From: Chrysemys picta bellii
Lineage: Eukaryota
Direction: 5' to 3'
Assembly: GCF_011386835.1 (NCBI RefSeq)
Contig: NC_088801.1
Location: forward strand, 77,500,001 to 77,564,000
Length of the DNA: 64,000 nt
Both the position numbers and the translations under genes were made by a program. The notes below the pieces were generated by a model, which was not told where the DNA came from, ran no database searches, and worked only from the letters and a program-made list of their open reading frames with translations. Below, piece after piece: positions 1-64,000 of the stretch. Every line of letters starts with the position of its first letter. The stretch's first letter is position 1.

Positions 1-266
1 GCAAGAAAGAGGCTCTGGGAGACACTGCTGGCTGGGGTGCAGTGTGGGTGGGGCAGGCACGAATGGCAAACGCAGAGCAAAGCAAAATTAAAAACAATTT
101 AACTTCAAAAAATGCAAAAGCCATGGGATTTTCTCTCTCTAATACGCAGCATGGTATGATTTGTGTTAGACGAGTTATGGCGGAAATGTTCAACCCTGGC
201 CCCCAGGTCTACAGTGTCAGGATCGGCTGAGCCTAGAGCACCCCCAGCTGACTTCATTGGGGATTT

Positions 267-1366
267 ATAGAATCATAGACTATCAGGGTTGGAAGAGACC
301 TCGGGAGGTCATTTAGTCCAACCCCCTGCTCAAAGCAGGACCAACCCCAACTAAATCATCCCAGCCAGGGCTTTGTCAAACCTGACCTTAAAAACTTCAA
401 AGGAAGGAGATTCTACCACCTCCCTAGGTAACCCCTTCCAGTGCTTCACCACCCTCCTAGTGAAAAAGTGTTTCCTAATATCCAACCTAAACCTCCCCAC
501 TGCAACTTGAGACCATTGCTCCTTGTTCTGTCATCCGCCACCACTGAGAACAGTCTAGATCCATCCTCCTTGGAACCCCCCTTCAGGTAGTTGAAAGCAG
601 CTATCAAATCCCCCCTCATTCTTCTCTTCTGCAGATTAAATAATCCCAGTTCCCTCGGCCTCTCCTCGTAAGTCATGTGCCCCAGCCCCCTAATCATTTT
701 CATTGCCCTCTGCTGGACTCTCTCCAATTTGTCCACATACTTTCTGTAGTGGGGGCTCCAAAACTGGACACAGTACTCCAGATGTGGTCTCACCGGTGCC
801 GAATAGAGGGGAATAATCACGTCCCTCAATCTGCTGGCAATGCTCCTACTAATTCAGCCCAATATGCCGTTAGCCTTCTTGGCAACAAGGACACACTGTT
901 GATCATATCCAGCTTCTTGTTCACTGTAATCCCCAGGTCCTTTTCTGCAGAACTGCTGCTTAGCCAGTCAGTCCCCAGTCTGTAGCAGTGCATGGGATGC
1001 TTCCGTCCTAAGTGCAGGACTCTGCACTTGTCCTTGTTGAACCTCATCAGATTTCTTTTGGCCCAATCCTCCAATTTGTCTAGGTCACTCTGGACTCTAT
1101 CCTTACCCTCCAGCGTATCTACCTCTCCCCGCAGCTTAGTGTCATCCGTGAACTTGCTGAGGGTGCAATCCATCCCATCATCCAGATCATTAATGAAGAC
1201 GTTGAACAAAACCGGCGCCTGGACAGACCCCTGGGGCACTCCGCTTGATACTGGCTGCCAACTAGACATGGAGCTGTTGATCACTACCCGTTGAGCCCGA
1301 CGATCTAGCCAGCTTTCTATCCACCTTACAGTCCATTCATCCAGCCCATACTTCTTTAGCTTGATT
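267..1366 (-). mobile_element. CR1 LINE, 5'-truncated (C-terminal half of ORF2 RT plus 3' UTR)
   Basis: Minus ORFs 826-1284 (GVPQGSV..PVLFNVFINDLD..SKFTDDTKL) and 446-829 ([13 protein letters not shown]-like; [16 protein letters not shown]) are CR1 RT motifs. The reverse complement of the (TTCTATGA)n tail starts at 267. Confidence 0.95.
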
Positions 1367-1601
1367 CACTTGTGCGCTAGGCTTCTGAAAGCCAGGCTGC
1401 CGCTCTTTAGATCCCTGAAGGAGTCCAGCTTTGGGCCCCTTGTTTGAGAACTTTGCCCTAAATCTCTCAGCGTTTTTCAGCATCAGTGTAAGCTTTGAGA
1501 GAGAGAAGCACTTGGGTTGGGCCTTTTCTCAAATGCTAAATCTAAGCTCTGTTCCCCGCTGCTGCTTAATTCACAGAGAGTTCAGCTTCCTTAGCTGTTG
1601 G

Positions 1602-1787
1602 CAGGGCTGGATTTACACCTTAGGCGCCCCTAGGCACAGCATCTTCAGCGCCACCCCTGCCTACAGCTGACCTTCGCGTTTTCCGTAAAAAATGAAAGTT
1701 TTAACTCCTTTTTAACTGTTAGCTGCTCCTAGAATGCTGACGCCCCTAGGCACTTGCCTGCTGTGCCTAATTGGAAATCCCGTCCTG
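1602..1787. mobile_element. hAT-type non-autonomous DNA transposon (MITE)
   Basis: Imperfect TIRs CAGGGCTGGATTT / AAATCCCGTCCTG and a perfect 8-bp TSD GCTGTTGG (1594-1601, 1788-1795). Confidence 0.85.
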
Positions 1788-2329
1788 GCTGTTGGCTAGC
1801 TTGCTGCACCTCGGGAGAGAGAGAGAAATGCAGTGAGGCCAGCCAGCAGATAACACTCCTGTAATGCAGTGCTCACTGGAGAGGCTCTAGCACTTTGTGA
1901 CTCAGGGAGATGTGCCCGTGATTCCCTGGATCTGTCACTGATCCCGCTCAAATCGGAATGGGACCATGCTGCACTTGTAACTCCCAGCACGTGCTCCTGG
2001 GGACAGAGAGCATGGGAAGATGGCGGTGTCTGTGCTTGTCTAGAGTAAAGGAGGGCTCCCTTTCAATGCAGAGCATTGGTGAATTTGTTTTCATTAGATG
2101 ATTTCCTGTTTAAAATGTACTGGTTTGGCAGTGGTGGAAATGCTTCTTTCGTGGAGTTGGAGAGAGGACCCCAAAGTTGAAGCCTAAGTCACCCCTTTTC
2201 AGGAATGCTGTTAATCCACTGGCCACCAGATAGCTGCCTGTGCCTTGTCGTGAAAAGTCTGTAAAGAACTTGGATTAAAGAGAGAAGAAGGGGTGTACAG
2301 AGGTCTAGGAGCGGAGTATGTTGGCCATA

Positions 2330-2830
2330 CTTGCAGCATGGGGGACTGTATCCTAGAAAGCTGTGAATCTGAAAAGGATTTAGGGATCCTGGTAAATAAC
2401 CAGTTTAACAGGAAGGGATAATGTGATATTTGGCTGTATAAACACAGGAGTATCGCCTGGGTTTGGGGAAACCCTGGAAAAGGTTGTCCAGTTCTGGTGT
2501 TCACACTTCTTAAAAAGGGTACTATGAAACTGAGAAGGGCTCAGCCATGAGAACCATGACTTGTGGTTGGGGAAAATACAACTTCTAATGAGACTAAAGG
2601 AGCTCAGTCTCTCGGCTTTGAAACAGAAGGGAGATCGAGATGAAGCTATCTGACATTAGAGGCCCTTTAATATAGTGGACAAAGTCCTATGAGGTTCAGT
2701 GGCTGGAAGTAGGAGTTGGACAAACTGAACTAAGACTCAGGGTCTTGAGTGAAGGCTATCAACCCGTGAAACGGCGTTTGGAGGGAAGTGGTCAAGTCGT
2801 CATCCTGGGAAATCTCGAGGGGAGAGTTTC
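2330..2830 (+). mobile_element. Old, degraded CR1 3' fragment
   Basis: Decayed CR1 ORF2 motifs: gaaaaggatttagggatcctgg (EKDLG), gtccagttctggtgttcacac (VQFW), aaggagctcagtctc, and a ggctggaag..gacaaact 3' region. Confidence 0.6.
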
Positions 2831-5324
2831 AGAAGCACCTAAGAATTTAGGCGTGAAAGTCAATGGGACGTTATGCGCCTAACCCAGTTATTTACTTCTG
2901 AGAATCCCACCCTTATTAGCATTGTCTGTTTATCAGATATATGCTGTAGTTCAACCACAGGTTATTGGAGTGGATAGTGGTTGCGCAGTGCGGAAGAACA
3001 ATTCCCTCCACTGCAGGAATCCCGGGGAGAGTTTCTCTGGCTTGTGCTGTGCAGGAGGTCAGGCTGGCGAATCATCGTGGTGCTATCTCATCTTAACACC
3101 TGCGTTGTTTCAGGTGCCTTGACTTCCCTTTTTGGAAAATTAGGGCATTGTACAGCAGAATGGAGTAACTCAGTGTCTCATGCCAGGCTGTAGAAATAGA
3201 TTCCATATTGTGAAGTATATGGGAAGAATTAATTGAGAGCTATATTCTAGTACCAGCTAAGTCTTGGAGCCTAAACTTTTAACAACAAAAACCCAACCCT
3301 CCATTCTCTGGTAGTCATGGGCACATATAAACATGTCTACAATTCTCATATTGGGCAAATGCGAAGTCTGAGCTGCCAAGAATGCCACAGTAGGGGGACC
3401 AGACTGTGTTGCTATGGGAAAAACCTGCCATGATCTCCCTCCTCTAGAGCGCTTGTCCTTGGAACTCTCTGTTCAGGTCTCCCAGTGGGTAATGAGAAAT
3501 AGGGTTCAGTGAGCTACTCAATGTGTTCCTATTAGGGCTGATATTCTTGCAATGTCGTCTGCCTGACGTGTTCCCTGACTTGATGAATAGGGCTGTCTTG
3601 AGGTGGCTGGGGGGGCCTGTTGCTGGGCTTGTAACTGATATCTGGCTGCCAGGTGAGTCATCCACCCTACTAGTTGCCAAGGCAAAACTCTCTCAGGCTG
3701 CTGCAGTAGCAGCCTTTATAAGGTTATTTTAGCTTGCATGCAGGGGAAGGGTGGAACCAGGCCCGTTCTATGGAGATTAAGGGTGGTGAATGTGTGGCTG
3801 TGAATGTCTAGAATATGGAATCCACCCCATTAGGTTTGTGCCCTGAGGCCTCTGACGATTCCTGGTCTTACAGGGCTCAGTTCTACAAGAGCTGGCCCCG
3901 ATCCAACACAGCACTCCAGTGTCTGCCTTAGCTTTAAGCACATGGCTAGTCCCACGGGCTGCTTACGTGCTTTGCTGAATGGGGGCCTGAGTGCTCCGCA
4001 CCTTGCAGCCCTCTGTGGGACATGACCGCTGTCACCTGACTCACTGTCTCACTCTGAGTGACTATGATGTAATCTAGCATGGTTTTCTCTTACCAAACCA
4101 GCTCAGTATGGTCAGGTCTCATTACTTACTTCAAAATCCATCAGCCTTGCTTCGGAGCGGGCCAGAGCACTATTACCGTAAGAGAGGGCAAGTATTGGAA
4201 TTGCTGTCCTCGCTTTTGGAATATTTCGTAACTCTGACATAACCCTGCAATTCTGATGTTACCAGCTCTAACGAGACTGACAGCATTACTTCGCACTTCC
4301 AGCCCCAGTTCGGCCCCCGCACAGGGAACAATTAACCAGTGAGAGAACCTAAAGCGATGATCCCCTGAGGGAGCAGGTAGAGCTTGTGAAAGGAGCCAGG
4401 CTGACCGCTCTGGAGGCTAGAGTCCAGTCTTTACCAACAGAATGGGGACAGCCCAGAGAGAGGCGTGTCGAGCTAGCAAGTATATTTCTGGGCTCCGCAT
4501 GGCGGGAGCTGAATATTTAATATCCAGTCTGTTTGGGAAACGGGCAGAGCATGACAGGGAGCAGGATGAAAGGCGTGTGAAGGAAAGCTCCCCTTTACCT
4601 CTGCGCTCTCCTGGCCCTGCTTTAGAGGGCATGGCCATTTGGGGTGAGAGGATATCAAGTCTTCTCTCTTTTGCCAGTGTCCGCAGGAATGCCCAGTGCG
4701 AGTGGGTACGCTTTCCATTGACACGGGATTGAGACCACGTGCTCATTCCCCAGAGAGGGGATGCCGGTACGCATAAAGTGGTAACACCTTTTACTCACTG
4801 CTGACCCAGATCAGGTTTGAATCTGTGACCGAGAGGCTGTGTATCTAACTACTGATCCTTAGAAACAGCCAGTCCTATAATAATCTCTTACAAGTCAAAT
4901 TAAGCATAATATATGTTACTGTCTTCTGGAAGTTATCCTTAAATGGAATACTAATAGGGTTAGTTTACTTGAAGTCTGCTGTAAGTATTCAGTCCCTTAG
5001 TGAGAGCACTTTCTGCAAGACTACTTGTAACCCTTCAGTTACAATGGAGATGGCATTTAGAGTTATAATGATGGGAAAACAGGATACTCTCCAGAACGTG
5101 GAGTCTTCCATGCCTCTCAAACCCCTCCCTCCCTGGCTGTGTGGCATTTCCCAGGGAGCATGGGGGGTTTCATCTCTGTGCTGAACCCTGTTCTGCTCTG
5201 GGAATCCATGGACTAGCAGAGCAGGATTACAAGTGTTCTTTGTACACAATATGTAGAGATTTAATTTCTTACTACCCTTGGGATGAAACGTGGCCACAGA
5301 GGCTGCTGAAAAGTGACATTATTG

Positions 5325-6239
5325 GTACAAGGGGGATGTCGTGGTGGGCATCTGCTATAGACAACCGGACCAGGAAGATGCAGTAGATGAGGCTTTCTTC
5401 AGGCAACTGACAGAAGTTTCCAGATCACAGGCCCTGGTTCTCATGAGGCATATCAATCACCCTGACATCTGCTGGGAGAGCAATACAGCAGTGTACAGAC
5501 AATCCAGGAAGTTTTTGGAGAGTGTTGGGGACAACTTCCTGGTGCAAGTGCTGGAGGAACCTACTAGAGGCCGTGCTCCTCTTGACCTGCTACTCACAAC
5601 AGGGAAGAATTGGTAGGACAAGTAGAAGTGGGTAGCAACCTGGATAGCAGTGACCATGAGATGGTCGAGTTCAGGATCCTGACACAAGGAAGAAAGGAGA
5701 GCAGCATAATATGGACCCTGGACTTCAGAAAAGCAGACTTTGACTCCCTCAGGGAACAGATGGGCAGGATCCCTGCTTTGAGCAGGGGATTGGACTACAT
5801 GACCTCTTGAGGTCTCTTCCAACCCTAATATTCTATGATCTCCTGGGAAGCTAATATATGGGGGGAAAGGAGTCCAGGAGAGCTGGCTGTATTTTAAAGA
5901 AGGAGGGCGCAGGAACAAGGGTGGTTCCAAAGAGGATGGAGCTCGGCTGTTCTCAGTGGTGGCAGATGACAGAGCAAGAAGCGATGGTCTCAAGTTGCAG
6001 TGGGGGAGGTCTCAGTTGGATATTAGGAAACACTATTTTACTAGGAGGGTGGTAAAGCACTGGAATGGTGGGTTACCTAAGGAGATGGTGAAATCTCCTT
6101 CCTTAGAGGTTTTTAAGGTCTGGCTTGACAAAGCCCTGGCTGGGATGATTTAGTTGGGGTTGGTCCTGCTTTGAGCAGGGGTTGGACTAGATGACCTCTT
6201 GAGGTCTCTTCCAACCCTAATCTTCTAAGATTCTATGAT
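5325..6239 (+). mobile_element. Rearranged CR1: endonuclease fragment, inserted CR1 tail, large internal deletion and 3' end
   Basis: ORF 5341-5616 (VVGICYRQPDQE..FFRQL..LVLM...NHPDICWESNTA) is CR1 APE. 5918-6239 is the CR1 RT end and UTR ending TTCTAAGATTCTATGA. The central RT is absent. Confidence 0.9.
5772..5839 (+). mobile_element. Short CR1 3'-tail insertion nested in CR1 ORF2
   Basis: cctgctttgagcagggg..ttccaaccctaatattctatga interrupts the contiguous CR1 coding text ggcaggatccc|ctgggaagctaatat, with a TSD-like GATCCC / GATCTCC. Confidence 0.75.
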
Positions 6240-6435
6240 ACTTTATTTATAGTGTGGTTGGTGAAAATGGATAATTTGGCTTTAACACTGCAGCCAAGAG
6301 GTTAAAGAGAGGGAAACTTCCTTTTATATTCCCTTACCTCTGTATTGTTGGGTTTTTTTGAATGGGTGTTATGTTAAAGCCCCATGACTTGTATTTTAGA
6401 AATGTATTTGGCAGCTATACATTATAGATGTAAAG

Positions 6436-6703
6436 CAGAGGTCCCCAAGCTGAGGCGTGTGGCCCCCTTAGGGTGTGCAGAGGAATGTTTGTGGGGGCTG
6501 GGCCCATCCAGCCACGCCATACCCCCAGCTCTGCTCAGGCCCTGCTCCCAGCCCCAGCCCCACCTCCAGCTGTGGCCCAAGCCTTGGCCCCTTTACTATT
6601 GTCTGCATCCCCCTACCCCGAGCCACAGCCCCTGCTCCTGGGGCGGGGATGCGGACAGGGTAAAGGGGGGGTGGCGTGACCCTGAAACGTTTGGGAACCG
6701 TTG
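6436..6703. mobile_element. hAT-like MITE with GC-rich interior
   Basis: Ends CAGAGGTCCCCAA ... TTGGGAACCGTTG resemble hAT TIRs. The interior has cccagcc/ccctg repeats. No clean 8-bp TSD is visible. Confidence 0.55.
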
Positions 6704-7035
6704 TCTCTCCTGAGTGCTGTATTCTCTTTCCGAAGAGATTACATGGCTCGTGCTCCAGGCATGTTACAGTTGTAACTTCAGCCAGATTTACAGTTTCCCG
6801 AGGTAGCCATGTAAACCAGGTTGGCTGCATGGCCCGGGCTGTGAGCTTCTTGTGTAAGGAAGAGAAGCCAGTCCTTCCGGAGAGTTGTTCCCATACGAAA
6901 CCGAGCCTAAGCCTGTGCCCTGTTACCAATCAGGACACAGCAATCGCTGTATGAGTTGGGGGTTGGGAGTACAATGAAGTGGACCGTTTTCAGGGCTCTG
7001 GTCGGCATATGGTGTGGACAGGTAGGAAAGATGGA

Positions 7036-7039
<4 letters not shown>

Positions 7040-7087
<48 letters not shown>
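7040..7087 (+). repeat. (GT)n microsatellite
   Basis: Uninterrupted GT run of about 48 bp. Confidence 0.97.
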
Positions 7088-7088
<1 letters not shown>

Positions 7089-10000
7089 ACTCACACCATA
7101 TTGACTGACCTGATCACTCTCCCTTTGTGGCAAGTGATGGCAAGAAAAAAGAAAATCTGCCTGACTGTAGCAACATCATTTGTGCATCCTCTGCTGGGGA
7201 GCTCTATCTGCACACAGGCTAAACAGACTACAGCAATGGGTGTCTACAACTCCACTTGTATGATGTCTTTCATTTTCGGATGTTCGTTTGGTTTAGTTTT
7301 TGTATGATTTCCCTTCTCCCCCTTTTATTCCTGTTGAAATTACAAAGTTATTTTTATTTTAAAAAAGATGTAAATATTTTAATTGTAAATATGCTCCCAG
7401 CTGCTCTGAATACAAGCTGGGTCTCAAATGCTTTACAAAATTACTACTACCTTCAGAGCTGAAACAATAACCTAGGGAGAGAAAGGAGCAGCGAGGGAGA
7501 AGAGCGATTGTGAACTGAGCTGGAGAGCTCCTGAGGCAGGGAGATAGATGGAGGCTGTTCCAGACTGCAGGAGCCATCAGACTAAAAATAGAAACCAAAA
7601 TCTCAAATTCAAGTCACTTCTTCAGCCAGTGCATTTATTTGCTTTAGAACATCAGTGGTGATTTCTTGGCAATTCCTGCATCTCTTGAGTCTCGTCGGTG
7701 CTCTGGTATCGCCGATTGCTGTGTAGTCTCTGGGAGACGCAGGCCATTTTGCATGGCACAATTCATGACCCAGCATGACTGACGGTGTTGCTGTTCATCT
7801 GTTCTAGTCCCAGTCCTCTCTAGCCTTCCTGAGGCACTTTTCCGGATCTTTCTGTGTGCGCACGACGGCTTTAGGTCCCTTGTCTGCACCATTGTTCTGT
7901 GTATGCAGATCACACACACTTATTTGCATATGCGCTCTATATGGCCACTGGTATTCTAACGTCCTCATGTTTTCTACCTTCATGCTACACAAAAGGATTG
8001 GCAAATTTGCCCAAGTCAATAAAACCAAGAATTCACAGTGACTAGATTTGGTATCAAACAGCATTTCTGTTGCTTTGCCCCTTTGAGCCTTTATTCCCTG
8101 GACTTTTGCTGCTGCTGTTCAGTGCTTCCCACGAGGGGTGCCAAGACCAGGAGATGAATTTGTTTCCTTAGCTGTGATTTTAGTTCTCATCCTGGAGGGC
8201 ATCCAGTAACGAGGCAAGCCATCCCTGCGGGTCAGATCACATGCTCTGTGTGAGAATGCTTGTTCCGGTAATGCGTCCTCGGCAGTGCAGTTATTGGTAT
8301 TGATAACATTGATCCAGTGTGTGTGGTTTCTGCTTTGGGGTCAGTGCAGCTCTGCCGTGGTCCGGCAGAGGGAGTCAGAGCTCAGGGGTGTCTCCTGTGG
8401 GTGCAATTGCCAGACCGGATCAGAGCCCAGGTCCGTCTAGCCCAGTGTCCTGTCTCTGGCAGTGCCCAGCACCCCGTGCGTCAGAGCCCGGCAGAGACCG
8501 GGGTGGGATAATCCGCGTAATTGCTGCTAGTTAGAGGTTGGCTTGAGCCTTGCAGCATGAGGTTTAATCTCCCTTCCACGAGTCTTTGTTCTAACCACTC
8601 CGGATAGTCATGTTCCCATGTAAATACCCAGTCCCTTTGTTGACTTCAGGCCGTCCCCTGGCACGGATCCACCGTCTGACTTCATTTCGGGTGAAACCGG
8701 TTTTTTATCCTTTGAATGAGCAGGCCTAACCCCTGGGTACTGCCCAGATCAGCATGAAGTGTCGTCTCTGACTGCTTGTTTGCCAAATGCAGCCAGCGTG
8801 CCCTAGGGAGAGAGGTCCAGCGACGGGGTGTTTTGGGCTTGTGCTGGATACAGGAGACTGTTGTGCTCGTTTGCTTATTGATACACAGAAAGCTCTGAGC
8901 TGGGAAAGAAATTCCATAGCAGGGAAGCTCTGTATAAGTCCCAGGAACACACCCAAAGGCCTGACACTTCCCACCTCTGTGTTTGTGTGGCCTGCACATC
9001 CTGACTGTGGATGGTATTCTCCTCTGCCCCTGTGTGCGTAGGGGTGTTGTAGGAAGTAAACAGAGCCGTGTATCTCTTCTTTCTGATTCCATGCGCACAT
9101 GCTGTAGGTGTTAGATAATATGCACATTAGGGGGCAGCAAAAAGCTCTGCCTTTTTCTAGGTCAGTTCTCTAGTTCTGCAAGACGTCTTTTTCTGCAGGA
9201 CACGGACACGCACACACACTCCAATTCCTCCTTCCATTTCCTCCTTATTTACCCCCTTGTGCAGCCAGACTGTGGAACTGGGGCAGATGGGCAAAAACTT
9301 TGCCCCGGCGTAAATGGTTCAGGGATTTCTCTGATAGTAAAACTTGCTTCTCAGAAGCTGTTTGGGGGCAAAAGAAAAAAAAATGAAATGAGAAAGTCCC
9401 AGGAGTTGGGCAGCATTAAAACAGGCAGGCTCATGCAGCGTGGGCATGTGAAAGGCATCACAGACGTGTGGTTAGCAACTCACTTGCTTTCCCACACTGC
9501 CTAATTCTTAGTTGGACTGTGTCCATTCAGCAGCTATTTGATTGTCCACTGCACCAAGCTCCCCCAGTTGCTGCCTCCTTTGTCTCCTCTCAGAAAATGT
9601 GTGAATCAGCCGACTCTTTATGGGAAGGCGTTTTTGAATGAGGTTTGCATGTGAGCATAACTCCTCTGGAGCATAACTCCTGTCAATAAACACGGCACAA
9701 CTTTTACAGGCCAAGCGAAGCCGGGACTCGCAGCCCAATGTCACGTTGCTTTTACTGGATGTATTATTTATTATATAATGTGCATAATCGAATGTCAGTG
9801 CTGCTTGGCTTTGCCATTGTCGACGGTGACGCACCAGCTGGGACAGAGGCTGTCTGGAAACCCTGGCTGGAGGTGAATCGCTCTAGCGCATGTTCTGCTT
9901 AGCGGTGGTTCTCACACGGTGATGCTGCTGCCCACCCTCGGGGACACATGCAAATCCAAGGCACTGGAATGGCAGGGAGAAGGGATCTTACGCTTTAGCA

Positions 10001-11119
10001 AAATGGACTGCTAGCGAGCAACAGGCAGATTGGCTTCTACTGGGTCTTCAGCAGAAACAAGCTACAGTAGCAAGACAAGATGGAGGCTTCCAAATTGTAC
10101 CAATGGATGGTTTCCGGGGAAGATGCCCCTCCCCCGCCCCCAGCTGCTCTTTGCTAAACTACTTGATCTAGGGAAGTGCAAGTCTGTTTGTATGGGAGGG
10201 ATGCCGTGAGTTGGAGGGGATGCATTTTTTGCAGTCACAGAAATGTATCTGTGCAGCTGCTTCCCATTAGACTTTGTAAACTGCAGCTGCCCTCCTTGCC
10301 CGGGAGTTTTGCCGGGCGCTCTGGAGGTCAGGCTGTAGTTTGCTCAGCCTGTCCCCAGCCCCGTGTGGTGTTCGCACTTGCTGACACGTTACCTGGGAAG
10401 GCTGTAGTGCAGGGGGATCCTTGGATTGTTTCATCCCGCCCTACCTCATCCTGGCAGAACCCCTTTCTGCTTGATTTTGCTGCAGTTTGAACAGGTTTTA
10501 ATGAGAAACTGTGGGCAAATGGCAGTGAAGTGGATGGGGAGGAACCAACATGTCAGGCAATGGGGTGGTGAAGTGGAACAAGGCTTTGAAAATCAGGCAT
10601 CACATTCGACAGCTCTTGAATGGCAAAGCCGTGTTTGCAAATTGTGTGGGTATTTTCCTGCATAGTTATTCAATAGTGGAGGAGCAGGACTTTGTCAACA
10701 GGTAAACAGGTTTAACGTAATGTGGAACAGCAAAGCCATAAGGCACGTCCCTGTTAAACGTACAGAACAGACTGAGTTGTATTGAGCAGTGTGGGGTGCT
10801 GGGATTGTCCCGGCGGTTCTTTGTACAGAGAAAAATACTTCTTGACAACGTCTCTAGTGTAACTTTGACGCGTCTTCCAAGGCTGTCTCACTTCTCCTGA
10901 GCAGAAGGGGCTGCTTTCTTGGGGCTTGGGTCCCTCCCTTGTTGTTTGAAGAGTGTGTGCGTGTTTTTGTTTGGAGGGGAGGGAGGGAGCCTTGGCTTTT
11001 CAAAGGATTATTTTGGGCACAAAGATAAATATGGCAATGTCACTGTGCAGGGAAAGGTCCTGTTTAAAGGGCCACGGTCAAGTGCCTGACTCCCTAATTA
11101 TGAACAATATGTACCCAGC

Positions 11120-11290
11120 GGTTCTCATCCATAGACCCCAAAGCACTTTATCCCGGAGGGGAAATATCAGTCTCCCCATTCTACGGCTGGGGAAATTGAA
11201 GCCAGAGCGATGAAGTGAATGTTCTGAGGTCACAGAGTAGGTGGGAATGGGTCTATATTGACTCAGTTTGCTGTCCTATCCCTGGATGGT
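11120..11290 (-). mobile_element. MIR/CORE-SINE fragment
   Basis: ccccattctacggctggggaaattgaagccagagcgatgaagtgaatgttctgaggtcacagag resembles the antisense CORE (cccattttacagatggggaaactgaggcacagag). Confidence 0.6.
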
Positions 11291-12399
11291 GCTGAGGCCC
11301 ATGGGATCTGTGAATGGGTGGCATCTCTGGAGATCAGGCCCAAGATGTCTTGGCTCAGGCGCCTGGAGTTAATGGATGCCCTTTAGCATATGGGCATTTT
11401 TGCAACAGTTTTCTGACCTGTGCAAGCCCAGGAGGGTCGTTGCCTGCCTCCCTGCCAGGTGGTGCCTGCCGATCAGGTGAAGGAGACTGAGATTTTAGAT
11501 TTTACAGAGCACTCCCACCATTGTTATGGCGGGCCAGCCCTACTGGGAGAGCCACATCAGGAGAGCTGGTGGAAACAGGGCAGCGGGTGGCTGACGGCCC
11601 TTTCCCCGCCGCGTTGTTTAACCCTGTTCAGAGCAGGCCGGTGCGCCATGCCCACCGGCATCCTGTCTGTGGTAGCACTCCTCCCAGCGGAGAGCGTGAG
11701 CAGGACGCCCTGGGGTATGCAGTACTGCAGGCGTTGCCAGCACTAGGATTGCACTTGTCCTGGTGGAGAGCAAAGAGCAGCACCGAGTCACCTGGCAAGG
11801 GGTGGCTCTGTACCACTGCAGAGTTAGTCGGCCGGTGCTGCTGGTGCAGTGTGGCCCTTCCAGAATGCCTCTGCGGGCCCAAATCTTTCTTCCTTGGGAG
11901 TGACGGCGGCTTCTGCCATGTGCTGTGCCCGAGTTCTCTGCCCTGTGTGGGGCTGGGCGTGCTGTCCCAGCCCCCGGGCCAGTCTGCACCTTGAGAACGG
12001 TGGCGGCAGGCTGGCCCCGCTTGCGTGTGAGCCCAAGGAACAGGGCCTGGGTGTTCTGCGCTGGGGACTGAGTTTTAGCTTGTGGTTGCCCCCGACGTTC
12101 CTACACAGTGTGCAGCAGAGAGAAATGGCCGCAGGTTTGTTACCCTCTAGGAATCTGGACAGCCAAATGTGGTGCCAGAAATAATGGAAGAGAACAGCAA
12201 ATTGAGTTGGACGCCATCCTTGTATAGAAGCATAACGGACGGCTCCAAGAACAATATATACCTGGCGTCTGGCAGTGCCTAGAGGTTCCCGCTGAGATAA
12301 GGTCCCAAGGCTGCTGGGCACTGCATAGACAGTGAGAGAAAGAGAGAGAGGCCTGACCCTGAAGAGAAGATAGACAATGCTGTTTTCTTCCTGCTCTGT

Positions 12400-12470
12400 G
12401 TTTCCATTTTACAGATGGGGAGACTGAGGCCTGGTGCCAGGAACAGAGCTCTGAGCTCCTGGGTCCCAGA
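12400..12470 (-). mobile_element. MIR/CORE-SINE fragment
   Basis: ccattttacagatggggagactgaggc is the CORE motif. Confidence 0.6.
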
Positions 12471-12824
12471 GCTGTCCTTTCACCACGAGCCCAGCCGTAC
12501 TCTTACAAGGCTCTGCAGTGGGTGAGCCAGAGAACTGAGCTGCGCCGTGGGCGTTGTCCATTCAGCGATGAGAGCTGGGGTATTGCATTGTCTGGTGCGG
12601 TTATAACAGGGAGTCTCACTGTAGAAGCTCAGTGTCTGGTTTAGAGTGTGAAGAGCAGCATGATGGAAAGGAAACGTGATCCCTGTCTTGGTCGAGCTGG
12701 GGGCTGGAGTATTTCTGGTGTGTACATACTCTTGGGCAGTAGAGTGAGCGGAGCCCTGGGGCTTGTCATGCAGATCTCCATGGCTGATCTTTGGTGCTGG
12801 AGGCTGCCTAAGGAACACAGCAGG

Positions 12825-13550
12825 GCACGTGCGAAGGTGGCTGTGTGGTGAGGGGAGGCGCCGGCGGGGAGCGTGTGAGGGTGGCTGTGTGGTGAGGGGG
12901 GGCGCCGGTGGGGAGTGTGTGAGGGTGGCTGTGTGGTGGTGGGGGCGCTGGCGAGGCGTGGCGTGTGTGAGGGTGGCTGTGTGGTGAGAGGGGGCGCATG
13001 CGGGGCACGTGCGAGGATGGCTGTGTGGTGAGAGACACCGGCGGGGCGCATGCGAGGGTGGCTGTGTGGTGAGGGAGGGCGCCGGCGGGGCGCATGCGCG
13101 AGGGTGGCTGTGTGGTGGTGGGGGCGCTGGCGAGGCGTGGCGTGTGTGAGGGTGGCTGTGTGGTGGGGGGGCGCGTGCGAGGGTGGCTGTGTGGTGAGGC
13201 AGGGCGCCGGCAGGGCGCGTGCGAGGGTGGCTGTGTGGTGGTGGGGGCACTAGCGAGGCGTGGCGTGTGTGGTGAGAGACACGGGCGGGGCGCGTGCAAG
13301 GGTGGCTGTGTGGTGAGGCGGGGCGCGTGCGAGGGTGGCTGTGTGGTGAGGGGGGCGCCGGCGGGGCGTGTGTGAGGGTGGTTGTGTGGTGAGGGGGGCG
13401 CGTGCAAGGGTGGCTGTGTGGTGAGGCGGGGCGCGTGCGAGGGTGGCTGTGTGGTGAGGGGGGCGCCGGCGGGGCGTGTGTGAGGGTGGTTGTGTGGTGA
13501 GGGGGGCGCGTGCAAGGGTGGCTGTGTGGTGAGGGGGGCTCTGTGGTGAG
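12825..13550 (+). repeat. GC-rich, G-strand-biased minisatellite
   Basis: About 20 variant units built on the core GAGGGTGGCTGTGTGGTG plus a GC-rich spacer (e.g. AGGGGGCGCCGGCGGGGCGCGTGC). Confidence 0.93.
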
Positions 13551-14179
13551 AGTCTTGCTCTGTTTCGCTGAGCCTGCTGCGGTCTCTGCTGGCAGTGGGG
13601 AACGTGAGGGCACGTGCCAAGTCCTGAGCCTCAGAGCCCTCTGTTGTTTGTTCTCACACCGCCGTGTTTCCGTGTCAGGGACCAGACGGGGGGAATGGGC
13701 GGCTCCTCGCCAGCAGGCTCCGAGACTGAGCTGAGGGAGCAGACCAGGGCCTGCCAGAAAGGGGGTCTCCCCTCGAGAGAGCTAGAGTTTGGCAGCTGCT
13801 GCTTCCTCCCTCTCCCCCAGATCATCCAAATATTATGCAGGTTTGAGTCCAGCTGGGAGCTGGAAGTTGACCGACTCGGCAGCAGAGAAAGGGTCGTGCG
13901 CAGGAACCCTGCTGGACGGGCTCAGGGGGGTTCTGAAGGGTCCTCTGACAAGCTGGTAAAGTCCACCTGTGAGAGGCGGGAGTAGCTGCAGTACCCGTCC
14001 TCCCCTTTTGTGTGCGCTCTGGCAGGGCCCTTATAAAACCCAACCACCCAGCGTCCTCATGCAGACGGTCCCTGCGTGCCTCCCGGAGCAGGGGGCTTGG
14101 CTTCGGCATCAAGGTGCGCTCTGGGTCAGCCACAAGTGAGTTGGCTTGAGAGGGGAAGGATAATGCCCTGCGCTACAGG

Positions 14180-14250
14180 ACACAGGGTGACAGTCTCTGG
14201 CAGGACGTCAGGCTAGATACTCATAATGGTCCCTTTGGCTTTAAAACTAG
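14180..14250 (+). mobile_element. CR1 3'-end fragment
   Basis: caggacgtcaggctagatactcataatggtccctttggctttaaaacta resembles a CR1 3' UTR end. Confidence 0.5.
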
Positions 14251-14589
14251 GACTTGCTCATTCTGGGAGAAAGGCAGAAAGAGCCCGGCTAAAACAAAAG
14301 CAACACCCCCACCCAGCTGTGAAGAACTAAGGAAGGGTTCTAGCAGACTGGCTCCACTGAGGGGACAATCTATGCTCCTGCCCACAGGGATGTGGAGGAG
14401 GCGGAGATATAAAGTAAATGTCAGTCACTCAGCATCTCTGGGATGAGTGGTGTTTTGTCTCAGACTGAACTCTTGGAAGACTTGCCCTGATGGAGGAACC
14501 GAGGGGAGTTCACGCTTATCAGCCTGCATTTCTCTCCTGGATTCTATAGTCTACTGCAGGGTGTCTCATGAACCAGGTTACTCTGAGGT

Positions 14590-15140
14590 TTTACGGCTAG
14601 AAGGAACCATTATGATCATATAATCTGCTACTCTGCATAGCAGGGACCATGGTATTTCACAGTCACTCCTGCACTAGTCAGTAATTTGTAGCGGAACTAG
14701 AGCTTATTTTGTAGAAAGGTACCGAGTCTGGCTCCAGTGAGAGAGAATTTGCCGTATCTGGTGGTGGTCTAGTCCACTACTCCGTTCCCTCCCTGTTAAA
14801 AATGTGCACTTTGTCTCCAGTCTGAATGTGTCTAGCGTCTCCTTCCAGCCAAGATCTGTTGTACCTTTGTCTGCTGGGTGAAAGAGCCTGCAGCAGCACT
14901 AGGTGCCTGTGATAGGCACTTGGAGACTGTGACCACATTGGCTCTTACCCTTCGCTCTGAGAAGCTAAACAGACTAAAGAGGTGCCGGCTGACCTTGTTG
15001 GGGTGCTTTTCCAGACTGTGATAAATTCCTCTCGCTCTTTTCTGGCCCCTTTCAACTTTGTCAACGTCCTTTTGAAAGTGTGGACCCCAGAACTGGGCTC
15101 AGGATTTCACCAGGACTGTGTCTCACCAGTACGGTATGGC
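14590..15140 (-). mobile_element. Old CR1 3' portion
   Basis: ctagaaggaaccattatgatcat (antisense 3' end), ccctgttaaaaatgtgcac, ccttccagcc, and gtggaccccagaactgg (antisense of QFW). Confidence 0.7.
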
Positions 15141-15175
15141 CATGCTGGCCTTTCCGGGGGCGGCGGTGAAGGAGT

Positions 15176-16378
15176 TGTGACGGGTTGGATCACAGAAACC
15201 CCCTTGGGACCTGCCACCTGATGTACCAAGACTACCCCTGCTTCTGTTTTCCCTGCCAGCTCAGGACTCCAGCACCCTGTCTTGCTGAGCCAGACACGCC
15301 CGTCTGCTCCAACACAGACCCAGGGTCTGAATTACTTTCCCCAAAGCTTCAGGTTTACCTGAAAGCAGCTAACAGAAGTGTGCTTGTCTATAGCACTCAG
15401 ATGCCCAACTCCCAGTGGGGTCTAAACCCAAATAAATCCGTTTTACCCTGTAGAAAGCTTTTGCAGGGTAAATTCATAAATTGTTCACCCTCTATAACAC
15501 TGATAGAGAGATATGCACAGTTGTTTGCTCCCCCCAGGTATTAATACATATTCTGGGTTAATTAATAAGGAAAAAGTGATTTTATTAAATACAGAAAGCA
15601 GGATTTAAGTGGTTCCAAGTAGTAACAGACAGAACAAAGTAAGTCACCAAACAAAATAAAATAAAATGCGCAAATCTATGTCTAAACAAACTGAATACGG
15701 ATAATCTCACCTTCAGAGATGCTTCGGTAAGCTTTTTCTCAGACTGGACACCTTCCAGGCCTGGGCACAATTCTTTCCCCTGGTACAGCTCTTGTTCCAG
15801 CTCAGGTGGTAGCTAGGGGATTCTTCATGATGGCTCCTCCCGCCCCTTGTTCTCTTCCACCCCTTTATAGATCTTTTGCATAAGGCGGGAACCCTTTGTC
15901 CCTCTGGGTTTCCAACCCCCGCCCCACTGGAAAAGCACCAGGTTAAAGATGGATTCCAGGTCAGGTGACATGATCACATGTCACTGCAAGACTTCATTAC
16001 CCACTTGCCAGCACACACATATACAGGAAGACTAACAGGTAAAACACACCCATCTGCACACAATGGTCCTGGTTAATGGGAGTCATCAAGATTCCAAACC
16101 ACCATTAATGGCCCACACTTTGCATAATTACAATAGGCCCTCAGAGTTATATTTCATATTTCTAGTTTTAGATACAAGAGTGGTACATTTATACAAATAG
16201 GATGAATACACTCAGACTATAAGCTTTGTAATGATACCTTACAAGAGACCTTTTGCATGAAGCATATCCCAGTTACATTATATTCACTTATTATCATATT
16301 TTTATAAAACTATTCCAGTTACATTATTTCACTTCTTGTTCTGTTTTTATAAAACCATATAGACTGCACAACGTCACA
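15176..16378 (-). mobile_element. Solo LTR (about 1.2 kb), family A copy 1
   Basis: TGTGAC...GTCACA termini and a perfect 5-bp TSD GGAGT. On the minus strand a TATAAA-like motif (~15866) lies upstream of AATAAA (~15582). Alignable to 26148-27310. Confidence 0.88.
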
Positions 16379-18179
16379 GGAGTTTCCAGGTGGGTGAGTA
16401 ATGGGCCCCTTCGCCCCAGATCCAGCACACTCCTTCTACCTCACACTGTTCTTGGCCTCACTGTTGCAGCTCTCTGCACCACCGTCGTTTTAGTAAAGCT
16501 ACATGAACTGTGTGGTGCTAACGGAATTGGCCATGTGAAAAGCGGCCAGAATCTGTCCAGTGATCAACCTGCTGATTTTAGAAACAATGAATGTGTGTTG
16601 GCACTAAACAGGCTGGCTGGGGGTTAGGGAAGCCCTGGCATGGGTAGAGGCTAAAAATACGTCCTCACTTCCCCCAATGGTGAAGCAAGTGAGTGGAGAA
16701 GAGGGAAATTAATTTGTGTAAATGTAAAGTGTGGAAGGAAGTCTGTGAGTTTGCCCTTTGCCTCCCCCTGTTCTGCAAAATGTGGTAGGTTGTTGGGTTT
16801 CCTGATGTGCTACAACTCTTAACAGCTGCAGATTGTTGGATTAACTCATGACGTATAGTTGTGCAATAGATAGATTAGTGTGTTGTCCTTCCCCCTTCTG
16901 TTCTGACCTATCTTTTGCAAAGATTTAAAAATCAAGGGCAAGCTCTGACATGTGATTACCTTTTTCATTTTCTTTTGACTGCATGGAGTGTGCTGGTAGC
17001 AGAGAAAACTAACTACGGGGAGATTGAGAATGGACATGTTAAAAGAACGCCAAGGAAATCTGCCAGAAAAATAGGTTTAATCAATGCTTCCAGTAACCTG
17101 GTGGAAAATGTTTCTCGGGTCCTAATTAGCTCTCAAATAAAGGTTCTGAGTAATTACTTCATGCAGCTTTTTAATCAGAGCAACAGGGAGCTCTTAAGAT
17201 CTCTGCTTCTTCTGCCTGTGTTATTTCCATTGATATCTGTGCCCCTTCTCTGTTCCCATGGCGTCAGATGGACAGAATGTGAGTGGGTCTACTGAGCTAC
17301 TGTTTGAACTGGCTTCTTTCAAAACGAGGGTGCAGAAACCGCAGCCCATGAGTAGCACAGCTAGAGAAAGTGCTGCGGTGTTCAGCCTGACTATGGAATA
17401 GCAATACGTGTTTGGAACAAAACTAGACCTGTATCATGGGCTGTAGTCACCTGTATATCCACTGATGAGTAAACCCCATTAGCTCCATGATCCCAATGGC
17501 GTAGCTTGGATGTGGTGGTGAAGGCCCAAGTTTTTAAAATTGACTTCTCATTTTGGGCACTGGAGTTTTTGGGCGAGCAGCATTAAATAGCTAAGGGGTG
17601 ATTCCGGCAGAGCACCTGCCGCTGCCACTGACCCAGCTGGAGTTGTGGTTACGTACCATGCAGTGTCCGGGCAGAGCTGGGAGGAAAATCCCAGTGTCTA
17701 GGCTCCCTGCCTAGCACCGGATTCACTGGCCCCAGCTTTAGTGCAGTTGGCCCTTTGTGTGGTTTCTCAGCAGATGCTTTTGTTGCTTCCCTGATGAAGC
17801 AGCCCATCCCGTGTGACGCTCTTTCAAACCGGCACCTTCGCTGCATGGCTAGGAAGTGTGTGAAAGCGCTGTGGGTGTTTCCAGTCACGGGCACAGACTG
17901 ATCAGATCCTGAATCATTTCAGTGCTGATCAGTAGTGGTGAACGTGACATCTGTGATCAAACTTGTGCAAGTCTCTGGGGCGCCAAGCAGAGAAGAGCTC
18001 TGCTAGAAGAGCTCTCCATATAGATCCAGACAGGAGGAAGGGGAGGGCAAGTAGTCTGGGGAGGGAGAGTTAGGGGAGCCCCTTTCTAGGTAGGTTTCAG
18101 AGGAGCAGCCGTGTTAGTCTGTATCCGCAAAAAGAACAGGAGTACTTGTGGCACCTTAGAGACTAACACATTTATTAGA

Positions 18180-18220
18180 GCATAAGCTTTCGTGGACTAC
18201 AGCCCACTTCTTCGGATGCA
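18180..18220 (-). ncRNA. Minimal type-I hammerhead ribozyme motif in the Penelope pLTR
   Basis: Minus strand reads GCA-U-CCGAAGA-AGUGGGCUGUAGUCCAC-GAA-AGCU-UA/UGC: stem I, core, stem II, GAA, palindromic stem III, UA cleavage site. Confidence 0.7.
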
Positions 18221-18430
18221 TATAGAGTGAAACATATATTGAGGAGATATATATACACACATACAGAGAGCATGAACAGGTGGGAGTTGTCTTACCAACT
18301 CTGAGAGACCAATTAAGTAAGAGAAAAAAACTTTTGAAGTGATAATCAAGCTATCCCAGTACAGACAGTTTGATAAGAAGTGTGAGAATACTTACAAGGG
18401 GAGATAGATTCAATGTTTGTAATGGCTCAG

Positions 18431-18903
18431 TGTCACGGAGTTTTGGGGAACTCAGGGCCCTGCACCCCCGGCTTCCTGCGATTCACCATGACTCTCAGCC
18501 AGCCAGTAAAGCAGAAGGTTTATTTGGATGACAGGAATACAGTCCAAGACAGGTCTTGCAGGCACAGACAACAGGGCCCCCCTCAGTTAGGTCCAGCTTG
18601 GGGTCCCAGGGCATGCCAGCCCACCCCCCTTGGGGGGTCAGAGCCATCTCTGCCTCCCAGCCATCTCTCCAGCCTCCTTCCAGCCTGCTTCCAGCACTCT
18701 GCCTTCAGCGACCCCTCCCACAGCCTTTGTTCAGTTTCCCGGGCCCCGGAGTCATCTGACCTCCAACCCCCTCCTGGGTTCTCATGTTACAAGCTCAGGT
18801 ATGTTCCCTTGGGCCGGCTCCCATCCCCCGATGCAGACCATCCTAGTCACACTCCCCTGTCAGCATTCACACACCCCAGCAAGAACAGTCCCAGTTCGTC
18901 ACA
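18431..18903 (-). mobile_element. Solo LTR (473 bp) inserted in the Penelope element
   Basis: TGTCAC...GTCACA termini and 5-bp TSD CTCAG on both sides. Removing it restores aatggctcagccattcccagtc. Minus-strand AATAAA at ~18518. Confidence 0.9.
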
Positions 18904-19421
18904 CTCAGCCATTCCCAGTCCTTATTCAATCCTAAATTGATTGTGTCTAGTTTGCATATCAATTCCAGCTCAGCAGTCTCTCGTTGGAGTCTGTTTTTGA
19001 AGTTTTTCTGTTGTAATATAGCCACCCGCAGGTCTGTCATTGAATGACCAGACAGGTTAAAGTGTTCTCCCACTGGTTTTTGAGTATTATGATTCCTGAT
19101 GTCAGATTTGTGTCCATTAATTCTTTTGCGTAGAGACTGTCCAGTTTGGCCAATGTACATGGCAGAGGGGCATTGCTGGCACATGATGGCATATATCACA
19201 TTGGTAGATGTGCAGGTGAACGAGCCCCCAATGGTCTGGCTGATGTGATTAGGTCCTATGATGATGTCACTTGAATAGATATGTGGACAGAGTTGGCATC
19301 GGGCTTTGTTACAAGGATAGGTTCCTGGGTCAGTGTTTTTGTTCAGTGATGTGTGGTTGCTGGTGAGTATTTGCTTTAAGTTGGGCGGTTGTCTGTAAGC
19401 AAGGATAGGTCTGTCTCCCAA
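18904..19421 (-). CDS. GIY-YIG endonuclease domain of the Penelope-like element (open frame; natural C-terminus displaced by an LTR insertion)
   Basis: Open frame 18867-19421 with the PLE Cys motif (CNKARCQLC) and GIY-YIG motif. The last residues VTNWDCSCWGV are read from the LTR. Confidence 0.8.
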
Positions 19422-19762
19422 GATCTGTGAGAGTGAGGGATCATCTTTCAGGATAGGTTGTAGATCTTTGATGTGCTGGAGAGGTTTTAGTTGGGGGCTG
19501 AAGGTGACAGCTAGTGGTGTTCTGTTATTTTCTTTGTTGGGCCTGGCTTGTAGGAGGTGACTTCTGGGTACTCATCTGGCTCTGTCAATCTGTTTTTTCA
19601 CTTCAGCAGGTGGGTATTGTAGTTTTAAGAATGCTTGATAGAGATCTTGTAGGTGCTTGTCTCTGTCTGAGGGATTGGAGCAAATGCGGTTGTATCTTAG
19701 AGCTTGTTCATGCTCTCTGTATGTGTGTGTATATATCTCCTCAATATATGTTCCATTCTATA

Positions 19763-19803
19763 TGCACCCGAAGAAGTGGGCTGTAGCACACGAAAGCTTA
19801 TGC
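19763..19803 (+). ncRNA. Second hammerhead motif, in the inverted pLTR segment
   Basis: GCACCCGAAGAAGTGGGCTGTAGCACACGAAAGCTTATGC has the same layout, with a mismatch in stem II. Confidence 0.6.
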
Positions 19804-19857
19804 TCTAATAAATGTGTTAGTCTCTAAGGTGCCACAAGTACTCCTGTTCCTTTCTAG

Positions 19858-19954
19858 GTAGGTTTCAGAGTAGCAGCCGTGTTAGTCTGTATCCACAAAA
19901 AGAACAGGAGTCCTTGTGGCACCTTAGAGACAAATTTATTTGAGCATAAGCTTT
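19858..19954 (-). mobile_element. Short Penelope pLTR 3'-end copy
   Basis: gtaggtttcagagtagcagccgtgttagtctgtatcc...gagcataagcttt aligns to 18090-18190. Confidence 0.85.
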
Positions 19955-20519
19955 AGATACTTTCTAGATACTTTCTGTGGCACTGACCATGTTGATGGTC
20001 AATGCTGCCCAGCCGCCCTAGAAGCTTCTCCAAATGCAGCGGTGGCACGTGCTGTGAACTGCCTTCCCTCCCCTCTCAGTGTTCACCAACTTCCCCCAGC
20101 GCAACGTTTTCATTCACTGGAATTCTGTATACTCCCACCCCTTCATTTCCCCACCACATGGGAGCCGATAAGCAGCTCCGATTAGGAGACACAACTCCAA
20201 AAAAACCCCACCCCAAACTCCTATGCAGCTGCTGGTGGTTCTTGAAAATGCTGCTCTCTGGGTGTTTTACTGTGGATTGGACAAAGACCCCACCCTACTA
20301 TAGCACTGATTTACTTATCCCAAGATCCAGGGCAAGCGAAGCTGATATGGCAAGTTATATGCCAAACGCTGTCCATTATGTTAGCAATGAGGTTCTGCAG
20401 CGTTGCTCCGATTGTGATAAGTGACATGTCCTACTGGAGCCTGCGGCTAAACTCAGAGTTGGAGGCTGATGGCTAAAAGGACTTTGACAAGTGTCTATAG
20501 TAACGGACCCAGGCTTCTT

Positions 20520-21182
20520 CGGGACCCTTTAGATACCCTTGCAGCAGTGGTCAAACAAGGCAACAGAATGTGAAGAGCCATTAGGAAAAGGACAGACAAT
20601 AAGACAGAACCTATCCTAATGTCGCTGTATAAATCCATGGTATGCCCACGCCTTGAATACTGCATGCAATTCTGGTCACTCCATCTCTAAATATAAATAA
20701 ATATATTAGAATGGGAAAAGGCACAGTGAAGAGCAACAAAAATGATTAGGGGTATGGAACAAATTAATGAGGAGAGATTAATAAGACTGGGACTTTTCAT
20801 CTTGGAAAAGAGATGGCTAAGGGGGGGATACGATAGAGGTCTATAAAATCATGACTGGTGTGGAGAAAGTAAATAAGGAAATGTTATTTACTCCTCCTCA
20901 TAACACAAGAACCCAATGAAACTAATAGGCAGCAGGTTTAAAACAAAAGGAAGTATTTCTTCACACAACGTATAATCAAACTGTGGAACTCTTTGCCAGA
21001 GTATGTTGTCAAGGCCAGGACTATCTCAGGGTTCAAAAAAGAATTAGATAAGTTCATGGCGACTAGGTCGCTCAATGACAGATAGAGCGCTCAATGGCTA
21101 TTAGCCAGGATGGACAGGGATGCCGTCCCATGCTCTGGGCTAGATGGACCATTGGTCTGACCCAATATGGCCATTCTTATGT
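20520..21182 (+). mobile_element. CR1 (different subfamily), 3' portion
   Basis: ctgtataaatccatggtatgcccacgccttgaatactgcatgcaattctgg (LYKSMVCPRLEYCMQFW), gaggagagattaataagactgg, and a 3' end gctagatggaccattggtctgacccaatatggccattcttatg. Confidence 0.88.
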
Positions 21183-21399
21183 CTCTCTCCATTGTCTGCA
21201 GAGTCCTCTTAAATGCCTGAAAATAAGAAACCTTTCTGCCAGTTTTGACAATCTGTTTTTCAGCCATTGATGCCTTTTCTCCTGCATTTTTTTCAATTCC
21301 CCCCTCTCCCCCCATTTATACACTAGCATCACCAAAGATGGCAGTAAAATGCAGGTAATGCTGTTTTGTCAGCTACAGCAGTTGGGCAAGGAAGCCTAA

Positions 21400-21685
21400 G
21401 GGCAGGTCTACACTAACCCCCCAATTCGAACTAAGGTACGCAACTTCAGCTACGTGAATAATGTAGCTGAAGTTCGAAGTACCTTAGTTCGAACTTACCG
21501 CGGTCCAGACGCGGCAGGCAGGCTCCCCCGTCGACTTCGCGGTACTCCTCTCGCCGAGCTGGAGTACCGCAGTCGACGGCGAGCACTTCCGGGTTCAACT
21601 TATCTCGTCCAGACAAGAGGCGATAAGTCGAACCCAGAAGTTTGATTTGCTTGCCACCGAACTACTGGGTAGTGTAGACCTACCC
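21400..21685. mobile_element. PIF/Harbinger MITE
   Basis: TIRs GGGCAGGTCTACACTA / TAGTGTAGACCTACCC and TAA TSD on both sides. CpG-rich with an internal palindrome. Confidence 0.9.
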
Positions 21686-22273
21686 TAAGAGCACAAAACA
21701 CTTCTTTTCTATGGCACAGATGTAAATGCTGCCACTTCATTTTAAAACTTCTGGTCTGCAGTATGCTAGATCTCAAAGAAACAAATGGATGTTTAGGTTA
21801 GGAGTGCTACTGTAGCCCCTTAAACCAGGGGCTTGTCTGCACAAACATTTTGTTCACGGTAAGCTGGGGTGTAAAGCTCCCCATGCAAGCCTGCTGCGCA
21901 CTAACGTCACTCACTGCATTTTGGTCTACTCCTGGTTCAACGCGGGAGCCGGTCGGAGTGTGCTAAGGAACTGCTGGTGTGCATCAGCAGGGTCCACAAG
22001 GCAGGCGCATGCAGGGGAGAGTTCCATGAACTAAATGGTCGCTCAGCCAAGCCCTAATTGCACATTGGGCCGAGCCTAGTCACATGGGGCCAAATAGGAG
22101 CTTGTCCAGCGGTTGCAGCGGGACTGGGGTTTGACCCGTTTTCCCTTTCATCTAATGACAATATGATTGGAGTGAACGTACGTCGCGTACAGTGCTAGGA
22201 AGTCTGCCCAGAGGATCGAATGCCAGGAACCAAACTCAGCAGAGCATATCCTGACTCCTCCCGCAGCCTGCTT

Positions 22274-22309
22274 CCCCCCCCCCCCCCCCACCCCCCCCCC
22301 CCCCCCCCC
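22274..22309 (+). repeat. Poly-C tract
   Basis: About 35-nt C homopolymer with one A interruption. Confidence 0.9.
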
Positions 22310-23879
22310 GCAGTGAGAATTGCACTGGGTTCTGAGCACTGCAGAGAGAGGAGTGTGATAGCTGGGCTAACACACGAGCTGTTAGTTAAGTCTAGGGAGG
22401 AGATGCAGCCGTTCCAGGTTTCTCCTTCCAAGACGGACTGTGCAGATTTCGTCTGCAAGGTGAGCGCTGCGGCCAAGAGTGGGAGCATGGGCCCAGCACT
22501 GTTCAGGCACAGAAAATCTGGGTTTTCAAACGGAAGGCAGTGGAATTATTGATGCTTGGCTGTGTGAGGAAATAGTATCCCAGAGCCCCGGGCTGACCCG
22601 CCACTCGGAAACAACTGTTTGTCTGAAGGTCAAGTGGTAAGTGGATACAAAGGTCAACCAAGTAGGGCTGAAATCAATTGGATTAATTACCATAGACGGA
22701 ACAGTCTCCCTCATTAATTATTCACACTCCCGTGGGGAGAGCCACAAGAAACGGGGCGTGCTCCGACTTCCCTCGCCGGAGGCGCCAGCCCCGGGACTGA
22801 GTTGGAACACATGTTCTGTGAAGGATTGAACTCTAACTCTGCCTCTCTTCCCAGCAAATGGACTCATTCTGCTAAGTAATTTCTGCTGGTGGCCTTCCTG
22901 GCACCTGGCTCTATTGACGGCCCTCGTGTTTGACAAAGAGCAGCTTGTGTTCCGTCGTTCTGCTGGGATGGGAACGTTCGGGGTTTGGCTTGTTCGCAGG
23001 AAAGGATGTCAGCTGAGAAGAGCTGGGAGTTGGGTAGGAAGGAGCCCCTCACCCTAGGGTAGGAGCAGGCACGCTCCCTGGTTTTCTCCAGATGGCCGAG
23101 TGGGAGACCAAAGGGGGGCCAGGCTGAGGGCTTTGTAGCCGCACAAAGACCTGTGCAATAGATGCGATTCAGTTAAGTGTTACATGACTGGGGTTCAAAG
23201 CAGCAATATTAAAATAATACTAGCCTGCTTAATCTCTCTAAAAAGCTCGTTTTTGGGGCGGGGAAAGCCCAGCGCAACACTACACATTAGGATAAATATG
23301 TTCTGGACACACAACTCTCACCGGATCCCTTGCGCTAACTATTTTTGCTTGCTCGTGTAACTTGCATCTTTGGTTTCTTTGTAAAAATTCTGTGGAGCAC
23401 CTCTGTGATTAGCAGTACTCTGCCACTCTTGTGCGGCTATGGATCACCTGGGCTTTTTATTTCTCTGTCACCATGTTGCTTTTGTGTGCTACAGTAACGG
23501 CTCAATGCGCACCTGAGACGTGACTGCAAAGGGACTGGTGCCCAGAGGGTTCTTCTGAAGGCAGGGGGTGCAGCTGTTCTTGCAGAACCTTTGTTGATTG
23601 TGGTGTTGTCTGGGAAGGGAAGAGCCCAGCGTGACTTTCAGATCCCAGGTGGGATGCGTTGGACTGGCCGCCGTAAAAAGATGTTTCCTTTGTAACCTGG
23701 GCATGATGGAGCCACTGGGATCCAGTCGACTCCAAGTCCATATCAGGCATGCCCGGTTTACAAGTAAAGGATGCCTGTTTCGCACACGCGGCCAGGGCTT
23801 GGTGAGCCAGGCTGGGCTCTGCTCTCCCGTGTGTCTCTGCTCTCAGTAAAGCTGTCACTGTGACGCCCCTGCAGCCCCA

Positions 23880-23982
23880 GCCCTCCCACCAACATAGCAC
23901 TTACCCTGGCGTAATTGATGTCTCTCGGGGGGTGGATTATTCACACTTATGCCGACATAAGCCGTAGTGTAGACGTGGCCTT
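23880..23982. mobile_element. Harbinger-type MITE remnant
   Basis: Ends gccgacataagccgtagtgtagacgtggcctta, i.e. a TAGTGTAGAC TIR followed by TTA. The left end is unclear. Confidence 0.45.
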
Positions 23983-24474
23983 AGTCTGGTCACAAAAGCT
24001 GGAGCCTGAGTAGGCTGGGTGCCTCATCCTCCTGCCTGTCTGGTTTGTCAGGCAAAGGGGAAACTTGACTGGTACATTCTTAGATTCAATTGGAAAAAAG
24101 GTTCATTCCTCTGCTCCATGAGCTGGTGTTAGAGCAGCCCAGAACGGTAAATCTGATGTTGGGACCGTGGGCTGCAGCTAACTGCAGTTCCTGTGCCTTT
24201 CCCATCTGGCTGCCCTTCGTACTTTATTTCCTAGCCCTCTCAGCGGTGAGTAGCCTTTGGGGGGAGAGCTGGGCCATGCTTGCGGACAGGGCTGCTCTGG
24301 TGCGTTGAAGCCGCAAAGAGCTCGCTTTGACACCACGGCTGGCTGGCTGGCTGTCAGCGCTGGCGCAGAGTACCTGGTCCTTGGAAACATTTTGGCGACG
24401 TGATTAAAAAACAAATGTGTGGAAAGCATCCGGGCAAGAGGCTACATTTCAGGGTCTTGCGTTGCTTCCCTGTG

Positions 24475-24718
24475 CACTTGTCTGAACAGTCAGTGTGCGG
24501 CAAGCTGAGGTATAAATCTGCCGCTCACTGACTGTCCACGTGGACACGAGTGTGCTGTGATCTGCCCTGCTTTGAAACAGGAGTAGCTCCAAACGCAGGA
24601 CAGAACTTGTAGTGTGTGTTAGCAGGATCCACGTGGCCAGTTAGTCTGCGGCACGCCGGTGCAAGCTGGGTTTACGTCCCAGCGTGCGAGACACTAACTG
24701 TTCGTATAGCCAAGCCCT
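24475..24718. mobile_element. Degraded Harbinger-type MITE
   Basis: cttgtctgaac ... gttcgtatagccaagccc resemble decayed GTCTACAC TIRs. Internal ccacgtgg palindromes. Confidence 0.4.
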
Positions 24719-26147
24719 TCGTTGTTATCCTCCGATACTCTAGTCTCCTCCGTACTGGAGAGTGAACAGCGCCTTTACATCTAGGATTGTGATAGCATGT
24801 TCTAGGAGGGAAAGGTTTGATCTCCCTGCAGAACTGCCGGTGGAGTAGATTTGTGTAATGCCATGACAGTTCAGCTAATCTACTTAGTCATTTAGGCAGA
24901 CACAAGGCCATGCTAGTCCCAGATTACAGCCTCTCATCCCTTCATTAAATTCACACTAAAATAATAATGGATTATTGAAAAACAGATTTTTTTTTCCCAG
25001 GAGGAGCGTGGGGAAAGAGGAGGGTAGAGTGGTTTTTATTTATTTATTTATTTCCACTAAGCAAACTGCTGAAATCCACCCAAGGTCCCTTGAAATATCA
25101 GAATATAAAAATCTGTCGGCCAAGGCACTTTATTCCATTGCCAGTTATTCGTCCTTCTCGGGGTGAGCCTCCAGGACAGGGGCATGGTGGTAAAACTGGA
25201 CGTGTTCGAGACCATTCTCTTGTCTCTGAACTTGCCTATAAAAAGGGCCCCCCGGCTGTGAAACGTGGTTGCTGCCAATACTCTTGTTGTGCCAGAGCAC
25301 CCCCAGTACCTTCCTAGGCTGGCTCTTCGTGTCCCCATCGTGTTATAGTTTGAGTGTCTGGGTTTTTTTCCCCAAGCTTTATCAGAAATCTAGATTTGCG
25401 ATTAACGGCAGCCACAAGTACTTGTGGGAATTTCATACAAATCCTTTCCTAGTAAAAGCCAAAGAAAAAGCAAATACCTTGCACACATGGACCGAAACAG
25501 TTCTGCAGAAACCAGATGATTCAAGCTTTTTGCTTGGTACCTGGAGACCAGGAAAGCATAGTTTAAAACATCCCCAAATGTGCATGTGCCTACAACAGTG
25601 ATTACCCCGAATCTCATCTGTAGCACATCCTCATGCATTCCTTCCCCTACACAACCAGCACCACCACGTGCTGCCCAAGAGTGGCACAGAGGTAAGCAGG
25701 ATTAGCTGTTTGTGTGGGGGGTGATCCGGCGTAAAATTGTGCTCAGGACTGGGTCTTTGTAAAGTGCATGTGTGGCTAGGAGTGCAAGGCAATGCTGTAG
25801 CACTGCAGTGCTGGTCACAGCCGGGCCGTGCACCCTTGGTGGTATGTGTAAGGTTACCGACCGTTCTGGAGAAATGCTCAGAAGATCACTCTCTGGTTTG
25901 CCTTTCCCTGGACACAGGGTAATTAAAGGTAATAGCAGTAGTCAAATCCAATTTGGCATCTTGGAGCTGGCTTCCTGGTTTTCTCCAGCTACAGTAAGAA
26001 ATAATTAAGGATAGGAACAGATCAATAGCAGTGTTAGATAGTGGGAGCTCTTTGTTTGAAAGCTTTGTAAAGGAGACTCCGTAGCACTGGGGAAAAGTCC
26101 TTGGCAGAGCACAGGACAGAACAGCCCCTGCAGAGGGAGGTGGTAAT

Positions 26148-27310
26148 TGTGACGGGTTAGATCACAGAAACCCCCTGGGAGCTGCCACCTGATGTGCCAA
26201 GACTACTACTGCTCCTGCTTTCCCTGCCAGCTCGGGACCCCAGCACCCTGTCTTGCTGAGCCAGACACGTCCGTCTGCTCCAACACAGACCCAGGGGCTG
26301 ACTTACTAGCCCCAAAGCTGCAGACTTAACTGAAAGCAGCTAATAGAAGTGTTCTTGTCTTTAACACTCAGGTGCCCAACTCCCAATGGGGTCTAAACCC
26401 AAATAAATCTGTTTTACCCTGTATAAAGCTTACACAGGGTAAACTGATAAATTTCATAAATTATTCGCCCTCTATTACACCGATAGAGATGCACAGCTGT
26501 TTGCCCCCCACCCCCCAGGTATTAATACATACTCTGGGTTAATTAATAAGTAAAAAGTGATTTTTATTAAATACAGAAAGTAGATTTAAGTGATTCCAAG
26601 TAGTAACAAACAGAACAAAGTGAATTCCCAAGTAAAATAAAATAAAACATGCAAGTCTGTATCTAATACAGTAAGAAACTGAATACAGATAAGATCTCAC
26701 CCTCAGAGATGTTTCAATACGTTTCTTTCACAGACTGGACGCCTTCCTAGTCTGGGCACAATTCTTTCCCCTGGTACAGCCCTTGTTCCAGCTCAGGTGA
26801 TAGCTAGGGGATTCCTCATGATGGCTGCCCTTTGTTCTATTCCACCCATTTATATCTCTTTTGCATAAGGCGGGAATCCTTTGTCCCTCTCTGGGTTCCC
26901 ACCTCCTCCTTCTCAATGGAAAGACACCAGGTTAAAGATGGATTCCAGTTCAGGTGACATGATCACATGTCACTGCAAGACTTCATTGCCCACTTGCCAG
27001 CACACACATGTACAGGGAGACTTACAGGTAAAACACAGCCATCTGCACACAGTGGTCCTGGTTAATGGGAGTCATCAAGATTCCAAACCACCATTAATGG
27101 CCCACACTTTGCATAATTGCAATAGGCCCTCAGAGTTATATTTCATGTTTCTAGTTTCAGATACAAGAGTGGTACATTTCTACAAATAGGATGATCACAC
27201 TCAGTAGATTATAAGCTTTGTAATGATACCTTACAAGAGACCTTTTGCATGAAGCATATTCCAGTTACATTAACATATTTTCATAAAAGCATATAGAGTG
27301 CAATGTCACC
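26148..27310 (-). mobile_element. Solo LTR (about 1.16 kb), family A copy 2
   Basis: TGTGACGGG start, colinear with 15176-16378, ends GTCACC. Flanks GTAAT / GGAAT are a 4/5 TSD match. Confidence 0.85.
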
Positions 27311-28401
27311 GGAATGTCAGGCTCCCCACAAGTGGGTGCTATCCCTCTGGACCCAGGACCACTTGTAGGATGAGGGTCTGAACTGCAGTGCCCAGACTCA
27401 TGGGATCTCTCTCCTGATCTGAGGCCTCTTCAGGCTACCGTAACGTTAAAGAATTCCTGCTCTTCCTTGGCTTCCTGCTGACACGTTTTCCTCTGAACAT
27501 CTGTCAGCTGGGAATTGAGCTCCGAATATTGACATTCCACTTGACTTGTTACAGTAGTGCCTGCGGCTCCGGTCTGGGCCCTTGCCCTAAAGCATTCTAC
27601 AGACACACCCTGCTCAAAGAACAGCATGTCTGAGTACAATGCCACAGAGGACAGCAATGACCTGCGGGCGCTAGTGGCCTACAAAGGCTCTGTCACGTTG
27701 CCAAGCCCCAAATCAATAGAGTCCCTTTGTTAGATGCTGCTTATATTGGCTCTACTCTTGGCAAAGCCCGGGGCTTCCTGCTGGAGTTGAAGGTACCTCT
27801 CTCTGTTACTCTATAAACCTGGTCTGGAGGGGTTAGCATTCGCCTGTGCTAATTCACATCAGGCTAAAGAAAAGGCATAGAGCTGGTTAGCCTAGAGAGG
27901 CATGCTGCTATTAAAGATTTGTCACTGTTATGTAAAATGAGGGGGAAAGGGAAGTGGGATGGCTTTGTGCTTCTTTTCGGTCTGTAGTAACTGGTTGTCT
28001 TTGGCCTCTCGCCTCACTCTCATGTAGCCGGCCATATAAAGTGCTCCAGGCCTCCTCACTCAGTGCCCAGTACCATCTGTGTTAACGCTGCCCCACATTG
28101 CATGTTGGTTTTCCCTGCCTTTCCATGTCATTAACAGAGAAGTCAATTAGTAATTGATTTATTTCCCTAGTTCCATTAGAGAGAAGTAATCCAATATTCC
28201 ATGCATCCTACCCGTCAGCAACTGAACACGTTCCCAACCCACTCCTTCCCCCGCCCCTATTGCTGCCGCCCTCTCAGGCAGTCTGATAACGTGGAATGTT
28301 TGAAGAGTCTGGGTTTTTCCGGTAAGATCCGGTGGGCCAAAGAAAAACTGAGACCAGGGCTGACTTTCTTAGCTGACCCATTTTCAATTGACAAGATCAG
28401 A

Positions 28402-30645
28402 TTTAAAATTTTTATTAAAGCTAATGTTAAAAAAATTATATCGTACATAGGTTGGGAAAAGAGTGTCTGTACATCTGGGTATAGTGCTTGGACTATCCAC
28501 TAATACAAAGTTTGTTTTTAAAGTCATATGATACATGCAGCACATAATCAGCAATAATCCAAATTTAGGTGAATAGATTTAACAATACAGTTTAGATATT
28601 AGAATGCGACTACTCGGCTACATCACTCATGAAAAGTTGTAGAGAGATTTGGCTGTGGAAAGCAAAATATATCAGCAAGTGGAGATTGTCCCTCAGTAAT
28701 TGAGAATTAGGATAGGTTGCCCATTTAGAGGGGGGGAAAAAACAGTCCATCAAGAAAGTATTTGAATTACTTTCCGGTCTGCACTTCTCATCGGCACTCC
28801 GGCTCACTCCTCCTGATATTGCCAATGTCCAGTGATGTATGTAGTTGTCCCTCGACTACCTGATGGCACCCGACACCGTGAGTTGCATCAGTCAAGCGTA
28901 GTGTTGACCGATTCCGCGTTCTCTCAGCAGTTGCTCGTTACCGGGGTCCCATGCGCCTAAGGCTCCGACAGTCAGTGCATGTGTCTGGACCTGGGAACCC
29001 TTAACTCTCAAGATGTCGGCCAGAGGGGCATATTTCTCTACCTTTCGAGCTCGGGCATCGTGAAAAGCCGGGTTCCTGTTCTCTAATGGCACTGTGTGAC
29101 GTCCACCATGATGATCTTCTTCCAGTCCTTGGTGATGACTATGTCCGGTCGCAGTTGGCTGTCGGTTCCAGGGATGGCTGAGTTTATGGCAACCTTCCCT
29201 ATGGGTGGCGGGATGGCTCTGGCCAGGCGATCTTGGATGGTGTTGTGTCGCAGCTGCCAAGCTCTCGAATGGGGCTTGCAGCTACTCAGGATGTGGGGTA
29301 GCATCTCGTTGGCATAGCCACACTCCCTGCATCGTTTGTCCCGATTCCCGTGGTGGAAGGCTCCATTCAGGGGGACACAGTTGAGCTGGGCCCTGTGGAT
29401 GAACCTCCAGTCAGCAAATCAGGTGAAGCTGTCCCCGGGAAGGAAGTGGTTGCTGGCGTTCCACGTGCACGTCACCTCAAAGGCCTTGCCCTGGTCTGGC
29501 TTCCGTTTCAGGTGTTCCACGTATTGGCAGCAGATGGGATCCTTCAGGGTCCTCTCCAGCATGGTTCTAGCTCTCGGAGTGATGATAGTGTGATCTGTAT
29601 TCTTCACCTGTGACACCAGGGCTCCCAGCTCCTGGCATTCCTCTCACCATGTCCGGTGGCAGCTGATACACTTCTCCAGTAGTTGCATAGCATTGCAGGC
29701 AGGCGTCCAGAGCGAAGCAAAGTCTCCCCTGTCTCTTCCAAATTCACCTTCCAGAGAGCCGCTCAGGTGGGTGGTGACATCTTGGTTGAAGGGGGTCCTG
29801 GCAATTTGCATCTTGACGCATCCTGCAGAGCACTCTCCGATGTTCCTCACCATGGCGTCTGGACACGTCAGAAGGCGTGAGTGATCATGGCAACATCGCA
29901 CAGATCACCCATACGAGGGACGTCGGCGCCGCCCTGCCTGTGCAAGATGTACACCAGTTCATTGCTGGCCCTCTGGGGAAGAAACATCTACTACTTCACC
30001 AGCTGCCGGATGGTATTGTCTGCCTTGTTGAGAGGTACCTTCACCACGGCAGATCCCCTCAGGACGAATGAGATATGGGGGATCAGGAAGGTGTTCAAGG
30101 CGTTGATCTTTTGCCATGGTGCCAATAGGGAGGAGTTGATCCTGGCCACAGTTCGTAGGATCTCCGCGATGGTATCCTCAGGTGTCTGCTGGATGCAGAA
30201 ACCCGTCGGTGTGCCAAGTTGATGGTCTGCTTGCCTGTCGTCGAGGAAGATCATGGGTTCACCCTGGATCTGAAAAGACGTCGCCTGGACTGAATCCTTT
30301 CTACTGCCATCGATATGCAGGGATGCACACTTCCTGGCATTGAAGTGGAGTCCCATCCAGTTGGCAGCTTGGCTGGTGATGTCAAGCATTTGTTCAAGAC
30401 TCTCAGGGTTGTCTGCAATCAGGACCAGGTCATCTGTGTTAGGCCAGGATATTCACTCTGTTGTCGTATAGATCGAAATAGCTGGAGATCGCTCGAATGA
30501 GCGGATCCATGGCTGAGTTGAAAACGATGGGGTTCGGGGGGCAGCCTTGCTTCATGCCACTATGGAATTTTGGGTGTCTCTCCCTCCATGAAGCGCATGG
30601 TGGTGGTGCAGCCTTCATACAGGTCCCGGACCAGTTGGAGACAGT
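28402..30645 (-). mobile_element. Utopia/NeSL-like RLE non-LTR retrotransposon, 5'-truncated and frameshifted
   Basis: Minus frames give RT (GMKQGCP; LDITSQAANWMGLHFNARKCASLHIDG; LAPWQKINALNTFLIP), a CCHC knuckle (C..C..ANEMLPHILSSCKPH) and a PD..D restriction-like endonuclease (LRPDIVIT..KKIIMVDVT..ENR..ARKVEKYAPLAD). The ORF ends ~28803, followed by an AT-rich 3' UTR ending AATAAAAATTTTAAA. Confidence 0.88.
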
Positions 30646-30649
30646 TTTT

Positions 30650-31015
30650 TCTCTCTGTGTTGATGACTCACTGATTTACCTCTCTTTTCAGGATCTGTCG
30701 TTCTCTCTCCAGACTCAAATCTCAGCCTGCCTTTGACATCTCCTTGTGGATGTCCAGCTGTCAACTAAAACATAACGTGGCTACATCCCAGCTCCTTCTC
30801 CTCACCCCCTTTCTCTGTCACGGTGGAGAGCACCACTGTCCTCCCTGTCACTTCACCCATAATCTCAGCTCTAGTTTTTGACTCATCGCTCTCTTTCGAA
30901 ACAACACCCACACGTCAATCTTGCTGCTTCTTCCTGTGCTAAAACCTCTGAGATCTGACCGTTCCTGGCTGCCCTCACTGCCAGAAATTTTCTTGTCTAA
31001 GCCCTGAGCATTGTT
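30650..31015 (+). mobile_element. L2 LINE RT fragment
   Basis: Translates as DDSLIYLSFQDLSFSLQTQISACL..DISLWMSS.QLK, then FSVTVESTTVLPV, matching L2 ORF2 (YADDSQIYLS..ISACLSDIS.WMS...LKLN). Confidence 0.7.
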
Positions 31016-31634
31016 ACGTTCTTGGGATGGTTCTTATGCATAAGTTAGTGATTTGTACTCTCAACTCCATCCAGCTCCAGTTTTTTGCCTGGGAATATAG
31101 TGAGGTATTGATCGCCTTAACTCAATGGAAAGCGAAGAGATTGCTGAACAATCAAATTGGCTCTTGCATTAATTCTATTACTGCTCTAGAAAAGCTGTGT
31201 ACACACTGATTTAAACTGCTTTTCCATGGTTTAAAAAAGGTGTGCCTGTGTATGTATCTGTTTTCATTTTCCTCTTTAATTGCAGTAATTACTTTGGCCC
31301 AAGGCACATCTTGGGGATTAATGATCTGCTGAAGTTCTTCGAGTGATTGCTCATGACTATTCCACAATAGTTATGCATGCGCGCCACGTGCACCAGTGCC
31401 GGAAGTTTTTCCCCTAGCAGTACCCGTAGCGACCCCTCTATGGTGTGGTATAAAGGGCGCTGTGCGCTCCCCCCTCCCTCAGTTCCTCCTTGCTGCCAGT
31501 GAAGGTGCTTCGGAACTGCTCTGCTCCAGCTTTGCTGTAGCTCGTCCCCGAAACTGCTGGTTCGTTCAGTGTGTGGTACCTGTAGTTAGTTTAGTTAGTT
31601 TAGTTTAGCTAGAGTGCCCGGGCCGGGGCAAGCC

Positions 31635-33991
31635 CCGTGTCCTGGGTTTTAAGTAGTGCGACACTTGTAGGCGATCTGTGCCACTGAGTGATCCGCACGC
31701 AGACTGTCTATGCTGTCTGGGGGAAACCCATCTCAGCGATCGCTGCAAGATTTTCAAGTTGTTTAAGCCTCGGACCAAGAGAGAAAGGGACATTAGGCTC
31801 CGGGCTGTCGTGTTGGAGTCTACGCTGACCCTGGCTCTGGTGCGCCGCTCCGAGTCGGTAACTGGGCACCGCAGTGTCGGTGCGCGGTGACCCTCCGGTG
31901 CCATCGACTAGTCGGCACTTCTCCCCAGCCACAGGGTACGCCAAGAAGGCTAGGAAGAGGCCTTCTTTGCCACGGCACTGGAGTAAACCCGGGACAGAGG
32001 CTAGACCCACGTCGGGCAGTCCTCTAGGCCTCCAACTCAAGTCGAGCGGAGTAACGCGGCCTATTCGGAGCAGGCCTCCCCGGATGTCCGGATGCCCTCC
32101 ACACCGGAGGCCCTGCAGGCGGCCCAGGGTGTTATGTCCATGCCGGTACCGGGAGCACTGCCGATGTCAGCCCCGCACTCCAGAGGCAAGCCACCGCTGG
32201 GATCTCCGCAGTCGCCCCTGGCTCGATACCGGTCTCGGTTGAGGGAATGTTCCTGATGCCATTCGCTGCCCAGTGGCCGTTCAGGGCAAAGTCCTCATGG
32301 ATTGCCCTCGACGCCCACCAGGTGTCTGGTTGGGTTCCATCCGACTGAGACTCTCGACACCGCTCCGCCTCCAGGAGCGGACACCGACGGGATTAAGGCA
32401 GACATCGCCAAGGGTCCTCGTCTCGGAGGGGCTATCGCAGCCAGTCACGGCACGAACGTTGACGTCATTCCCGTTCGTCGTCCCGCTCCAGGACCCCATC
32501 ACGGCACCGCCTCCGCAGCCCTGGGCATCGATTGCCATCATCTCGCCATCGTGGGTCCGACCGCCAGAGCCGATCGCAAAGCAGCTGTTACTGACGGTAC
32601 CGGTCCTCCATGTCGGGATCGCGGTACCATGGTTGGCATCGCTCCCGGCACCACCGCTCCTCCCGTCCAGGGACAGCAGCAGGTTGTATGTCAGCCCGGC
32701 CTCCCTTTGTAGTCATCCATCGATAGACCAGGCCAGCCAGGCCAAACAGCCGGCTCCACTGGTGCCACAGGAGGTGCAGTGGCACCAGACCCTGTGGCCG
32801 GCCCAATGGTACCAGTGGGCACCGTGGCCCCCAACGCAGCCCCCAGTGGGGGCTCGCTCGGTGGGCAGAGCCTCAGAAGGACCATCGGCCTCCCTCTCCA
32901 GACCTCCGAAGAAGGAATCGGTGGGACGTACATCCTTGGCACCGTGTCCAGAGAATGACCTGGGTGTCGACCGGCACCGGAGGGTCCACCACCTAAGTAC
33001 CGCACCAGCCTCCTCACCCTCCACGGATGAGGCGATTATGGCCCCTCCGTCCTGCAGGAGGACTTTAGGGCCCACCAAGAACTCTTAAAAAGGGTGGCAT
33101 CAAGCCTCCACCTCCAAGCAGAGGAGATGGAGGAGCCCTCGGACTCCCTGTTTAATGTGCTGTCCTCCTCGGCACCGGGCAGGGTAGCCTTGCCTCTCCA
33201 TGAAGGGGTGGTGAAAATTTCAAATGCCCTGTGAAAAACCCTGGTCTCATTGGCCCCCATCTCTAAGAGAGTGGAACGCAAGTATTTTGTACCCGCCAAG
33301 GAACATGAATACTTATACACCCACCCTGCTCCTAACTCCCTGGTGGTCGAGTCGGTCAACCACAGTGAACGGCAGGGCCAACCAGCTCCTACCCCAAAAA
33401 ATAAAGAATCAAGGCGTCCGGACTCTTTTGGAAGGAAAACTTATTCATCCTCGAGCTTCCAGTTTATGGGTGGCGAACCACCAGGCTCTCCTGGGCCGGC
33501 GTGAGTTCAATCTGTGGGGCTCCCTGCCCAATTTCGAGGACTCCCTCCAGGAGGGCGACAGGAAGGAGTTCAAAGCTCTGGTGGAGGAGGGCAACTTTGC
33601 AGGCGGCTTCGGATGCAGCGGACACGGCCGCGCACTCCATGGCCTCCGCGGTGTCCATGAGAAGGGCGTCGTGGTTCCTGCTCTCTGGGCTGTCCAGCGA
33701 GGCGCAGACCTCCCGTTTGACGGCAAAACCCTGTCTGCGGAACAAACGGATACAAAGCTGCATGGCCTGAAAGCCTCCCGCACGACTCTCCAGACTCTGA
33801 GTCTCTATGTTCCGGCTCCAGCTAAGCCTAAGTTCAAGCCACAGCCGACTCCCGCTCAGGCCACCCACCCAAAATACGAGACCGCTTATAAGAAGTCGCT
33901 GGACTATAAGAGATGCCCACAGAGGCAGTCTTGGCCTGCCCCCGAGCCTGGGTCCTCCAAGAGCAAGCAGGCAGGGAAAAGGCGGTTTTGA
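31635..33991 (+). pseudogene. DIRS gag-like ORF1 remnant (N-terminal Cys/His motif, Pro-rich linker, LAP2alpha-like domain)
   Basis: C-x2-C..DPHADCLCCLGETHLSDRCKIF near 31650-31800; DFRAHQELLKRVASSLHLQAEEMEEPSDSLFNVL near 33060-33200. Multiple stops and frameshifts. Confidence 0.75.
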
Positions 33992-34254
33992 CAGGAAGCC
34001 CGGGAGCGCCCTGCCAGTTCTCATCAGGGATCCACCCTCAATAAAGCTTCCCTTCTCCAATCGGTTGTGTGCTTTCCTTCCGGAGTGATCGCAGTTGACC
34101 TCGGACCGATGGGTCCTCAACACCATCTCCCGGGCTACACCCTCCAGTTTTCTTCCTCCCCACCCAACCATCCCCCGCCCCCATCCCTCCTGGTGGACCC
34201 CTCGCACGAGGCTCTGCTCGAGCAGGAGGTGGGCAGCTCCTGGGCTTAGGAGCG

Positions 34255-34850
34255 GTGGAAGCAGTACCTGGGGAGTTCAAGGGCAAGGGGTACTACTCCC
34301 GCTATTTCCTTATCCCGAAGGCCAAAGGGGGGTTCAGGCCCATCTTGGTTCAGGCCTCGCAGGTCCAGCACATGGTGAAGCTCAAGTTCTGCATGGTCTC
34401 CCTGGCCTCCGTCATCACCTCCCTGGATCCCGGGGACTGGTATGCCGCCCTCGATTTGCAGGATGCGTACTTCCACATTCATATATTCGAGGGGCACTGA
34501 TGCTTCCTCCATTTCATGGTGGGGCAGGAACACAATTTACGGTCCTCCTGTTTGGCCTGTCCACTGCTCCCAGGGTATTCACGAAATGTATGTCAGAGGT
34601 GGCAACCTATCTCAGGGGCCAAGGGGTCCAGAACTTCCCCTATCTGGATGACTGGTTGGTCAAGGGCAGCTCCCGGTTGCAGGTGTGGGATCACGTGGCG
34701 CGCCTTCTGTCCACATGTACCACTTTGGGCCTGTTGGTAAACAACACCAGGTCCACATTAGTCCCGGTTAAATGCATAGAGTTTATCGGGGCAGTCCCGG
34801 ATGCCTTGTCGGCCAGAGCCTCCCTCCCACTGGACAGGTTCGAGACCCTG
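34255..34850 (+). pseudogene. DIRS reverse transcriptase remnant
   Basis: ORFs 34255-34500 and 34095-34883 carry RT motifs (FGLSTAPRVFTKCM, FPYLDDWLV, FIGA). Confidence 0.85.
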
Positions 34851-35631
34851 TGCAGGGCCACACGGTTTTCTCCCGTGCTATGACTGGCTGATTCCTTACG
34901 GGAAGAGGCAATCTAACCCCTTATGTTAGGCCCCCTGTCCCGCAGTGGGACCTAAACCTGGTGTTGGCCTATCTCACGGGTCCCCGTTTGAGCCACTAGC
35001 CACGTGCTCCTGGTCACACCTCTCGTGGAAGGTGGCCTTCCTGGTTGCGATCACGTCGGCTAGATGGGTCTCGGAGCTCAGGGCCCTGACCTCCGAGCCC
35101 CTGTTGATGGTGTTCATAAAGATAAGGTCCAGCTCCGCCCACACCTTTCGTTTCTTCCGAAGGTGGTCTCCGCCTATGACATGGATCAGGACATTTTTCT
35201 GCCGGTCCTCTGCTCCAAGCCCCATGCATCCAGTGAGGAGCACCGCCTCCACGCGCTGGATGTGAGACGGGCTCTGGCTTTCTACGCGGAGCGGACTAGG
35301 CCGTTCAGAAAGTCCTCAACTGTTCATCGCCTCGGCCGAGCACATAAAAGGTTGGCCGATCTATACTCAGCGGCTCTCCAACTGGATCACCTCGCGCATC
35401 CGTACCTGTTATGACCTGGCGGGAATCCCGCCGCCACCAATTGTGAAGGCGCACTTGACTCGGGCGCAGGCCTCGTCGCTTGCCTTTTTGGCACATGTCC
35501 CCATTCAGGACATTCGTAGGGCTGCCACGTGGTCTTCGGTTCACCCGTTCACCTCGCACTATGTGATTGTCTCCCAAACCAGGGATGACGCCGGGTTCGG
35601 CAGGGCTGTGCTCCGTCCCGAGAATTTGTGA
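34851..35631 (+). pseudogene. DIRS tyrosine recombinase remnant (N-terminus missing)
   Basis: PVPQWDLNLVL; LSWKVAFLVAITSARWVSELRAL; FLPKVVS; LDVRRAL; AHLTRAQASS..AATWSSVHPFTSHY (H-x-x-R, W and catalytic Y positions). Confidence 0.85.
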
Positions 35632-35660
35632 ACTCCTACCCACCTCCAACAGATATAGCT

Positions 35661-35755
35661 TGGAATACACATGAGCAATCACTCGAAGAAGAAAAGACAG
35701 TTACCTTTTCCGTAACTGGTGTTCTTCGAGATGTGTTGCTCATGTCTATTCCACA
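35661..35755 (+). other. DIRS internal complementary region (ICR)
   Basis: ggaatacacatgagcaatcactcgaagaa is complementary to the left terminus (31335-31365). The following gttacc..gttcttcgagatgtgttgctcatgtctattccaca is complementary to the right terminus. Confidence 0.88.
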
Positions 35756-37519
35756 TCCCACCCTCCTTCCCCTCTGTCGGAGTTGTCTGGCAAGAAGGAA
35801 CTGAGGGTGTGGGGAGCGTGCAGCTCCCCTTATACCGCGCCAGGCAGGCGCCACTCCAGGGGTTGCTAGGGGCTCCCCTATAGGTACTGCAGGGGAAAAA
35901 CTTCCGGCATCGGTGCACGTGACGAGCACGCACACCTACTGTGGAATAGACATGAGCAACACCTCTCGAAGTAAAAGACAGTTCCCTTTTCCGTAACTGT
36001 CTTTTACTTCCCCTCAGTTGTTGCTTGGGTGTTGCCAACCAGTCATCAAGTCCCAGGAAATGCCCTGTGCGCTCTCAGTGGTTGTGGCTTAAATTCTCTT
36101 GGTTTTTCAGTGAGCAGGTTCAAGTACTTTGCAGTCACAATTCCCAGCTGTGTGGGTGCCTCTGTTAGAGCCCCACAGCAGGACTGGGATCCCACAGGAC
36201 CCACTGCCATAATCACAGGAGAGGGTAAAATGTATTTTGTTGTGGGCAGGATGGAGTGGGCAAAAAAAAAACAGATTGCAGGAATTTGCAGGAAAACACT
36301 AAATACCTCGTCAGTTTACCAAGAGTAGCCGATTTGGGAAATTGCTAATTATTGTGTTTGAGCTTCTCTTTTCTATCCGTGTTTATCTCCCTCACTACAA
36401 ATCCGGTGTAGTGCACCAGCTCAAGTCAGGGCAGCGAATCACACTCAGAGGTTTTGTTTTTCTGATGCGCTCTAAAGTCGGCGGGGGGGGGTATGAAGGT
36501 TTTAAGTCTTGCACTTAAGGGAGGGATAGAAGGAGATTTGATGTCTATTATAACGAGTTGAAGTTTTGTTTTATGTGGTTTAAGCAAGATTTGTTTGATT
36601 CTTTTAGTGGTAAAAATTGTGTCTGAATTCTGTAATATGTTAACCGAATGTGGGGTTTTTCAGTAGCATGGTGGGATCTCTCTCTCTCTCGTGGGATGTA
36701 AGGTTTTTGCAGGTGGGAATGGAATAAAAATGCAAGAAACAATATGGGAGCGGGTGGGAGTGGGGATTGCGGGGAGTGGAGGGGTTAAAAAATAGGCCTG
36801 TGCAAGGCTCTACCTCCTTTCTAACTGCCTAACAAAAGAGATGGACTCTCTTTCTTTGTTTGTGGAGGAGCTGATGGCAGGAATGTTGCTCTCAGCGATG
36901 GAGGGGCGGTTATTTCCACAAGAGGCTTTCCTCTACCAACCCTCCTTGTCCGAGAGGGACGGAATTAATGAGACTCAATCTCTTAGTTGTTACGATTGAA
37001 CTCCTCTCTCATTGTAATGTCAGTCAAAGGCTTGGTAGCCCAGGCTGTCTTGGCACAACTGGAGGGAGGGTGGTACTTGCAATTCTGCTATCTCAAGAAG
37101 TCAGGCTTAATCCAGGTGTTTTTCTGCTGTAGAAGTCCTGGTACTGGTTTATGCTGGATTCTATCCAGCAAGCAGCTATGTAATCATTGTACAGAGCAGG
37201 TGTTGGAAATGAGCGTTCTATGTGAGACACAAGGAATATATTTCATACAGTACTCAGTGTTCGATATTCCCCCACAAAAAAGCTAGAAAAGAAAAAATCC
37301 TGCTCAGCTCACTGTTGATATCCAGAACAGTGCCAATGCTAACGGCATGTGAGATTCATTAAAAGGCAAGTTTAGTATAGCGTTAATTGCCTCCATGCCA
37401 TAATTGTGATCCTTTTGTTTTAAATTAGGAAAAAGACTTGTATACAGGGGCCCCATAAAATCTAATCACCCGCGGCCCACAGGAGAGTTAATCCGGCCCT
37501 GTGTCTACATGGAAATAAA

Positions 37520-37822
37520 TATTGAATAACAGGCTCTTCAGCCTAGCAGGGAAAGATCTAACACGATCGAATGGCTGGAAGCAGAAGCTAGACAAATTCA
37601 GACGGGAAATAAGGGGTACATTTTTAACAGGGAGAGTAATTAACCACTGGGACAATTTACCCAGGGTTGTGGTGGATTCTCCATCACTCACAAGGTTTAA
37701 ATCAAGACGGGATGCTTTTCTAAAGGATCAGCTCTGGGAATTATTGTGGGGAACCTCTCTGGCCTGTGCTATGCAGGAGATCAGACGAGGTGATCCGAGT
37801 GGTCCCTTCTGGCCTTGGAGCT
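37520..37822 (+). mobile_element. CR1 3' fragment
   Basis: ORF 37522-37824 (LFSLAGKDLTRSNGWK.KLDKFR.EIR..FLT.RVINHW..LPR.VVDSPSL) is the CR1 ORF2 C-terminus plus UTR. Confidence 0.88.
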
Positions 37823-38736
37823 GATGGAAAAAGCCTTTTCCCAAACTGATGGCCACACTGGTAATTTGCCATGAGCCTAAGGGCTGCAGTTTAATTGGCA
37901 TGAAATGGAAGAGACTGATTAGATTTAAAGCCAATGGGTATTGGCCCAACCATGTAATGCTCAAGTTTGAGCGGCGTGACCTTCTGCTTGGCTGAAGCTG
38001 GAACGCTGCCTCTCTGCTGTGACCTGGAATGCCGCTAGCAGTCCTCCCGAGGAAGTTGTGCGCCGTCGGATGTTTTGGTGCACAAGCACCCTTAAAATAC
38101 TCACTAATCACCATGGTACCCTGTAGCCGAGAGTGATTGCATAGCGGGTGGCGTGGCTTAGTGAATTGAGGAATGCTCTCTTGTTAGGGCATGTCTCTAT
38201 TGCAGAACTTCTTTTGGCCCTGGGCACATTCTGGACTTAGCTCAAAGTCCACCCCCTGGTCATCAGAGAGTCTGAGAATGTAATCCAGAAATGCCACGCG
38301 AGGAGCAGGAATGCAGAGGAGAGCCGTGGTTAGCGCTGGGGTCTGGCTGAAAACTGAGGCTGTGATCTGCGTCAAGGGATGTGTCTGTAGAGATGTAAGC
38401 ACTTCCTCCACACTCCTTCTCTCTCTCAGGGTGGGGCTCTGTAATACATAGATAATGTTACTGCTGAGTCAGGAAATGCCAACACTAAATTTGTCTACGG
38501 AATCTTAACTTCTGCCCCTCTTTGTGTGTGGCTTAATTACACTTGCATACTATTTCTCAAAGAACACAAATATTATACAATATTTTTCTTTTAAACCTAG
38601 ACACACAAATAGAGTGTCTTGTAATCTTATTTTTCATTGATACTTTTATGCTTCGGCAAATTTCATCTCTTAAATGCGGTAGTATTTCACTGTTGAACAA
38701 AACAGAAAGGAGCTAGGCCTATGAGAACCTATTTTA

Positions 38737-39150
38737 TAGGGCAGGCTGGGAATTTTGACTCAACTTTTTTTGTTGGGAAATGTCAGTTTGTCAAAATCAA
38801 AATGATTTGTGGGGAAGGGTCAGTTTCAATGAATCCCTTGTTTGGAAGAGTTTCAAAACTGTCAAGTCTCACCTTGACATTTTCCAGATGAAAAGTTCGA
38901 TATTTCAATTTGAAATGACTTTTTGTTTAGAAATGTAAATTAATTATAGTAATAAAATGCATTAAAAAAATTAAAGGGTGAAATGTAAATGAAAGATTTT
39001 GATTGACCCGACCCCACTGTTTCTTTTGCAGATTGTGTGCTCGCACATTTTTTTGAGACTTTGACTTTTCGTTCTGATTTAGGACAGCAACAAATTTCAA
39101 AGTCTTGAGAACTTTCCCAGGCCAAGAACAGCATTTCCTGCCCAATGCTA
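38737..39150. mobile_element. Old AT-rich non-autonomous DNA transposon (hAT-like)
   Basis: TAGGGC..GGG and CCCAATGCTA ends with an AT-rich interior carrying repeated ttttga/gaaatg motifs. Weak TIR match. Confidence 0.4.
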
Positions 39151-39270
39151 GTATTTTAGTAGTTATGTTGGCAACTTTGTACTGTTCCTATTTCTTTTCA
39201 TCTGGCAGTACAAAGTTCTGACGCTGCAACCTGTTCTGTTATGTGCATGCACTTCTCTCCCAGCTGGGTT

Positions 39271-39451
39271 GGGGGGAGGAATAGCTCAGTGGTTTGAGCA
39301 TTGGCCTGCTAAACCCAGGGTTGTGAGTTCAATCCTTGAGGGGGCGATTTGGGGCAAAAATCTGTCTAGGGATTGGTCCTGCTTTGAGCAGGGGGTTGGA
39401 CTAGATGACCTCCTGAGGTCATTTCCAACCCTGATATTCTATGATTCTATG
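39271..39451 (+). mobile_element. tRNA-derived turtle SINE (tortoise PolIII/Cry type) with CR1-derived 3' tail
   Basis: A box TAGCTCAGTGG and B box GTTCAATCC. The 3' part ggtcctgctttgagcaggggg...ttctatgattctatg matches the CR1 tail. Flanking TGGGTT duplication. Confidence 0.92.
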
Positions 39452-40479
39452 GGTTAGCTACGTGCACCCTACCACAGCTGTACTCTTCCCAGGGCTGGGG
39501 TGTATAATCTTACCATTCGTGATTCAGTCCCACAGATCCCAGTGTTCACTGAAAGACCCAAAGGCATTGCTTGTTTGGAAGCGCTGCCTCTTGTCAAAGC
39601 CCAGGGTCTGTCCCTAGCTATTTTGGTGCTAGTGGGTTTTTTTCTAATGTTAGAAAATATTCACATCGTTTCACAGTCACCCTTTTCCATAGCTTGAACT
39701 GTTTTTACTCAAACTTTCTAACAGATCTCGCCATATCAATCGCTTCAGGCTCCACGCCTGGAATAGCTCCGTGAGAAAGAGCAAACACTTCAAAAACAAC
39801 TTGGGCCACTGGAAAACGGAGGACTCCATATGCAGCCTAACCCATAGCATTTGCTGCTGCCCCTGCTATAATTAGGTAATGCATAACAGTCTTGCAATTC
39901 ACCCTGAAAGCACCGATATCTTTCTGGCGCCACCCTGCTGGGCTTTTCTTCCTGTAACAGATAAAAGCTGAAATGTTTCCCTTGCCCATCCTCACAGTTT
40001 CATCCTACAGACAGTTGCAGGGTGAGAGTGTCACTTTGTTCTGCTGGGCGCCTGAAAATGTCTACACAGGAGCAGCCCGTTTGCTATAGACTCTGCTGTG
40101 TTCTCTGGCTTCCTTTGTGCTGCACATTGCAAGCTCCCCTTCTCCAGTCCCATCCCAGTGATCGTTTTAATCTGCAGCTTGGTTTAGACGCTCACATTAT
40201 CATTGTGTGTGCCACTCTCCTGAATGAAACAATAGCCTGAGAAGGCAGGAAGCACATGTATTCATTATATTTAAAAATAATCATGTGTCAAACCAACAGC
40301 TGAGATAAGACCAACTCAGAGTCTAAAAACCAGCAGTGGAGACATCCAAGAATGGGGGATCCATCTGTTCCCACCCAACTCAAATGCAAACAAGGTTTCC
40401 TCACAATATAATCCTTTGGAGTGCAACCACTTAGTCTGTGCATTCAGAGACGAGACAAACGTGGCCATCTGAACAGCAC

Positions 40480-40800
40480 AGGTTTCTTAAGGAGCTGAGG
40501 AGACTTGCTCCAACATTATGGGGGCACAACATGCAGTGATACCAATGTAGAAATACCTTCAGAGAGGAAAATATTGGGTACTAAGGCCTCTTTGATCTGG
40601 CAGAGAAAGGCGAAACAAGAGCCAGTAGTTGGAAGCTGAAGCCAGACCAATTCAAATTGGAAATAAAACACAAATGTTTCACGGCAAGGGTGCTTTGTTG
40701 GGCTCAATATGGGGAAACGGGTGAAGTGTAATGGCCTGTGTTATACAGGAGGTGGGACTAGGTGGTTTAATGGCCCCTACTGGCTTTAAACTCTATGACA
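40480..40800 (+). mobile_element. Old CR1 3' fragment
   Basis: ggaagctgaagccagaccaattcaaattggaaataaaacac (KLKPDQFKLEIKH) and a UTR end gactaggtggtttaatggcccctactggctttaaactctatga. Confidence 0.7.
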
Positions 40801-41588
40801 ATGGAAGTTCCCAAGAATCCTCATTCTGTGAGACCTTAGCATTCGCAACGAGGTGTCTCATGCAGTGGCCCAAAGTCTCCTCCCTACCCCTTCCACTCTT
40901 GGAATCCTACAGCAGTTTCCATACTTTCCCTGGGTCAGGCCGTTGAACTGGACTTGGATGTAGAGAAGAGAAAAATTACCCTTTCAATTCTAGTTAGACT
41001 ACCACCTTCTGGAGGTGGAGATCCAAACTCTCCCGGTCTCTGGGCAAGAGGAATGTCCTGTCATCACGGTGTGTCGCAGACAGCTCCCGGAACCAAGTGA
41101 ATACAAACATGTCAATAAAAGAAGTTTACCCAAGTGAGATATCAACTAGCAGAGACTCTGGCCACTCTGACGTGGAAACAGCCCCTCCCCTGCATTACTC
41201 CTATGGATCTTGGTGGCAGATGAAGCCGTAAATAAGAAAATTCATGCAACAGTGGTGAAAAATACAAGCAGATTCTTTGCCTCAGCCTTGGAATTCCTTG
41301 TGCTGGTGTCTTAGACTTTTCAGAAGAGGCCAAGAGATCCTACTTCTTTCTCCATCATAAGTCACTAAATTGCATCTTGCTGAACTATTCTTAGGCATGA
41401 ATGGCTTTGCCAGCCTTTGCTCAGCTCCAGAACTAAGTAGCAACCATGCTCCCCGTCAAGAATTCTGCCTACCATACAGGAGAATTTACCTGCCTTCCAG
41501 ATGACTTTCCTGGACGCCGGGAACCTTGCCTTGAGTTCGGATCCAATCATCGGATGTCTTCTCTATCAGAACTCCCTCCCTGCCTAGA

Positions 41589-41800
41589 GAGGAAGGATGG
41601 TCCAGTGGCTAAGGCACTAAGCTGGGACTCTGGTGACCTGCTCAGCCACATCCTCCCTGTGCGACCTTGGTCAATTCACTTAGTTTCTCTGCGCCTCAGC
41701 CCTCCAGCTGTAGCCTGGGGGTAATTGCCCTGGGGCTGTAGGATAAACACATTAACGACTGCGAGACGATCAGACACTGTGGAAATGGGGGCCAAAGAAC
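41589..41800 (+). mobile_element. MIR-like CORE-SINE
   Basis: tRNA-like head ggatggtccagtggctaaggcac..gggactc, then tgcgaccttggtcaattcactta..tctctgcgcctcag (CORE). Confidence 0.7.
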
Positions 41801-44800
41801 CACCTCTGAGGGGAAATCCTGCAAGTACTGATGGAAATCCCAGAGTCTACCTAGCCTCTGGTCCTTGCCTTCCAGCCATGAGCGGATACTCCTCTCTCTT
41901 TCTGTACAGAGGTAACTAAATCATCACCCCTGGAGTGCACAACAGTCTGACCAGTAGTGAAATAGGAAACAAACAAGGAAGGTGGCTGGATGCATTCGAC
42001 CCCCGACTCTCCCCTCTCGTTCTTGCACGTGCTGAGACGCTAACGAAGCCGCGCTGATGGTGCCGTTGGCAAGGGGCATTCAGATCGTTGCTGGATCTCT
42101 CCATGGAATGAGATCCCATCGCTATGGGATGCTGCTGTCCCCCCGTAAAGAGGTAACGCAGTAAGGGGCCTGCTGTGCTTTCTTCCAGGCCCACCCCACG
42201 TGGGGAGCTGTTTCTCTGTCCTTGGAGTCCCTCTGTGGAGTGCCACCAGGCTCGAGTCTCTCCTCCTGCCCTGCTCACACTTCGTGTGGGGCTGCTGGAG
42301 GAGACTGGGGGACAACACAGACTCAAAGCCATCAATGAAGCCCTGACACCCAGCTGTCCACCTTCCCTAGGTCCCCAGCAGAGCATTGTCTCGCAGCTCT
42401 CTGTGACAGGGGAACGTCAGCACCTGGATGCAGAGGTGATACTGGGGGGGGGGGGGGGGAGGAGGGGAGGTGCTTTGGAGGTCTTGTCATCACCTCTGAC
42501 GCCATCAGGTCGTCAGGTTAGTTCCTGACCGCAGGTTCTTCTGTGGGTACCCAAAGAGCGATGGTAGTGAGACGTGCCTTCCTGCACTGTGCCACGGCCG
42601 TCCAGTTCGGACGTGCCTGGGTGGGCTTGCAGTGCATCTCAACTATTGCAATGCGACCTTGCTTGGGGAGAAAGCACTGCTGGGCTCCGAATGCAGCAGC
42701 TCGCCTACTTCAGGCAGGCAGGCCTCAGAAAGCCTGTCGCTCTGGGAGATTGCGCAAAAGCCTGGGAACGTTTCCAAATTCTGAGCTGTACCAAGCGCTT
42801 GGAGGGAGCTTGGTGCAGTCGCTCAGAAGGAAATCAAATGCAGTGTCTGTGTTGAAAGGTGTAACGTTGGCTCTTTCCTAGAGAGGTGGATTGAACACAT
42901 CAAACAGCCACACATTTCTCCTAGGGATTTTTCCTCTCCTTTTAAGCTGCTCTCTGGAGACACAAGGTATGTGTGCAGGGGACATGCAGTTCAGAAAGGG
43001 GGTATCCCCTTGTCTCTCTCACCTATTTAACAAAAGGCGAACAGTGAAGGTTGCACGGATACCCTCACGCTCTGGCTACCCAGTCAGCTAGCAAGGTTTT
43101 TACAGCCAGAGACTCTCAGTAACTGTGGAGGTTCCCAGACTCCTGATCCCTTTTGCACCTTCTGTGAGAAAGTCGAGTGACGGGTAATCTTATCGGAAGG
43201 CAGGAAAGTGACTTGTGTACGGAATGGAAGGTTTTGGGGAGACGTTTTAAAATGCAGGCCTGCAAGGCATTGTCAAAAGGGCTGTCACAATTTCCTCTCA
43301 CATCACTAAACCCGGAGGAGTCTGAACTGTTGGTAAACGTGGCTATTTCTGGGCTCTGCAGGAGAAATCAGACAGCTTCCTGGCTTTGTCTCTTGTTTTT
43401 CAAAACTGGGAACTTCTGTAGGAGCTCGGTGTGGGCCGTCGCCCTCATTCCCTGCTGTTGTAGGAGCTCCGTGTTAGCATCGCCCCATTGCCTCACCCAC
43501 ACACTACACATCTCCTGTGCGAGCTGCCCTCTGTATTGGAAAGCAAGCACTTTATTCATTGTCCCTGTGGCGGTCCACGGTCTACATGGCAATGGGTGCA
43601 GGGCTCGCCTGTGATGTCACAAAGGGTGGAATGTTGGGTAAACATTTGGGAAAAGAGGATGACCCATCCAGAGAACAAGCTGCCCCTTGGCGCTCTCGGA
43701 CGACGCTGAATTGGATGGCAGCAACAAGGAGCTGGTCTGTCCCTGCGGCTTCTGCTAAAGCCGAGGTTCTGCAGACATTCTGGGGAACTTGCTATCCCAG
43801 TGGGGAGGGGAGAGCTTGGAGCTGTGTATCTCCGTTGTGTCCCTCGCGGAGTTCTCTCGTCACGTCGTGAGAGCAAACCAATGACTCACTGCCCTGCAGC
43901 TACTTACTAAAGGAGTACTGTTACCAAGGCACTTTTTAAACTCTTGCTGTGTGAAGGCAGGTTTCTCATGTACAGGCAGCCAGGAATGAGTGTGTCTGCT
44001 CCCCTCTTGGCACAAATATCAGATGGATTCGAAGTGGGGTGGGTCTGTCCGTGTCACAGTTGTCTCTGTTGGGGTTAGCGGCTAGGACACTGGGGAACTT
44101 GCATGTGAATGGAGGGCAAAGGGGCAGCTTTGTATTCCATGGATGCTGGAAGCTAGAACAGAACCGTGCGATAAAAAGGCACTCCTGCCTGGATGCCCTT
44201 TGTCTTTTAAATCAGTCAGGGCAACGCTTCATGCCTGCCCGTGCTTTCTCTGCAGCGTGAGGCTGTTCACGTTTCTCCTGAGGACCATGGCATGAGGACA
44301 GGGGCAAGAGAAGGGAAGCTGGTTTCAAAGCATGGATGTGCCAGCCTAGATCAACTCACAACAACTTTCTTTGGTGTGTGCTCGAGTGTTTGACCCTTGT
44401 TTCTTCCTGTGCCGTAGCTCGGAGGCTGCTGTGAAGTTCTGCAGCACTTGAGCATCATGGAGGCATGGCAGTGACGCTCTAGCGCTTTCCACTGGACGTC
44501 TGCTCCTCCGATTGCCAAGAAGTTCTGCTGCCTCTTTTTCAGGTCATTGTTCAGCGTGTATCTCTCTCCCCCCTTCCTCCTCTGCACTCCAGCCTGTTCT
44601 GTTACTTGTGAGAGAAGTGCATTAACCAGGATCTTTCCCCAGTGTCTGACAAGAGGCTGACAAACACTATGCCGGAGAAGAGACGCTTGTCTAACAAATG
44701 CCCCTCTGAACATTGCCTGGGAGATCCTTGGTAGCTGGGAACTGTCCATTGGTTAGGCTGGCCTTCAGCTACCGTAAGTCAGTCTGTTGGCATTGTGGCA

Positions 44801-45823
44801 GATTCTGATAGCCTTACTCACGCTGAGTAGCACCTTACTCTGGAAGTAGTCCTGTTGAAGTCCATGAGAATGCTTGTGGAATAAGGTATCAGAATCTGAC
44901 CCATAGCAAGTAGATACGTAAGCAATTAGCGTGTGTGTATGTAAAAAGAGGTACAGCTGTATTCACGAATACAGCAGACCTTTGGACTCTTTAAAAGGGC
45001 TTGCCCATGAGAACCTTCCCTTACAGAAATGTCTTTGTCCTGATATTGAACCATTCCACATTCGGCTGCTGTTTAACAGTCTAGCAGAGGAGGATTTTAT
45101 TTTTAAGTCAGCTGTGGTTGCCAAGTGAAAACAGATGGACTTTCCTTTGGAGCCCTTGCTGTTAGATTTCTGGAAATTAGACTAATCTGATGCTGACACT
45201 CTCTTCTTGTCATTCGCGTCTCTGCTGCACTCGCTGGCTCGCTCCTGCTACCGACATGCGCGATGTCATCTCCAGGTTCCATTACAAATATTTTCAAAGG
45301 AATTCAAGTCAAGCTGCCTCTTTTGTTGCAGTATTCCCCCGTTAATTCAGGTCTGGTGTCCGGCGTACCAGTAACACACATGCTCTGCTCGCTTTCAGCT
45401 GCTGGGCGGGAACCTGCAACGCAGGACCGGCAGTGGCCAGGCCTGACCAGTTAAAAATCAAGTTTTATTTTGCACTTTGAGAATTGCCAGTATGGAGATG
45501 ATTTGGTTTCACACTGGCTGTAAGTAAGAGACGGGGCAGAAGTGAGCAGAGAGAAGGGGCTGGCAGGAGGGGGTGACAGTCTGGGACAAGGAGGAGAGGG
45601 GCAGAGTCGGACTGTTACGTTCTAAATACGAGGATCCACCTGCAGCGTGGGTTTCTGGATAACTTGACTGGCTTTTTCTAGAGGCAAGTGGGACAAGGGC
45701 GTGTTTGTGTGTGAAATGAACAGCATGAACGGGAACACCCGGACTGACCTGATCTGTCCAGGAGCAGCTGTTGGTGTCTGTGCTGTAAAAGTCACAAAGG
45801 TGTTTGTCAAATGTAAACCCCGC

Positions 45824-46191
45824 AGGCCTGGTCTACACAGCTTACGTTGACCTACCTCTGTAACCGTTACACTGAAACGTAGCTCCCGCCGACGTAACTC
45901 GCCCACTACACCGACGTAATAACTCCACCTCTGGGAAAGGTGTAGCGCTTCAGCAATGTAGTTAGTGCGAGACAGTGTCCGTGTAGACCCTGTGTTGCTT
46001 ACATTGACCTTTCAGAAGCCGTCCCACAGTGCCCCACACTTACAGTTAAATCGGTGCAAGCGCTCCTGGTGAGAACGCGCACCGCTGACACAAGGAGCGT
46101 AGTGTGGACATGCAAAAGCAATTTAATGGCTGCGGTGGCTGTACATCACCGTAACTTAGGTTGACTCAATTTTGTAGTGTAGATTTGCCCT
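45824..46191. mobile_element. PIF/Harbinger-type MITE
   Basis: AGGCCTGGTCTACAC / TAGTGTAGATTTGCCCT TIRs, with internal gtgtagac and gtgtggac sub-repeats. Confidence 0.75.
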
Positions 46192-49100
46192 CGGTCTGTT
46201 CTGGCCTCTCCGGGCAGTAGTTTCTCCACGCCTGGTTCCTCGCTAATTCCCATTGCTGTAATTTCATAGCCACAAAGCCACTCCAGAGGGAGCTCTCAGA
46301 AGCACCCAAAGGATTTAGGAGCACAAATCCCGTCAAAGCGTGATGCTCAGGCAGGCAAGCGCAGCCCATTCGGCCCGTCCCAATCCCCTTTGTTCTCACA
46401 CGTGGTGAAGGCACCGTCAAGGCTCTCGTGCACTTGTGACTGATTGGGCAGGGGCAGAGGATTAACTCTCCGGTCACTTTGCACAATGACCTGTCAGCCT
46501 GTGTAGCAGCTCTTGTGAGCCTGTCTGCGCCCCAGTGGGCAGCCTGGGCCAGCCTGGAAATCCTGTCGTAAGCATTGAATGTTTGTTTGTTTGGCTTCAC
46601 ACACAGCATTTGGGATGGCATCTTAATAGTGGCTGAGGAGGGGTTGAACTGTAGCTAGCGAGGTGAGCGCTCTCCTGGTAGCCATTTCCCGGCAGAGGCT
46701 GACTGCCCGCATTCCTGACGAAGGGAGACACGTTTTTTCTGTCTCATTTGAACAAACATCAAATGGTGCAAAGACTCTGAATAACCAGGTCAGAGAAAGG
46801 AAAGAGGGCAGGGACCGAGTGGGTCTGATTGTACCTCCCCCTGCTTTTCAGTGGCTAGGCCCTCCCCCCACTGTCGGTCCTGGGTCAGACCTAAGCTGGC
46901 ATGTACACAATGGCCATCAAGCATTGTTCGAGGCCTGCTTTTGTTCAGTGAATGATAAGGGGGGCCTAATCCACTCCGGGCTGAAATCCGGTTACAAAAC
47001 CCCCCTTGGACACAGTTCCTGCTCTGTCCCTCTCACCCAGCTTGGCCGGAGAACGTGAGACCCTCCTAAGCTGGAACCCAGCTTTTAAACAGAGCTGAAA
47101 CGGTTTGGTTCCCCCCTCCCCCCGCCGTTACTTGGCCAAACCTTGGGATGGCTGGTACTATTTCTAATGTTTATACAGCGCCACAAGTTCGCATGGTACT
47201 TTACAGAAATAAACATCTCACCCAGACAAGCAGAGGAAACGGGCACCAGGCAAGGGAGGGAACGGGTGTTAAAGCAGAGATGTTGTGAGTCCTGTTAGGT
47301 CACCTGTCAGTCTAAGCTCCAGGAGGCGTTGCAGGGGGAGAGCGGGCATGCTGGGGCTCCTGCGTTAGGCTTATTGCTGAAGTCCTGTTTTCTGTTACGT
47401 TGGTGTAGCGGACGGCAACGCCGGCAGTGCTATTGCAGTCAAGGACCCTTTGCCGCTGGAGTCTTCCTACCCCCTGGTTTAACCCTGTTAGAACCCAGGG
47501 GCTTTTGTTGGTTTGTTTTCTGGTGCAATGTCCCTTGGGAGAGGAGGGAACAGCGTCCATGTGTGGTAATGTTCCAGGCCTTACCCAGTGAGCTGGAGGG
47601 ACAGCGTCTCTGGCTAAGCCAGTCAGGTCTATGCCCTCGAGCAGGGGCGTGGTGCCTGCTGCCCCAGCCCACGGGTTTGCTACGCGTTCAGCGGGAGGCC
47701 CTGCAGTAAACGATACGCTGTGCCGTTCAGTTTGCCATTAGATTTTAGGTACCGTTTTTCAGATTTGCTAGTGACACAGTTTTCTCAGACTGAGCCCCAA
47801 GTAGGCTAGCTCTGAGAATTGCTCTTGCAGGCTGCGCTCCCTGTTCCTCTGATCCTACAGCTGTTCAGCGCTCACTCCCGCTGGGCAGTTAGGCGTGCTA
47901 GCGGCAGGCTCTGCCCTCAAGAGCTTGCTGTCGCACTGGATGAACCAAATAGTAGCGGACATAGAGCTCCTACGGACAGATCTTGGTTAGGTTTCTTTTC
48001 CCTAACCCATCTCGTTCCAGGCCAGGTGCCTCCACCACAGTGTCCTTCCCCTCAGCGCAGCCTGACAACGTTGTAGTGCTTTGATGAGCCCTCCCTAGTG
48101 TGTCTGACTCCCACTGTGCACGTTGCTGGGCCATGCTGCCCTGTAAGGAGCATCCCCCCGCTGTGCTCCCTGACTGTCCGGATGGCTTTAAAGCTGTGCT
48201 GGTGTGAGTGGGCTCCAGCCAGCCCTGAGTCCCTGCAGCTCAGTGCTCCCCATTCCCCGCTGCCCCATTGGTCCGTGTCCTCAGGCGGTGGAGGGTAGGG
48301 GGAGGAGGGCGGCGGGTACCTTCCCGTGCCCTGAATGAGGCTGCTGCCAGCTGGGGAGTGACTGGGGGTGGCAGGGGAGGTTCAGCTGGCTTCCCACCAC
48401 CATACTGCTGCTCGGCGGCTGCATCCCGTTTGTCTCTGCAGGGGAGCTGTGGCTGTCCTGGGGAGCTGGCTGGTGGGTTCTGCCATGTGTCCTGGGAGAC
48501 AGGTGGCAGACTGGAGGCCCCAGAGTGCCTGCCTTTGAGTGGAAATACAAGGCTGTGCTGCAGGGATATGGCTCCTCCGTTGGGCTTGAGTATAAATGAA
48601 GGCGACCCCCTTAGGTTCTGGAGCTGCATGAAACACCTTCTCCTGCTTGTCCCAGCTAGGGAGGTGCAGCAGCTCGGCCAGGAACGGCCACACCCTGTTG
48701 CCGGCTGCTCGCTGAGAGACTGCACGGCACACAGCACGGCCGGGGGAGCAGGGCCAGTCGCTAATGTTAGGCGGAAGGAAAGATGGAAATGAACGTGATG
48801 GGTTGAGCTGTGTAACTGGGAACGTGGTGGAGGCTTGGGCAGTTCGGGCAAGGAAGGCACAAAGGAGGGGTACTGAGGGACTCGAGCGGATGCTGGCCCT
48901 GGTTGTGCTGAGGGCACCTTGCCATTCGACTTCCACGTGGCATTGTCTGATGCTTCTCCGGTAGCGCGAACCAAGTCAGGTGACTTTCAGGCCCTCCAGA
49001 TTGGCTAGCTTGGAAAAACACCCTTACCTGGGGGCCTGTCCATTGCAGGTTGCAGGCCGAAGGAATGCAGCCACTTCCCTGAATTGGAGCCCTTTCAATT

Positions 49101-52100
49101 CCTGCTGGAAGCTAAGTGCCCCCACCCCCCTTTGCTAATGGACTTCAGGCACTGAAATCAATGGCAAAAAATCCAACAACTGCAATGGGAACAAGATCTG
49201 GCCATTAATCGCTCCACAGGAGTTCAGGACATGAGCTAATGAAAGATCATGTCACCACTCCAGTAATGGAATAACATTTATAACAGCATTACAGTTAATG
49301 AGAGCGACAGTGAAGAGAGGGAGAAACCCCAGGAAAGTTACGTCTTTCCAGACACACTTTCTTATCGCTTTGTGGCTTGTTTCCGGCTGCCTCACTCTAA
49401 GAATTGCAGCCTTTCTGTGATGAATTAAAACTCTGCATTTGCAATGACACTTTATTGAATTTCTGGATTTCCCCCCCCTCCTATTCCTGTAAATTGCAGA
49501 AGCTGCACTGCGTTAATAGGATTACGCCATTTCTATGAACAGGATTCAGCCTATCTGGTCTTACAGAGACGCTGATGATCTCTTCGGTTTGAAAACGTTA
49601 TTAGTTGGACAAATCCTCACACCAGGAAAATGAAATAGGGAAGACTTTACTGTGCAACCACATTAATGTTGTCCATGTTTAGTGAGCGCTGTCTGCGTGG
49701 GTAGACTGTCCCTCCTCCCAAGCCTGTCTGCTGGAGGCAACCCCATTTTCTCTCATTTGTTCCCCTTTCCGTCCTTACCTTAGTTCTAGCTCAACAGCCG
49801 TCCTTCTGGCTGAAGAGGGGAGGAATCGATCTCTGTGGACAGCATTTGTGTCGCTTCCTAGAGGTGATGCCACAGAGGTGTGTGGCTCTGCCTTCCCACC
49901 AGGGAAGCCTGATTAAGGGTTGGACTTCTTGGGTTCCAACATCACTCTGACCGCTAAGGTGTACGTGTAGCATGTGCCATATCCCTTCACAGACCTAAAG
50001 TGACACGTAGAACTGGCAGCAGAGCTTGGCTTTCTTTAAAGGGACACGCTCGGCTGGGAAATCACACGTCTCTGGCAATTGTGAACAGTCAGTAAACAGA
50101 GTCAGCGTGTAAGATCACAATAATGGAAAGAAACTGGCAAAAAAGAAAAACCATTTTCAATGCATGTGCTGTTTGCATGTGACAGCAGCTGGCATACAGA
50201 CAGTTTCTCTTGCTTCCACCTTGATGTCACTGGGGAAGCAGAAAACCCTGATTGATGTGTTTGAAAGGAAGATGTTTCAAGGCCCTTTCAGGGGATGCTA
50301 TTGAAAGGGGGTTCTGCCAGCATTTGGAGTTCTTAAAACTGGCTCCTTTTAACACACAGGGTCAGCTCCACTGTCCACGCCATCCTCTGTGCTGCTCTAG
50401 CAATGTGAGAGGCCCCAAAGCTGGGCATAGAACTAGCATAACCAGCTCCTAGATCACCTTGCCTGCCACAACGTGCCATGACCCCTCTGGGGAGGAAGCA
50501 CATGACCGGATCCTCAGCGGGCTCCTTGGGACCTGTACATATCCAGCATAGCTTAGAGCAGCCCTCTGCTCTTGAACCAGGAGCAGGATGAGGGAGCTGT
50601 ACCTGGCTCCCCCTCCCCTCAACCCACCTGCGTCCCACTTCCACTGGGTACAGCGCGGTGTCATGGCCATTAAACTTCTTGCAACCTCAGATCAGTCCCT
50701 GAGCCTTTGTAATGGCAACAGGTAATAGAAATTGGCCTACCAGCACTTCCCTCTGGCCAGCGGAGAAACCGAGATTTGTTAGGGGTCTTGCTCTGACCGG
50801 CACTAACCCTTTGAGGCTGAGCAGCGCCCTAGCCTGAGAAGGCAAGGCAGTATTCTGGTCTCACTGGGCCTTGCTCTGCGTTTGTCAGCGTGAGCCGAGA
50901 GATGTGCTGGCAGGACAAACGGGGCTCTGCAGGAAGTGGGTGCTAGTCAGGGAACTAAGAGGGGGCTAGACTTGTCTCTGAATAATTCTGTATGTCGCTG
51001 CCCTTTTGATCATGTGCTTGATCGTTGGACTAGGAAAAGGTAACATGTCTCTAGCAAGCAAGGGTGGCACTTCTTAGTGACTAGTGGGGCTAGTTCTGGC
51101 CAATGAGGCCACAGATATCCGTTAACCGGAGACTGTCCGGAGAGCTGTGCAATCTACAGAGCTGGCTGAAAACGGTGCTGTGTGTTTCACAGAAAGTGTA
51201 GAGGGAAAACCAACACCTTTCGTGTTTTCATGGAATCTTTCACTGGTTTCTGAATTTTCTAGAAAACCTTTTGAGAAGTTTTGATTGAGGGGCTGAGGGG
51301 GGTCTCACTTTCCCCCTCTTTCCAGCAGGGGAGAAGAAGGTGGGGGTTTAAAGCCTATTTTCTTTATTGAAAAACAAAAAATTTCCACACAACTGAAACT
51401 GTTCCTCAATTTTCTGCCTTGTCTGAAACCCCCTTTTTGGAGTGAGAGATTTCTGGCAGGTCCAGTGGCATGGCTGAAGCGGTGCAGTCCTGGCTGGCAC
51501 CAGGGCTTTCTGGTTCTACCACGCACACGCTGCTAGCCGCAGAGGGAGTGGCTTATCCAGGGCCAGATCCTCCACTGGGGTAAATTGGGGTCGATCTGTC
51601 GAAATTGCCTGCAGCCCCATTGGCTATTTTGGGTTCCAGTGGGTTTGTTGTTGTTCTGAGTGTCTTGCAAATCACCAGATCTGAGTTTTAAATGTGCTCC
51701 TTCATGTCTTTGGAGGTAGAGCAGACCTGAAGCGGGAATGGGGCAAAAATGATTGAACAATTTTTTTCTCATCAAAAGCCTTGGAGTCTGGGGGCAGAGC
51801 TGGGCAGCAGTTGGCGTACTGCCTGCTTCTTCTTCCACCCATTTGCTTTGTTATAACTCCTCTTTCTTCTCCGTGCTTGTGTGTGCGTTCTACCAAATTG
51901 TGTGATTTCTGGTGGTTAGGACTGGCTTGTATGTGCCATGGGAATAGAAGGCCCGATTAAGGAGTCAGTGGCTTCTGCTTCACAATGTTCCCTTCTGCCT
52001 CATGGAGAAGCAATGCTGGGCAGCCAGGCTGTGCTATTCTCTAGGGCCCAGCCAGGACAGCGCTTCCCTGAGCTGTGCTTTGGTTATCGCGCCGGCTAGG

Positions 52101-54379
52101 ATCCCCGTACGACGCTGAGTGGCAAAAGGGAGCTTTGACTTGCTCCTCTGAAATGGGGTTAACAAACGCGGACTGCCCTTTCCGGCTGCTTGTGGCTCCT
52201 CTCCTGAGAGAGCACTTCAGAAACGGTTCGGTCTCGTGATAGGCTGTATTTGGACTTTCATCATGCAGCAAAAAAGATGCCGCTCTTTCTTTCAGATCAT
52301 TGCCAGGCTGTAACTGTAGAATGGCCCATGTGAGTCTGACCAGCACGGCAGCTCGTTTGGTCACGGACAGTAGCAATCGCTGAATCATTTAGCAATGTGG
52401 TGGGGAGGGGGAAATAGTGGAGGCTGCCAAAATGTTCAAACGTGGGTGCCAAAGGCCCCATCGCTCCTCATTGGGCATCTAAGTAAAAGTATTTGATTTT
52501 CCAAGGTGTTGCGGGCCAGCAGCGCTGGCTGGAGTCTGTGGGAGATGTGCATGCGCCGCATCTTGAAAAGTCAGGTCACGGAAATGCCCTCATTTAGAAG
52601 CGCAGAGGTGTGGAAATCTTGGCCTTAATGGGTCCAGTTTGGTTCTGCCTTGAAAAGTGCCTGTGAAATACATGTTGTGTGGGGCTCCATATTCCTTGTG
52701 TCTCTCGCGGCTTTCTGTACGCCCTGTTTCCAAGTCAAAAGACGTTTATTTCTGCTTGCCAGCTCCACAGACTCACCCTGGACTGTCTGACTCCAGCTGG
52801 AATCTTTCCACCTCCTGGATCATCCCTAGCAATAAAGATACAGCAGACTAAACTGAGCTCTCAGTTACACTTGTGCAGCTCTGCTAGTCTTCGCTGGGTT
52901 TACATAGGAGTAACTGAGAATATAATGAAGAGGAAAAATAAGGGCATAATTTGCCCTGCAGATCAATTTTAGTTTCTGGTGATGAGTGAGATGGAAAAGA
53001 TCCAGCTTGTTTGTCAGAAATCAGGCTCCAGGTGGTAGCTGGAGAATGCACCTATTCTTGACAATCATGGCACGTTAGATATGGAAATCAGAGATCCCAA
53101 TGAATATGCAACACTCCAATGCCAATTATAGAGTAACTTTTCTGGAGAGAACTATACGTCAAAACTCCTGCTATTATGGGAAGAATTCTCAGCTGTTCCT
53201 TGAATTTAGTGTGGTTTCACTTTCCAATCATTTGTCTTGTACCAAAGTCAGATTTTCTGAAAATCAGGCTGTCTCAAATCTGGATTTAGGAGCTGAGCTG
53301 TACCCCTGAAAGAGAAGAGCACGTCCCGTGGTGAAATTGTACTGAAAGGGTTAGTGCCATCCTGCATGGACAGGAGCTAGGCCTGGGAGTGTGCTTGAGC
53401 TATGGGCAGAGACCAGTGGGAACGAGGCCTGCACACTGGAGTAGTGCGTAATGAAGAGGGAGGTTGGAGAGCGGGATCAATGCACCGGGGATGTTCCTAC
53501 TGTGAGTAGTGCGCGGTATTCAGGGCTCCTCTCTACTGGAAAGTAAACACGAGCCGAGCCCCCTTGGTGAGCTGCTTCCCACCCACTAATGCAGCCCAAA
53601 CACTTTCTCTCCATGGTGGGGGCACTTGTTGGGGTAACTGACTTGTTAAGGAGAAAACTCCGAATTGCCACAATTCCTTCCATCCCCATTCTTTGACATC
53701 AGGCGCATTTGGTGCAGCATGCTGACGGCGATCCCCCTACAGCTCCTTCAGCCTCCGGCCTCTCCACTCCAGTTCTCCTCTTGGCTGGAAGCAGGTGGAA
53801 TTTGGTGGGTGTCTTTCAAACGTGGCTGGCCTCCCACTTCCAGTGTCAGGATGGCCCAGACCACTCCTGGAAGCTGCTGTGTGCCCTTCAGAAGTTCAGC
53901 TAACCACTTGCACGGCTGATCACTGTGTTGTTACATTCTTTTATTGTCATGTCCATCTAACGTAAGTGGATACAGGCGCTCCCTTCCCCAGAGTGGGCGA
54001 CTGGCCTGCTCTGTAGTGTGCAGTCACAACTGACACCCCTTGTTCTTGTATTCAGCTTCAACAGGCAGAATCCCACTGGCTCTGTTCCTGCTTTCCTCTC
54101 TGTCCAATGAAAGGCTGCAGGAAAGCCTCGATAACTTCCCATAATCCTCCCAGGAGGCAACTGGAACTGCAGGCCCTGGGCTAGAGTCTCAGCTGCTCCC
54201 AGCTAGGGATATCCAACTGCAAAAGGGCCAGATCGCTTCTCGGGATCTGTTCTTCTGGGTCCAGCCCTGTCGTTAAGGGACCGCCAGCCCCTTGCTGCTC
54301 GATCCGAATGGCATCTGAGCTTTGCTTACAGAATGGTCTCCGCACTTGCGCAGTCTCCATCAGTAGCAGAGAGGATCTC

Positions 54380-57300
54380 TCATCCACTGCCCTATATTCT
54401 AGGTCAATTTTGTTACCGCTGCATTGACCTCTATATGTACACTGGGCATTATCCTTTCTTATTCCAGTCTGCTGGCCTTGAAGCAACAGTCCTCCACTTT
54501 TTGATTTCTTTGGCCACAGCAAAACCATTTAAAGCTCGGTTATTCTTTTTGACACTTGGCTAGTGTGGTGTTCATTTTGGTGCACATCATCCCTTATTGT
54601 GTTGCCATCTCCACTGACACAGCAGTGTCCACGTGCAGAATTGTGGCTCCGGAGACACTAGGGGGCTCATATTTGAGTTGTCTGTCTGCCAAGAGATGTG
54701 CCATCGATCCACATTCTAGTCCTGCACCCCCTGTTGCCGCTGTTCCTTAGAAAGGTTGTGCCTGATGTACGATCTGAGGCTCAACTATGTCAGAGAAGGG
54801 GCGTCTTGGCTGTAACCAGCATTTTTGATCTGGCTTTGAGATGAAATTGTGAAGTAAGCTCTCTTGATTGTTGGCTGCGCACAGTAACGCGGCCAGGGCC
54901 CTGCCTTCACGCCTACTTGCTGTGGAAGCAATGCCAGCCGGGACTGGAAGGTTGGAGACTGGAGTTGTCCGGGCCACACCAGTGAAGATCTGTAGGCCAG
55001 AGTTAATCATCGGGTCCAACTTGTCTCCGTGGCAGTGGGAGCCCCCTGCTGCCTCCCGGTGTTCGGCAGGTGCAATAATTACGGCATTGGCAGATGTCCA
55101 TAGAGTTGCCGCGCCAGCACCCCAGGAGTTGCCAGCAAGCCTGCGGAGGAGTGGGACTCTCGACTGGATTTTGGCGCGTCTTCTCCATGTGTTGAGGAAA
55201 GGACAGAGAGTGGTCAAGCATTATCCCGGGCCCCAGAGAAGTAGGGTAAAGTTCAGAAGCGATTGGTTGGTTGTTCCGAGGACTTGCGGCTGGCAATGAG
55301 CTAACCACGTGGTGAGATGGAAAGAAGATGGCACTGAATTTTAGTGCGTTCAGTTTAAATCTCCACTTCAAAAAGTACTTGGCCACGGTGTCAAGGTCAG
55401 ATGGCAGGCAGATCTCCCGCTCCTCAGGCAGAGGTCAGCAGTGCACACAAACGTAGCTACTGAGGCAGGTGGCAGGTGAGCTGTGGGTGCAGGTGTGTGT
55501 ATATTAAAGAGCATCGAAGTGCGTAGAGCTCCCCGGGGAAGTCTCTTGTCCATGTGACGTGGGTGATGTGAACCATCTCCACACTTGACGATCACGGTCC
55601 CGTTGGAAATCATCTGCCTGATAAACTCTTCAAGTCTTTTGTCTAGGACCATGGGGGATAATTTTAGGACTAGTCCATAGTGCCAACTGTGTTGTATGCT
55701 GACAAAAGGGCAACCAAAACAGTGCTGACTTTCTGTCCAGCCTCAATGGCACACTCAGTACAAGAGGTCTGTCTGATCACTTGATCCTGGTCACTATGGT
55801 CCAGTCAGAACCCTGCCTGGTAATGAGATACGTGTGGGGCAATTAAAGGCAACGATCATTTAAGGACCAGTCTATTGAGTGATGCTGATCTGAGCAATTG
55901 GGTGATAGTTTCTGGGTCATCGACCTTCCTTCCAGGCTTGAGACGTGCCCCTGCGTGTGACCTTCGCCAGGGCTTGGGAACCAGGCAGCCTCCCAGACAA
56001 GTGCTAGAGACTGTTTGCAGACTGTCACCTCAGGATGAGCTCATGCGATGCCGGAACTCTCCATGGATGTTATCAAATCCAGGAGCCTCGTAAGGCTTGG
56101 AGAAAGAAGTGGCTGATTCCAGTTCCTCCTTAGTGAATGGCTGGGATAAGCTGGAGGGGATTGACCAAATGTTTGAGAGCAGACAATACCTTCCGATCGT
56201 GATTTTTGTAATTCTTGGTCGTCTGTTGGCCACAAGTGGGCTGCCGCAGCATTTGCTGAGACGCGTCGGGCATTTAGGAGTCTCCTCCACCCGAAGGTGA
56301 TGAAGACCCCGAGTCCTATGGTTTGAGTGCACGAAGTACAGACTTTGAACACATTCATGTCACTTTTGCTGCCTCTTAACACAAAGACATTCCATTAGCA
56401 TATTAGTGGCTGGTTTTATCCCCTCAGGCGAAGCAGACTGCCTCTCCTTTGGGTAGAGGTCATCACAGGTCCCAGCTGGGGTTATGTGCCCTGTGAAAAC
56501 CATGTGGAATTGACTTTCTCACCACGCTTAGCGAAGTCTCACCGAGGACCTTGTGAGACAGGTTCCCGATATTAGCCACATGCCGTGGCTCCCTGACTTC
56601 GAGGAGTCTGTCTCTCTCTTCTCTGAGGCGGTTCCAACAGGCACAACAAAAGTTCTGTCTCTTGGGTGTGTTCATCTCAGCCGCCGTAATCTCTAGCTCT
56701 GCTATCGCCGTTAAGAGGGGGCAATGCTGAGACTGTGGGTAGTTTCCAAGTGTACACTCAGCGATTGAAAATGGAGCCACCTACAGAGGCGACAGCAAGA
56801 ACCCCGATGGGCCGAATGGGAAGTAGGACACTGCTTGGGGTCACAATGGCAGGATAGGCCCAATCAGTGAGAGTTTTGCTATCAGGAGAATCAGTGAGGT
56901 GGCCGGAGTTCCTGGGAGGTGAATTGAAATCTCCACACACTACTGCAGGATAAAGAACAAGAGGGAGTGGTGGGTGTTGCCGCTGTTCATAAGGGGGCAG
57001 GAAAGATTTATAAGCTTTGCGCTATTGACAAGTATTGCGGTGCCAGGTGGTGATGTCACCTTCCTCGGATTGTCCAAGTTCTTGAAATTTAAGTCCAGGT
57101 TTCACGTAAGTGCAAATCCGAGCGGTCCATGATGAGCGACAGCTGCAGTCTGATAGCCCCTGATTTCTGGCTGAGACTCCATGCTGGAATGGGTTTCTTG
57201 AAGCAATAAAATGTCTGTGATGATTAAGGTTAAGATTCTGTCACGGTTATTTCTAGTAAAAGTCATGGACGGGTCGTGGGCAATAAACAAAAATTCACGG

Positions 57301-57720
57301 AAGCCTGTGACCTGTCTATGACTTCTACTAAAAATAACGGGGGAGACTGACCGCTCCAAGGCTGGCAGCTTAGAGCTCAGGATCTCTGCTCCCCACAGCG
57401 GCTCAGAGCCTCAGGGCTGGTGGTTCGGAGATCCAGGGCCCCCGCTCCCCGTGGCAGCTGACAGCTCGGGGGCCCCGTGGCAGGTCAGAGCTCAGGGGCC
57501 CTGCGATGGCTGAAGCTGAAGTGGAAAATGTCCTGGAGGTCTCTGAAAGTCACGGAATCAGTGACCTCCAGGACAAAATGTTAGCCTTAGGAATGATGTT
57601 AGCAGTTAGCAGCCAAAGAGCCTGACGCTTAGGGGCAGAGCTGCCCTCTGGATTCAGCTGTAAGATTGTTAAAGCTCCCACGAGACTTGTGGTCCCTTCT
57701 CACGCTCTGATTCTATGGCC
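54380..57720 (-). mobile_element. Vingi/Ingi-like (I-group) LINE, near full length, heavily decayed
   Basis: Minus-strand order is APE (ILQLNPEG; DILLLQETH; VCGDFNS), RT (PFTKEELE..APGFDNIH; PKPWRR..LKPG; LPRGALRTSMLFNIHT), post-RT LLRRLAGNSWGAGAATL..TPV..LPV, then a decayed C-terminal Cys motif. There is no room for an RNase H domain. Confidence 0.78.
57227..57587. mobile_element. MITE nested in the Vingi-like APE domain
   Basis: TIRs AGGTTAAGATTCTGTCA vs revcomp AGGCTAACATTTTGTCC (13/17) with TA on both sides. APE-like text continues on both flanks. Confidence 0.78.
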
Positions 57721-58649
57721 GAGATGTCAGGCTTGGTCCCTCCCCTCTGGGGGGTTAATGGAAGACACCAGCAGGGCAGCTCCTGCAGTCGTTAAAGAGC
57801 TACAGTCTCTGGATAACTCTTCTCTTTCATGGGGCTGGGGCCTCGGGGTGGACAGTTTATTTCCCATGAATCTTATGAGGATATGGACAGGCGCCTTTCC
57901 CAACATGCTCTACAGATAGAGCACAGTGTGTGGATAGCCCCAAATGGGCCTGTCCCAGGCCTTGACTTCATTAACAAAGGGAACACAAAGTTCAGCTAAA
58001 ATCTTCTCCCAGGCTTTGCAGCTCCTGTGGGCCCATTCTGGTCTGCTCAGCCCCGACCCTAGGTCCTCTGTCTAGAGAGCCCTTGCCCCTTTGTGCGTCC
58101 ATGTGCCTCACACTGCCAGCCTGTGGCAGGAGGGTGCTACGCTACAGAGCCATTAATGCAAATACAGCATTGCCAACCCGTGCAGGAGTCACCGGGGGGA
58201 GGTGGGGGATGTCCAAGAAATCCCGCCACTACGGCTAGGCCAGGAGAGATCTTTACATAGAGCAGAGGGAGGCAACAATCCTGCGGCTTCTTTTGCATAT
58301 CCTGCATTTATACAGAAGAGCTATAATTTAATACAGACTGTTAAAAAGAGGCCCCAGAACTGTGGCTTTTGTATCTGCTTCATGCTGAATACAGATACCC
58401 AGTGAGCAAAGTCTGTCTGGTGGGGCACTAGGGAGGCCAGAATTTGGAATGTTACCTGCTAGCTTCTGTAGAGTGACCATATTTCCCTATGCTGAATACC
58501 GGACACCTGGTAAAATTACTCGTATTCAAGGGAGTTCAGCAGCGATCCATCAGAACTAAGCAGTACCAACGTTCAAATTAACATCAAGTTGACTGAGCCT
58601 CTGTTAAAAAGAAATACTGTGTAGTTGGATTCTTTTTATTTACCTGATC

Positions 58650-59583
58650 TTTAAGGCTTTAGGGGTCACACACTAGGTGACACACACACCCCTACCCTCC
58701 CCCTCCACGTGCACACATACACATGGGGAGAGGTGACACATCCACACTCCGGTACACCTCTCTCAACGGGGAGGGGACGGGTGACTGACTGACCCAACCC
58801 TCCCTGTCTGGCGCTTTTTGCCCTCCAGGCCTGGCTGGGCTCCCGGGAGGGACCCACCTCACCTGTTGCCATGTGTCCCTGAGGCAACACGTGTGGGGGT
58901 AGGGGGGGCACGCAGGGTCATATGTCTCCCTCCCCAGATTTCTGCCACGGTTCACACCAGAATGTGGCCCTGTACAGAAGAGAAGGGAAGGGAGCTACTT
59001 TCAGCCACGGGGCGGGGTTGGGGGAGGAGAATGACCTGGCGTGATATGGAGGAGCACCAGGGCTGGGGGGAAGGGGGTAAAGGGAGAGAACAGCGAGACG
59101 GGGAGCACGTGAAGGGCCGATGGGTGGGCAGCAGAGGCGACATGTAACCGGCTGGCGCCTGGCGCCTACCCGCACTCACCAGCCGCCGCAGCGCGCAGCC
59201 ATTGCCGGCCAGAAAGGAAATGGGGGGCGGGGCCCTGTTGGCTGAGAGCCGGCACGCAGCGGGGGCTGCGCTGACGGACCAGCAGGGGGAGCGGCCGGCC
59301 CCGTGCACTGCAGCTGTGCCGGCCCTCCATCCAAACTCCTAGAAACTTTGCACACCCACACCCATTGTCAGCCACTGGACCCCCCCCCCCCACACACACA
59401 CACACACACACACTCACTGCTGGTGGGCAGGCGGCTGGCAAGCAGGGATCCGGCCAGCAGCATCACCCGCCAGTAGTGGTCGGCGGGACAGAAAATACAG
59501 GACAATTTGCCTGTTTTTAAGAAGAAGTTGGGACACCTGCAGGAGGGCTTAAATGCTTTAAAAATGGGACACCTGGTTACCCT
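58650..59583. mobile_element. Composite of GC-rich non-autonomous hAT-like elements
   Basis: The right end gggacacctggttacccta resembles a TAGGGTGACCAG-type TIR, with subterminal gggacac repeats and an internal ..ccagatttctg..ggccctg end. The left boundary is uncertain. Confidence 0.4.
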
Positions 59584-61553
59584 ATGGCTTCTGCACCCCT
59601 GGGTCTTTGTCGGGCCGTGTGCACTCTCACTGCCATGGCTGTGGTGACCTCTGGGGGCAGAGGGATGAAGGAGATCTCCAGTGGCAGATGGATTGCTTTG
59701 AATGTGCCCGTACAGAAACGGCCAGCAAGCCAGCCGGCAGGTGACAGGAATGCCTTGTGTAGCTGATGGGTAGGGGCAGGTTTAGCCACCTCCTTATGAC
59801 GGTGATCTTATTAGTAACTTTCCAGCTAGCTTATTTGTAACTTTATTGCTAATTATTTTTCTAGGAAGAGAAGAGAATGTTTGTTAATGTTGCTGCATTT
59901 GTAGCCATTCCTGGGGCATGCAGGAGGTTGTGGCGTGGATGCCTTTCCCCGCCCCTCTTTCCCATGCAGAAACATTTCAATTAAAGAGACACCAAACAAG
60001 ATTTAAACAATGCTTTATAATGAAAAAAAAATTACCCTCTATTGCTCAACACCCTCTTAAACACGGTGCGTGTGTACAGCATTTGGAGGGAAGAATGGCT
60101 TTTTCCAGAAGGTTTGTGTTCCTGTTGTATGACTGGCGCTGAAATTAACACATCTGTTATTGTTCAACTTCCATTTATATGGTACCCCATTGTGCCAAAA
60201 CATTGTGTTTGTGCAACAGCAGTGTGGATGACATATCCTCAGCAGAGTTCTGGGAAGCGCATTTGTTAAATCACTGCTCCTGCAGAACTAACACAAAAAT
60301 GGGGGCTCTGCTCTGCTTGTTGGCTTTGCGTAGTATTTGGAGCTCTCCAGTTTAGTTAAATTGTCCTCATTACATTGCAACGGTGCCAACAATAACCGTT
60401 TTTATCATGAGCTGCCTGGTATTTGCTCTGTTACTGTCCCAGTTCCTGGAGTCATGGGATTTGGTGATAATCTGTTTTCTTTCCTTTTCTTAAGTAAATT
60501 TCTAGCCCTTATGTCTGGGGGGAAAGTTTGAAAACATGAGCTGAATGGACCCGGAAGGCTCAAAAACAAACAGAGAACCCAAGAGGTATTAATAGTTTTT
60601 AAACCAATCTCATGATCGTTTGGGGGCTGACTCATGCGATTTGAGTGCTTGGGGTGGGGAGTACAGAGATAACCGCATCTGCAAGGTAAAATAGCTCTTT
60701 AGTTTACAGAGCGTGACCGTGTTCCTTCACCTACAACCACTCCGAAATACGGGACTGGAATGGAAAATGAGGCTTTTCTCATCTGTCATGAAAGCAGCAT
60801 CTGGAGAGATGCAGAGAGTAGGAAGCAGGCATTTTGATGCAGGAGGCACCAAGCCTTTTGTGTGTTCACAGTTAAAATGTTCCCCACTGCATAGATCCAC
60901 AGAAAAACCCCTCCCCACTAAGAGGAGTAAATGTCAAGGTTATAGAATGTAACTAGCACACAATTAATGTAAGTAGGTGTGTGCTAACTTTGTTCTCAGA
61001 CCAAGGTTTTAAGGGCTAATTTCACTGGACTGTTTCTAGAAGGAAAAAAGAAACCCAAACCCTCTGGATTTCACTTAATAACAGAAGTACAATGGAGCAG
61101 GAGTTTGTCTTGGTCTCTCGGAGGTGCCTGTGAGCCGACAGAAAATAAAAGCGATGCTGAGAGAGCACGGGCTGTAATTAAACAGGCGGAGGAATTTATT
61201 GTCTGAAACGTTTCTGAGCTGCCAGTGGCTTTGTGCATGTTGGAAAAGCATCGGCTGCTTTTTCCTTCGGATGCCGTGATGTTGGAGGAAGAGGCGTGAG
61301 AGCCATTGTGCTGTGCCGTAGCCCAGGAGCGCCTGCAGACTGCGACACTAGGGCTGTGATGGCAGCTGGCCAGAAGCGAGTTGTGTAACTTGCAGAGCGT
61401 GGAGCACACTGTGGGGGCTGTTGGCTTGAATATGGAGGTGAGCGTCATGGCTGCAGCAGCAGATCTGGCAACAGCAGTCGCTGAAGCCTTGCTTGTGCAC
61501 TGAAGAACAAGCCAGCTATGGGTCACTCTGTGGGCTCATGTAGTTCTCGGGCC

Positions 61554-62097
61554 TGTGGCAAGATGGCTGATGTAGTATGGTGGATCCTGCGCTTTTCTTG
61601 GCGGGGGTCTAAGATACCACCCCTTGCCCCTGCTCTTGGGGCACCGAGGGCCCTACTAGTGGCCTGGGAAAGTGGTAAAGGAGGGAAGCGGGGGAGGGGT
61701 CTGGGTTTGCTCCTCACTCTGAGTCCCAGCCCCTCTCAACCCCTGTGGGTTCTTACCCTCTTCCCCCTTGGGTGGGGTACCTTTTGGTCCTTAAACACTG
61801 GGGGATGGAGTCTCCCTCCCCTGCTGGGGCAGAGTCTCCCTTACTCCGGTTTTCTGCTCCTCCAAGTCTCACAGCACACCTCCAAGCTCCAGTCCTCTCT
61901 CCTTCCTCCTTCCCCCTGACTGCCTGAAGCAGGGGGGTTTATTAGGTTGCTAACAGGGCCTTAATTGACTACAGGTGCTCCAATTAACCTGTAGCAACCC
62001 TCCCTAGTCTACAGGGAACCACACCTTAATTAGCCTAGGGGCTTATATACTTCCCTTCTACCACTCTCCCACTGCTCCCTGGCCCTCCTGCATCACA
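61554..62097. mobile_element. Solo LTR (544 bp), probably Gypsy-type
   Basis: TGTGGC...ATCACA termini with 4-bp TSD GGCC. TTTATT (~61939) and TTATATA (~62044) suggest minus orientation. Confidence 0.7.
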
Positions 62098-63639
62098 GGC
62101 CTCTCCTGCAGCCGTGCATCCTGGAGTGAGACTCCAACATCGCTGAGGTGTCCCGAGAGGCAGGGTCTAGTAGCACTCACTACTTAGATGGCGTGACATA
62201 TTGTTATTCCATCCGCTGTTTTCGCCTGCTTCTCGTTCATGGTCTTGGGCTGACGTTCCCAGGCTTAGCTTTGGCTGAAGGAGAGAGATTTTATTGTTGA
62301 AGTCTGAGCAGGTCTTTTCAGCAACATCTGATTTGAATGAAGATGGAGGGACCCAGCTCCCCCCGATTTCAGGAATGGGGAGAGACTGGGAGGGTGCCCC
62401 AGAATTGAGGAGGGAGGAGACAAAGAAATGAGCACCTGTAGGGTGGGGAAAAGACCTTGGAGAAGAGAGATGTGAGACCCTTCATATGGCCCCTATGTGT
62501 GTGGAGCCCAGAAGAGAGGGGGCAGCTCTGCTCCAGAAGGTTATGGAGTGTGTGGGGGGGGGGGAACAGGGTGACTCTCCCCTCCTCCCACCACCAAATC
62601 CTACAAGAAAGTAGCAGGCCAAGCAGCGCTTTGCTCCTTACTGGTCTTCAGCAAGTAGCCGACCGCTGCTGGGGAATATTGTATGGGTGGGGTGTAGTGG
62701 GAAGGAGGTTCCTGGGGGCCGATAGGGTACCCCTGTCGGTCTGGAGAATCTTCCAGACTCCTAGAAGCTTATCCAAAGCCCAACTCTTCCGTCCTGGATT
62801 TGAGCTGCTCACTAACATACGTGCACCCTCAGCTCCCCGGGGAGAACTGGCCCTGAAGACTTTCTGTGACTTGGCACACCCATGTGTGCTGGGTGGGCAT
62901 GGTGGGAATACAGAGGGGAATAGATAGCCAGTATTTCGCAAGAGGGCCAAGCTTGGTTTGGCAGGTTACAAAGGTGCAAGTCTGTGCTTCTGAGCATGCT
63001 CCCCATGAGCAGATAGCGACACACCCCCTTTGTGCTGTCCCCTCACCCTGCCTGCTTTTATCCTGGGTACCGCAGCATCCACGCTCAAAGGAAGCCATTT
63101 TGGGGAGCAGGCACGTGAGCGCGTTAGGGTAACAGCCCTGCCCAGGGTGGGACGGTGAGGAGTTGTGGGGAGCTGCCCCCCTCTGCCCAGCATGGTGCTG
63201 TAGAGATGGCACAGCAGGGTTGGGCCGAATGCCTTTGCTGCGTACTCAGACTCGTACCTCCCTGCGCTGTCCCCCCAAGTGTTCACTCTGCATGTGCACA
63301 GCTGACTCCACATCCCCCTCTCTGAAATGGGCAGGAAGAGCAAACCTGTATCTGACGAACAACGCGTGACAGCAATGAAATAGCCACACAGAGCAAGAAC
63401 AAGCAATCCTGCGAAGGGCCAGGCAGACGGCCCAACCCAGCAGCTTGTGTCAGGGGTTTATTCTGCCCTGGTAAGACAGTCAGCTACTCGTCCTTGGACT
63501 TCCTTGAATTCTCAAGATCTTCTGTAATCCCCCAGGAATGCAGGAGACCGTCTGTCTCTGCTGGCAGTCTCCTGGCAGGGAGAGGATCTGAAGGGGACAT
63601 GGCAGTGTGGGCAGCGGGCTGTTGCTCACAGGGTCAGTC

Positions 63640-64000
63640 TCAAGACAGTGACGGGTGCATTGGAGGTCCACCTGGCGATGCAACAAGATGATGCCAGTTC
63701 TGACAGATGATTCCTGCTGGCACAGCAGGATTGAGGGCTTCTGGCACGTCCCTGCGCTCTCCCCTCTTCTTGTGAATCGTGTCTCCAGATGTGATGATCT
63801 GAAGTCAGAGCTGCCAAGGGTTCGACTCTGTGGAGCCTGTCCCAGTCCCTCTTCTCACACCACATAGAGATCAGAGCTCCAGCATGCCAGGGTCGGGGTG
63901 AATGCCAGGCTGTCTCGCCTGCTTGTTCTGTGCCCTCGTGGTCATGCTGAACATTCACCATTCACTGCACAGGTGCTGAGGTGGGGACAGTGCACAGGAG
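63640..64000 (-). mobile_element. Possible very old RTE-type LINE 3' remnant
   Basis: Minus frame LAALTSDHHIWRH...CCASRNHLSELASS loosely resembles the RTE C-terminus (LA.DR..WR...C..C.R.C.SRIGL). Weak. Confidence 0.3.

Follow-up and report, generated by a model that had tools for sequence, protein, structure and literature searches.

A dead turtle retrotransposon assigned to Utopia borders a U2 snRNA-like sequence outside any U2 gene

The 64-kb window (the whole 64,000-nucleotide stretch of DNA analyzed here) carries a dead, 5'-truncated non-LTR retrotransposon of the type with a restriction-like endonuclease (RLE). The element lies on the minus strand, extends from 28402 to approximately 30850, and is thus ~2.45 kb long (Table 1). 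On this strand its parts follow one another in the order reverse transcriptase (RT), zinc finger, and RLE. All of the reading frames are broken, and the pieces were searched separately, with no frame repaired or joined. Two RT pieces, 30442-30675 and 29994-30452, match Pfam RVT_1 (E = 2.5e-4 and 8.7e-5, respectively). In the zinc-finger/RLE region, the motifs CRxCG..ETLPH..C, RPD..., IxDVT, and K..KY agree with the consensus of an alignment of 25 long relatives (alignment A1). When related proteins were compared with the window by tblastn, coverage ran from 30640 (P0003) or 30570 (P0016) down to 28826. The aligned residues of P0016, a full-length protein, are 432-1018 of 1121. Because this alignment begins at residue 432, the N-terminal third of the protein is missing from the copy, whose 3' UTR is ~425 nt long. 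No further copies of the element were found within the 64-kb window.

Table 1. Coordinates of the retrotransposon copy, its parts, and its flanks within the window.
Feature	Position	Strand	Basis
Host DNA, single-copy, 3' of the element (lower plus-strand coordinates)	27900..28379	.	Single-contig depth, four runs
3' flank TCTGATCTTGTCAATTGAAAAT, resembling U2 nt 39-60	28380..28401	-	17/22; top 22-mer match in window, both strands
TCTG, U2 nt 39-42; part of the flank also present in most paralogous copies	28398..28401	-	Loose ends of contigs
Conserved Utopia 3'-terminal motif TTTTTTAACATTAGCTTTAATAAAAATTTTAAA	28402..28434	-	Alignment A2; top match of metagenome tail consensus
3' UTR, ~425 nt	28402..28825	-	End of tblastn matches (P0003/P0016) at 28826; depth profile
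C-terminal CCHC zinc finger and PD-(D/E)xK endonuclease, frameshifted	28826..29418	-	Pieces 29086-29418 and 28895-29281
RT (QGCP..LFN motif through mutated YADD box, thumb) and linker, several stops/frameshifts	29422..30675	-	Pfam RVT_1; tblastn with P0003 and P0016
Degenerate upstream RT part up to the 5' truncation (~30850, approximate)	30676..30850	-	Depth back to single-copy in bin 30848-30981
Host DNA, single-copy, 5' of the element, up to the next repeat	30851..31334	.	Depth; bridging contigs

The extent and the age of the copy were evaluated with Logan contigs from four sequencing runs (four organisms), which were placed on 27900-31900. In all four runs, depth is that of single-copy DNA as far as 28301, and it returns to that level at 30848-31249. 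In between, there are thousands of contigs at 80-99% identity, densest over the 3' UTR, which is the part of the element most abundant among the contigs. The depth limits thus delineate a copy of the length given above, 5'-truncated near 30850 and with single-copy DNA on both sides. The 3' junction is bridged by an X12 contig that covers 27901-28426 with 16 differences, and the 5' end is bridged by orthologous contigs of X4, X9, and X12, which reach from 30537 to between 31029 and 31409. Since contigs of other organisms bridge the junctions, at least four organisms share it at this position, and the insertion is old.

Other repeats are present in the same stretch. A second, different repeat begins at 31335, where many loose contig ends occur in all four runs, and occupies 31335-36050 of the window. 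It includes an RVT_1 match on the plus strand (34095-34883), and similar sequences occur in inverted orientation near 31396-31608 and 35639-35935. As 484 nt of single-copy DNA separate this repeat from the minus-strand element, the two insertions are independent. A weak RT-like match on the minus strand at 1000-1392 (residues 384-523 of P0016, 25% identity, E = 4e-5, one stop codon) probably represents what is left of another non-LTR element. Two stretches of the window, 12001-14000 and 32001-36000, are GC-rich (0.57-0.63, versus 0.45-0.55 in the rest).

We then examined the 3' junction. On the minus strand, the element ends in ...AATAAAAATTTTAAA, with its last base at 28402; the strand reads ...TTAGCTTTAATAAAAATTTTAAA up to this position and continues with TCTGATCTTGTCAATTGAAAAT at 28401-28380. 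Seventeen of these 22 bases are identical to nucleotides 39-60 of U2 snRNA. The U2 22-mer used in this comparison is the one given in the first-pass annotation, and it also flanks the elements that Kojima and Jurka (2015; PMC4640811) show in their S1 Fig. The same paper documents that Utopia flanks begin at U2 nucleotide 39, as the annotation had stated. Across both strands of the window (~128,000 positions), this junction is the single place that matches the 22-mer at 16/22 or better, and the runner-up matches reach 15/22, at three places. A 17/22 match is expected with a probability of 2.7e-7 per position (Poisson-binomial), or at ~0.03 places per window when both strands are counted. Given that the match is unique in the window and so improbable at any one position, the resemblance of the flank to U2 is real and not a product of chance.

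The resemblance ends past these 22 bases. The 5' half of U2 is absent from the 5' side, where the top match is 11/20 and at background level. Rfam gave no U2 match above the gathering score anywhere in the window, and around the junction (28150-28650) there was none at E ≤ 10 either. This locus, then, is no U2 gene. The first-pass annotation had described an element that ends next to a U2-like tract beginning at the junction itself, similarity that stops after this tract, a 5' flank unlike U2, and an insertion outside any U2 gene, and all of these observations are confirmed. We did not identify a target-site duplication: the 22-mer has no second copy in the window at up to three mismatches, and it has no 7-mer in common with the 5' junction region. 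Recognizable target-site duplications are rare at non-U2 insertions of reptile Utopia (PMC4640811), and their absence here is thus no argument against membership in that group.

Copies at other loci show how much of the 22 bases belongs to the element's family-wide 3' end. The commonest loose ends of paralogous contigs fall at 28398 (24 in X1, 15 in X4) and 28399 (14 in X4), and past these positions the contigs disagree with one another (agreement of 0.41-0.43). Because the paralogues mostly cease to match there, TCT or TCTG after the terminal AAA is family-wide, and the other 18 bases of the flank are specific to this locus and lie outside the 3' UTR. The first-pass annotation had itself raised the possibility that TCTGATCTT... 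was the element's own 3' UTR, which is not the case, as past the AAA the paralogues have only TCT/TCTG in common. In dispersed copies of the alligator element Utopia-1_AMi, most are followed by TCTG and then drift from U2 (PMC4640811, S1 Fig). We also compared paralogue flanks with U2 beyond TCTG, using three 30-nt consensus strings, all of them AT-rich. They agree with U2 at 13/18, ~9/18, and ~5/19 positions, the last two counted by hand, so that family-wide U2 enrichment past TCTG appears weak and suggestive at most.

Utopia is a member of the NeSL/Utopia group, whose non-LTR retrotransposons have a restriction-like endonuclease. Utopia proteins (NeSL clade) carry one to three N-terminal zinc fingers, a region lost from this copy, which is 5'-truncated inside the RT. 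A HMMER search with a 111-residue zinc-finger/RLE piece recovered 675 relatives. Among the top named relatives, the nearest come from turtles, at 66-76% identity (Macrochelys suwanniensis, Chelonia mydas, and Mauremys mutica), and these are followed by arthropod and nematode proteins at ~50%. The best ~40 of the 675 relatives score 100-285 bits, versus 21 bits for solved R2 proteins, R2 being the other RLE clade that this comparison covered. A word-index protein search with the C-terminal piece returned one Logan fragment.

The long relatives in alignment A1 were used to fetch 59 metagenome loci that encode related proteins. In at least 20 of these, a junction of the form ...TTTAA followed directly by TCTGTTCTTATCAG... 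occurs 470-820 nt past the protein match, and the element is followed by near-perfect U2 nt 39-66. The sequence before U2 nt 39 in these loci is the element tail, ...TTTAAACATTTGCTAAATAAAA(T/G)TTAA, and not U2 nt 1-38. Rfam identified U2 (RF00004) above the gathering score at the junction in eight of the nine loci submitted, the ninth (L016) being without a match at E ≤ 0.001. With an element tail directly before U2 nt 39 and U2 recognized by Rfam, these relatives are true U2-inserted Utopia elements. Some of the contigs, from termite-gut and ant-garden metagenomes (L005, L006, L008, L018, and L050), contain host-derived U2 arrays with Utopia insertions. In one of them (L008), U2 is intact at 837-1013 and interrupted by Utopia at 5802, and another (L005) has the 3' part of U2 at its start and a Utopia-U2 junction at its end.

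The zinc-finger/RLE piece of the turtle copy is 41-57% identical to these U2-flanked elements. The last 33 nt of the copy align with the metagenome tails, and the junction falls on the identical U2 nucleotide (alignment A2). A consensus of the metagenome tails (their last 32 nt), made without the window sequence and used solely as a search probe, has its top match in the window at 28450-28391 on the minus strand, with a score of 36 versus 28 for the runner-up. Identity to U2-inserted elements together with the common 3'-terminal motif indicates that the window element is Utopia, and the first-pass annotation, which had called it Utopia-like, was on the right track, also in view of the order of RT, zinc finger, and RLE.

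Placing 149 zinc-finger/RLE segments in a tree (111 columns) puts the window piece in a clade of eight (SH-aLRT 99), the named members of which are turtle proteins. U2-flanked loci are split among three lineages, which lie to either side of the midpoint, in a tree that has no outgroup and a backbone support of 76-88. The topology is consistent with assignment to Utopia rather than decisive. Aligned globally with the published end of Utopia-1_AMi, the final 70-80 nt of the copy gave a score of 39 against a null of 36 +/- 5, which is not significant. Seven 19-20-mers from S4 Fig of PMC4640811 were also used as Utopia-1_AMi probes. One gave a roughly colinear match (14/17, 53 nt off the expected distance, equaled in 2 of 200 shuffles), another a weaker match at an unknown expected position, and the rest were at background level. 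These matches are too weak to count as support.

The last ~300 nt of the 3' UTR stand out in the depth profile. Over 28436-28703, summed contig depth is 5-20 times that of the coding part in all four runs. The excess may reflect plain 5' truncation of copies, or it may come from a short, non-autonomous element with a tail taken from Utopia.

Published work provides a framework for the origin of the junction. In U2 genes, Utopia nicks the bottom strand between nucleotides 38 and 39; reptile elements cut the top strand 20 bp further on, and the insertions are accompanied by 20-bp target-site duplications (PMC4640811). The locus holds an old, dead, 5'-truncated turtle Utopia copy, which was probably inserted by target-primed reverse transcription at a single-copy site already resembling U2 nt 39-60. 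Utopia RNA would have been reverse transcribed into single-copy DNA after the bottom strand was nicked just ahead of the pre-existing U2-like sequence, the site having been picked, we infer, with the help of the 22-base resemblance present in the target before insertion. Selection may have worked through the DNA-binding parts of the element, through base pairing between the nicked target and a U2-like RNA tail, or through both. The length of the tract, 20-22 bp, would fit the 20-bp spacing of the two nicks, a correspondence that is our own reading of the published cut sites. The first-pass annotation had gone further and proposed that the RLE endonuclease itself read ~20 bp of the downstream target. 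This part of the proposal is one possibility among several, as annealing of a U2-tailed RNA to the nicked target is an alternative, and recognition may have been by the endonuclease, by the zinc fingers, or by nicked DNA pairing with U2-tailed RNA. It is conceivable, if somewhat doubtful, that dispersed turtle copies in general are still selected by a footprint of ~20 bp, with the tract ending near the second nick.

The U2-like tract could instead have been carried by the RNA. Under this explanation, which we disfavor and regard as improbable, a master copy in a U2 gene was read through, ~22 nt of U2 were copied as a tail at an unrelated nick (3' transduction), and subsequent decay brought that tail down to 17/22. 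Read-through transcripts of the relatives, which lie in U2 genes, would have exactly such a tail, and TCT(G) after the terminal AAA in most paralogues is also expected from an RNA-borne tail. Yet the decay required is large. An exact U2 tail would reach 17/22 with a probability of 0.004-0.03 at 5-8% divergence and of 0.06 at 10%, where divergence is roughly estimated from the nearest copies, at 74-76% amino-acid identity. With five of its 22 nt changed, the tract thus differs from U2 by more than decay of an exact tail leads one to expect, and this tells against an RNA-borne tail. The published crocodilian empty sites, which hold a U2-like motif before insertion (PMC4640811, S4 Fig), point in the same direction and favor a tract that was already in the target.

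A tract in the target could in turn be U2 by descent, if the element had landed in a decayed U2 pseudogene, in a U2-derived fragment, or in the scar of an earlier Utopia event. A match with its first base at nt 39, and of a length that is unusual in a chance mimic, would suit such an origin, but similarity to U2 extends neither past nt 60 nor to the 5' side, the Rfam search around the junction was blank, and the DNA on both flanks is single-copy; we consider descent from U2 very unlikely. Coincidence is hardly credible at all: the many junctions looked at in the first-pass annotation and the AT-rich composition of the tract would make a spurious match easier to find, yet one so rare for the window would have had to coincide precisely with the 3' end of an element that targets U2. 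Insertion at a pre-existing U2-like site is the most probable reading.

Comparison with characterized systems separates this copy from two other groups of non-LTR elements. It resembles R2 in being of the RLE type and in its target-primed reverse transcription, and the RT of the related protein P0003 matches solved R2 proteins at E = 1e-58. R2, however, is specific for 28S rDNA, whereas the element here has a non-28S target and many dispersed copies. Membership in R2 was rejected, as there is no rRNA in the window and the zinc-finger/RLE piece reaches just the 21 bits against R2 given above. Keno has been reported with an identical 3' flank in U2 (PMC4640811), but it encodes an AP-like endonuclease, in contrast to the C-terminal CCHC zinc finger and PD-(D/E)xK endonuclease found here. 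The C-terminal RLE rules out Keno even though the N-terminus is missing. With the strictly U2-specific Utopia elements of arthropods (represented here by metagenome contigs L004-L050), the copy shares the protein identity, the 3'-terminal motif, and the junction nucleotide described above; theirs are insertions in real U2 genes, whereas this one lies in single-copy DNA with a 22-nt resemblance to U2.

The closest counterparts are the Utopia families of reptiles, which have been described from Chrysemys picta, Chelonia mydas, and Pelodiscus sinensis (Kojima and Jurka, 2015; PMC4640811). These show weak target specificity with frequent short U2-like sequences at their junctions, a specificity termed "weakened but not completely diminished" (PMC4640811), in line with the relaxed specificity stated in the first-pass annotation, and a 2026 review repeats these points. 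If a footprint of ~20 bp were real, a logo built from the flanks of dispersed turtle copies would reveal the code by which a site-specific RLE retrotransposon with naturally relaxed specificity recognizes its target, which would be useful for retargeting R2-like insertion tools. The present copy, a clean and unusually long example at 17/22, could feed such a logo along with this genome's other copies and help to gauge what portion of the U2 site is still needed by a relaxed Utopia. Like the published elements (Utopia-1/1B/2/3_CPB, Utopia-1/2_CMy, Utopia-1_PSi, and Utopia-1_AMi; PMC4640811), it has a turtle host, the RT/zinc finger/RLE order, and a 3' end of the form ...AACAT..CT.AATAAAA.T..AA followed by TCTG. 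It also shares with them dispersal outside U2 genes, short U2-like junctions, and duplications that are mostly absent at non-U2 sites. Its tract is longer than the 9-11 nt motifs reported in PMC4640811, and nothing about it is different in kind. As the turtle families, their weak specificity, and the U2-like junctions have all been described in that paper, the finding constitutes a further example of the published behavior of reptile Utopia.
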